A stretch of 64,000 bases of DNA from NCBI RefSeq assembly GCF_001194135.2, contig NC_068997.1, positions 4,892,207-4,956,206 on the forward strand. The letters run 5' to 3'. This stretch comes from Octopus bimaculoides (Eukaryota). The notes beneath the pieces were generated by a model, which searched no databases, had not been told where the DNA came from, and saw only the letters and a program-made list of their open reading frames with translations. Positions 1 through 64,000 of the stretch are shown here, piece by piece. Position 1 is the first letter of the stretch. Every line of letters begins with the position of its first letter. Both the position numbers and the translations under genes were made by a program.

Positions 1-611
1 TTACACTATTTTTCTTTTGTTTTGTTTTGCTCAGGTCAAACACTTTGGTTTAACCTTTATATTCAACAACGGAGATGGCGATTTTGACCAAAAAAGAGGG
101 TGGTTATTACTCCCTATCCCTACCCCGCCTCATCCGGGCCAAATCTACAAATATTTTTCTGTGTAAATTGCAATTGTATCAAAATTTGATGTGAGAAGAA
201 AAATAGTGAGATCACACGTACTTACACAATTTTTTCGAAATTTCAAATTTCATTTTGTCGGCGTACGTGTACGAGCCCACCAAATTTGAGGCAACAAAGA
301 CGGGCGATGGGCATACCTGAAGGGATGCTCTTATTCCTTTAAATTAGGGTTAATTCTGTTCCCCTCTATGACTCCTGAAATGTTCATTCATTTCTTTAGG
401 ACCTAATTCTGAAAAGAGAAAGAAAACTTTAGCGGGCTTTCTTTCGTTTTGGTTCATCTTCTGCAGGACAGCTATTCATAAAGCCCGCCAAAGCTTATTT
501 TCAGTTCGATTTTATTGCCGAGTTAACAACTACTGTACTTTTTTAGGATAGCTATTACATCTATACCCACAGACTTCCCCCTTTCACTTTTTCGATCTTG
601 GAACATACGGT

Positions 612-785
612 TTGTCGAATGTAATTCTTATTTATTCACATTGTTTTGACTTAATCAGGCATTATTATTTTGTAGCTTCGAGATTTCGATATGATTGCTT
701 ATTTTTAGAATCTGGCTGGTTTGAATATAAAACAAGTAGATTATGTGAGCCGAGTATGGCCGGTTCAAATGTTAAAGGGTTAAAA
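612..785. repeat. Dispersed repeat ending in AAAGGG|TTAA (possible piggyBac-like MITE)
   Basis: 615-690 resembles 40380-40443; the terminus resembles 54501-54530 in reverse orientation. Confidence 0.35.
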
Positions 786-1599
786 ACATTCCAATTGTGA
801 CCATCGCTTCCATCTTTTTTTTAACCTAAATCTCCTGTCACGCCTTATTATTTTCTAAAATACAATAGCTAATACAGTTCGGGTTTAACACTGCATAAAA
901 TGAATAGTTATGGGTGGAGATACCTTTGATTACAGATCTGCTAGACCAGAAGTGACCTTGGGCTAAACGACAGCGATGGACTCGTGTGTGTGTGCTTATG
1001 TACTGCTGTCCGTTGTCTTTTATGTTGCTGTCACAGTTTCTAAAATTTAAAAATTAAGAGAACGATTATATTTGTACACATTACTGCTTAGAGCTTCTGA
1101 TCTGTTTTTGAATACAATAATATAACCCTTTATCTGATAGCTTCCCACTCTTTTTCTCTTCTACTTCCTCGTTCCATCTTTTTCCGTTAATCTGATTCCC
1201 CAACCCTTTTTCTCTGTCTTGGGTTTTTTTCTACGACTTTCTCTCTCTCAACGTTATTTAATGTCTTTACTTTTTCAGATCGATCCAGCTTCTCGTGTTA
1301 AAACATGACTTCATATATCCTGTGAAATGAATACTGTGATATAGTAGAGTTGTTACTGCAGTCTTAACTTGATATAATATGGTGGATAACTATGCTAACC
1401 CATACATCTGGATGGTTTAACTTAATAGTTGTGTTAATATAGTATAAACATGATGTCCATTTTATGGTAAGTTAAGAGTGATGTAGAATCATTTCCTTTT
1501 AACTCTAACTTCTGCATAGTCCCTTTCCTGGTGGGCAGTTCAGAAGCTAGGGATAGATGAGGGGTTGGTGGGGGCTGTACAAGCCATGTACGGGGATGC

Positions 1600-2860
1600 T
1601 GTCAATAAGAGGAAAGTCAACAAAGGAATTAAGGGTACAGGTAGGAGTTCACCAAGGATTAGCTGTCAGCCCCCTCTTGTTTATCGTAGTCCTCCAGGCC
1701 ATACCTGAGGAATTTAAGACTAGTTTCCTTTGAGAGGTCCGCTCTGCTGATGCCCTTGTTCTTATTGCTGAATCACTACCAGAACTAAAGAAGACAAAGC
1801 AAGGTCTGGATTTTAAGGGCTTAGCAAAGACCAAAGTCCTAGTAAGTAGGAAAACAGACAAATCACTGATCCCTTGAGGGAGATGGCCCTGCTCAATATG
1901 TAGAAAAGGTGTTGGTAGAAAGTCCATACAGTGTACCCAGTACAAGCTATAGACATGTAAGTGGTGCAGCAGTATGAGGAAGGTTAACAGAGAAAGTAGT
2001 GTTTATGAGAGGCAGATGTACAGGTATATTAAACACTAGGAATGTACAGAAAATAGACTCTCTCAAATGTCTCAGGGATCCTGAGAAGTAGTAGATAGTT
2101 TCCATTTACTTAGGCAACCAAGTTAGCAGTGGAGGAAGTAGTTCTGAAAGCATAGATGCTAGAGCAAGAATGGTCTAGGCAAAGCTTAGAAAGCTACTAC
2201 TTTTGTTAGTAACAAAAGGCCTCTCCCTCAAAGTGGAAGGCAGATTGTATGATGCTTGTGTAGAACAGCTATGCTACATAGCAGTGAGACATGGGCTGTG
2301 ACAAAGCTTGAAAGAAATGAAGCCAGCATACTCTGCTGGATGGGTAATGTCAGTGTGCATTTACAACAGAGAAAAATTGGGTATATAAGGCTTCAGTTGT
2401 GTATGAGAGGGAAGACTTCATTGGTATGGTCATGATACATATGGATAGGGACAGCTGCATCAAGAAGTGCTGATCTAATTGTAGAGGGAATGTGTGGGAG
2501 GGGTAAACCCAGGAAGATAGGGATGAAGTGAGAAAAAGGATCTTCAGACATTGGGCCTCTCAGAAATGACATGGGATCGAGATTTCAGGTGGTTTGCTGT
2601 GCTTAAGAAGACACATCAAACTAAGTAAAATCGTGGCTGTCCATACATATAGGCCTGTCCTCTATGTTCCTCTCTCAACTGAGAGATCCTAGTCTTGTGG
2701 ACTCATGGGTTCCAGTGTCATGTAAAAGTATCCATGCTGGTGTCACATTTAAAAGCACAACTACACTCTGAAAAATGGGTGACATTAGGACGGGCATCCA
2801 GCCATATAAACCATGCCAAAACAGTCAAATGAAGATTGGATGTTAAATGATGATTCTTTT
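1600..2860 (+). mobile_element. Decayed RTE-type LINE, 3' portion
   Basis: VHQGLAVSPLLFIVVLQ, decayed YADD (SADA), GRWPCSICRKGVG zinc finger, VVDSFHYLG, SETWAVTKLERNEAS; followed by the 3' UTR ending in ATG repeats. Confidence 0.85.
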
Positions 2861-3566
2861 AGATACCATTGCTTCTGATGACGGTCGTCTTGGAATGATA
2901 TTTTAAAGCAAGTTTAAGTTATTGAAATGTTGAAATTTCTGAGTTTGTTGTTGATAGAGAAACAGTAAAATATGTTGCAATCAATAAGAAACATGTAGTT
3001 CCATAGGTGCAGGTGTGACTGTGTGGTTAAGAAGTGTCTTCTACTATAGCCCTGGAAACTGAAACGAGTCCATTACATACATGTATTTGTGTGTCTCCTT
3101 GTCTTGGCATCATGTGATAGTCATAAATGAGTGCCATTCTTACAAGTAATATCATTCATTTCCAATCTTCTACCTGGCCATAGAAAATTAACCTCAACAA
3201 ACCTTGTCTGTCCAATGCAAGCATGACAATGTATGCATTAAACGAGGGTGATGAAATATATTGGAGCAAATACGGTACACAACATGTATAAATCAAGATA
3301 CTTCCCTCAAATGTTAACCAATCCATGACCACATTTCTAAAAAAATATGTTTCTAATTTATTTTGAAAATAAAAAATAAGGGATTTACTAAAGTAAATTT
3401 TGTAATTATTACTAACCTAGTGTTTAGAATAGTAATTAAAAAAAAAACACTCTTAAACAAAAAAAAAATGGAAATTTTTATTTAAATAATAAACCCTAAA
3501 TTTTCTTATTCTTAAAATTTCTAACTAAATTTATTGACATAATCATGTTTGCCTTTATCATTTCAG

Positions 3567-3712
3567 ATAAGTCGAAGTTTATGATTTCGATTCATCTTCA
3601 GATTGTAAATATCAGCAACACAGAACAAATGATATGTTCAATATGCTTAGAGCAACTTTGGAAGATGGTCTTTGAATGTGGTGGACATCTTTGTCAGAAC
3701 CATTTGTGTTGA
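3567..3712 (+). pseudogene. Possible decayed RING-HC terminal exon (Mind bomb-like)
   Basis: After a tttcag acceptor: ...EQMICSICLEQLWKMVFECGGHLCQ..., with C-x2-C-x10-CG spacing; truncated by a stop, with an alternative frame continuing RTICVEKLC*. Confidence 0.35.
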
Positions 3713-4019
3713 GAAACTTTGTTAATAAAAGGATTATACATTGATCAGCTTTCTTTTTCTGTTTTTCTTTTTCCTATCTTCCCCTACCCTACCGCCACCA
3801 CCTCTTCCTAACTACTGCAGTAATGGTTCCTTCAGCTCTGTTATTAATAACCCCATCTCCTTCAACCACACCTTTAATGGAGACATTGTATCCCTTCTTG
3901 CCCTCCGGTATTTTTGGTGAAGGTGAAAGTGGTGGCTGTATTGTTCAGAATCTGTAAATTTAGACTTGTACATTTGACCTTTATTTTGTTAGAGTACTAC
4001 CTGTCCTTAAGTCTAAAAT

Positions 4020-6172
4020 TAGATTAGCCCTCTGGTCAGATACCAAAGAGGTGGTTGAATGGTTTAAGCTTCTAGAAATCAGCAAGCCCTGATTCATAGT
4101 ATGAAAAATTCTGATTTGTCCTGACACGAAATAGCTATAATACTTGCTGTGCAAGCCACATCAGTAGATTTTGATGATAGATTAGATAGAGAGAATGCTT
4201 TTGATATAGTGATGGGATCATCTGACTCTGCACAGGTCACAAACTTAGTTGGAATATATATCCTTTCATTAATCTAGTCTTCCTTTCTGGAAGTAACAGG
4301 GGTGCTATATATGGATGATGCCCTATTCTTTCTGGACAGAAGTAGTAAAGTACAATTAGAAAGGCATAGGAACCATTTCTTTAGCTTTTTTAAAAATTTA
4401 GGACTAAACATTAATATGGGAAAGGATTATCGTAGAGTAACTTTTCTTGATACTGGATTATTCAAGCCATTTCATAAGCCAAATGATCATATCAAGTACA
4501 TAAATGTAGCATCCAACTATTCACCCTCGATAAAATGGGGATTAATTAAGAATATTTCTCCAAAAATTTCTAGATTATCTGCTAATAAAAACATTTTCAA
4601 ATCACATGCTGCTTTAGCTAGAGCTGGATACCATGAGAAAATTCAATATATACAAAATGCAGGCATACACAAAACTGTCAATTCCTACAATAATAATTAC
4701 ACATTGTACACCATCATAATGTTAAGGTATGAGAACTGACTCAGATCAGGAAGAATTGGTCAAGGCAATAAACTACCAACATAAACTCATACACACATGA
4801 CACAAGAATCCTACTGCAGATAACACAGTAAATTGTTCCAATCCTGTACAACACACTAGATGAAATAAGCCAGACAACAGATATAGGAATCATGATGTCC
4901 TCTGTACAAACCATATTTCAGTTTGCACATTTCAACCAAGATCAATGGAAAATTTTTTGCCACTTTAGACAAATATTTCCCTAAATATAATAGATACCAT
5001 GCTACCTTTAATCAGCACACCAATGAAGGTATCCTACACTAACTCTACTAATTTAGAGCAGCATATGCACCACATGAACAATAGTAAAATGCAACAACAG
5101 TTCAATAACCCACTTACTTTATCTAACAAACATATACATCTAAATACCAACAAAGGAGATGTAAACCGCAATACAGCCAAATTATAATAGCAGAAATGAT
5201 TATGATATAGCGAAAATGGTAACAACATCAGAAAATGAAGTCAGGACTGCCATATATACAAATAAATATAACTGCTCATGCAGAGATAAATCAAAATGCC
5301 CATTGAGTACAAATCTTGTATATAAATGTACCGTGCACACAAGGGGAGGACTGTATGTCTACATTGAGCAAATGGCTGATTCATTCAAGAATTGTTATCG
5401 CAACCATGTTGCCAACTTCAAGAAACTTTGGCTGATTTTGTGCAGCAACTTAAGGAAGATAAAATTAAGTATAAAATAACTTGGTCCATAGTAAGGCACA
5501 CAAAACCATATAATATCATTTCCAGGAGATGCCAACTCTGCTCCAAGGAATCCCCTGTCTATTCTGTGGACCAGTGATCATTAATAGAATTTCTGAAAAA
5601 CTCAAGATGCCTACATGCTTATAAATGTACTTTCGCACAATGCAGTGGCAATGAATTTGAATAACTGTTAACATAATTTACTTTAAGGTATGGATGAAGT
5701 AAGCTTAGCTTTAACTTCCCATTCTAATAAACATCAAGTAGCTATTTAACTCGCTGTGTGAACATATGAGCATATGCTTACATCTTCATGGATGCTTGTA
5801 TGAGCAAGTGAACATGTGCAATACAATGTATGTGAAGGCATTTATACATCCATATCCATTAACGGTTATTTTTAATACATTTTTCGCTGTATTGCATGTT
5901 CATTTCTTTTTTGCATCTGTTATATATATATGCATCTTCTATATGAATGAAGCTGTACCCTCTAATTTGCTGCTTTTCTTTACACATAATGAAAAGATAC
6001 ATTGTGGAACTGTTATTTTAATGAGTTACATCTATTTATCACCTGAAGAGACACATCTGCACAGTCAGATGCTTCTGAAGCAGTTGTTAAGTACCCCACA
6101 TGTGAGGGATCAATGCTAGATGTGTTGAAACAATTATAGTGATTAATAAAAATTCTCATATCTTCCATCTCG
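4020..6172 (+). mobile_element. Decayed Penelope-like retroelement (RT, GIY-YIG endonuclease and 3' pseudo-LTR)
   Basis: RT: MGSSDSAQVTNLVGIY...LYMDD...TFLD...KPFHKPND..YIN..SNY; endonuclease region YNCSCRDKSKCPL..NLVYKC...YVYI(E)...F...YRNH, then KITWSIV..TKPY...RRCQLC.KE; hammerhead motif at 6038-6143. Confidence 0.85.
6038..6143 (+). ncRNA. Type I hammerhead motif at the Penelope 3' end (mutated)
   Basis: ATCAC-CTGAAGA-G-ACACATCT...AGATGTGT-T-GAAA-C-AATT-A-TA-GTGAT; helices I and II pair perfectly; the C15.2-G16.2 pair is broken. Confidence 0.7.
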
Positions 6173-8404
6173 TATATATATATATATATATATTTATATA
6201 ATTAGCTGCAATTTGCAATTTATACCACTCTGTCATGTGTTTAGTGTAAAAAATTGTCAAAGGTCATAGAAAATTTAATGAACATCCACAGAAACTCCAC
6301 TGAAAATCTAAAATTTATTTAATATATATTCAATAATCATTTTAGTGTTTATTCAACAGTTATTTAATCTTATAAAGTTGTTTTTATTTATTTTCTTTTA
6401 AAAAATAATTTTCAGAAATAATGAAAGAAACATTTTTTCACTTTCTCCAAGTTTACAAGTTTTTTTCTTGTCCAAACATTCATAATATATTTGTGTGTGT
6501 GTGTGCATGTGTACACATACATATATGTGTGTATATATGTAAACATCAGTGTGTGTGTGTGTGTATAAATAATAAGGAGAATGGAGATTTTTCACATCCA
6601 TAATTTTATTTAACAGTTACTTACATCTTTATAGGACCTACATGTGTTTCAACTGCAGCAACTGCATATTGTTGCGTATGCAACCTAGCATCATGGTGCA
6701 GTTTCATTAGTGTCCTTACCTTCTGCTATTTTAAAATAGAACTGAAGGAATCAGCAAACTGAGTGAATAAAGTGTTTTTTTTAGGGGGAGATATGGGTGC
6801 CTCTATTAATAGTTGTAGGAATCTGAACTTCGGGTTCACCTCTGCTAAGTGTGGTAGGTGAAGCAAAACATAGTCCTAAAAATAGGTCATGGTTAGATTG
6901 AAAGTTTATGTAGATTTATCATTAATATCAAAAATTTACTATTCCACTCATTACAAAGAGAATATTCTTAGTGTAGAGGTATTCTATTACATTTGATTTA
7001 TTTTTTGGTTCTTGGTTTCTCAAATGTTATTATAATAATTTTTATTATCATATAAAGTGTAATGTGTTTATTTAAATTATTTAAATGTAAATTTTCTTGT
7101 ATGAAGGCATCTTAAAGTACATCCTGCTTTGTGTTTATTAGATTAAATTTAGAAGTGAAAATTTAATACATTTCTTCTGCACAAAAGTCACATCCCTTAC
7201 CTCCTATTCTATAAGATTTAGTTTTGTTAATAATATCCCAGCCTATCAAATATACTTTGTTACTATCTTTCAGTGACCAAATTAACTTACGAAGGCTAGT
7301 GTTATTTTTATTTGCCCCTATATCTAAAAGAATTTTCATGGTTAGCTATTCTTTATTAGATAAAACATGAGCTATCACCTATATAAAAATACTCTTTGTC
7401 TCCAGAGCTAACATTGCACCAGTAAACCACATTTTTAGTCTTACATTTGAAATTTAAAGGGCATCATCTATTCCTTGCATAATCAAATATTTATATAAAT
7501 GTGTGTGTATGTATATTTACAGTAATGTGTATATATGCACACACATACACATGCAATTTAAATCTAAATTGCATGACAAATAACCATTGTTCAGAACATG
7601 TTTGTCTTATACATCCACAGAAAAACACTTTCAGGAAGACTTTTATGATTGTCCAAGTTTCCCTTGACCAGCCTCCATAGCCAGAAAGATTAAGAGTAAA
7701 ACATAACAGAAGAGTTTATTCAAAAGGTACTTATGTCATCTTACAAGTATTCATTAATAATTTAAAAAATAAATATGTTATATATAGAAAATCTTATAAG
7801 CAGATTACATTATCAAATCTTCAGAGACTGTAACTCTCATAAGTAACCTTTAAGATATATACAGGACTATAAACAATATTACAGTAACAACAACCATATC
7901 TACAGACGTTATGGTCATTCATACCATAACATTGTCTGCTATTCAGTATAAACCTGAAAATGTAACTAATGAGAGTAATGTAATCTCTGAAGAGTTGATA
8001 ATGTAACCTGCTTATAAGATTTTCCTCATGAAATGCATTTTATATTTCATTATTAATTAAACACTCGAGAGATGATATAACTAAATAATTTATGAACTAA
8101 CTCTCCTATTTTGTTTTATATGTATTATATATACAAACACACATGTTCATACACACACACACACAANNNNNNNNNNNNNNNNNNNNNNNNNNNNNNNNNN
8201 NNNNNNNNNNNNNNNNNNNNNNNNNNNNNNNNNNNNNNNNNNNNNNNNNNNNNNNNNNNNNNNNNNTTTGTATGTATGTTCTTCACTTCTCTTTTTGGTT
8301 TCAGAGTAAATTTTGACTAGCCACCAACTTGATAACAAGGTTGAAAAGGAAATTATCTTTTTTTAATCATCATCCTTTGAATTTTAAGAAGGTTTTGTAG
8401 ATGT

Positions 8405-8625
8405 AGGTTTGTATGTATGTATATATATGTATATATATATATGTGTGTGTTTGTGTGTGCATATGTGTGTGTATGTATATATATATGTATGTATGCGTGT
8501 ATGATGTATGTATGCATGCACGTATGTATGTATGTGTATGTATGTATGCATGCACGTATGTATGTATGTGTATGTATGTATGCATGCACGTATGTATGTG
8601 TATGTATGTATGTATGTATGTATGG
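8405..8625. repeat. Compound (TG)n/(TA)n/(TATG)n microsatellite, representative of dozens in the window
   Basis: Read directly; others include (GAT)n at 16810-16875 and (GAGACA)n at 21405-21490. Confidence 0.95.
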
Positions 8626-8673
8626 AGAATCCAATGATAATTCAAAATAAGTTCATAACTTGTGCCATTTTAT

Positions 8674-8810
8674 TTATTCCAAATGGTGTCTTTTCATGTA
8701 TTCAAAAAATATTTGTATTGGTCTTTTTTCCCACTGTAAAATATGATCATGGTCAGCAGTTATTTGGTCACCCTTAAGTCGGTCAACTACTGTTACACAT
8801 ATCACAGCAC
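8674..8810 (-). CDS. UPP1: Uridine phosphorylase, last coding exon (CAVICVTVVDRLKGDQI...RPIQIFFEYMKRHHLE*)
   Basis: ctttctccacaaag| acceptor, phase 1, TAA at 8676-8674; CVT..DRL.GDQ and W..RP motifs; the spliced product is 289 aa with no internal stop. Confidence 0.95.
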
Positions 8811-10129
8811 CTTTGTGGAGAAAGAGAGACAAATTTATAGAGAAAGCCAGTCAATAAAGAAATAAACAAATGAATAAATAATCAAATATATGTTTTCTAT
8901 TAGAGATCAACTATAAAATGGCTGTGGTGGTTGGGTAAATTGATTTGTTTTGTGATTATATGTGTTTTGTGATTACAGCAATTTCTTGCCATATTGCGGT
9001 TCACCTATCATACACTCAGTACATCATGGATTTTTCTAGCTAATATATGTAAATTTATATTGCAGACTCCTCAGTATATCACGGGATTCAGCAGCCGATA
9101 GGTGTTTATTCTTTTTTAGTTTTCAATTATTTCTGTGGGAGGTTTTGGAATATAACACCCGCGATAGTCGAGAGATTACTGTATATACATATCTTTAACT
9201 AGTTTCAGCCATTGGACTGCAGCCATGCTGGGGCACTGCTTTGAAGAGTTTAGTCAAACAAATTGACCCTAGTACTTATGCCAAACCATTAACTTACAAG
9301 GATGTTAGCATGCCAACACTGGTTGTCAAGTGGGGTGACAGGGTACAAACACAAAGACACACACATCTTTGTAATATTATGGATGTATTTCTCTCTATCA
9401 GTCTATCTATCTCTCTTATGATAGATAGGTAAATAACTTACAACTTTCAATTTCTATCAGAAATTTTAATTTCTCTCTTTCTCTTTCAGTGATATTATGG
9501 ATGTATCTCTACTATCAATCTATCTATCTATCTTACACGTACTAAGTATAGAGATTCTCTATAGAAAACAAATAACTTTCAACTCTGTCTTAAAAATCTT
9601 CAGAGGGCTGTCTATTCATGTAATCTAAACAGAATCTCATTAACCCTCCCAAACACCTCTCTCCATCACATTTGTGAAGGATGTTCGAGCACATGTACAT
9701 TTATTGCTGCTCTTGTATATTTGTTTATATATATTTGTTTATATATGTGGTCGGGAAGCAAGCTTCTTACCACACAGCCATGCCTGCTTAAGAAAGTCAA
9801 AATGGTTCACCAAGGGACAGCACAGACTGGTAACAGTGTCCAGGGTTGTGAATTGGCCTAGAACTGGCGTACAGTTAGATGGTTGACAGCCAAAGTCAGT
9901 GAAACCATCAGAGAGGTAGAACTCAGGCAAATAGTCATGATAGAAAACAAACAGTTTGATGTATCATAGGAATTGTTTGATCTCTGAATGGGCCTGCAAC
10001 TCATGAACATAAAGAGTGGGGTGTCTGAACTGGAGACTTCTAGAGAGAAAGGAGCATTCAGTTTCAGAAAGTGGGAGACCAGAATGGAAGAGTACTTCAA
10101 ATATCAGAACAAAAAATGGTTTTACTCAC

Positions 10130-10276
10130 ATGGAATATTCATTTTATTACACAAAGCTACAAAACCAACGGACTCCATTTCCATATTGGTCACACCCTTA
10201 TCCTGTAGATGTTGAAGATATGCAACTCTGTCTTTATCAGAAAAGCTAGAAAATGGTCCATCAAGACGACCTTGAC
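10130..10276 (-). CDS. UPP1: Uridine phosphorylase, coding exon 6 (GQGRLDGPF...NMEMES...NIP)
   Basis: ctaacag| acceptor, T|gtgagt donor, 147 nt, phase 1/1; QGRLDG and EME substrate-binding motifs intact. Confidence 0.95.
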
Positions 10277-10317
10277 CTGTTAGAATAATATAAAATATAG
10301 ATTTAATATTCTTTTCT

Positions 10318-10522
10318 ACTCTAGGCACAAGGCCTCAAATTTTAGGAGGGGGGCAGTTGATTAGACCGATCCCAGTATGCAACTGGTACTTAATTTACTG
10401 ACCCCAAAAGGATGAAAGATGAAGTTGACATAGGCAGAATTTGAACTCAGAACATAAAGACAGACGAAATACCACCAAGTATTTCGCCCAGTGTGCTAAC
10501 ATTTCTGCCAGCTTGCTACCTT
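10318..10522 (-). mobile_element. tRNA-headed SINE family B (representative)
   Basis: Minus strand ...GCTGGCAGAA..GTTAGCA...GTTCTGAGTTCAAATTC...CTTTCATCCTTT.GGGGTC.ATAA...GTACCAG...GGCCTTGTGCC; copies near 17165-17365, 26985-27178, 29945-30155(+), 53925-54140, 57565-57770, 57790-57900, 57925-58110 and 59265-59620. Confidence 0.8.
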
Positions 10523-10839
10523 GAAATATAGATTTAATATTTCAAATTACTCATGGTTGAGCAATTTGGAATGTAGAATATTTCATATGAAATTTAGAAC
10601 ATTTGCTTGTTTGTAGACAAGTGATGGGATAGAGAGGAGGTGAAAATAGTCAGTGGTACCAATAATGCATTAATAGACAAACAGCTATGCATATATGTAT
10701 GAGTATACTCACACACACACACACACTCTCACACATCTCTCAATAGTATAATGTAGTGGATAATGTTATGTATAAATGTAATGTATAATCAGTATATATA
10801 TTGTAAAGCTGAATTTGCGAGTGTGTGTGTGTGTGTTGC

Positions 10840-10885
<46 letters not shown>

Positions 10886-11589
10886 NNNNNNNNNNNNNNN
10901 NNNNNNNNNNNNNNNNNNNNNNNNNNNNNNNNNNNNNNNNNNNNNNNNNNNNNNNNNNNNNNNNNNNNNNNNNNNNNNNNNNNNNNNNNNNNNNNNNNTG
11001 TGCCTAGAGTAGAAAAGAATATTTATGAGTTCCTTCACCACACCTACTAAATCTAAACGAATAATAAATTAATGCAAAAAAAAATCACAGCGGTGCATCA
11101 GCATGACCGCAGCTCTGAGCTAAAACTACAGCAAAAAAAATTGGTGAACGGAAAATATCGATAACCCGATTCCTTTTGGGATTTCCCAATCAAATTGTCT
11201 GCAACTCATTTTCAGNNNNNNNNNNGGGGTGAAAAATCAATAAACTGATTCCTTATGGGGTTTTCCATTTAATCAAGATAAAAAAAAATAGATAAACTGA
11301 TTCCTTATAGGACTTCCCACTAAAATTCACTACACCCCATTTTCAACCATAACTTTTACCAATTTTGATGTATTTTGTTCAAACTTGATGCCAGCATTAC
11401 TTAGGACTCATGGGATTTTTGAATGCTTTAAGTTCTTCAAAAACGAAAAATAATAAATAACAGCGGTGCATCAGCATGACCGCAGCTCTGAGCTAAAACT
11501 ACAGCAAAAAAAATTGGTGAACGGAAAATATCGATAACCCGATTCCTTTTGGGATTTCCCAATCAAATTGTCTGCAACTCATTTTCAGC

Positions 11590-11721
11590 CAAAAGTTTAC
11601 CAATTTCAACGGATTTCGCTCAAATTTGACGTTGATGTTACTTCATTTGATTTGAAATAAAAAGCTTGATTAGCTTAATAATCCTAACTTAATCCCAAGC
11701 AAAGCCAGGCTATAGTGCTAG
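11590..11721 (+). mobile_element. Probable Helitron 3' end
   Basis: CCCAAGCAAAGCCAGGCTATAGTGCTAG|T resembles the 3' termini at 36829 and 52141; 5' end not identified. Confidence 0.45.
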
Positions 11722-11959
11722 TATAATGTATAAATGTAATCATGTCGTCATCATTATTTTGAAGTTTTGTGATGCAAATGACCTTATGATCAGCAATACT
11801 AACTTCAGGAAGTCAGCCAATCAGCTGTTCACTTATTAATCTGGTGGGCACACAATTCAGATTGACTGCATTCTCACCAGAAAAGATGGTTGCTTATAAA
11901 TGCCAAGTCATTTCCAGGTGAAGAGTGCAACCATCAACATGGGTCAGTCGTTAGTGACC

Positions 11960-12190
11960 TCAGGCTCTAGGCCAGAATGATGTCAAGAAGCAAACCAGTC
12001 TGCAAAAGAAAGATCTGGAAGCTTAAAAACCCTCTGAATGGTCAGAGATTTATAGGCATTCTAACTGAAGCATGTGATGAAAAGGAGGAGGAGGTAATAA
12101 CATATAACATAGAGGACAACTTAATGAGGGCTACAGACTAAATTTGTGGCCAGTGCAAAGTCTCCTCCAGAACTAACCTCCACAGCACTT
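11960..12190 (+). mobile_element. RTE-type LINE linker fragment
   Basis: RKIWKLKNP...EDNLMRATD*ICGQCKVSSR resembles the region between endonuclease and RT in RTE elements. Confidence 0.5.
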
Positions 12191-12287
12191 TTCAAAGCAT
12201 TAATAACTTGTTTATGCGACTATCAAGGACAATGAGGTGGGGTGATGGAAGGAATAAAAGAGTAAAGTAGAAATGAAATGAAAATAC

Positions 12288-12423
12288 CTTCATAGAAGTC
12301 ATCACAACACATTGTAGTTCCCAAACAATTTGGTAAAGACAGACTATCAGCAATAGCTTTCAATTTGGAATAAATTTCTTTGCTTGGTACAGCTGGATTA
12401 TGAACCATTTTTCCTAGAACTGG
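12288..12423 (-). CDS. UPP1: Uridine phosphorylase, coding exon 5 (PVLGKMVHNP...GTTMCCDDFYE)
   Basis: attctgcag| acceptor, G|gtattt donor, 136 nt, phase 0/1; VLGK and G.TMC..DFYEG motifs. Confidence 0.95.
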
Positions 12424-12435
12424 CTGCAGAATAGG

Positions 12436-12469
<34 letters not shown>

Positions 12470-13699
12470 AAGAAAAAAAAATTAAATGTTTTAATACTAT
12501 TAAATTTTTTGAGCAGTGAATGGTGTAGAATCTGTGTAGATGTTATCAAAAAAGAAACAATGATATCTGTAAAATATCAAAAACACTGGTGTGGGTGCCG
12601 GTAGCATGTAAAAAGCACTGGTCATAGTGGCATGTAAAAAGCACCTAGTACACTCTGTAAAGTGGCTGGCACTAGGAAGAGTATCCAACTGTAGAAACCA
12701 AGCTAAAACAGACAATGGAACCTGGTACGGCCCCTGGCTTTGCCAGTTCCTGTCCAGCCATCCAACCCATGCCAGCATGGATGTTAAATGTCGATGATGA
12801 TGATGATGAATCCTCACTACCTTTCATGCCTTTCTGTAGCTGTGTTGTGTGGCCATGTGTTATTCATTCTCACTAATAATCACTAATTAAGTTCTTTGTT
12901 CAGCTTTTAAAGCTCTTGACAAATGTGGAAAAAAATATTTTTTAAAGAAGCGAAAGATAGCGGAGCTTCTGGGATGTAGCCAACTCTTGATAGTCATATA
13001 TTATGTGATAGCGTTCATGTATGGAGTGTGTGTATATGAGAATACTGTAGTTAGCAATTCTTATTTGTTCATTATACTTACATTTCAAAATTCATTTGAG
13101 CTTTACTAAGTATTTGACTGCTAGCATTAGATATTGCAAATACTGACTCTGTATACCAGTTTTTTTTTGAGCCATTTTGTTATGCAGAGGATAGTAGTAT
13201 ACCTGTGGTTGCAAAGGTGTTGCGGGGAATTGATCCTTGTATATCTCCTATGATCCTATACTTCCCAAGAATCTTTAGCTGACTTTCAATATGTTTCTAT
13301 CAAAAGTTTAATGCTATTTATGAGTTTGCAAGGAAATGAATGTCCATCAAAGTTAAAATGTATCTAGCAACATTAGTAGCTACTTTAATATGGATTAAAG
13401 CCCCATGATCTTTCAACAACTTCATGCGCTAGTTACATCTAATTATTATAGCACAGGGCAGCCTTGCCACATATAATCTTATAAGTGAGAATAAAGGAAG
13501 CTGCTTCACCTGAATTTTAAATAAACAAAAAATGATACTATAATTCATAGCTTATCCAAAACAACATCTGTTCCATTGTCAGCCATGCTGGATGCAGTTG
13601 ATTTTTGAGAGCAGATTTTTTCCACAAATAACAAACCTCTGTGTGTGTGTGTGTGTGTATGCTTAGATGATACATGCCCCCATGATGAACTCCCTCAAA

Positions 13700-13912
13700 A
13701 CATTGCACTGCCTGACTGGCCCTCGTGCCGGTGGCACGTAAAAGCACCCACTACACTCTCGGAGTGGTTGGCGTTAGGAAGGGCATCCAGCTGTAGGAAC
13801 TCTGCCAAATCAGATTGGAGCCTGGTGTCGCCTCCTGGTCCACCAGTCCTCAGTCAAATCATCCAACCCATGCTAGCATGGAAAGCGGACGTTAAACGAT
13901 GATGATGATGAT
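13700..13912 (+). mobile_element. RTE 3'-tail copy (representative)
   Basis: GGCGTTAGGAAGGGCATCCAGCTGTA...CATGCTAGCATGGAAAGCGGACGTTAAACGATGATG; related copies near 12590-12810, 21150-21330(-), 22860-23125, 23850-24050(-), 40820-41090 (both strands), 45665-45930(-), 46445-46560 and 47080-47300. Confidence 0.8.
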
Positions 13913-14307
13913 AAACAAATTCATTATTCAACACAGTTTTTTTTTTCTCAAACAGCAAGAGAGATAAGCACTCATCCAAGAGTAGCACACCTTGATTTCT
14001 TGCTTTCTTTACAAGACTTTATTGTGAAAAATTGTTCAGATATTAAGATACTTTCTTAACATAAAACCAATAGCAGCTTTCAAACACAAATAAAGAATTG
14101 TTATTCACCAATGCAATGTTGAGTACTCACTCTCACTGTTCGACATGTCAATATATATATATAAACAACTTCCCTTCTCTATTTTTAACAAAATTGTTGA
14201 GTTCTATGGGATTTCTTTCCATAAATTAAACACATCATATACAAGTATTATTTTCATATTTGCAAATTTACGCTTGTAAACTACCAGCAAAATATGAAGA
14301 ACCAACC

Positions 14308-14344
<37 letters not shown>

Positions 14345-14358
14345 GTAGATATACTTAC

Positions 14359-14429
14359 AAGATTCCATTGTTGTTGCAGCTCCCAGTTCACAACTTTTTC
14401 AGAAATAATAACAGTTCCAGGATCTAAGC
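14359..14429 (-). CDS. UPP1: Uridine phosphorylase, coding exon 4 (GLDPGTVIISEKVVNWELQQQWNL)
   Basis: ttctcaccaag| acceptor, |gtaagt donor, 71 nt, phase 1/0; GL.PGTV motif. Confidence 0.92.
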
Positions 14430-14503
14430 CTTGGTGAGAAGAGAATCATAAAATGAAATAGAAATTGTCTATATGCAAGTGCAAGTGTATATGTGTGTTT
14501 TTA

Positions 14504-14535
<32 letters not shown>

Positions 14536-15039
14536 CACATTTATGTATGATATTGTATTGTATTACATTTATGTATACACAGCCACCATGCACATATATG
14601 TATCTCTGTATACATACAGACACACATATCTATATACACATACAAGTAACTGTGTGAATACATATGAATGCCTAGAGTGGCTTAGTATTGTTCTAGTTCT
14701 CAAATGTATATCTGTGTGTATACATATGTGTATTTATACTATATTAATGCATATGTGGGCATTTATTGCCAGTACAATTATGTTCCGAAAGTTTTTGTTT
14801 ATAAAATAAACTCACCATGACCTATTTCTCTCTCCAGTTGTAAAAAGCCACTCTCAAGTCAATAAGTCTGATGTCTTGCCTATACAGCTAAACAGTTAAG
14901 TGCTTTAAATGTGCGAAACCAATGGTCACTCTATGACTGACCATAACAAACAACTTCTAAATATATATATATACAGACACACATATATATATGTATATAC
15001 CCATACTCACACACATATCATCAGCATCATTTTACATCT

Positions 15040-15560
15040 GCTTTTCAAGGTGTGAATGAGTTGAACTGATCTTCCCCATCAAAGTATCTCGCTATATATT
15101 ATCTTCCTTTGTCATCTCTTTCATGAGATTCACCTTCCCCCACTTGTCTCTGTGTCTTCCACTTCTACAGATTCCTTCCTCTTGAATCACTTAGTATTTC
15201 TGTTACTGAACTCCCATTCTTCATATACATTACTTATTGATGACACTTCTCTCTTATACAATACATATTATACTTCTTGTACCCGATCTTTCTCTCAGCC
15301 ATTTGTACTCAGCCATTCATGTAGACGTAATATCATGCTTCAAGCAAGGCATGCTTGCCTCATTTCTCTGTAATCTTCATTCATTCTCTACATTCAATGC
15401 CCATGTTTTACTATCATGTAACAACATATTTCATATACCATCATTAGTGAGGTCCTTACCTCAGCTAGTGATCAAGTGAAACTTTCTTTATTGATAGAAG
15501 ACTTAACAACTCACAGAACTTCTCACCCTCTGTTCTTACTCTAGCCCAGAAGTTCTCAAC
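15040..15560 (-). mobile_element. Old RTE-type LINE C-terminal fragment
   Basis: Minus strand reads LHDSKTWALNVENE*RLQRNEASM, resembling the C-terminal part of the 1.6-2.9 kb element. Confidence 0.6.
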
Positions 15561-16414
15561 ATGGGTGCACTAGGGATGTCAAAAGGGACATTAAGCTTTA
15601 GTGGGTGTTAAGCTAACATAATTACCATACTAAATTTTATCTATAGTAGTAATTATATTATATATAAAACTAGTCGTGGTTCTTAAAATGAAATGAGATC
15701 TCATCAGGCACATTGAAGATGTTAACTTGCAATGTTTAAAGTAAATTTACAACATATATGTGTTAATCTTTTCTCGTGTCACTGTTAAAAGCTTATACAA
15801 TCCATTTTTAGATTAAGATTTATAAATTATCATCCATACTAAGTTAGTTTAGTCATGATACCTCACTCACCATATAAGTAGCTGCTAGGCGTAACAACTA
15901 CTTAAAAGGATGGGAGGGGGGAGGTTAAGCATAATAATTACTTAAGTGGGTATGCTATAAAAAAAGGGTTAAATAGACACCTATCTCTGCCTGCTGAATT
16001 CTTTTCTGTTCTCATTCCTAATTCTTACATTGCAGATAGCATCAAGCTATGACCTGCACACTTCTCACAACCTGTTTATCTGTACTTAGTCTTCTTTGTG
16101 GTTGCTAGACTACAGAGCACTGAATGTAGTTAAAGACCTTCCCCAGGTCAATGAATGTTAAGTATGGTGGTTTCCTCTTTGGTAAGAATTCCTCCTGCAG
16201 TTGTCTAACAGGGGCATATGTGTATGTGTATTTATCTGTATGTGTGCTTGTGTGTGTGTGTGTGTGTGTGCGCACGCAACTGGGTGTGTACTTGGTATTA
16301 TGGGATTACTGTAGGTGTGTGTGTGTGTGTGTGTTTGGTATAATAGGATTAGTGTAGGTGAGTGCGTACAGAATATAGGAAGCTAAATGGTCAAAAAACG
16401 AATGGTTTCTTTAC

Positions 16415-16529
16415 CAAGTCCACCACTGGTGCCAAGACGGAAGAATGTGACATCAGAACAACCTGCATGAAACAAGAGTTTACCAATTTCTTGCAACACA
16501 GTAGACAAAGACGGAATTCCAATGCCATG
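16415..16529 (-). CDS. UPP1: Uridine phosphorylase, coding exon 3 (HGIGIPSLSTVLQEIGKLLFHAGCSDVTFFRLGTSGGL)
   Basis: ttttcag| acceptor, G|gtaaag donor, 115 nt, phase 0/1; absent from the ORF track; HG.G.PS and R.GTSGG motifs. Confidence 0.95.
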
Positions 16530-16839
16530 CTGAAAATATATAAGCAAATTCATTTGTATAATATATATATTTATACATATACAGAGAGACAGACAGACAG
16601 ATAGATATAGATGCAGTCAGACATACAAATAGAGATCCTGATGGTGGTGGTGGTGGTGATGGTGTAATGGTTATGTGGTGTGACAGTGGTAGTAGTTGTG
16701 GTAGTGGTTTGGTAGGTAGTTATTGATAGAGAGTGGGGTGTGGGAGTGATAATGTGTGATAGTTGTATCTATGGTGGTGTTGGTGGTGGTGCTAATGATG
16801 CTACTGATGATATGATGATGATGATGATGGCAGTGATGG

Positions 16840-16874
<35 letters not shown>

Positions 16875-16958
16875 GCAATGATAGTGACTACAATTAATAC
16901 CACCACCACCATACAGTCAAGGTATAACACATAACACAGTACAGAAATGCATACTTAC

Positions 16959-17111
16959 ATTAACAAAGAGGACTTGCCCGACCTTGTAGAATACGTAACG
17001 ATCAGTACTCTGAGCATAGTTGTAAGGTTCCTTGCCTTCTGCAGTAAGTCGTTCTTCCATAAGACGAGCAAAGGCAGCCATCCTCTTTGCTGAGCCACCC
17101 ATACAGACAAA
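16959..17111 (-). CDS. UPP1: Uridine phosphorylase, coding exon 2 (FVCMGGSAKR...YVFYKVGQVLFVN)
   Basis: ctctttatag| acceptor, |gtaagt donor, 153 nt, phase 0/0; FVCMGGS..R and RY..YKVG motifs. Confidence 0.95.
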
Positions 17112-19000
17112 CTATAAAGAGAAATATCCCCAGAAAAGGTGAACATTAATAATGAGTTCAAATTTTTGCCACGAGGGCAGCTTGTGGGAGGGAATTAAGT
17201 CAATTACATCAACCCCAATGTGTAAATGGTACTTATTTAATCAACCCTGAAAGGATGAAAAGCAAAGTCAACCTCAGCAGAATTTGAACTCATAACGTAA
17301 TGGCAGACGAAATACCACTAAGCATTTTGCCCAGTGTGCTAACAATTCTGCCAGCTCACTGTCTTAAAGTGGACATTAATAATGATTAGTTAATAAGCAG
17401 ATTCGTTAGAACATGGTAACAAAATGGCTAGCAGTAATTGTAATGGCTCTTTGTATTGTGAGTTCAAATACCACTAAAGCCAACTTTGCTTTTTAACTCT
17501 CCCTAGGGGTTGATAAATAAAGTACTATTATGGGTTGATTCTTCTCTCTCTTTCTCTCTAACACTCAATCTATCTCTCCTTCCCTCTCTCTCACTATCAC
17601 ACACACACACACGCACACATTTCATTAGAAGAGAGTCATAAGGAACCACTCATCACAAGTGGTCCTACCTCATCCAGCACCCTACAAAACTCAGCCAAAG
17701 AAACCATAGAAAAGGGTAGGCATGGATGGGCTGGTATGAGGTGATTTTAATGAATTAAGAATATATTGTATACAACATTTAGTAAACCTTAACTTAGTAA
17801 AACAAATTTGTGCAATGGGTCTCTTTCAGTTATTTCTCCTTATAGTTCCATTTACATTTTATTATGCAAATTATTCATGGCCAAAAATGTACTAAACTAT
17901 TTTTGGATAATGATAATGTAAATTATTTATTATTATTATGGCCGGGTTCCAACCCAGGTCAGATTTTATGTCCTTTCTAATACATACTCCTCATGTAGAT
18001 TGCATTTTCTCATTAGTAGAGACAGGATCTCCTCTGGTGAGGCAGAAATTGCATGGATCCAACGAATCAGTTTGTTGAAGCTTACATCCACCAAAAACCA
18101 ACCTCTCGCAATTCAAGGCTGGAACTTTTAATCATTGAGGTTTACTCTTCTGGGTATGTTTGGTCCAGGACTGTTTATTTTTATATTCACAGATAACCTT
18201 CACATTTGAAGGCCTTTCCCCTATCTGTCACTTGGAGACCTGGTCGAAGGAAGTTTTCTCTCCACACCAAAGGCTGTCAGAAGATAGTTTGGCTCAGTCC
18301 TCCCCACCAACTGCCTTAGGAGCCCTCTCTCCAGAGTTTCTGTAGGAGTTTACTCCCTTAACCTTTCCCAATGCAAGAGAATGTGAAAATAATATAAAAC
18401 GGAATATGAAAATAAGAATATAAATATAAAAAGATGCTGAAAAATATACAATATATATATACACACACAAACAAAACACATACACACAAATATCCCATAC
18501 ATAATGTACACACTGCTGAAAGGCTGTTAACTCTTGTGAACAAGCTCAGTAGGGTTGCCAATTTAGTCACCAATGACTCATCCATGTGACAGGTTTTATT
18601 GGGTTACATGTTACCAGTAGCACTTTGCAAGTGACCTAACAATGTAAAAGCAGCAAGCAGAACATGTATAAACACACACACACACAGAGTCTGCACTAAT
18701 GTTCAGCTCATCAAAGTTTTTGGTGATTTTTCCATGACATATATGCATGTGTGTATATGTATGAAAGTGTATGACTGTATGGGTGTGTATGTGCATGTGC
18801 ACACACAACAAACACTCGTGTGTGTGTGTGTGTGTTTGTGTGCGTGTGTGTGTGTGTGTGTTTGTGTGAGTATGTACATGCATGTGTGAGTGTGTGTGAT
18901 ATTCCATCCAGTTGAAAATATATTTTCAACTGGAAGGAATATCACACACAAATACACTATAGAAGAAGCAGGTTAATGCCTCATACAATATTAAAATGTT

Positions 19001-19100
19001 TGATGAAATATTTAAAAGTCTGATGTACTATTTTAATGTCTGATGCAATATTCTAATGGCTGATGTAATATTTTAACATCTGATGTAATATTTAAAATGT
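19001..19100. repeat. 20-bp tandem repeat, 5 copies
   Basis: TGATGTAATATTTTAATGTC variants at exact 20-nt spacing. Confidence 0.8.
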
Positions 19101-19191
19101 AATATTCTCATTTAAAACTGTTATATATTTTAACCATTGTGGTGTAATATTTAAGTACATGACATACTATTTTAATTTAACACAGCTTTAC

Positions 19192-19302
19192 CTTAACATC
19201 TCCAAATAATTTAGAGACATCATCTTTAGGGACATTTATCCCAATATGGAAGAGATGGTCATCTGTCATCTGTTTAATTCTCTGGTTTGGAATAGAAGCC
19301 AT
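19192..19302 (-). CDS. UPP1: Uridine phosphorylase, coding exon 1 (MASIPNQRIKQMTDDHLFHIGINVPKDDVSKLFGDVK)
   Basis: Acceptor tctatag|a then ATG at 19302; donor AAG|gtaaag at 19191; 111 nt; LFHI...LFGDVK matches the UPP1/2 N-terminus. UPP1 versus UPP2 orthology is not resolvable here. Confidence 0.9.
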
Positions 19303-19740
19303 TCTATAGAACAAAAATATGTAAAAGTTATGAAAAATATTTGCAAAAAAAAAAAGCACCACACACTTAAAGTTATTTTAAAAAGCAAAAAAAAAACATA
19401 TAAAAAACAAAAATAATTTATGTAAAAAACATACGTAAAAACCTAAAAGGTAAAAATAATGACCACCACCAGAAACACTAAACCACCACCACTCATACTA
19501 ACCATTACTCACACTGACACCACCACTACTTATACTGCCATTACTCACACCACCACCATCACCTTGGTTACCTTTCTAGAACCTGTTCTGTTGCAAGACC
19601 TGATCTCTAGTTTGGGATAAACTCCTCCCATTCCACCAACACTCACAGAAATCATGTAAAGAATTGTATTTGAGAATAAACTTGATTTTTTTTTTAAAAA
19701 GTCACCATTAATCAAGCAAATTTATGTTCAAAGATAATTA

Positions 19741-19804
19741 GGTCACCTTATATACAAAGAGCTAAGTAGGTCACCTAATATACAAAGAGCTAAGTTGGTC
19801 ACTT
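19741..19804. repeat. 28-bp tandem repeat, 2.3 copies
   Basis: GGTCACCTTATATACAAAGAGCTAAGTA / GGTCACCTAATATACAAAGAGCTAAGTT / GGTCACTT. Confidence 0.85.
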
Positions 19805-19916
19805 TGATAAAATCTCCGTGTATGCATATGCTTGTGTGTTCATGTGTATATGTGTGTGATTATGTGCGTGGAATATGTATGTATGTATGTATGTATGTAT
19901 ATATATTCTTCTATTA

Positions 19917-20283
19917 TTTTACTTCTTTCAGTCATTTAACTGTGGCCATACTGGAGCACGACCTTAAAGGGTGTTAGTTGAAGAAATTGATCCTAAGACT
20001 TATTCCTTGTAAGCCTAGTACTTATTCTATCGGTCTCTTTTGCTGAACTGCTAAGTTATGAGGGCATAAACACACCAGCATCAGTTGTCAAATGATGGTA
20101 GGGAGACAAACACAAACACACTCACACATATACAACAGGTTTCTTCCAGTTTCCATCTACTAAATCCACTCACAAGGCTTTGGTCGGCCCAAGGATATAG
20201 TAGAAGACACTTGCCCAAGGTGCCACGTAGTGGGACTGAATCTGGAACTGTGTGGTTGGGAAGCAGGCTTACCACACAGCCAC
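19917..20283 (-). mobile_element. tRNA-headed SINE family A (representative near-full copy)
   Basis: Head GTGGCTGTGTGGTAAG...GGTTCCGGGTTCAGTCCCAC (A/B-box-like); tail CAGCATGGCCGCAGT...TGACTGAAACAAGTAA; other copies near 3010-3200, 9200-9360, 23615-23830, 25466-25623, 33785-33950, 41128-41290, 46292-46790, 54560-54800, 55720-56075, 58738-59098, 62765-62920, 63300-63590 and 63800-63955. Confidence 0.8.
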
Positions 20284-20318
20284 AAATAAATGAATGCATG
20301 TATACATTTGTCTGTCTG

Positions 20319-20374
<56 letters not shown>

Positions 20375-20378
<4 letters not shown>

Positions 20379-20833
20379 GCCTCACCGAGGCGATGACTAC
20401 GGACCGAGACCTTTGGAAATGGGCTGTGCGTGAGAAGACCCGGCAAGCCAAGTAAGATCGTTGCCAGTGCCCCTGGACTGGTTCTTGTGCGGGTGGCACA
20501 TGAGATGCACCATTTTGAGCGTGGCCGTTGCCAGTACCGCCTGACTGGCTCCTGTAGGATTTTCGAGCGAGATCGTTGCCAGTGCCCCTGGACTGGCTTG
20601 TGCGGGTGGCACATAAAAGACACCATTTCGAGCGTGGCCGTTTTCGTGCGGGTGACACGTAAAAGCACCCACTACACTCTCTGAGTGGTTGGCGTTAGGA
20701 AGGGCATCCAGCTGTAGAAACTCTGCCAAATCAGACTGGAGCCTGGTGTTGCCATCCGGTTTCACCAGTCCTCAGTCAAATCGTCCAACCCATGCTAGCA
20801 TGGAAAGCGGACGTTAAACGATGATGATGATGA
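20375..20833 (+). mobile_element. Young 5'-truncated RTE LINE insertion
   Basis: LGLTEAMTTDRDLWKWAVREKTRQAK* then a CpG-rich 3' UTR and (GAT)n tail; homologous to 2550-2860; retained CpGs suggest a recent insertion. Confidence 0.85.
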
Positions 20834-20889
20834 TATATTCATACATACATATATATATTAATTATCTGAAGTGTACACCATTATATACT

Positions 20890-20990
20890 CATCATGGCTG
20901 ATCTTACCAATTGGTTTCGCACTAGGGGTACAGCGTGTTAGGTAACAATTTAATTATACAACTCTACGCTCATCAGAGGTAGCTGATATG
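20890..20990 (-). ncRNA. Type I hammerhead ribozyme motif with intact core
   Basis: CUGAUGA at 20976-20970, G10.1-C11.1 closure, GAAA at 20918-20915, helix III ACC-AAUU-GGU, GUA cleavage triplet ending at 20905; helix I is imperfect. Confidence 0.65.
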
Positions 20991-23900
20991 GAATGAAATA
21001 CGGCAACAATAGAGACCAGTCACCATATTTTATACTGTACACTTCAGATAATACATCCACTCTATTGACAGATATATGAGTGCATCTTTTCCATGACTTA
21101 TGGATTTTTAGATGACTTACTTATGTGTGTGTGTATATATATATATATATATCATCATCATCATCATTTAACATCCGCTTTCCATGCTAGCATGGGTTGG
21201 ATGACAGGAGCTGGCTAGGCAGAAGACTGCACCATGCTTTGCTGTCTGTTTTGGCACGGTCTTTTATAGTTGAATGCCCTTCCAAATGCCAACCACTTTA
21301 CAGTGTGGACTGGATGCTTCCTATGTGGCATCAGCACTGGTACGATAACCGAGTAACTTACAAGACAAAGAAGCCTTGCTGTAGAGGTGATACATGGTTA
21401 CTGAGAGAGAGAGAGAGACAGACAGAGAGACAGAGAGAGAGACAGAGAGACAGAGAGATAGACAGAGAGACAGAGAGACAGAGAGAGAGATGTCCAATGA
21501 CCAATTTGCTATGTTAAAAAGTTTACTTTGCATTCACCATTTCACATGTACAACTCCAAACCATAAATCCATCAGGCTGATCCTATGGAAAGACAATGAT
21601 TGAAGAAGCATAATACTCATTATGATTTCCCATACCTTCCTTTTTCTATTTCATGCACACAGACAATCACATACATTAACATATTAGCAATCATCACCAG
21701 TCAGTCTACTTTGTTCAGCTCTCTTAGCATTAAAATGTTATTGATCTCTTGACCTGCCTTTGGCATTTAATTGGTATTAGTCACATGAACACTTTTTCTT
21801 CCAGGTAGCTAATTAGTGAAATTATACTATTAAGTTCACTTCTTTAATCTCAGTGGTTGCTTACCAACAACCTTTTGAAGATTCTAACTATTATAAAATC
21901 TTGGAATCAAAGATTTATTCCAAATTTAATGATAGCAACTTAAAAGAGAGACCACACAAATCATAACACAAATGTCACTAATTAACGCATTTCATGGTTT
22001 CATAGATAATTTCTCAATAACATGATCAACAAGCGCATGTATTTCTTACTGAATTCTATTACACATTTATAAATCACTAACCTAAACGGCACTCTCCATG
22101 TGGACTTTTAGGCTAGCTCCTGCAGAGGGTTAAATGGGCTTGCAGCCCAAAACTAAAGATAATAAAGCATATATTAGTACCAAAAAACAATATGGTATTA
22201 CTTTAAATTCAGTTTAAATGAAAAACTTGTAAGTTAACAAATTTTTTGAGTTCTTTTAAAATTTGAATTTTCAGCTGTTAGCATATAACAAGTCCTCATC
22301 CAGACCTGATCCCTATGCTGCATCTTCAAGAACCAATTGAAGAACACATCAGATTTTCAATCTTGGGAGCATCCTGATTCTAAAAAAGTATGTGTCTATG
22401 TAGAGCAAATTTAGACTAAGATACAGAGGTCCCAAACAGATGGACAGTTTCATGCTTATTATTATAGATGCTTTTCAACCCCATTCAAAATATATACACT
22501 CCTTTCACAAGTAACAAATACACATTTCAAACTCATGAACTTCACTTAAAGAGTAGAACAATAAACAATTTTTCCTGTCTTCCACTAAATATTAATATTA
22601 ATATTGTGCAAATATTCCATGTATCTTCTCTACAGCAACACACCTATTTCTGTCCTCATTCTTGATCTCTTTCCCCTTTCCCTCCCCCCTCTCTCTCTCT
22701 CTCTCTCTCCCTCTCTCTGACTGAGTAACCACATATCTCCTCTGTGGCAAGACACCTGCCTCTATCCCTCAGTCACACTCTAACTGCTCATCACCTAGCA
22801 CAAGGCCACCCCTCTCAAACAATCTTTGTCTTGCAAGTTACTTGGTGACCTTACCAGTGCTGATGCATCCAATCCACTGTAAAGTGGTTGGTGTTTGGAA
22901 GGGCATCCAGCTGTAAAAACCATGCCAAAACAGGCTCCACTAGTGCAGATGCCATGTGAAAAGCACTTTGTCCACTGTGTAAGGTGGTTGGTATTAGGAA
23001 GGGCATCCAGCTGTAAAAACCCTGCCAAAACAGACAGTGAAGCCTGGAGCAGTCTTCTGCCTGGTTAGCCCTTGTCAAACCATCCAACCCATGCCAGCAT
23101 GGAAAACAGATGTTAACTGATGATGACAATGAGTCTTCACATAGAAAAATATGTACTAACAATGTACCAAACACACAATACTCGTGTTAAAAATAGGCCT
23201 CAAGTTTTCCTATATACTTCTTGACATTAAATACTGTTTTAAATACCTCATATGAATGGTATATTGCTACAAATTAATTTTTACATGTCATTCAAGAATG
23301 AAGAAGGTTCTACTGTTTTTATTTTCTTAGTAAGTATTATTCTTGAATTTTGCAATGCGTCACTTCGTTTGTTCTACATGAATGCACAAGTTTAACTTGT
23401 GTAACACTTTAATAGATTGTTTCTATGAACATGTGACACAATGGTGTCACTGAAACCAGTCTCTTTTTCTATACTTTCTATTTCAATTGCTTAAAATATG
23501 GAAATCATTTTAAGCTATTAAATATAAATTCAATACATATTTAATATGTCAAAAAGTGTGCAAGACAATATACAGCTTATTTTATTGTGTATATTGTATC
23601 TTTTATGTTTTATTTTTACTTGTTTCAGTCACCTCGACTGTGGCGATGCTGGAGCACCACACTGAAGGGTTTTTTGTCAAGCAAATTGACCCTAGGACAT
23701 ATTTCTTTTAAAGTCTAGTATTTATTCTATCAGACTATTTTGCCGAACCACTAAGTTATGGGGATGTAAACACACCAACATCAGTTGTCAAGCAGTGGTG
23801 GGAGACAAACACAGACACAAAGACACACACACACAGATATATACATATATATATCATCACCATTTACTGTTCACTTTTCATACTGGTATGGTTGGATGGT

Positions 23901-24039
23901 TTGATGGTTGGATGGTTGGATGGTTGGATGGTTGGTATGGTTTGATGGTTGGATGGTTAGGCAAAGGACTGCACCATGCTTTGCTGTCTGTTTTGGCATG
24001 GTTTTTGCACCTTGATGCCCTTCCTAACACTAACCACTC

Positions 24040-24500
24040 AACAGAGTGGACTAGCTGCTACAAGGGTGATGCCTTAGATAGAAACAACTACAGAGGTATA
24101 TACAGAGGTATCATATAGCTAAACCAGGTCATGAAAGCTCAACTAATTAGGAATATAATTAAACTAGATGAGATGCTATTTAGTTTTGTACCAGGGAAGA
24201 GTACCACAGATGTTATCTTCCCAGTGAGACAGCTGCAGGTAAAATATTTGGTAAAAAGTAGGCCATTGTACTTGGCTTTCGTCAACCAGGAGATAGAATA
24301 CCTCACTCTGTTATCTGGTGGTCTCTAAGGAAGTTAGGAGTAGATTAGTAGCTTGTTAGAGCTATACAAGTTATGTGTAGTAGTGCTGTCAGTAGGGTGG
24401 GAGTCGACCATGAATACAGTGATGAATTTAACGTACAAGTAGGAGTCCACCAGGGATCAGTTCTCAGTCCACTATTATTTATCATAGTCATCCAGGGCAT
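24040..24500 (+). mobile_element. RTE-type LINE reverse transcriptase fragment
   Basis: YRGI.L...VMK, DEMLFSFVPGKSTTDVIF.VRQLQ.KYL, LYLAFV, VGVHQGSVLSPLLFIIV. Confidence 0.85.
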
Positions 24501-24567
24501 CCAGCTGTAAAAAAAACATACATATATATACATATATGTATGTATATATATATATATATATATATAT

Positions 24568-25378
24568 NNNNNNNNNNNNNNNNNNNNNNNNNNNNNNNNN
24601 NNNNNNNNNNNNNNNNNNNNNNNNNNNNNNNNNNNNNNNNNNNNNNNNNNNNNNNNNNNNNNNNNNNNNNNNNNNNNNNNNNNNNNNNNNNNNNNNNNNN
24701 NNNNNNNNNNNNNNNNNNNNNNNNNNNNNNNNNNNNNNNNNNNNNNNNNNNNNNNNNNNNNNNNNNNNNNNNNNNNNNNNNNNNNNNNNNNNNNNNNNNN
24801 NNNNNNNNNNNNNNNNNNNNNNNNNNNNNNNNNNNNNNNNNNNNNNNNNNNNNNNNNNNNNNNNNNNNNNNNNNNNNNNNNNNNNNNNNNNNNNNNNNNN
24901 NNNNNNNNNNNNNNNNNNNNNNNNNNNNNNNNNNNNNNNNNNNNNNNNNNNNNNNNNNNNNNNNNNNNNNNNNNNNNNNNNNNNNNNNNNNNNNNNNNNN
25001 NNNNNNNNNNNNNNNNNNNNNNNNNNNNNNNNNNNNNNNNNNNNNNNNNNNNNNNNNNNNNNNNNNNNNNNNNNNNNNNNNNNNNNNNNNNNNNNNNNNN
25101 NNNNNNNNNNNNNNNNNNNNNNNNNNNNNNNNNNNNNNNNNNNNNNNNNNNNNNNNNNNNNNNNNNNNNNNNNNNNNNNNNNNNNNNNNNNNNNNNNNNN
25201 NNNNNNNNNNNNNNNNNNNNNNNNNNNNNNNNNNNNNNNNNNNNNNNNNNNNNNNNNNNNNNNNNNNNNNNNNNNNNNNNNNNNNNNNNNNNNNNNNNNN
25301 NNNNNNNNNNNNNNNNNNNNNNNNNNNNNNNNNNNNNNNNNNNNNNNNNNNNNNNNNNNNNNNNNNNNNNNNNNNNNN
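24568..25378. other. Assembly gap (largest)
   Basis: N runs at 8167-8266, 10886-10998, 11216-11225, 24568-25378, 33028-33292 and 40444-40543. Confidence 1.
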
Positions 25379-28109
25379 ATATATATAAATTAAACAGAAA
25401 CTGGTGAAATACATCAATTATTATTTTTTAATTCAATTCAAATAGACTATATATATATATATATATATACAACAGGCTTCTTTCAGTTTCCATCTACCAC
25501 ATCTGCTCACAAGGCTTTGGTTGGCCTGAGGCTATAGTAGAAGACATTTGCCCAAGGTGCCACACAGTGGGACTGAACCTGGAGCCATGTGGTTGGGAAG
25601 AAAGCTTCTTTACCACACAGCCATATCTGTATGTTTGGAATACTGTTAATACACGCTTTTGGTAATATCCAGCCAATTATCTGTAACATAAGTTACTAAT
25701 AGATGGTGACAGACAAAAAAGAAAAGTTTAATTTTCATGCCTAAAGAACTTACGAAAGATTCTAGAATGTTTTGGCAGACATATGAAGAACTTGGGATCT
25801 AGAGCTCCTGAGGGACTTTGCACACTGAAGTTGACAGCCGTGTTTTTAGATCTATGTTTAATAAGATCATTTTAATTCCTCAATATTTTCTCTAAGAAAT
25901 TATTCCTGTTGTGACCATCAACTATCTTCTAATTGATATGAGATACATTGCTGCTCTTATCATTTGATAATTTCATCATTTCTTGATTCACAGACATAAC
26001 TAATAAATCGTACATTATGTAAGTTTAAAACGTTTAGTTTTATAAACAAACACTGTTGAAGAAAATTCTTTCTTCTACTAATTATTCAACATGTAAAATA
26101 TAGCACAACAGATGTGTTAAGTTTCAAATCATCTGGCTGAAATACCCTATTGCAAAGATAACTGCATACCATCTTTGAGTACCATTTTGAATATCGTATT
26201 CTGCACTGTTCTTTAGCTCCATTTTTATCAAATTCTCAAAAATGATAACCTTCGATAGATTCAGTCATACTTTGTTTGGTCTGGTGATAAGAGCCTTGCC
26301 CTTTCAGCAGGCATCATTTATTTTTGAGAGAAAATTAATTACCTTATCACAGACCTTTTACAGATAAAATTCTTAGTTTCAAATTTCAGAGGTTTAGCCC
26401 CAATGCCAAAACTTCCCATACGGTCATCATGCCTGCCTAACGTAAGCAGAAATCTGTAATTTGCTTTTCACTGTTATTATCCTGAAGAAATTTTTCTGTT
26501 AATGCAGCAGCCATGCCTTTGACATTTCTGGGTCATTAACTTGAAGTGCAACTTATGCAAATAGTGTCATTGCTACGAATTATAAACTTTTATGTTCACA
26601 GGTTTTATTCAGCTAGATGCTATATTAAATATTGTCAGATACAAAACATATTAGTGTATGTATTAACAATGAATACCATATTCCACTTTTCACAAGATGC
26701 AAGTGGTTAATACGCGCAATATTTTCTAGATACTTTCGTTTTTGTTAACTGTTCCTAGAACTTCAACAATCTGCGAATGAGGTTTTAGTGAAATGAATCC
26801 TAAATAGAGAAATGAAAGCCACGTGATAGGTTAGACTAATAAAATGTGAGCTTTTGATATATTTCAACCGAAATATGCAAAAAGAAACTGGAAAAACATT
26901 TTGAAATTTAAAACCATTAAACATCAACCTAACCCAAGATTCTAGAAACGACACAGATTATTACATCAAAAGGCTAATTGATGATTTCAAATTTTGTCAC
27001 AAGGCCAGCCATTTCGGGAAAGGGGTTAGTCGATTACATCAACGCTTGTGCTCAACTGATGCTTATTTTATCGACCTTGAAAGGTCTTGGAGGAATTTGA
27101 ACTCAGAACATAAATAAGGACAAAATGTCGCTAAGCATTTTCTCCGGCATGATAACAATTATGTTAGTTCGCTGCTTTAAATGGCTAATAATAAACATTC
27201 ATCCTTTTTAACTCATCAGCTAAGTTGATGCAGTTGAACAATGAACATTTATTTATTGAAGAAATGTGTTAAAAAAATTAAATTACACAGGAATTGAAAG
27301 TTTATAAAAATTCAATTCCTTGAAATGAAAAAAAAAATACCGTAAATACATTTGATACTTTTGGCATTGGTTGTTTATAAACACGAAACACAAAGTACTG
27401 TCATTTGAAGTCAACGTGGAAACTAAAGCTTACAAAATTATTATATTTACATAAATCAAATAAACTCACTTTTAAACTACATTTCCCCAATGGAAAAACG
27501 GAACAAAATCTTATTCAATTAAATTGAATTTATTTACATATACAATTAACCGATCCATTTTATATAGAGTTTTGCAATTAACTGAATTATGCACTTAAGG
27601 AGAATCAAAAACAGAATGCAGTAAGAAAATGAAAAGAAATTCTGAACTCCTCAAAGAAACCACTTTTTCTTTCCCTTCTCCCATTGTTTTCTCTCCATGG
27701 TGTGGAGCACCTATTTGTATTCAAATTGTGTGTGTGTGTTCCACATTATATATTTAGTTGTATTCAGAAACTTGGTGACTGTTAGCTAGAGTTCTGTTGA
27801 ACAGAAACAGAAGAGGAGCATCGTACGAGATACGTTAAACAACAACCTTCTAAAAGGACAGTGAACTTCGAATGCCTTCACTGCTCCAAATAACTGTTAC
27901 CTTGTTTAAGATGCTTAAAATTCCTAATGGACCTCCTTGCAAGTTGTATGGCTACAATCTGGGACAGAAGTATCGGGTTTATGAACTGCCATGGATATCA
28001 TAGTAATTTAGTTCTGTCAACTAAATGAAAAACTTAGCTCGTCTTGGAGATAGCGAGATGAAGATATAGAAAACTTGGTGAGTGAACAGCGTGATTTGTT
28101 AGCTTACAT

Positions 28110-28518
28110 CAGTGTTTCTCAACAGAGGTCCATATAGGACTTTTGGTGGATTCACGCAAGCAAAATCGTAAATTGGGGATCCACAGTAGAATTTTAAGGG
28201 TTTATGAAAAAATTTGGTCAATCTCTAGTTTAGGACCCGGTCACAAAATTTACCCCCAAAAATAGTGTAATAGGTGTCCTAAACTAGAGATTAACCAAAA
28301 ACTTTGCTTTAGAAGTATTTATTACAAGAAACAGCAATTTTTCTTTCATAACGTTTTACATAGCTCAATCTACACAAGTAAATGTGACAAACATAATAGG
28401 AATTTTTGAAAGTATCTACAAACTAGTTTTTAAACGTCGAATGGCAATCAGAATCCACCAGAGTGAAATACTAATCAAAAGGGTGAATAGGTAAAAAAAA
28501 AACAGTTGAGACCCACTG
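28110..28518. mobile_element. hAT (Charlie-like) MITE, longer copy of the same family
   Basis: TIRs CAGTGTTTCTCAAC and GTTGAGACCCACTG; decayed TSD GCTTACAT/GTTTAAAT; shares internal motifs (ACAGTAGAATTTTAAGGG-like segment, TGAATGGC, AGGGT...AGGTAAAAAA) with the 56.6 kb copy. Confidence 0.7.
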
Positions 28519-28849
28519 GTTTAAATGAACAGACATTTGAGAGGATCAGAAGTGTCATCCAGCATGGCTAGTCAGAAATTACTGTCAAAGAAGTACCAAA
28601 CTTTTGTGAGTTCACGTGCACTTCTATTTTTGAAATACAAGTCAATATGTAGCCACCAACAGGATATGTAGGATACTGTCAATAATATGAATAAAGATTC
28701 CTATTATACAGCTGAAATAAATACCACTGCCACCACTCTAAAAGAAGGGGGAAATTGTCAGTTTCACTCAGTTCTTTGTTTTGATTACAGTGTGTGTGTG
28801 TGGTAATGTACAAAGAATATAGCATATAGAGCTCAATACGTTGGGTAGT

Positions 28850-31700
28850 CATGAACAGGCCCAGTCCGGGCGAAACTCGAGAAGACTTTGAACATAATTA
28901 ACACCCAGAAACACACCTACGTACATATATACATACGTACGTACGTTAGTAAGTAGGTAGGTAGGTACCTACCTAGTTACAAACGTATGTAGGTAGGTGT
29001 GTGTGTTAATTATATCGAAAGTCTTCTCTTAAGTTCCGCCCGACTGTGCCTATTAGGTAGGGAGGGAGAGAGTTAGCTAGATAGATAGATAAATAATAGA
29101 TAGATAGATAGAGATCAGACGGTTCGGAATTAGCATGAAGAGAGAAAGTGTGAGAAGCGGGAATGGGTGTGTGTGTGCTGCCGAGAATTTTTATTGTCGA
29201 GTAGTTTTCTCCGCTTGATCGGTATAACCAAACTATCAACAGGTTCAACACATACAAGGGTTAGACAAGGAAGATGAAACCTTTACATGTTCTCTCGACC
29301 TGCTAGAAATGGCAGCTAAATCTATCTTACACTACATCATAATGTCTAAAAACGAAAAAAAAAAAAACGGATGACACGTTATATAACTTAGCTGGAGGGT
29401 GGGATGACTATTTGTAAATATAAGTCGGAATTGGTTTGACTGCCACTGATCGCACATCTACTTGAAATTGTTACGGAAATTCGCAAACAAATACTTTCAC
29501 TTATACAATTTCTCCGAAAAATTGTCCAGATATACAATGTCCATGCTGGGTGAAAGTAAAGAATACGTACACCCGGTATTTAGGGTTAGGGTTAGGGTTT
29601 TTGCTACGCTGAAAACGGGTGGTGTACGTATTCTTCATCTCCGCCTCCATACAGTTTGGAATTTTATTGTATAAGGAAGGCTGTCTAGCTGTGACAACCT
29701 TGTTTATTGATGTGGGCCACTTTAGGCTTAGGAGTTCAGAATTTATTACATTTACGTCATTTAAATATGTTCAGGAGTGTGTTGAGAGATTTTGGCTGCT
29801 GTGTTAAGGAGAACTGGTCATTACGATAATGGTGTCTTTGTAAATAAGAGTCTATTTATAAGTTGATATAACGTGTGAGAGATTCTAGATAATATATAAT
29901 TGGTTTCATTCATAATTAGAGTACCAATATATCGCAATATGGTCCTGCGTGCTGTCAGAATCGTTAGCACGCAAAGCAAAATGTTTAGCGGCATTTTGTC
30001 CGTCTGAGCTTTACGTTCTGAGTTCAAATTCCGCCGAGGTCGACCTAGTCTCCCATCCTTTCGGATCGATAAAATAGATACTAGTAGAACACTGGAATCG
30101 ATGTAATCGGTTTACAGCTCCCCTAAAATTGCTGGCCTTGTGTCAAAATTTGAAACTAATATGTTCCAAAATTCATAACGAAACAAAATATTTAGTAATC
30201 GTAAACCCTAACCCTAAGGCACATGCAAATAAATAACAAACATGTACTCCGCATGTTTGAGAACAGAGTCTGTAACATTAAATATTGCGTGGGTGGGTGC
30301 TTCTGTTTGCACCGGTCTAAAGGAAATTCAGTATTACCGTTTATGTCATGTACCGTAGCTTGATTTTTTTTCACTGACAGTGATCTGTACAATAAGTACA
30401 AGACTTAAATGAATACTGGTATCGATATGATTGATGAAAAAAAAACTAAAAGGAGTGTCTCTGTATGGCCGCGGTCCCATAAATGCCAGGCGTCACTACA
30501 AAACCACCTTCTACTTTTGTCCGTGCCAGTAGACGAAATGGTTACATATTTTGTGAATTTTATTTAGTGTTTGCAGTTAGAGTGTATTATGTACACTGAT
30601 GAAACCAAATAAGGTTACGGTTTCATCAGTCTACACAATACACTCTAACCGCGGTCGAGTTCCGGTAACAGTTTACAACATAACGCTACCAACAATACAA
30701 TAATCATCGTCGTCGTTGTCATCAACACTACATTTCATACATTGGCAAGCAATTCTTTCTCCAATACTACCGCTAACTTTTTCTCTCAAACATTGTTTAT
30801 AATTTTAAGCTATAGTTTAATTTTCAGAATGAATAACCTTAATAAAGAATTAAGTGATTAATCATTTTAGTTTAGTAAAATAATAATAGTAAATTCGTAT
30901 ATAGGCCCAAGGCTTGATTATTTGTTTTTCTTTTAGTTGGGTGGTGGTGGAATATTAATGATTTTAACGACCTCAGTACTCGATTAGTTCATTATTTGAT
31001 ATATCCAAGAAAAATGAAAGGTAAAGTTGACACTACGAAATTTGTACTTCGAACAAAGAACACAACTAAATACGACCCGATGCTCTGAGTAACTATACCA
31101 ACGCTTTCATTATAGAATACACATTTCATCGGTTTCATTATTTCGAAAAAGCTTTATTAAAAATAATAAAATCTATTAAAATGTTTTGTCGAAAAAAAAC
31201 TCTTTAGAAGGTTTTATCATTCTTTACACTTTAACTGAAAGTATTCTGTTGGAGGGAGATTTGCCCGGACTAAGCAGAGTATCAGTCTAGATTTGTAATC
31301 CATCTGTTATTGTAGCGGTCCTAGAAAACTGAAAGCTAAAGAGTGGGCAAAAACACCCGTAGAAGTATGTAAAAACGACTTTTCATGAAGGTAATATCAT
31401 AACCACAAAAACGAACTAAAAAAAGTCTAAACATAATTTTCCCATCTTAAACAACAAAATCTTAAAATATCCCTCGGCAAACATAACAAGGTGGCCTCAG
31501 AACAGCGTTAAGAAAACATATTTCGCACTCGAAAAACAAAATCTGATTGAAAATAGTGAAAGTATTCAAAAGTAGAAGCGCTACATTATATTTAAAGATC
31601 GTCGAAAATGAAAGACGACTAGTTTGATCTGAGATAGATTTGGTTGTTTTATGTATTTTTTCTAGTAGAGTAAGCGATCAGGCAGAGACCCCTTCCTAGA
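28850..31700. promoter_or_regulatory. CpG-retaining region; candidate promoter or 5' region of the UPP gene
   Basis: CG dinucleotides look denser than in the flanks (judged by eye); lies upstream of UPP, whose first coding exon starts at a splice acceptor. Confidence 0.3.
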
Positions 31701-32390
31701 TTTGGAGGTGTGTTTGTGGAGTTTAAGTGCTTGAATGATAAAATGGATTACACACAAGCTAACTTGCCAATTCTTTTTTTTTTTTTCAAATAATATTCAA
31801 CATCTTAAAAAGACAGAAAAAGAGAAAGGAGACACTGGATGACGTGGTCCTACGTGAATGAAAAAAGACGGAACTGTTACAGATGGAATGCTTTAGATAA
31901 GACTGTTGAATGAGGACTGGACGGAATTTAAAGGCAATATTAAAACCTGCCCCTACAGGACTGCAAAGATGTATTTACAATTCAAATTACGATAATTTGT
32001 ACTTTTATTTTCATATATAACATATAAACATGTACATCTTTTAGAACATAGATATTGCTGGCAAATTTTTAAATTAACACAAACATTTATTTACAAGAAA
32101 GAAAATTACCGGAGAACTTTCTTAATTTGTACCATGATGTTATTGTCTTATATTGATCATATATTATATTGATTATATATTATTTTATATTGATTATATA
32201 ATTATTTTATATTGATTAATATATTACAAATAAATACCTTTTGCAGATGTGCTTGTAGTGCTTCTCTTGTTTACTTTATTACTGCAGCTGATCAGCACTA
32301 CTTTCATACGTCTTCTCTCTCTCCCTCTCTTTTGTACTTAACTATTTCTCTCTCTCCCTCCCTCTTTCTCTCCTCTCTCTTGTACTTAAC

Positions 32391-32433
<43 letters not shown>

Positions 32434-32671
32434 CGTCCTTGTATTCCTCTTTCTCTCTCTTATGCGTGAGTCTTTCTCTCACTTTTTCACTTCTCTGTAT
32501 TTTCCTCTTTGTCTCTCCGTTTGTGTGTGTTTCTCTCTATTTGCTTGTGTATATGTGTGTATGTATGTATGTATGTATATGTGAGTGTATGTGTTTTTCC
32601 TATTCTTTTAGATATAACACAATAAAAGTAACTCAAGGGTCTGATATTTCGTGAGTAATACTTATCAAATA

Positions 32672-33027
32672 TGTTGTTGTTGTTGGCACTCCGTCGCTTA
32701 CGACGACGAGGGTTCCAGTTGATGAACGGAACAGCCTGCTCGTGAAATTAACGTGCAAGTGGCTGAGCACTCCACAGACACGTGTACCCTTAACGTAGTT
32801 CTCGGGGATATTCAGCGTGACACAGTGTGACAAGGCTGACCCTTTGAATTACAGGCACAACAGAAACAGGAAGTAAGAGTGAGAGAAAGTTGTGGTGAAA
32901 GAGTACAGCAGGGTTCGCCACCATCCCCTGCCGGAGCCTCGTGGAGCTTTAGGTGTTTTCACTCAATAAACACTCACAACGCCCGGTCTGGGAATCGAAA
33001 CCGCGAGTCCGCTGCCCTAACCATTGC
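32672..33027 (-). mobile_element. Young tRNA-headed SINE, third family, with head truncated by a gap
   Basis: Minus strand GCAATGGTTAGGGCAGCGGACTCGCGGTTTCGATTCCCAGACCGGGCG; 3' end CGTCGTAAGCGACGGAGTGCC(AAC)n; CpG-rich. Confidence 0.7.
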
Positions 33028-33474
33028 NNNNNNNNNNNNNNNNNNNNNNNNNNNNNNNNNNNNNNNNNNNNNNNNNNNNNNNNNNNNNNNNNNNNNNNNN
33101 NNNNNNNNNNNNNNNNNNNNNNNNNNNNNNNNNNNNNNNNNNNNNNNNNNNNNNNNNNNNNNNNNNNNNNNNNNNNNNNNNNNNNNNNNNNNNNNNNNNN
33201 NNNNNNNNNNNNNNNNNNNNNNNNNNNNNNNNNNNNNNNNNNNNNNNNNNNNNNNNNNNNNNNNNNNNNNNNNNNNNNNNNNNNNNNNNNNNATAGAATA
33301 AGTATCAAGACTTTAAAATAAAATAATAGGGTCGATTCGTTCGACTAAAATTCAAGGAGGTGCCCCAACATGCTCACAGTCTAACGATTAATAAGAAAAA
33401 GATAAAGGATATTCTCTCTCTCTTTCTCTCTCTCCCTGTCTCTCTCGGCGAAACTTCGAAATCAGTCAACCCAT

Positions 33475-33720
33475 TATATAAATACTTCACACTATATAAA
33501 TATAAACAATATAAATACTTCACACTCTCTATATATAAATATATATACTTCACACTACATAAATATAAACAATATGAATACTTCACACTCTTTATATATA
33601 AATATATATACTTCACACTACATAAATATAAACAATATGAATACTTCACACTCTTTATATATAAATATATATACTTCACACTATATAAATATAAACAATA
33701 TAAATACTTCACACTATATT
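33475..33720. repeat. AT-rich tandem repeat with two alternating units of about 30-33 bp
   Basis: TACTTCACACT anchor recurs 8 times. Confidence 0.85.
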
Positions 33721-34590
33721 ATGTATTGAGTCCCTCCTTGAATCCATTTTTGTTCGTTCTTAGTCATTATAAAAACATGCAGGGGTGGCTGTGTGGTAAA
33801 TAGCTTGCTTACCAACCACATGGTTCCGGGTTCAGTCCCACTGCGTGGCACCTTGGGTAAGTGTCTTCTATAATAACCTCAAGCTGACCAAAGCTTTGTG
33901 AGTGGATTTGGTAGAAGGAAACTGAAAGAAGCCTGTCATGTATATATATGTGTGTGTGTGTGTGTGTGTTTTAAGGGAATTATATTTCCCAATAATACTA
34001 GGTATTGAACCATCCCTTTATGAGGTTAACATATACTCTAATTATATATATATATTATATGAAAATTTAAAAGTTAAAAACCTTATAATATAAATATAAA
34101 CTGTGAGAACGACCCTTAAGGAATCTAGTTAATGATCCCCTAAGGTAAGTTCTTATGCTATATTGGTAACGGTTGCTACATCCTCTGGAAAATTATTATA
34201 TATATATATATATATATTTTAATAATTTAGAGAAGAACCACCATGGAGCAACTCACACGATGAAGGAGATCAGACACCATCAAGAAAAGCGTACTCTACA
34301 AAATACTAGTTTAAAAATCTTAAAAATCTGAGAGAAAATTTGTAATACATAAAATCTATGAAATATTGGACTAAAAATTTAGATCAGTTTAGTAAGTTAA
34401 TAAAAACGAAAGTGGTTGAAAGATTACGCGCGTTTCATGGCCACATAAGAGTGGAAAATATCTGGTCAATCTGCAATGAATCGATCAAGATAAATACTTG
34501 AAAATACCCTCTTCCCAGAATTGAGGTGGTTTCATTGCAAATAAGTCAAAAGTTCAGCTACTATAAATCGGCACGAACTTTCCGGACAAA

Positions 34591-34632
<42 letters not shown>

Positions 34633-35044
34633 TGCACAAATGCATATATATACAAGGAGAATTCACAAAAAAAAACAAAAAGACGAAGACAGGTGTTGTA
34701 GAAAACAAATAGATATATTAGTATAACGCTCGGGAATTTAAAAAGTCTTTAACGTTTTGAGCCTACACTCTTCCACAGAAAGCAATACAGAAAGAAACAA
34801 GGAGAGAAAAAAATATATATATACATGTATATGAATACATGTATATGACTACATGTATATGAATACATGTATATGTATAGCTGTATATGTATACATGTAT
34901 ATGTTTCGATGTATATATACATAGATATAGATGTATATGTATATGTGTAGGTGTGTATATATATATAAATAAAATAAAAAAGCACTAGGCAGTGTCTCAT
35001 ATTTTTGTTTGCCCACTCAGTTGTATCTATCAATCTATCTTTGC

Positions 35045-35090
<46 letters not shown>

Positions 35091-35143
35091 TATTTATATA
35101 ATACACACACATATATACATGTATGTGTATGTGCATATTCATA

Positions 35144-36829
35144 TCTATCATATAAAAGTCAATGTCATTATGTGTGTTCATGTGTTACTTATACATTTGA
35201 AAACTAGTGCACCGATCCTAATGAAATTTGGAACACAAAATCCAAGCCTAGGGAGAAGGGTAATGCTGTGTGATTCATACAATTTCATGGACCAAAATTA
35301 CTGAATGGATCCTTATGATATTTGGAACTTAGATTCAATGCATAAGGGCAGGTATAATGCAGTATGTTTGGTTTGAATTTGAGATGGTTTAAAGGGGGCA
35401 GAACCCTCATGAAAATTCATAAATTTTCGATGTTGAAATTTCAACCATGAGTAATTAACACACATCAAGAAGTATTCTCAAACTTTCCACTTCTCATGAG
35501 AATTCTAAGACCCCCCCCTAATGGGGGCCTTAACTCCCAGATTTTAGTCATTTTTTATGATCCAAAACTAGGTCAAAAGTACTGAATGGATCTTTATGAA
35601 ATTTGGAAATTATATTCTATGCATAAGGGCCATAACCCCCATGAAAATTCATATATTTTGGCTGTTGATGTAATTTTAACCATAGATATTAGACACAAAT
35701 GAAGTAATATTTCTAAAATTTCATCTTCTTAGAAGTTAGAAAGATCCTTTCATGGGGACTTAACACACACAATTTAGTCATTTTATCTAAGCAAAGATGA
35801 ATACAGTTGTACTCTTGGAGCTGTAGGGTCACCCGAGCATAAAAGATGAGCATTATTTGTAATTCAATGGTACAACAGTGTAAGAGTTTGCTTTGAGATA
35901 TGCTTAAATTGTGATTTCTGCAATGTGGTGCATAAATCGTCAAGTAAATGAGAGGTATCTTTGCCTCCACTGATTCAGTTGCGAAGTATTGAGTAAAGTT
36001 ATTTGGTTGCAGACCTCCTTTGAGTCTTTTTATTATCACTGGGTCACACATAATCCCCAGATGGTAACATTGATTTCAAGGCCTTCCCAGATGAATGACT
36101 GGTTATTCAAAGACATTTATAGATTGTAAATTTATTCTGTCCAGTTACCTATCGGTATAGTGGTCGTTTGCAAACTCCAGAGGTGACACTTTCATTTCCC
36201 CTTAACCCTGACATTACACAGTTGTTAATGTTTATTTGAGTTGGTTCACACCTTTCCAATTGCTATAGATCTGTAATACATCTTACGGCTATGTCTGTCA
36301 CCTGTATGGTAAGGAATCCTAGATTGGGGAGTAGTAACGACTAGGGTAGGGTAACTGACTACTTATTGTGATCATTCACCTTTTGGTTTCCTGTAGCTTT
36401 GCTCTTTTACAAACCCAGTGAACATACATATATTTCCTATTTCAAAGAAATTCGAACAATAGATATGAGACCCAAGTTAAAAAGATTCTCAACAATTCAA
36501 CTTCTCTGCTTGACATTAAGACACCCACCCCCAATAGGGGCCTTAACTCCCACATTTTAGAGATCCATGACCCCCATTTTTCAGGAGCAAAATTCTTTTA
36601 ACAGGTTCCATAAGACTGGAATTTTGGAATCTGCGCATAAAGATCAGTAGTATGGGATAAATGTGTCAGGATTAGAATTTTTTAGGGTGTGTAAATAGGG
36701 AAAGAACCCTTATCTGAAATTTTGATGAAATTTGAATCATAGATATTCCAGTTCATTAGAGAAAATATAACAGAAAAGTCGAATTCGTCCATTGCATGTA
36801 ACACGGGCAACGCCAGGTATCTCTGCTAG
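35144..36829 (+). mobile_element. Non-autonomous Helitron
   Basis: Termini A|TCTATCATATAAAAG...ACACGGGCAACGCCAGGTATCTCTGCTAG|T; 3' end closely matches the 50.6-52.1 kb element; internal direct repeats; no coding remnant recognised. Confidence 0.75.
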
Positions 36830-37347
36830 TATGTGTACAGGGACATCCTGTAAATAATATTGTTTGGCTTGTTGCTGTTCAGTCTGCACCCTATGAATTA
36901 TTAAATTATCATTATTGTATGTATACTGTATTTCCAGATACAACCCTTGGCAGCACTTCCAAAATTATCTGTCATATGATAGGTAACACTCTAGTAATGT
37001 AATCTGTCGTTCATTTAAGATATGACTTGAAGAAGTTCACCTGATAATTCTAACAGTTCAAGAGATCACATAGTTACACCCATTGTGATTCATTAACTCC
37101 TAATAACAACTAACATGTTAGAAAATAATTTGTAAGACACTTGACTTTATTAATTGCTTAATGATGCTACTGTATCTTTTTTTTAATTATTTGTAATCTT
37201 TATTTAATTTATACCTTTGTATATTTATTTTTGATTTTTATTGTTATTTTATTAAATAATTCAAGAAATCATTGATGTTTGTGTGACTAACTCTGGAATT
37301 TAATGTTGTTCAAAAAGTACAATTACTATGGCATGTGTATGTATATA

Positions 37348-38622
37348 CAAGAGTAGGCTGAAAAGTTCATAGGCTATGAAGGAGTGATGCTAGAGCTGTG
37401 AAATCTTGCATGATTTAATTTCAACTCTCCTTATTAATAAGTGCATTCCTTACAGGTAAACTGATATCTGACTGTTCAAAGAAGGCTTCAAAAGAAACTA
37501 GTAGTGACTTCTCTTGAAAAATCAACAAAATTTGACATTGTGGTGTTTGTTATGAAGTACCTGCAGGAAAAGGGTTTAGCCTCAATGACATTTATGCTGA
37601 TACGGTTGCTACATCAGGGGATGGCATGCCAGCTTTATAAACAGTGCTAAAAGTGGGCAGCTGAATTTAGGAGAATGGAGAGTTTTGAAGATGACCCAAA
37701 GTTTGGACATCCTGCAACTGCCACCACTGAGGAAAACATTGTGTTCACCACATGGTAATATATGACAGGTGATTAACTATAAATCAAATAGCCAATGCTA
37801 TAAGCATGTTCTGTGAGTGTTGAGAATATTCAGCACAATGAACTTGGTATGATGAAGGTTTCTGCTCAGTGGGTGCCACATTTTCTGACCCATGATCAAA
37901 AGTGCACCAGACTGATCACATTACAGGAAAATCTGACATTGTTTGAGGCAGATCCAGCTGGTTTCCTTGAACATTTTCAAAGCCAGGATAAATGTTGGCT
38001 TCATCACTTTAAGCCATAGACAAAGAGACAATTAATTCAGTGGAAACACCCCTCCTGACCTGCTCCAAAGAAGGCCAAGGTCGTATCATCTGCAGAGAAG
38101 GTGATAGCCTCAGTTGTTTTGAAATGCAAAAGACATTGTGTTTATTAACCATCTTCAAAAGGCCACAACATCAATGGAGAGTATTGTGACAACTTGCTAA
38201 GGCAATTATGAAAGGCTATCAAGACCAAATGCCCAGAAAAACTGACGAAACGGGTTATTTTGTTATTACAATACTCCAGTTCAGTCATGGCTTCAACAGC
38301 TGCTGTGCATGACTGGCTTTGAACTGGTTAATCATCCTCCCTATTCTCCAAATTTGACTCCATCAGACTATCATCTATTCCCCAACATGAAAAAACACTT
38401 GGCTGGGAGCCAATATCGCAATTATGATGATGTCATATCTGTTGTTGATGACTTTTTCCATCCAACAGGATGAAAGCTTCTTCACCAATGGGATGCAAGC
38501 ACTGCAACACCGATGGAAGAAATGTGTGGACTGCAAGGGGGACAATGTAGAAAATTAACCTCAATTAGTCACATTCCATGGGAGTATCTTGGTCAGCTTA
38601 TGAATGTTTCAGCCAACCCTGA
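37348..38622 (+). mobile_element. Full-length decayed Tc1/mariner element (about 1.27 kb)
   Basis: TA flanks; TIRs CAAGAGTAGGCTGAAAAGTTCATAGG and (reverse complement) TCAGGGTTGGCTGAAACATTCATAAG; remnants WVPHFL, CWLHHFKP and HPPYSPNLTPSDYHLFPNMKKHL with stops and frameshifts. Confidence 0.92.
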
Positions 38623-39076
38623 TATGTGATGTATGTGTATATGTATACATATCTATATATATATACATATCTATATATATCTATATATACATATCTATAT
38701 ATATAAGCATGCCTTTGCAGGGGTGTATGTGTTCATTGAAGCACATGTATGTGTAACCTTCAGCCTAGAGTTTGTATACAGTTTGTCTAACGCTATCTTG
38801 CTTGCATTTGACATACACATACATACACACAAAACACATATAAACACTCACACGCATCCCTTTGAATTAAAATAGACAATTTGAAGATTTTCTTTCAAAT
38901 CTGAAAATAAAACAATTAGCTTGATTATTGATTTTCTTTCTTCCTGGTATTTTTTTTTTCTATTTAAAATAAACAAAGAATTGAGTTTACAACCAAATTT
39001 GAAAGCTCTCTCCACCAAATTATTTTTGTAAACCCATAAATATCATATCTATATCCAAAATCTCATAAAGACATTG

Positions 39077-39111
<35 letters not shown>

Positions 39112-39912
39112 GGTAGTGCCCCAGCATGGCTACAGCTCATGAGCTGAAACTAGACCAAATCAAATCAAAAAAATCAAGAGAGAGAGAGAGTGTGTGTGTG
39201 TGTGTTGCATGCCCCTTTGTCCCGTAACTTAGCACTTCGAACTAGACTGACTGAAGTAGTATATACCAACCACCTTACAGTATGTACTGGATACTTTTTT
39301 TGTCACTGCCACTAGTGTGGTTGCTTAGTAAATTGCAAAACAGAAAGAACAAAAACATGAGTAAGAAGATGGGTGTGGGTTATTAGGGAAGTGGAGCAAG
39401 TGCTGAGTGGGACAAGAATAGGTGCCTTGCAATAGAGGAGGCACATGGGTACCCCACATTATAGTTGAGTAGTAGTAATTGGGACGATGTGTGTGTGTGT
39501 GTGTGTATGTGTGTGTATGTATCAAATCATGTCCATGACTATATAGGTTACTGGTGGAAAATAAAGTGGGAAGCAATGATATTGAGATTCAAGGATAGAT
39601 TTTAAAAGTGGATCCAAGGAGAGGAGAAGGTTAACTTGTAGCACAAAAGAGGATGAAATAGGTCAATTCTGCTCCCAAATGATTACAGCAGCTGAACAGT
39701 GCCATACTTAGAGGAGTGATAGAAGGATGGGTATTAGGAAGACAAGAGATGGAGAAGGCCTGATGGGAACAGAGTCCAGTGACTATATTAAATATAAACA
39801 TAATGAACACACACACAAACACCAGTGTATTAGCGATCAGTTCAAGATTATAAATTTCTTGCATAAGACCCATGACAAAACATTTCAAAGGATGGTGGTG
39901 TTAGTGGTTGTG

Positions 39913-40350
39913 GTCATCTCCAAGTAAATTTTCAAGTCATTTAAGTAAACTGGCCATCTCCTAGTCACTTAAGCAACCTGGGAATTGGGTCACTCAATCG
40001 GATCATCTCCAAATCATTTAAACTGGTCATCTCCGGGTGGTTCAAAAAAACTGCTCACGTCTAGGTTACTTAAATAAACTGACCATTTCCTGGTAACTTA
40101 AACTGGTTATCCCTCCACTTCACAAACTGGCCAACTCAAAGTCACATGAACAGACTATGAGGTCACTTAAACAAACGGGTCATCTTGAGGTCACTTAATC
40201 AAACTGACCAACTTCATATCACTTAAGCTGGTCATCTCTCACTTATTTAAACAAACTAGTCACCCCTCCAGCTCACAAATTGGTCACCTCTACGTCACTT
40301 GAACAAACTGGCCATCTCCAGTCACTTCAACAAACTTCAAGTCACTTTAC
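39913..40350. repeat. Degenerate minisatellite, about 25-28 bp unit, roughly 15 copies
   Basis: Recurring AAACTGGTCATCTC and GTCACTTAA. Confidence 0.75.
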
Positions 40351-41648
40351 CTTAACCCATTCGCATTCTGGTTTGTCAAATGTAATGCTTATTTATTCAC
40401 AGTTTTGAATTAATAATACATTTTGTAGCTTCAAGATTTCAATNNNNNNNNNNNNNNNNNNNNNNNNNNNNNNNNNNNNNNNNNNNNNNNNNNNNNNNNN
40501 NNNNNNNNNNNNNNNNNNNNNNNNNNNNNNNNNNNNNNNNNNNGATTGTTTTTTGTTTTTTTCAGACAGTGAGTTAGAAATGCGGACAAATATAGACAAA
40601 TATATACATAGGCAGACAGGCAGAAAGGTAGGTAAGTAAGGAGCTAGATAGAAAAACATTTTTTTAAATTCTTTTTCTAACCACAGTCACTGCTTAGCTG
40701 ATCATGTGTCCTACTACTTGTTTCACTCGGGTACATATTTTAGCAATCTCTATTCAATAAACCACTAAGTTACAAGACAAAAAATGGGGCATGACATACA
40801 CAAAACACCAATTTTAACAGGGTGTAGAAACCAAGTCAAAGTAGGCATTGGAGCATGATACAAACTTCAAACTTATCAGATTCTGCTGAATCATACAACC
40901 CATGCCAGCATGGAAAATAAATGTTAAACGATGAGGATGATCTATATTATATATATCATCATCATCATTTAGCAGCCGTTTTCCATGCTGGCATGGGTAA
41001 GACGGTGCGACTGGAACTGATACATTGGAGAGCTGCAACAGGCTCCAGTCTGTTTTGGGTTGGTTTCTACAGCTGGATGCCCTTCCTAATGTCATCCAAT
41101 ATATATAAATATATATATCAAATGAGCATAGGCATGGCTCTGTGGTTAAGAAATTCATTTTGCAAACACACAGTTTCAGGTTTAGCCCCAGTGCACAGCA
41201 CATTGAACAAGTGTCTTCTACTATAGCCCTGGGCCAGCCAAATCCTTGTGAGAGGTTTTGACTGACAGAAACTGAAAGCAGTCCATTTATATGTGTGTAC
41301 ATGAGACAGAAAGAGAGAGAGAGAGAGAGTGTGTGTGTGTGTGTGTACATGCACATGTGTGTATATGCATGAGTGTTCATATCTCCTTGTCTTTATATTG
41401 TGCATTACATGTAAACAAATGTCGCTCATACAAGCAGTGTCATTTGTTTGTAATATTCCAAGAAGAGTATACCTAACCATTTGTGCTGTTCGTGTTTACA
41501 GGATCAGGAGAAATACAACAATTTTGCTTGGAAGTAAGTGAGGGTTGATGACAGGGAGAGCATTTAACAGTAGAAAATCTGCCTCAACAAATTCTGTCTG
41601 ACCCAGGCAAGCATGGAAAGGTAGGCATTCAAACAACAATGATGGCAT

Positions 41649-41693
<45 letters not shown>

Positions 41694-42084
41694 GAAAAGA
41701 TAGGAAAAAGAGAGAGCAAAAGAGAGATGGGAAATAATGAAGAGAAAGCAAACCAGTAGAAACAGGTTTTGTATTTTCTTTTTCATTGCATTGCTTGCAT
41801 CATCCTTATTATCATTAGTAGTAGTAGTAGTAGTAGTAGTAGTAGGAGAGGAGCTCAAAGTGACACAAAAGTCACCTTAAAAAAAAAAAAAAAGACTATC
41901 GCAGTCCTGTATCCTGAAACAGAGAAGTTCCAGGGATTAAAGGGATTATTGTTCTTGTCTTTTATTTTTATCTTTTTATATTTGCACAGCGAAGGAAGAG
42001 AGAAAGAAGGAAAGAAAGAGAGCAAGTGAGAAGCCGAACAGCGACAATAACAACAACAACAAGAACTGCATGGAAAGTCTCTGT

Positions 42085-42171
42085 TCATTTTTTCACAATT
42101 TGAATCACATCATCATGGTGCATCTGGTGTTGGATTCCAACTCTCTGAGGACTGTACTTTACACTGGAACC
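42085..42171 (-). CDS. DRG2: DRG2 last exon (GSSVKYSPQRVGIQHQMHHDDVIQIVKK*)
   Basis: tacttgcag| acceptor, stop ends at 42085; the 13 in-window exons total 1031 nt in one frame. Confidence 0.97.
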   Translation of the reverse strand, partial: GSSVKYSPQRVGIQHQMHHDDVIQIVKK

Positions 42172-43837
42172 CTGCAAGTAGAGAAGAAAAAGTACAGGCA
42201 TCTTGGTTAGTTCTTTACAGCCGGGATTGATTAAAACAAATTCAGCAGAGTCTTTAGAATGTGAGATAGAATGCCTAATGGTATTTGATCTGATTCTAAG
42301 CATGCTCTGTGTTCAAATCCTGCCAAAGTCGACTTTGCCTTTGATCCTTTCAGGGGTTGATAGAAAAAAGTAACCAGAACTTCGGACTAGTGTCTTCTAC
42401 TACAGCTCTGGGCTGACTAATTGCTTTGTGAGTAAATTTTGTATATGGAAACTGCGTGGAAACCCATTGTATATATGTGCATGTGTGTGTGTGCGTGTCT
42501 GCATTTGTTCCTCCATCACCACCACTATTTGACAATTGGTTCTTGTTTACCTATATTCCCATAACTTAGCAGTTCAGCAAAAGAACTGATAAAATAAGTA
42601 CTAGACTTGAAAATAATAAAGTATGTACTGAGGACAATCTGTTTAACTGAAACCATTGAAGGCAGTGCCCCAGCATGGCCACAGCCCAATTACTGAAACA
42701 AGTAAATGATAAATCCAAGGTAGCAGACTGGCTGAAAGTGTGAGCAGGTCAGGAAAGATACCTTGTGGTATTGATACTCTTTGCATCCAAACACAAACAC
42801 TATAAAACCCCTATGGTGCCAAGGTGTATCAGCCCACAACTGTGGCCTTTCCTGATGTATATATTGATGGCAGGGAGAAGGCTCTGGCCTGCACCTACAT
42901 GTGTAGTTGCGCAATCAAACATGAGTGACAAGCCCCTTAAGTAGTTGTGGTGACTGACACCTCTCATTCACAATATCTTCATTCTACCAATGAGAAAGAC
43001 TGAATGCAGTCACACTCAACCTGCGGGAAGTAACACATATCTCACACAAATCACACCTAAGTGTTAACAACAGAAAAAGACAAACACACTAGATAATGTG
43101 GTCCTGTATACTTTTAAGACAGAATGGTCATGGCTAGAATGCATCTGAATCGTAGATTTACTGGATCAGAGACTAATGTGTTCATATTCTGTGAAACCTC
43201 CAAAGAGAGTGGAGGAAGAAATTTGTAAACTGATGAGTTTCACCAGCTGAAGCATTTTAAAGTTGTTTAACCCTAAATTTAAAGTTGTTTAGCCCTAGGT
43301 AAATACTGATTGAGTAGACTTGCAACCAAAGATAATCCGATTTCGATGTTTCTAGGATTTATTATTCAATGTGTATTTTCCTTATTTAAGAAGGCAAAGT
43401 GTGATTTGATGTAAAATGAAAATGATGATGTGATGTATAAAATGGATTGTGTGCAGACTCACAGTTTTTGTTAGACTGAAGCATACATAGTTATGTCCCT
43501 TGTTGAAGGTGACAGAACAACTCATGGTGTCCAGAGATAAGTCTAAAGGATTAATCCTCTTTTACTCAGATTGCCAAATGAAACAGGAGAATCCTAGGAA
43601 ACTAATGATGGTGTATGTTGGAAAATAGTATTTTATTATGGGGAACGAGAAGAGGAGCGAGGGTTTTTGTTGGGCATTTGATATCATTTCAATGAAGAAT
43701 CCAGTCAAAAATGTTAGACATCTCCTATTAACTGATTCCAAGACAAAATTATTTATTTCACTTGATAAATGACAGGGCTTGCTTATCGTACATCAAATAT
43801 AAACATAAAGAGTAAAAGACAACAGGTGATGACTTAC

Positions 43838-43891
43838 CCATACTAAAGCATATTTGAATGTATTAACCAAGGATCTGTGGATGGAGTGACA
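43838..43891 (-). CDS. DRG2: DRG2 exon (CHSIHRSLVNTFKYALVW)
   Basis: ttgttgcag| and |gtaagt boundaries, 54 nt. Confidence 0.96.
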
Positions 43892-44107
43892 CTGCAACAA
43901 CAAAAACAAAATGTAATAAAAATAACATGAAAATTCCTCAAAATAGGAACATTTTACATCACTAGCTCTGTTTTTTAAAATAACAAAGGTGGAGTGCTTC
44001 CATATGGCCGCAAATGAGTTAACAGAATAAGCTTTGGTCAATGTCCAGCAGGATATACTCTCCATCAACCAGAAGGTATAGAATAGAGTTAAAAAAACTA
44101 AACATAG

Positions 44108-44138
<31 letters not shown>

Positions 44139-44262
44139 CAAAAATGTTGATAGTGACTTCGAAGTTTGGGCCAGGTAAGCCATCGTGAGGTGGGTCACTC
44201 TATACAAAAGTACAGAGTAACCATCAGATTATTTTTCATATAACTGAACATAAAAACTAACA

Positions 44263-44306
<44 letters not shown>

Positions 44307-44942
44307 TATATATATATACACACACATACATATATAGTTCAAATTTACAGAAAACAAAAGACAAATACAGGTGATGGAAGAAAAAGCAAGTATATATATA
44401 TAAATCTCTGTGCATGCACACACACACACATGCAGCTAGCCATTTCTTGCGAATGGTATGGCTTGGTAATGTGCACTGTGATTTTGCTAATTGCATTAAG
44501 AGTCACAGTAATTGCGAGCATACATAGATGCCTTCTCAGCTTTTCACAACTGACTCAGCATATTCAGGATGTGACAGATGGAGGGTGAGGGCTGCACCAA
44601 CATCTTTGCTGGTACTCATTTTTAACTGAGAAGACCAAAAAAAACTGTAAAATGAAGAGCCTTCCTCAAGGATGCAAGACACTGCATGGTTCAGGAACTG
44701 AACCCACAACCTTGTGCATGAGTCAAGCACTAGAACCACTAAGCCACATGCCTTGATATAGACAGACAGGCAAATATAACTGTATATCTAAATGTTTTAT
44801 GGAATCAGTCTCTTTTGGTTTGGGTCACGAATACAGTCAATGGCATGAAACCTTTGGGTAAGAGAAAATAGTCTACACATTCCTAAAATAGTCATGCACT
44901 GAGGACTTTTCTGTTTTGATACAAAAACATATATAGATATAT

Positions 44943-44981
<39 letters not shown>

Positions 44982-45188
44982 TATATATAATAATAACATA
45001 GATTTAATCAAAAGATTAAATGTGGTATTTATTCATGTAGTGAGAACACTACATAAAATGTACTATGAAAATGTAAAGGAGTACGTTTTCATTGTACATT
45101 TTATGTAGTGTTCTCACTACATGAATAAATGAAGTTTGTACGAAACGTACGTACTGCTATAACCTATTGAATTTTTGTTGCTTTTCTT

Positions 45189-45235
<47 letters not shown>

Positions 45236-46807
45236 GTACACACACATTGATAAATAATTTGAGAACACTAGTAGTGGGTGATGTTATTTAACACCAGGTC
45301 AACCCAAATTCAACAGAACTGTGATCAAAGATGCTCTGGCCATGACCATGCCATCCTATCTTTTATTCAGAGATTGTACAACTAAATTACATTATTCAAT
45401 GTGACTCTTTTGTTTTTAAATGGTAGTATGTAACAAGAGGGAGAGTCAACTGCTATTACTCGCAGATCATACAACCATATAAAAGCTCTCCCATTGGCTC
45501 GTAGAGGGTGTCCCAGGCTGGTTTAACCAGTTGTGATCAATACAGGTCAATATTATCAACAGATAACATAAGTTTATGCTTTTGTTTTGCAGAAACAGGA
45601 GGTACAGTGACTTACATCAATTTATCCATGTTTCTGTGAATATAATGGTTTCTTTGTTAAGTAATCATCATCAACATTTAACATCCATTTTCCATGCTGG
45701 CATGGGTTGGATGGCTTGACAGCAACTGGCAAGGCCAGGGGCCACACTAGGTTCCATAATCTGTTTTGTCTTGGTTTCTAGGGCAGGATGCCTGCCCTAA
45801 CTCCAACCAATCCATAAAGTGTACTGAGTGCTTTTTATGTAACACCATCACCAGCGCTTTTTACATGGCACCAGCACCAATACTTTTTATGTGGCACCAG
45901 CACCCACACTGATGCTTTTTACGTGGCACCTTCGTTTTCGGATCTCCATCTTAAGCAATTTTTTTACAGATCTGTTACTTTCCTATCTCCAATTAATTTT
46001 ATATCAATTAATTAATGTCATATCTAATTCAATTAATGTTATATTTAATTAGTATCCCTAATTAATTGTATGTCAAAGCCAAACTAAAGTCGGAGATTCA
46101 ATATATTGTCCAATTTAACACACCCACACCTTTAGCAGATTCCACTGCAACTAAAAGTATTTGAGTCAGGTCTCCAGTCTTAGAATAATTTCAAGGCACC
46201 AGTCTTGACGCCCATAAAAAAAAAATCATTGTATTGAATTAAATACAAATCATGTAACACCTTTTCTCCTTTCTTTCATATAACAGAAGATAGGCATGGT
46301 TGTGTGGTAAGAAGTTTGCTTCTCAACCACATGGTTCCAGGTTCAGTCCACTGCATGGTAACATAGGCAAGTGTCTTCTACTATAGCCTAAGGCCAACCA
46401 AAGCTTGTGAGCAGATTTAGTAGATGGAAACTGAAAGAAGCCGTGAAGGGCATCCAGCCATAGAAACCATGCCACAACAGACGGAGTCTGGACAGTTCCC
46501 AGCTAGCCAGCACCATGTCAAGCCGGCCAACCCATGCTATCATGGAGAGGAGATGATGATGGTGTGTGTGTGTGTGTGTCTGTCTCTGTGCTTGTTCACC
46601 ACCACCACCACCACCACCACTTGACAATCAGTGTCAGTGTGTTTTTGTCCCCGTAACTTAGCAGTTCAGCAAAAGGGACATAAGTACCAGATTTAAAAAT
46701 AAAATAAGTACTGGGGTTGATTAGTTCAATAAAATTCCTCAAGGTGGTGCCCCAGCATGGCTGCAGTCTAATGACTGAAACAAGATAACAGATAATTCTC
46801 TACATAC

Positions 46808-46866
46808 CACATGTTCAACAAGGCAACCTTTTCTTAATATCAAGCCTCCATCGAAATCAGGACTTT
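46808..46866 (-). CDS. DRG2: DRG2 exon (ESPDFDGGLILRKGCLVEHV; TGS domain)
   Basis: atatttcag| and |gtatgt boundaries, 59 nt, phase 1/0. Confidence 0.96.
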
Positions 46867-47314
46867 CTGAAATATAAATAATACATGAATAAACAAATAG
46901 GATATAAGTAGTAACAGCCACTGTTAATGTCATTTCATTTTCTGGATGGAAATCTTTAGAAAGGAATGATTGTCACAACTTCTCGCTTCCTTGGTAACTA
47001 GTGTAATTAGATAACAAAATTGTTGTTGGTGGTGTTGTTTTAGCCACAACTTGACCCTGAGAAAAGGCCAGTGTGAATGTTGGTGTTATGTAAAAAGTAC
47101 TGGTGCCGGTACCACCTAAAAGGCACAGGTGATGACGTCACATAAAAAGCACCCAGTACACTCTGTGGAGTAGTTGGCATTAGGAAGGGCATCCAGATGT
47201 AGAACCCAAACCAAAACAGACTATGGGATCTGGTGCAGCCCCTGGCCTAGCCAGTTCCTGTCAAACTGTCCAACCTATGCCAGCATGGAAAACAGACAAT
47301 AAATGATAATGACA

Positions 47315-47352
<38 letters not shown>

Positions 47353-47713
47353 AACAGAGGTTATAGGAGAAGCAGCATAGAAGAGGCTAAGGCAAAGGTG
47401 GTGTGTCACTGACTGAACAGGAACAGAGGGCGTTGAAGTTGCAGTACAGGAGAGGCCAACAAAAGAACCAAAACACATCTGTAAGTCAATGGTAGTAGTA
47501 CTGTGTTGGTGAAACAGAGTCTTTGCTAATAAGTCTTTTTTCAGATGCAATCCAGAACATATGAGTAAACGCTACTGCTGTCATCATCACAATCGTCATA
47601 AACAACACAACTTCTAAGTTTTCAACGAATACCAACATCCCTTCCACACATGTCGCTTGTTTAAAACAAAAACAAAAGCAAAGAAAACGAGGAACAAGTA
47701 CTACAGTACTTAC

Positions 47714-47802
47714 CTCCCCTCTTTTTCGTATAAACTCGAACTAAGGCCAGATGTTCCCAAAGACACTCCAGTAAATAGTCAAGATTTAACTTCATATTAC
47801 AG
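47714..47802 (-). CDS. DRG2: DRG2 exon (CNMKLNLDYLLECLWEHLALVRVYTKKRG)
   Basis: ctattccag| and G|gtaagt boundaries, 89 nt, phase 2/1. Confidence 0.97.
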
Positions 47803-48485
47803 CTGGAATAGAATGGAACAGAAAGGTGACAGTTGAATGTAGTAGATGTAATAACATAGGAGTGTAGAGACTGTGAGGAGAAAGAAGTAGAGATGAGAGG
47901 GTACAGGTGTCTGTAAAGAAAGAGGAGAGAAGGGTAACAGGAGTGACAACAGAAAAAAGGGAGAGGAAGAGGGAAAGAGAAAGCAAAATAGAGGGTAAGT
48001 TAAGGGTAATTTTGGAAAGTGAGAGTATAACTGGATATGTATGTGCATGTGAGAGTGAAAGAGACAGACAGACATATACATGCATATATACATATTCACA
48101 TACACACACACACACATATATATATACATGCACATACATATATACACACACATATATATAAAAACTTGGCTGATGACCTTCTGCACCTGCAGGTGAATCT
48201 TAAAGCAGGAAGAGACTGAGTCAACCAAAATAATAAAATATTATCAATCTCTACTGTGGTACTGAGTACTTTTTCTTTTGTCATCATCATCATCCATTAC
48301 ATCCGTTTCCAACAGTCAACACTATACAAACATGCACATACACAAATACATATATATGTACACACTACAGGTGTGTGTGCGTGTGTGCGCACACATGCAC
48401 GCATGCATGTGTGTATATGTGTGTATCTCCAACATTTCTAGATGAATTAACAAACTAAGAAATGATATGTACGTTTCTTTCTTAC

Positions 48486-48562
48486 CTGACCACAACTGTG
48501 TAAGGCTTATGAGCAAGTCGATCAACCTCTTCAATTGATATTTGATCAATTTTGTTATAGAC
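48486..48562 (-). CDS. DRG2: DRG2 exon (VYNKIDQISIEEVDRLAHKPYTVVVS; G4 NKID)
   Basis: ttgacag| and AG|gtaaga boundaries, 77 nt, phase 0/2. Confidence 0.97.
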
Positions 48563-49059
48563 CTGTCAAATATTATTCACAAGAAACATTAAAATGAGTA
48601 TTGCATGTATGTACATATGTACATACCTACATATGTATGTGTGTGTGTTTTGTATACATTTTATCTTGCATATATACAGATGTTCATAGGCTTGAATGAA
48701 TGTGTATTGTATGTGTACATTTTACCCTGACTATTATATAATGCATAAACGGAGCCTGAAAGATTGCTTTAAGATACATGGTGTATTTTATAAACATGCC
48801 TTTCAAGTATCATATAGCATGAAACTATTAGTAACTCTTTCAGTTGTGTATATAATTTGATGTGTGTGTGTATGCATTGCACCTGCATATATTTGCCCTG
48901 GCTATTCTATCCCTCATATACACACACACATATATGAGAGAAGAGGTTAGCAAGGAAATAAGATGTTTTGGTACTTGTGTTTTGTCAGATCATTAGTAAT
49001 TGATTTTAATTTGGTTAACACTATTTATTCAACTCTCAAAAAAAATCAGATGTCATCAT

Positions 49060-49097
<38 letters not shown>

Positions 49098-50086
49098 ATA
49101 TTTTGAAGTGGTTAAAAGTGGTGTCCCATTGCAATCCTGTTGAGAAAAGTATTTTTATCATATTCATAGAGTTCTCTCTCTCTCTCTGTTTTTACATGCT
49201 CATATACACACAGATCTCTATGAATATGATGAATACTTTTCTCAACAAGATTGTAGTGGGACACCATTTTTAACCACCCCAAACTGAGAAAATAATCCAC
49301 TGTTAGAGAAAACAAATGGATCATAAGAAGTCCACAAGTGTCTAGTTAAGGATGGAAGAAATAAGCAGAGATATCAAAGACACTAAAAGTGAGAAGAGAT
49401 AAGAGGGCTGAGCAGAGCTATGAAAATATGTTAACAGAGCAGCTCGTGAATTCTTGCTCACAAGTGAAAACTGAGAACAGCAGCAAAAAAGTTTGGGTAA
49501 TTTTGTTCTAATTCCATTTGCTCCAACAGATTTGTGAACTGATAAATTTTGGCAAGAAAAGTCAAAACAAGAGTTGTATTTTACTTCAATATAGGAATAG
49601 ATAAGATGATCATGGTTGGAACACTTGATTATAAGTGTCTACTGGATTGGGGTTGACCTGGGGCTAAACTTGGTTATGAAAATAAAAACATTTAAAAATT
49701 ACAAGGTCATAACCAATGTAAACAAAGTTGTTGACAGCTGGATTGTACACAGGACCTTCCAGTTCCCAGAACTTCTTGACTATTCAACTATACTGCACTT
49801 GCAATTACTAATACTATATAGCTTTAAAAGGAAAATGAAATTCTCCTAAATGATTAATAACATTCTATCTGAAAATTCCTGTCCACACCCAGCTCATTCA
49901 GGAGAAAATAAACCTACAGTTTGTTTAAGATCTTATGTGGAAGTGCTTAGAATGTATTCTCTAAACAAAAAAATAAACCCAACTTTCTATAATATGAGAT
50001 AAAATAGACTCTGAACATAAAAAGTATATTTGCTGTAAAATATGTGTTTGTACCTGTGTGTGTGTGTGTAGAACATATATACTTAC

Positions 50087-50184
50087 ATACAAACACGGCA
50101 TATATATACGGTTTCCTAGGATGACATCAACTAATTCATCTGAATTACAATCTTCTCTGAAAAGAACTTCACAATTAAATATTT
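50087..50184 (-). CDS. DRG2: DRG2 exon (KIFNCEVLFREDCNSDELVDVILGNRIYMPCLY)
   Basis: acceptor ttctttaacgacattccag|, donor |gtaagt, 98 nt, phase 1/0. Confidence 0.97.
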
Positions 50185-52245
50185 CTGGAATGTCGTTAAA
50201 GAAGGAAAGAAATTCATGACTCTACGATCATAAACCGAATACCCGAAATACTACACTACATGCCTTCTCTGCTCCAGGGAAAAACAACTGCAGTTTTAGA
50301 AGGTTGCACATGGGAGATCATTAGAGATTATGAAGGCTGGCATTTGTAGCAACTTTGAGGGTTTGAACAGTGTCTCTTCAAATGTAAACTTTCCTTATAT
50401 ATGTGCAATAAATACACACATATATAAACGTATATACACACACACTCAATGAAGTTTGATGGCACTAACTTTCTTCTGGCCTGAGTAGGCCAGAGTACTG
50501 TTGAGTTTGCAAGTGTTAATAAGTAGACATTATTTTCTGATCAAAACTGACCAAGAGTTAAACAACATTTATAAATAATGACAGATTCAAAATATCTTAC
50601 ATATTAAAACTGAAAATGTGTGTGTGTGTGTATGTATCGGTATGTCCCCGTTTTGTGCCAAAACAGCTCAACCGATTTTTCTTAAACTTCACATGCACAT
50701 TGCTTATGTGTCTGGGGAGGTTTTAAGTATAACGAGGAATAATATTTGGGTGTGGGTGAATAGATGGAGTAACTATAACTCTCATCTCAAGTTTGCATAT
50801 GCGTATGTGTGTTTGAAGGTATGTGAGCGAATGTTACTAATGGGCAAAAATAACACCCTCTTGCAGGTAAACGAAGTGAGGAACCATAGTTCGGCACGGG
50901 TAAACAGGGGGAGGAACCACAGTCTGGCGCAGGTAAACGGTGGGAGTAACTATGACTCTCAGCTTATGTTTGCATATGCATGAGTATGTAGGTGGGTGTG
51001 TGGGCGGATGTTAGAAATGGGCAACAATTACACCCTCTTGCAGGTAAACGGAGTGAGGAACCATATTTCGGCGCAGGTAAACGGCGAGTAGCCATAGCTC
51101 TCAGTTCAAGTTTGGGTATGTGTGTGTATGTAGGTGTTTGAGGGTGTGTAGGCGAATGTTACTAATGGTAAAAATTTCCACCACCTTGCAGGTAAATGGC
51201 ATGAGGAAGCGCATTACAGCGTGGGTAAACGGCGGGAGTAACTAGCAGTCCCAGGCCTAGAAGTCCACAATGGAGATCTAGATTGGATTTTGCCAAAGAG
51301 CCATTTTGGCTTCTAAAAACGTTGCAGCCAGTGCAATCAAGAACAGCCTCTTACTGCATTTGCCTGGGGATGTGAAAGTCTATAAATCAGTAGACACCAT
51401 TCCCAATCAGGATGAGGTTGTTGATTAACCCACTGAATTTTTGAATTCCTTGGAGCCTTCAGGTGTACCTCCACATATTCTTACTCTTAAAGTAGGTAGC
51501 CCTGTTATGCTGATAAGGAATTTAAATCCACCGACATTGTGCAACGGTACACGCCTTGTTATCACAAAATTACTTCCCAATGTCATTGAAGCAACGATGA
51601 TGGCCATCTGCGGTAAAGGTCAAGATGTCTTCATACCGCGAATACCCCTTCTGCCTTCGGCTGCTGACTTAACGTTCACATTCCGCAGAGTACAGTTTCC
51701 AATTCAACTCAGTTACATCATGTCCATTAATAAGTCCCAGGGGCAGTTGCTGTCTGTTATTGGACTTTACTTAGCCAAACCATACTTTTCACATGATCAA
51801 CTGTACGTTGGCTGCTCAAGAGTGGGTTATAGGAACAGTTTACATGCCTTCAACCCCCAGGGGAAAAGTAAAAATGTTGTTTATAAGGAAGTTTTGTAGA
51901 CTTGCTGTACTGACACCATATTTCAGTCCTACATTATTGCTGATACAATTTTTGTTGCTTTATTTTTTCACTTGATTGTTATCATAATATTACACATGCA
52001 GTTCCCTTTAAGAGTTACTTAGGTGTCAGTCTTGCCATAAAGTGTGAAAGGTGTTTAAGGGAGCGGGGGTGTTAATCACTTTATTAGTTTCAGAGCCTTT
52101 CCAAACTAACAAACCCAGGCAACGCCGGGTACGCCTGCTAGTAAAAATAACAGAAGAATATTGTAATAAACTTGAGATCATTAATTAAGGAGTATTAGAA
52201 GTAATAACATTTTTTTTCCGATAATATATTTTAAAAAAAGGATAC
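50185..52245 (-). other. U12-type (minor spliceosome) GT-AG intron of DRG2
   Basis: 5' site GTATCCTTTT; branch-like TTCTTTAAC at 50203-50195, ending 10 nt before the exon; no pyrimidine tract between branch point and AG. Confidence 0.88.
50595..52141 (+). mobile_element. Internally deleted Helitron carrying a Pif1-like helicase C-terminal fragment
   Basis: Termini A|TCTTAC...CTAG|T; subterminal hairpin ACCCAGGCAACGCCGGGT at 52113-52130; ORF 51441-51899 with [33 protein letters not shown] and [13 protein letters not shown]; upstream part has a stop and a frameshift. Confidence 0.92.
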
Positions 52246-52336
52246 TATATTCATGCAAAATTAATTGCACCATTTTTTCGTTGATTTTTGTTAGAGGCAC
52301 TGTAGAGTTGAAAGAAATACCACCACCTTTCTTTTG
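52246..52336 (-). CDS. DRG2: DRG2 exon (QKKGGGISFNSTVPLTKINEKMVQLILHEY)
   Basis: ttttcag| acceptor; donor A|gtatcctttt (U12 consensus); 91 nt, phase 0/1. Confidence 0.97.
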
Positions 52337-52991
52337 CTGAAAATATAATGGAAAACAAAAATTTAGCATATCGTCATTGTTTTAACATCTCCGCTTTTCC
52401 GTTTTAGCATGGATCAGACAGATTTCAGTGAGGCAGATTTTCTATGGCCAGATAACCTTCCGGTCATCAATATTCACTTATTTCCTTGCTCAAACATGTA
52501 CTTACAGAAGACCGACAACAAAGGAAACCAATTGCATGATGGCAACACTTGTTTACAACTATCACATGAAGTCAAAACAAAGAGACATAACACATAAATA
52601 TGAGGTCTGATTAATAAGTATCCGGACTGTTGCCATAGTAACAAAGTTAAAGCATGCAGTATGAAGCTGCTTGGCACAGATTGATCTTGAACTCTGCTGT
52701 GCATGCACACTAAGGACCAAAATCGTGTTACACGGTGTAATTGACTGTGAAGAAAAATAACTAAACATTGCAAGATATTTCCCACTGTGCCCCACTGATT
52801 CTATCACCCACTTCACGTGTAATCAATAAAATACTGATGATGGTGATGATGATGATTGCATCAATAGGCACTATGTCTCTAATCTATCAGTAAACTGTAG
52901 CTCATCTATTGTGACATTAATGAGTCTTTCAAGAAATACTAAAGAAACAAAGAATTCAGCACAACAGAGAAAATGGTAATGTGGCACTTAC

Positions 52992-53064
52992 TTTGAAATA
53001 TATATTAGGTTTCTTTCGGTTCAATCGGATTCCTACAGACTCAAGTTCATTTTCTAGAAGTTCC
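52992..53064 (-). CDS. DRG2: DRG2 exon (ELLENELESVGIRLNRKKPNIYFK)
   Basis: ttttatgcag| and |gtaagt boundaries, 73 nt, phase 2/0. Confidence 0.97.
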
Positions 53065-54189
53065 CTGCATAAAAACAAATTAACATATACATGAAAAAAG
53101 TAGTCATTAGAAATGGTGGAAGAAGAGGTGGAAGGAAATAAAGAGAAGGTGGGATGAGGAGGAAGGTGGCGATGGTGATGGTGATGACAATGAGGATGAT
53201 GATGATGATGCTGTTTTCACATACATTTCACATACTCATTTATTTTTGTTTCATTTGTCATGAAAAACAAGCACATGGCACTGAAAACATGTAGTGCTTC
53301 TAATCTTCATATTTACATGTATAATCAATATTTAGTTGTGTCAAAGGATCAATGAAAAGATGGCAGTTCATGCATGGTCATGTGAAAAGAGTCAATGAAA
53401 AGCTGACATTTCAGGTCTGCTGTGTGGTGTTATGTGGGTTAATAATGAAACAGTACCAAGAGATGTACATATAGACACAAATGCATATTATAGGTAGTAA
53501 TATGACAAGACAAGGGAATAAAATAGCAAAGAAGATATGAAGATATAGCAAAATGAATCTTGTTAAAGTTTTAATGCTAAACCATACATGTGAAGAAGGT
53601 GAAAGAGAACAGACATATACAGGAAATAAGAAGGATAATAGATAGATCACATGTATATATGTTGTATTGATTGTGTAGGTTGTTGGTTGGTCGTTTGGTC
53701 AGTTGCTTGCTTGCTTGATGGATGGATGGTGTGTCTATGTAAAGGTTATTCTGGAAAAATTGCCTATCTCCTATTTATCCCTCCCTCACACTTCTCTCTC
53801 TGTATGTGTCTACCTGCCTCTATCTCTCCTCTTTATATGTACAATTTAACATTAAAACTTACTTTGTCGTAACTACATTTACATACAAACATCTAATACA
53901 CACAATACAAACATGTTATTTGAAGTATTGGCTTCAAAGTGTGGCACATGGCCAGTAATTTCGAGGGAGGAGTAAATCAATTATATTGATCCCCGTGTTC
54001 CCTTGGTACTTATTTTATCAACTCCGAAAGGATGAAAGGTAAAGTCAACCTTGGTGGAATTTGAACTCAGACCATGAAAACTGACAAAATGCTGCTTAGC
54101 ATTTTGCCCACATGCTAACAATTCTGCCAGCTCACTGCCTTATGTAGTTTGAAATATACCAACAAATTACACACACATATAATTTTTAC

Positions 54190-54280
54190 CTTTGAATATC
54201 TCCTTTGGTAGCATCCAACATTATGACAACAAGATCTGCTGTCCTGGCAACAGCAATTACCTGTCGACCTCGACCTCTAC
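54190..54280 (-). CDS. DRG2: DRG2 exon ([31 protein letters not shown])
   Basis: cctatgcag| and AG|gtaaaa boundaries, 91 nt, phase 1/2. Confidence 0.97.
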
Positions 54281-55103
54281 CTGCATAGGTGACACACAAG
54301 CAGAAACAAAAATAATGAATTAATTTACATTAAAAACTAATTTACACACACACAAAAACATACACATATAGAGGTCACGAATATATAACATTATAGTTAA
54401 TCACCAATTGATTGATACTTTTGTTGATTAGAAATAATCAAATGCAAAAAGAAACCTGATGTCTGTGACACAATAGGAAATATCAATTAAAAATAATTAT
54501 TATTTAGCATTTAAACTGGCCATATCCGGCTGAGATAATCTATCTGTTTTATGCTCAAACTGCCCAACTCTGCTGGAGCATCACCTTTTAGTCAAACAAA
54601 TCGACTCCAGAACTTATTCTTTGTAAGCCCGGTACTTATTCTAAGAGTCACTTTTGCCAAACTGCTAAACACACCAACATCGGTTAACATCGGTGGAGTA
54701 CAAACACAGACACTCAAATATATATATATATATATATATTCACGGGCTTCTTTCAGTTTCCATCTACCAAATCCATTCATGAGGCTTTGGTTGGGGACAT
54801 GTGCACTAGTCTCTCTTCCCTGAATAAACCATGAAAAATATTAATTATCTCTCTCCTACTGATTTCATCAATTCTACCAGCCCTGCCACCGTAAGCTTAA
54901 AATCAGTGGCTAACCTCAATCAAACCTATTCAGAGTCAAAACAAAAATTTCTACATCCTCTCACAGACCATAATTTCTCTAGCAGTACCACAATTGATAA
55001 CAAAGATGTGACAATATACCAGCATATCCTCTCACAGACTACATTTTTTTACTAGTGGTACCACAAATGGTCAAGCAAACACAGCAACAAAACAACAACA
55101 TAC

Positions 55104-55164
55104 CTTGTGCGGCTCCTTCAATAATACCAGGTAAATCTAAAAGTTGGATATTTGCTCCATTGTA
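55104..55164 (-). CDS. DRG2: DRG2 exon (YNGANIQLLDLPGIIEGAAQ; G3)
   Basis: ttttcag| and G|gtatgt boundaries, 61 nt; DLPGIIEGA motif. Confidence 0.97.
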
Positions 55165-56558
55165 CTGAAAATAAAGAGTTTTACAATTTAATGCACCAAC
55201 TTAGACATTACAGCTTATATTGCTTGAAGCGTTACATTGTGGAAATTTGGCAGGAAAAGTAAAACACCTGAATGAAGAAGATACAAAGGAATCTCTATAA
55301 AGTCATTCGACCTGCTAGAAATAACAGTCAAATCTCTCTCAAGTTTAGGTTTATCTTCTTAAATAAGGATGCATTGGATAATGTAGGCCCAGAAATATTG
55401 TCTGAATAACAGATGTGATGATCTTTACTGGAATACCTTTGATTTTAGGTCTGCTGAATTAAGACTCACTTGGGGTTAAACAATATATTTGGTTTCAATC
55501 CTGTTAAAACACATTCCATACCTGTGCAGGTGGGACAAGTATTTGTAGCAGAATGACAGTTTTTACACTTGATTGCTGTTCCTACTTCTAATCAATCATC
55601 TGTAACCAGAAAAGGTCAGTGCTGCTCTACACACTGAGGCAAACAAGGCAATAGCTCAGAGCAGTTAAATCTGAGGGGTACCACACAAATTCTGAACAAC
55701 TTATACAAAATTTCTTCAGGCATGATTATGTGGTAAGAAGCTTGCTTCCCAACCACATGGTTCTGGGTTCAGTCCCACTGTGTGGCACTTTAGGCATGTG
55801 TCTTCTACAATAGCCTTGGGGTGACCAAAGCCTTGTGAGTGGATCTGGTAGACGGAAACTGCAAGAAACCCATCGTATATATGTATTAAATGATGATGAT
55901 GATGATGATGTGCCTTTGTATCTAAGTTTGTCCCCCCACCCACTGCTTGGCAACCAGTGCTGGTATCTTTATGCCCCTGTAACTTAATGGTTTGGCAAAA
56001 GAGACATAGATGAAGTACCAGGCTGAAAAAGAAAATAAGCATGGCCAGTCTAATGACTGAAACAAGTAAAAGATAAAATTGTAAACTTAGTAACTGAGAA
56101 GGCAGGTAAGGTGGAACCAAGGAAGAAAGAGTAGAGGGTGAGGTACAGTGGTGGGCGTGCAACAAAGAAAACTAGGGGGGCCTTGAACTGTGATGAGCTG
56201 TCACATTATTTGCCATGAAACATTTCAAATTTCATCAGAGAACACATTTTCTCATTGACATGATGAGAGTTCCACAACTTTTGCTGAATAACCTGCATAG
56301 ATGATTTGTTTATAGTGATCAAACGTCTGTGTTGCACATTAGCTTACACGCTCCATCAAATCAACAATGTCAGTATAGGTGCATGCTGTGCTACATGCCA
56401 GACATCAAGTTATCTCGTTAATATACATTTGTAAGTTGGTTTAAAGAGGATGATGGCTGGAGGAATTTGTAGAAAAAATATTGGAAAAGGAGGTATACAT
56501 TTTAGGACCAGCCTAGACCTCTGAATACTTTGGCACCAGACTTTACCATAATCTAGAG

Positions 56559-56797
56559 CAGTGGTTCTCAACCAGGATCCATACAAGATTTTGCTTTTAA
56601 AATTTATCGGTAATAAATTGGTTATATATTTCTACAATACACAAAATATTTTAACAATTTCTTTTTATACAATTCCTAATAATATTCAATTATAAAAATA
56701 TATAATTTTTCTTTAAACATTGAATGGCTATAGGGGTCCAGCCAAGTAAAATAAGAATCAAAAGGGTCCACAGGCAAAAAATGGCTGAGAAACACTG
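56559..56797. mobile_element. hAT (Charlie-like) MITE
   Basis: TIRs CAGTGGTTCTCAAC and GCTGAGAAACACTG; 8-bp TSD ATCTAGAG/ACCTAGAG fits the NTCTAGAN preference. Confidence 0.8.
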
Positions 56798-57390
56798 ACC
56801 TAGAGAAATTAACCTCTTTTTATCGTTGGTTACACAAACTAAAATAAGCAGAGATGTGTGTTTTGCTCAAATACAATACAGTGGTTTTTCCACCCAGCAC
56901 TCATTATCCATATCAGAGGAATGCTTGGTCAGCCTGTTGTTTAGCCCTAGGCCAGTTGCGATCTGCAGATCTTAACTCAGAGATGTTTTAATTCTGACCT
57001 TGTTTTTTCAAACATAATACATCTAAGACTGCATTATCTTAAAAATGTTGTAGGCAAGAGAATTAACAGAAAGGACAAAAATGCATTACAATACATTTGT
57101 TGTTAGCCCATTAAGGATCTAAATTATGGTTAAGGGTTGCTTGGAAAGTTACTCAAGTAGACAAACAGTCTTTCCAACAATGGGAAGGGGCAAGCTCTTG
57201 CTTGTATCCTCTGATGTACTAAAACTAGAATCATATCACTGGTAGGTCTGAGCATTTTGTGAAAAGGCCAGCACTGACTAGCATCAATACTGGCTCAACA
57301 AGTTGATGTGTTATGAGACATTAGTAAAATGTGCTAAGGAAGGACAGAAATAAACTGATTGTGGGTTGTCAAAAGATATGTTTAACTTAC

Positions 57391-57480
57391 CTCAATAACA
57401 CCAGGAATACATGTCAATGTGGTGAATTCATAGGAAGCAGATTCACTGTGAGTTTTGGTTAAAATATTTAGAATTGTTGA
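57391..57480 (-). CDS. DRG2: DRG2 exon (STILNILTKTHSESASYEFTTLTCIPGVIE; switch I)
   Basis: ctcatccag| and |gtaagt boundaries, 90 nt; YEFTTLT motif. Confidence 0.97.
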
Positions 57481-58107
57481 CTGGATGAGAGGTTAAAAAA
57501 AAAAAAAGAATCAAATGCAAGAGTTATCACAGGAAGAACAAACAACAATGTTAATGGTTTCAAATTTTTGACAAAGTCAGCAATTTTTTGGGGAGAAAGG
57601 GATAAATTGATTACATCAAACCCAGTGTTTGACCGGTATTTATTTCACTGACCCCAAAAGGATGAAAGCAAAGTTGACCTTGGTGGAATTTGAAGTCAGA
57701 ATGTAGAGACAGACAAAATGCTGCCAAGAATTCTGTCCGGCATGTTGACAACTTTGCCAGCTTGCCACCTTAATAATAATAATAATGATTTAAAATTTTG
57801 GCACAAGGCCAGCAATTTCAAGGGAAGGAGATTAAGTCGATCACATCAATCCCAATGTTCAACTTGTACTTATTTTATCAACCACGAAAGAATGAAAGGT
57901 AAATAATAATAATTATAGTAATAATAATCCTTTCTACTAAAGGCACAAGGCCTGAAATTTGGGAGAAAGGGACTAGTTGATTAATTGATCCCGAAAGGAT
58001 GAAAGGCAAAGTTGATCTCAGCAGAATTTGAACTCAGAACATAAGGACGGGAAAAATGTTGCTAAGCATTTTGCCTAGTGTGCTAACAATTCTATCACCT
58101 CACTGCC

Positions 58108-58149
<42 letters not shown>

Positions 58150-59163
58150 GAAATACCAACTGAGATGAAGTGATATAAACATTCAGTACACCCACAACTG
58201 TGGCAAGCTGTGAAAGGGAGAGTAAGTCACCCCTTCCATCCGTAGACTGGGGTGACACTTTGGGCAAGTGCTAGCAACCCCTTAGCCTCCCATCTCAGGA
58301 TACAATGAAGGTGTTGGTAGCAAGAAATTGGATAACTGACACAGCGGAGGAAACCTAGACCAACTGTTTGAAGGTTATTGCAATAAAGCAGAAGATAAGT
58401 ACATCCAGTCATCTTGTGTGGGGCCTACTGTGAGGCCTCTTCCAGTCTGCAGCTGCTGCATCGAATGAGGGTAAAAGCCCCGGTAGGGTAAGCTAGCTGT
58501 GGCAAAAGAAATTGGATGGTGATCAAAATTAAAAGAAAGACTGGAAATAGATTCTTTCCTCTTTGACTGAGACATTATCAACTTCTTCAAGTTCTATTTG
58601 GAGAGGATGGCAAAGGTGGAGTTGTAGGAACTACCCTACAGTAAATTTACTGAAATTTGAGAGTAGGAAGTATGGTCAATATCAACATTACTATACAAAT
58701 ATCTCTATCAGAAATCCCAACAAAGCTACCTTTTAATTTTTACTTGTTTCAGTCATGGCACTGAGGCCATGCTTGGGCATTGCATTGAAGGGTTTAGTCA
58801 AATAAACTGACCCCCAGTACTTATTTTCTAACTTGGGTACTTATTCTGACAGCCTCTTTTGAGAAACCACTAAGTGATGGGGATGTAAACAAAGCAATAG
58901 TCAAGTGGTAGGTGGAGGGACAAACACAAACACACACATGCACACACACAACGGGCTTCTACAGTCTCTGTCAACCAAATTCATTCACATTGGTTAGCCT
59001 GGCTCTATAGTGGACACTTGTCCAGGGTGCTGCACAGTGGGAATGAACCGAAAACCTTGTGATTTCCATGCAAGCTTCTTAACTACGCAATCATACATGT
59101 CCCTAGGAGAACACTTAATAATCAACAATCAATCAAATAGCATTAAAAAAGTTTTGAAGTTAC

Positions 59164-59235
59164 CTTTCCAACTGATGGGAAACCTATGAGGGCAATCCGA
59201 GCATCACCTGATTTCATAACATCAAAACCTTCACC
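59164..59235 (-). CDS. DRG2: DRG2 exon ([24 protein letters not shown]; G1/P-loop)
   Basis: ttttcag| and |gtaact boundaries, 72 nt, phase 0/0; [15 protein letters not shown] motif. Confidence 0.97.
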
Positions 59236-59968
59236 CTGAAAAATAATAATAATGATGATGATGATAATCCTTTCTGTTATAGGTGCAAGGCCTGAACTTT
59301 CAGGGGAGGGGACTAGTTGATTACATCGACCCCAGAGTTTCACTGGTACTTAATTTATCAACCCTGAAAGGATGAAAGACAAAGTCGACCTGGGCAGAAT
59401 TTGAGCACAGAATGTAAAGATGGACAACATGCTACTAAGCATTTTGCCATGTGTGCAAATGATTCTACAATAATAATAATAATTCTTTCTACTTTAAGCA
59501 CAAAGCCTGAAATTTGGTGGGTGGGGAAGGGGTAGTCAATTACATTGACCCCAGTAATTGATTAGTACTTATTTTATCAGCCCCCAAAAAAATGAAAGGC
59601 AAAATTGACTTCAGTAAATAATAATAATAAGCTATGAGATAAAAACATATTAACCTGACATTACTGGCCAACACCAGGAAAAGTAATTTCTCCTAATTGA
59701 TGTCCCAATTCCAACAAAAAATATTTCTTTAAAAATAAAGAAACTATTTAAGTAAAAAATATCTAGAAACAGACATAATCAGAATATGGGGATTAGAAAC
59801 AGAAACAAACTCTGTTTTGGGAATGATTAAAATAAAATACAGACAAATACATAACCAAAACCAAAGGTCTTCTACATAAATATATATATATATATATACA
59901 TATATATACATATATATATATATAATCATCAGCATCATCATCATTTAACATCCGGTTTCCATGCTGGA

Positions 59969-60019
<51 letters not shown>

Positions 60020-60934
60020 TATATATAAATGTATGTGTATTTTTTCAATTTGTACAAATAACACGGAAAAAATAAATAGTTACCAGGGTAGTAAAAATTC
60101 ACATAAGTGCCAAGCTTGTTACAGCTTACTTATAAAGGTAGAAATTTCAGGGTTTAGTGAAATGTTTTTGATTAATATAGATAAATTAAGAAATGGAGTT
60201 AAAAGCAGGTGTTATTCACATCTTTATACTTCCAGCATGTTTCGTAGAAAATATTGATCTTATTCCGGAGGGAATAAAACGATGTAAAACAATGCAGTCA
60301 TCTCGTCAGGAAAAAAAAGAGAAACAACACAGATCAATAAACCATTTTAACCAAATGTGATTACTGCATATATGATGAAGGGGAATGCTGGCAAGTTATT
60401 TTTTTAAAAACCATTAATAGATTTAACATCAAAGGCAATTTAGAGAAAGAGAAGGAGGAGAAAGAAAGAAATTAACAGAAAATTAAATGTGGAGAAATGT
60501 AGTGCAATAGTGCAAAATCAGCAACTCAGTTTTTGAATCCTTAAAAAACATACGCACGCACACGCAAACTCTCTTTTATACATATAGATGATAAGCAGCT
60601 TTCTTTATTAGAGTACAGATGTGAATAATTCAGAGAAACATTACTTTCATTATTCACACATTGCCACTCTCATAATGCAACACTTAGTAATTTGGGTTCA
60701 AATTGAAAGTGTGAAACTATTTTCACTTTCTAATGAAACCTGGTCGTTGTAGAGCAGTGTCTCTCAAATAACTATAGCTGGCTAGTTGTTGAGATAATGT
60801 AGAAAATATGTAAATGAAAATAAAGTTGATTTGGTAGCCGAAAGATTACTGAATCTTTTGATACCTCATACATCAAAATCAGCAACTCGGTTTTCAAATG
60901 CACAAGGAACATATGCACACACAGACACAAACTT

Positions 60935-60989
<55 letters not shown>

Positions 60990-62149
60990 TACACATACAT
61001 AAATATGCATGCACACACACACAGACATACACACACATATATACATACATATACATGCATTATAACTGAAAGTCTGCAATTACCAGTACTCCAAGTTTCT
61101 CGTTTCTGATTATCAGCTGGTAAACCAAGCCTGGTTTTCTTTTGAATATTCACTGCCAATGTTCATATGGTTTTTTCATTAGACAAGTCCTCATGAATTC
61201 AAAATTACCTAGTCTGTTGTAGATATGTGCAACTTTATGGGAATGGTAGCTTCAGGTCAAAGATGCAGTGTGACCTTTGTTTGAGCGCAAAACTGAGAAT
61301 TTTAGTTCAAGGCACCAATAGTTTGAATGAAAGAAACAAACTGTTAATGCACGTAGTTAAGAATTTTTCATCCAAAAAAAACCTCATTGAATTTTGTTCT
61401 GGTTCAGAGGGGGAAAAAATGTTGATTTTCAAAATATTTAATAAATTTTATTGATATATATATTTAATATGTATATGAGTGTGCATGTCTATATGTGAGT
61501 ATGTGTATGTGTCTATATGTGAGTATATATATATGTGTGTGTGTTTATGTAAAAACAAAGATCATCATCCTTGACCTTGAGGGCAGCCACAGCAACGATG
61601 ACATGAATACATAATTCTGTTCATATATGTGTGTCTATGAATGTACATATGTCTATATGTATGCATCTGTACAGGTGCATGCAAAATAAACACCCATATG
61701 CACACTCATTGTTTTTAAAAACATTAATTAAAACTATTATTTTGGAACATTGTTTAAACAGCAATGCACTTTCATGACTTCAATTGTATGGAGTTTGTGA
61801 CGTTTATAATAACATTACCACAAGAAAAAGAAATCAAATCAAAAATGTGAGCTTGAAGCAGCCATTTTCACACATGCTGTTCACAAAGGTTTCTAAATGG
61901 AAGAACATAACAATAAGCATTTCCTTCAAACTTTCATCTCAGATAGTGAATATTCAAAAGAAAACAGGCTCGGTTTACCAGCTGATGATCAGAAATGAGC
62001 AACTTGGAGTACTGAAAATCAAAGTGTTTCAGCTGTAATGTATTAAAGAAAACTCTACATTTGTATTGAGTTGTGTAATTTATTGCTTCTCATGAATCAG
62101 TAGAGATTTATGTATATATCTTAAGCAATGAACACAAAAAGAACACAGG

Positions 62150-62630
62150 AGGAACAAGTTTTAACATGTATTAGTTTAATGCTTGGAAGAGGGAGACCAA
62201 AGAAGACATGGGACAAAGGACACTGAACTTTACAGAGGAGATGACAAAGGACTGAAATATCTGGCACCTTACTATACTCAAGGAGACTGATACTCCACAG
62301 CAGAAGTGTAAATACCTTCCTCTTGCTGAAAAGGATTGGCCTGCAAGACCTCTGTGCTGGAACTATGTAAAAAGTACCAGTGCTGGCACAATGTAGAAAG
62401 CACCCGTGCTGGTGCCATGTAGTAGCATCCATGTTGGCATTACATAAAAGCACCTGTGCTAGTGCCATGTAGAAAGCACACTCTAGAGAGTGGTTGGCAT
62501 TAGGAAGGGCACCTAGGCATACAAAGCAAGCCAAATCAGACTGGAAACTAGTGCAGCTCCCTGCTTGCCAGTTCTGGTCAAATTGTCCAACCCATGCCAG
62601 CATGGAAAACAGATGTTAAAGGACTATGAT
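62150..62630 (+). mobile_element. RTE LINE C-terminus plus 3' tail
   Basis: GRGRPKKTW, EEMTKD*NIW, then AGGAAGGGCA...CCAACCCATGCCAGCATGGAAAACAGATGTTAAA. Confidence 0.7.
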
Positions 62631-63153
62631 GATATATATATATATATACATATATATATAGCAAATACATATCATCCAGAAGCTAACACCATAATGCATT
62701 GTGTGTGTATACATATACATATACATATATATATGTGTGTGTGTGTGTATTACGTAGAGTATAGAGGCATGGCTGTCTGGTAAAGAGGTTCACTTAACAG
62801 CCACATGATTTCAGATTCAGTTCCATTGTGCATCACATGGATGAGTGTCTTTCTACTTCAGCCCCATGCCACCCAAGGTCTTGGGTGTGAAGTTGGTACA
62901 TGGAAACTGCAAGCACACACACACACATACACATATATAAGCTCATATATGTATGTGGGCTTGTCTGAGAAAATATCACTGAAACTGCTAGAAATAGCAG
63001 CCATATATCACCTTAATATATATTAGAAAAAAATGATAGTGAACAATGAATTTTCTGTCTTTGATCATTGGTCTGCTTAATCAGGGCCGACCTGGAGCTA
63101 CAATAACAAGTAATGAACACTAATTAGGAAAGAAAAGAAACATTATTTCTTAC

Positions 63154-63242
63154 TCTTGCAGCTGATTTTGCCGATGGTTCAAGTAACTGCTGACGGTATT
63201 TTGCTAGTTTGGCTTTCAGTAAACCCAAATGGTATTCGGTGG
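63154..63242 (-). CDS. DRG2: DRG2, first in-window exon (ATEYHLGLLKAKLAKYRQQLLEPSAKSAAR); exon 1 lies beyond 64000
   Basis: ttttttctctag| acceptor (phase 1), |gtaaga donor, 89 nt; near-identical to the DRG2 N-terminal region as recalled. Confidence 0.95.
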
Positions 63243-64000
63243 CTAGAGAAAAAAAACAGACAGAGAAAAGATTTATTATAAGTCATAATCATTAGACGCA
63301 GGTGTGGCTGTGTGCTAAGAAGTTTGCTTCCCAACCACATGGTTCCAGGTTCAATCCCACTGTGTAGCATCTTGGGCAAGTGTCTTCTTTGGTAGATGGA
63401 AACTAAAAGAAGCCTGTTGTAGTCCTTTGACTGCAGCCATGCTGGAGCACTGCCTTAAAAGGTTTTTTAGTCAAGTACTTATTTTATCGCTCTCTTTTGC
63501 CAAACCACTATCTTACGGGGGATGTAAACATATCAACTCTGGTTGTCAAGTGATGGTGGGCAGACAGACATAGACACAAAGACACACATTCTGCTAAAAT
63601 GAATTCACAAGCACACATATAACATCCAAAGGTACATCATTTTTCCTCTGATGAAATTATATTCATATCACACAAATGTAAATTTAATGAGTATTAACTA
63701 AAATAGCTGTAAGTGAAGATGACCAATTTGTTGTAAATAATAAACAATTATTAGCTTCCTAATCTCCATTTTCTTTTCTTGTTTTAAATGAATATATATA
63801 TACAACGGGTTTCTTTCAGTTTCCGTCTACCAAACCCACTCACAAGGCTTTGATCGGCCCGAGACTATAGTAGACACTTGCCCAAAGTGCCACATATTGG
63901 GACTGAACCCAGAACCATATGGTTGGGAAGCAAGCTTCTTACCACAAAGCTATGCTTGGGCTAATATATGCATAACTCACATATATACATACATACACAG

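Follow-up and report, generated by a model that had tools for sequence, protein, structure and literature searches.

Helitrons capture gene fragments and leave non-autonomous deletion derivatives behind, as is seen for example in the Helibat families and in one insect family. In molluscs, Helitron/Helentron elements often carry central tandem repeats, such as CvA/CvE/CvG and Cg170/HindIII of oysters (PMC11136912). Transposable elements with rDNA-derived modules are represented by SINE28, in which the module comes from 28S, by Pokey/mPok, by SINEs with 5S promoters and by Cassandra/Ajax (PMC10946416, Table 2), and Pokey/mPok has ~200-bp repeats derived from the IGS upstream of its transposase (PMC10946416). 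Table 2 of this 2024 review contains no Helitron, and its sole 28S-derived case is a SINE (PMC10946416). A search of the literature turned up no account of a 28S-bearing Helitron. Here such an element is described from a window of 64,000 nucleotides of Octopus bimaculoides (contig NC_068997.1, positions 4,892,207 to 4,956,206), and all coordinates given without another source are positions within that window. We consider it likely, from comparison of the sequences, that this locus arose by chance capture of a 28S gene fragment into a Helitron family, followed by tandem duplication and neutral decay.

The element in question is a non-autonomous, internally deleted copy of ~1.55 kb on the forward strand (50595..52141) whose ends are common to two further copies, L001 and L002, both from Octopus sinensis; these three copies constitute the family sample. 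It opens with a 5' terminal module that includes a short (TG)n run (50595..50732, forward strand, delimited by alignment to L001 and L002). Behind the repeats described below lies a pseudogene of the RepHel helicase C-terminus (51245..51899, forward strand; Pif1-like, with a 2B domain, recognized by protein searches and Pfam), and the element closes with a 3' untranslated and terminal region on the same strand (51900..52141) that has a hairpin at 52113-52130 and CTAG at 52138-52141, after which comes a host T at 52142. The pseudogene begins in the middle of the ORF at ...(Q)(V)(F)PGLEVHNGDL... and contains frameshifts and stops, with an open ORF (51441-51899) for its final 152 aa. This fragment is ~80% identical to Pif1-like proteins of Octopus bimaculoides and O. 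sinensis, with tblastn matches from 51251 onward and a Pfam match to Pif1_2B_dom (E = 2.9e-17). L001 and L002 have both ends in common with the window copy at 85-95% identity, and for the 5' module the identity is 87% to L001 4990-5116 and 89-95% to L002 5124-5267. The 3' terminus, ...ccgggtacgcctgCTAG followed by T, is identical in all three copies, whose flanks are unrelated and part ways beyond CTAG/T. The 5' boundary falls within 50581-50602, where the candidate start is TC at 50595, preceded by a host A at 50594; this A/TC junction is also present in L002, but 10 of the 14 nt upstream of it match as well, and in L001 the boundary has been overwritten by (TA)n. The Pif1-like helicase, the hairpin with CTAG/T and the dispersed copies with the same termini identify the element as a canonical Helitron by its structure, in agreement with a preliminary description of this DNA, which had placed the 28S-like motifs inside a Helitron. 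No further copies of the element were found elsewhere in the window.

The Helitron appears to lie in antisense orientation in an intron of a DRG2-like gene, adjoining an exon on the reverse strand at 52992-53064 (translation ELLENELESVGIRLNRKKPNIYFK; AG and GT splice signals read from the sequence). The translation of this exon matched Rbg2 with E = 7e-6 compared to 0.014 for Rbg1, and we take yeast Rbg2 to be the DRG2 orthologue. By this exon the gene is transcribed from the minus strand, so that the motifs would be antisense to 28S in the DRG2-like pre-mRNA, as had been proposed.

A tandem array occupies the region between the conserved Helitron ends, with the 5' module on one side and the 3' part on the other, and all of its motifs are on the forward strand. 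It begins with what would be the ancestral 28S-derived doublet (50733-50783), which consists of an A0 remnant at 50733-50749 and the 28S-like motif B0 at 50750-50783. Three higher-order units follow, each composed of a TG-rich spacer, an A motif and a B motif, and the first of them has one additional A. Unit 1 (50784-50960, 177 bp) comprises the spacer 50784-50862, A1 at 50863-50893, A1' at 50894-50926 and B1 at 50927-50960; unit 2 (50961-51102, 142 bp) comprises the spacer 50961-51039, A2 at 51040-51070 and B2 at 51071-51102; and unit 3 (51103-51244, 142 bp) comprises the spacer 51103-51187, A3 at 51188-51218 and B3 at 51219-51244. Eight motifs, TG-rich spacers and three higher-order units of about 142-177 bp had been noted before, and all were located. 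A repeat search returned spacings of 177 and 148 bp and identities of 71-81% for the higher-order units, and TRF reported a 33-nt period at 50864-50950. B3 ends in ...GTAACTA and is fused to helicase DNA, the homology to which starts at 51245-51249, immediately 3' of B3; the direct joining of the last motif to helicase-coding DNA is therefore borne out.

The motifs appear, from their identities, to derive from the segment of eukaryotic 28S that contains helix 69. B1 is identical to the 28S sequence GCGCGGGTAAACGGCGGGAGTAACTATGACTCTC at 32 of 34 positions and B3 at 25 of 26 (26 of 27 when the preceding A is included, as in the original count), and all three mismatches in these two best copies are CpG-to-TpG or CpG-to-CpA changes, so both the identities and the CpG-type transitions reported in the preliminary description stand. 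B0, B2 and the A units are more decayed than B1 and B3: B0 matches 28S at 26/34 by a hand count over 50750-50783 (25/33 in the alignment), B2 at 27/32 with a 2-nt deletion, and the A units at 21-25/33. When 100 dinucleotide shuffles of the window were searched for the 30-mer with up to 3 mismatches, none matched. The majority consensus of B1, B3 and the B unit of L002 equals 28S at 34/34. The 28S reference proved identical in the target oligonucleotides printed in two R2 papers, in keeping with the helix-69 segment as the motif source named at the outset; from these oligonucleotides, the 34-mer is presumably identical in octopus 28S as well. A reading of the whole higher-order unit as a decayed 110-nt stretch of 28S was considered and rejected, as the spacers have no similarity to the 28S sequence on either side of the 34-mer (z from -1.2 to 0.75). 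The spacers also showed no similarity to the L001 DNA that follows the doublet; to the 5' module of the element they are marginally similar (p about 0.05-0.06), likely through the TG-richness that both have in common. Rfam searches of the window, of 49500-52500 at E up to 10, and of L001 and L002 detected no rRNA, R2 or ribozyme families. The sole Rfam matches were microsatellite-like 'miRNA' noise.

The 28S piece can be regarded as a feature of the Helitron family and not a local accident, because the A+B doublet is found in L001 and L002 at the same site, ~140 nt from the 5' end. The doublet lies at 5288-5354 in L002 and at 5140-5176 in L001, orthologous to 50733-50783 of the window. In L001 it has a decayed form, and in L002 the B unit matches 28S at 32/34 over the full 34-mer (30/31 in an alignment begun 2 nt in). 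L002 is the most complete copy; it retains a Helitron_like_N Rep domain (E = 1.5e-36), and its doublet is upstream of the Rep ORF. The copies are deletion derivatives, each with a different subset of RepHel left after the doublet, which is Rep and Hel in L002, Hel in L001 and the Hel C-terminus in the window copy. The three-unit array was present in neither L001 nor L002, both of which have the doublet only. The array had been proposed as a feature of the element, and this holds for the 28S doublet in all three copies, but not for the three-unit array, which among the three was seen in the window copy only. A protein search with the Rep region of L002 reached Helitrons in an ENA assembly (L003), in a second Octopus bimaculoides family (L004) and in a cuttlefish (L005), none of which is of this family or has the motif. 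Exact-pattern scans for the array junction in a metagenome collection and for the 5' module in metagenome and viral collections yielded 0 matches.

The model that we favor begins with the gain by the Helitron family of at least 34 nt of host 28S (the segment given above as the reference) in a 5' subterminal position upstream of the RepHel ORF, probably through gene-fragment capture or as filler inserted in DNA repair. Tandem duplication then produced the A+B doublet that is common to all three copies, and in the lineage of the window copy slippage or unequal exchange may have multiplied the doublet and a ~80-nt TG-rich spacer to give the three higher-order units. An internal deletion then fused the final unit to a point midway through the helicase ORF, and the dead non-autonomous copy would have inserted, antisense, in the DRG2-like intron, where it would have decayed neutrally since then, mainly by CpG transitions in a methylated genome. 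The decay does look neutral, judging from the CpG o/e of the window (0.33), the CpG-type mismatches, and the lower conservation of B0 between copies (26/34) compared to the adjoining 5' module (95%). It is also most likely that the repeats have no activity at the DRG2-like locus. Folded as single-stranded DNA, the helix-69 hairpin was no more stable than shuffles (-1.4 kcal/mol, z = 0.1), and neither were the tandem units. One observation is unaccounted for by simple neutral capture, which is that the internal deletion begins right behind the B unit in all three copies.

The preliminary description had proposed that a rolling-circle element captured the piece and amplified it as a minisatellite, and that the source was rDNA or an R2 5' junction. 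The 28S piece in a Helitron and its tandem units support the former part, but an R2 source is not supported. It is highly improbable that R2, or some other element specific to 28S, supplied the piece through its 5' junction, or that the piece serves R2 protein or I-PpoI-like nucleases as a decoy or homology patch. R2 proteins contact upstream DNA that includes the region of the 34-mer, which extends from about -40 to -7 when counted from the R2 nick (between TTAAGG and TAGCC in the published oligonucleotides), and clear homology in the window copies does halt before the R2 site. However, that homology reaches only to CTCTC and leaves 6 nt to the nick, so that it is not an R2 junction, and neither an R2 5' UTR, an HDV-like ribozyme nor a reverse transcriptase was found behind any of the motif copies by Rfam or in nearby ORFs. 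An R2 element was also not seen within the window. The segment had been said to end just before both the R2 and the I-PpoI sites; the former is correct to 6 nt, but of the complete 15-bp I-PpoI recognition sequence, which we take to be CTCTCTTAAGGTAGC, 5 bases (CTCTC) are included at the ends of the B units, followed by unrelated spacer without the cleavage site. Additionally, the L001 sequence past the doublet has a weak, colinear similarity to downstream 28S across the R2 site (score 29; shuffles averaged 19.7, and 15 of 1000 reached or exceeded 29, p ~0.015), and this, if real, would favor capture from an uninterrupted 28S gene. L002 has TTAAG 5 nt past the unit, which also speaks against an R2 junction. 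Nothing was found that would support the proposed decoy or homology-patch role toward rDNA-targeting machinery.

A different question is whether the array grew from the doublet purely locally, as a one-off minisatellite at the DRG2 locus after insertion, and whether the repeats do anything for the element. Local expansion is conceivable but rather doubtful. It fits with the presence of at most the doublet in both other copies, with a protein search using the translated 121-aa ORF of the array, which returned no relatives, and with the difference between units 1 and 2, which is 11.5% at non-CpG sites in the non-TG part and is not significantly above the 7% seen between family copies. However, the divergence of unit 3 from units 1 and 2 is 14-18% at non-CpG sites (11-12.5% when transversions alone are counted), which significantly exceeds the level between family copies (Fisher p = 7e-5 to 0.013), and this suggests that the array is at least partly older than the insertion here. 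The array units also do not appear to be plain copies of B0, because B1-B3 have GTAAAC, the 28S state, and the derived GTGAAC is found in B0 and in the B units of both O. sinensis copies. Additionally, the last unit forms the deletion junction with the helicase, which argues that the array already existed when the element acquired its current structure. An older array would imply a persisting array-bearing sub-lineage, which would be compatible with some benefit to the element. That the 28S-derived repeats are a working 5' module, either a promoter/leader element or an rRNA-like tag for nucleolar or ribosome association, kept, and in some lineages enlarged, for expression or transposition, is nevertheless unlikely. 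The doublet does have the same subterminal place in all three copies and precedes the Rep ORF in L002, the 28S motifs and the RepHel coding sequence are on the same strand of the Helitron so that the repeats are sense-oriented in the RepHel transcript leader, the ancestral B unit as reconstructed is identical to 28S at 34/34, and an internal divergence of the array above that between copies suggests persistence in a source lineage. Other rDNA modules are also used by transposable elements, such as the 5S promoters of SINEs and Cassandra (PMC10946416). Against this, there is no conservation signal, with B0 and the B unit of L001 decaying faster than the adjoining 5' module; divergence of the A unit dates back to the common ancestor of the copies; the motif is missing from the second Octopus bimaculoides Helitron family, the cuttlefish Helitron and the remoter relative; and the stability of the hairpin is ordinary. 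We give even less weight to the idea that the helix-69 repeats are a selected 5' module of an octopus Helitron lineage, serving for instance as an rRNA-mimicking leader or as a DNA platform like the upstream binding site of 28S-specific retrotransposon proteins, which would tie the element to the rDNA/nucleolar compartment or to rDNA-targeting machinery and to which the array-bearing non-autonomous copies would owe their spread.

With capture of a 28S fragment and neutral decay as the preferred explanation, the octopus element would extend the short list of mobile elements with rDNA-derived modules by a Helitron and a cephalopod. It would also illustrate one route by which short rRNA-like sequences scatter through a genome and multiply into minisatellites. 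Such copies can give spurious 'rRNA' matches, attract reads of rRNA-derived small RNAs and confuse the annotation of rDNA and R2 junctions in octopus assemblies. If the repeats were functional, this would be a rare case of co-option of rRNA-coding sequence by a DNA transposon.

Compared with known systems, the locus resembles R2 5' junctions in having the 28S segment immediately upstream of the R2 target, but here the piece stops 6 nt before the nick, is not followed by R2 or a ribozyme, and is inside a DNA transposon. As in the elements with rDNA modules, the sequence from rDNA belongs to the mobile element throughout its family, and as in Pokey the repeats precede a DNA transposon's transposase gene; however, the octopus source is the highly conserved helix-69 coding segment and not the IGS or a Pol III promoter, and its repeats have no evident function. 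The oyster Helitron/Helentron elements share a mollusc host and conserved ends around an internal array, and their monomers of 164-166 bp are near in size to the octopus units of 142-177 bp (PMC11136912). The octopus element differs from them in its canonical Helitron 3' end (hairpin and CTAG), its partly kept helicase ORF, the recognizable 28S-derived core in each unit, and the occurrence of the array in one of the three copies examined. The likeness to Helitron gene capture lies in a rolling-circle element with a hairpin and CTAG 3' end, a short piece of a host gene, and a family made up mostly of internally deleted copies that keep both termini. Unlike in those cases, the octopus cargo is rRNA-coding DNA of only ~34 nt, which occupies a 5' subterminal position and has been made into tandem repeats.

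Eight related units of 26-34 nt, of two types, are found on the plus strand between 50733 and 51244. Those of type B are similar to the whole 28S segment GCGCGGGTAAACGGCGGGAGTAACTATGACTCTC, while A units have the first half in common (GCAGGTAAACGG...) and thereafter read GAGGAACCATAKTTCG. A remnant of one A unit (A0, 50733-50749) is directly followed by B0 (50750-50783), and after this doublet come three higher-order units that each begin with a TG-rich spacer: unit 1 (50784-50960, 177 bp; spacer, A1, A1', B1), unit 2 (50961-51102, 142 bp; spacer, A2, B2) and unit 3 (51103-51244, 142 bp; spacer, A3, B3). A repeat search recovered the three array copies at 71-81% identity, spaced 177 and 148 bp, and TRF reported a 33-nt period over A1-A1'-B1.

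All identities were counted against the 28S segment CAAGCGCGGGTAAACGGCGGGAGTAACTATGACTCTCTTAAGGTAGCCAAATGCC..., which two R2 papers give identically in their target oligonucleotides (PMC13000458; bioRxiv 10.1101/2024.11.11.623112). B1 is identical to this reference at 32 of 34 positions and B3 at 25 of 26 (26/27 if the preceding A is included), followed by B2 (27/32), B0 (26/34 by hand count over 50750-50783, 25/33 in the computed alignment) and the A units (21-25/33). The portion GGGAGUAACUAUGACUCUC is helix 69 of 28S. With up to three mismatches allowed, a 30-mer of the 28S segment had a single match in the window, and 100 shuffles gave none. Decay of the units is dominated by CpG transitions; B1 and B3 have three mismatches between them, each a CpG-to-TpG or CpG-to-CpA change, consistent with the CpG observed/expected ratio of 0.33 in the window, whose GC content is 35%. 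Additionally, the majority consensus of B1, B3 and the B unit of a family copy from Octopus sinensis (L002) matches 28S at 34/34 positions, which makes the ancestral unit an exact 28S copy. The preliminary description was therefore accurate in every particular of the motifs (eight units, layout, 28S identities, CpG-type mismatches) and in their 28S origin.

The units are carried by a Helitron, as had been proposed. Helicase-coding DNA starts at 51245-51249, immediately 3' of B3, and represents the C-terminal third of a Helitron Rep-helicase. Its translation (...PGLEVHNGDLDW..CQRAILASKN...) contains stops and frameshifts and ends at 51899; the open 152-aa tail matches the Pfam Pif1_2B_dom and is closest to Pif1-like proteins of O. 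bimaculoides and O. sinensis (75-88% identity). Over 52113-52141, a short GC-rich hairpin (52113-52130) followed by ...tacgcctgCTAG and then T forms a canonical Helitron 3' terminus. The element extends from about 50595 to 52141. The TC at 50595, preceded by a host A, is its probable 5' end, with some doubt since the window and L002 still agree at 10 of the next 14 bases upstream. A minus-strand exon at 52992-53064, with AG and GT splice signals, encodes ELLENELESVGIRLNRKKPNIYFK, a better match to Rbg2, presumably the yeast DRG2 orthologue, than to Rbg1. The Helitron therefore lies antisense within an intron of this DRG2-like GTPase gene, its 3' end 851 bp from the exon. The units are 28S-sense on the Helitron coding strand, and the proposed antisense relation to DRG2 also stands.

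Several other features of the window were recorded. Just downstream of the Helitron, 52396-52485 forms an inverted 90-bp match (73% identity) with 41530-41619, probably another short interspersed repeat. Two long ORF-like stretches at 40814-41380 (-) and 55716-56165 (-) both encode the pattern QGFG.P.AIVEDTC..C...GLN and probably belong to a single interspersed repeat family; another in similar style is found at 20081-20668 (-). Six N runs (8167-8266, 10886-10998, 11216-11225, 24568-25378, 33028-33292 and 40444-40543), two of them exactly 100 bases, indicate a scaffold assembly with gaps as the source of the window.

The 28S piece belongs to the Helitron family and not only to the window copy. 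Two O. sinensis copies, L001 (VCDQ01002157) and L002 (CM016859), align with the window from 51249 to 52141-52149 at 85-86% identity by BLAST and about 90% in a MAFFT alignment, end in the same CTAG followed by T, and have unrelated flanks beyond. Both also share with window 50581/50602-50732 a 5' module of about 140 nt (87-95% identity). In L002, ...atgttcGGGTAAACGGCGGGAGGAATAACATTTGG GCGCGGGTGAACGGCGGGAGTAACTATGACTCCC... comes after this module and consists of one A and one B unit, the latter identical to 28S at 32/34 positions (30/31 in an alignment begun 2 nt into the unit). L001 carries the same doublet, decayed and partly deleted. The orthologous doublet in the window is 50733-50783, which has heavy CpG decay and the derived GTGAAC B-unit state in common with L001 and L002. 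The motif was absent from three Helitrons of other families, from O. bimaculoides (L004), a cuttlefish (L005) and an ENA contig (L003).

After the doublet, L002 has an N-terminally truncated Rep domain (Helitron_like_N, E = 1.5e-36) and then helicase, L001 has about 100 nt including degenerate (CCCTAA)n before the helicase domain starts, and the window copy has the three-unit array of doublet and spacer fused to the helicase C-terminus. Such variation is what internally deleted, non-autonomous derivatives with both termini retained usually show. In L001, 5179-5300 follows the 28S-like doublet and includes a degenerate telomere-like run (ccctaaccctatccctaatcctaaccttaaccctaacc), with the helicase coming next. 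The internal deletion or change in content starts directly after the B unit of the doublet in all three copies (window 50783/51244, L001:5176, L002:5354), each with a different partner sequence, and the 28S-like repeats may be a recurrent breakpoint.

The age of the array was approached through divergence at non-CpG sites, measured for the units over their non-TG-rich part. Between the three family copies this divergence is about 7% (transversions alone 2.8%). Units 1 and 2 are 11.5% apart, not significantly above the family figure, and unit 3 differs from both by 14-18% (transversions alone 11-12.5%; Fisher p = 7e-5 to 0.013). Also, B1-B3 read GTAAAC where B0 reads GTGAAC, and the internal deletion joins B3 itself to the helicase. 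Taken together, and with the counts small in repeat-rich DNA, these observations suggest that the earliest duplication at least took place in a source element before the window copy inserted. Neither a protein search with the array ORF nor pattern scans of metagenome and viral collections gave a hit. Of the proposal that the repeats are a feature of the element, the doublet holds family-wide (window, L001, L002) and the array as an element-wide feature is unproven.

Capture of gene fragments or filler DNA is typical of Helitrons, and the 34-nt 28S piece would have entered in this way and then been duplicated by slippage or unequal exchange; the repeats probably have no role at the DRG2-like locus. 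We consider this reading as a whole, passive capture with tandem duplication and no local role, likely. The main rival is that the 28S-derived module benefits the element. The persistence of the array gives it some support, as does the conserved position of the doublet, but the units show no sign of conservation and it appears unlikely. The helix-69 hairpin as single-stranded DNA is weak and no better than shuffles, so there is no structural argument for a rolling-circle signal role. Comparison of the spacers with 28S found no derivation from it.

An R2-junction or decoy origin, raised as a possibility in the preliminary description, is unsupported and very improbable. The R2 nick lies after TTAAGG, and clear 28S homology ends at CTCTC, 6 nt short of TTAAGG/TAGCC. 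This nick position agrees with the bottom-strand cleavage products given in PMC13000458. None of the three copies has a ribozyme, an R2 element or a reverse transcriptase 3' of the unit, and an R2 5' junction was rejected on both grounds. L001 shows weak colinear 28S similarity across the R2 site after its doublet (15/1000 shuffles as good or better, p about 0.015), which if real means capture from an uninterrupted 28S gene; this stretch precedes the telomere-like run and aligns with 28S downstream of the R2 site. An I-PpoI site was rejected as well, as only 5 of the 15 bp of its recognition sequence are present. Separately, an ORF at 4302-4739 (+) encodes a YMDD-type motif, matches Pfam RVT_1 weakly (E = 3.5e-4, under the gathering score) and is probably a retrotransposon reverse transcriptase fragment.

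Among molluscs, oysters have well-characterized Helitron/Helentron elements that carry satellite-like repeats centrally (PMC11136912). Transposable elements with rDNA-derived modules are listed in Table 2 of a review (PMC10946416), namely 5S-promoter SINEs, Cassandra, SINE28 (28S) and Pokey with its IGS repeats; that table includes no Helitron. A recent O. vulgaris repeat annotation reports a Helitron expansion at about 25 My and is silent on rRNA-derived content, and literature searches combining Helitrons with 28S, rDNA and capture yielded no account of such an element. The octopus Helitron with 28S repeats is a new example where known phenomena meet, not a new kind of system.
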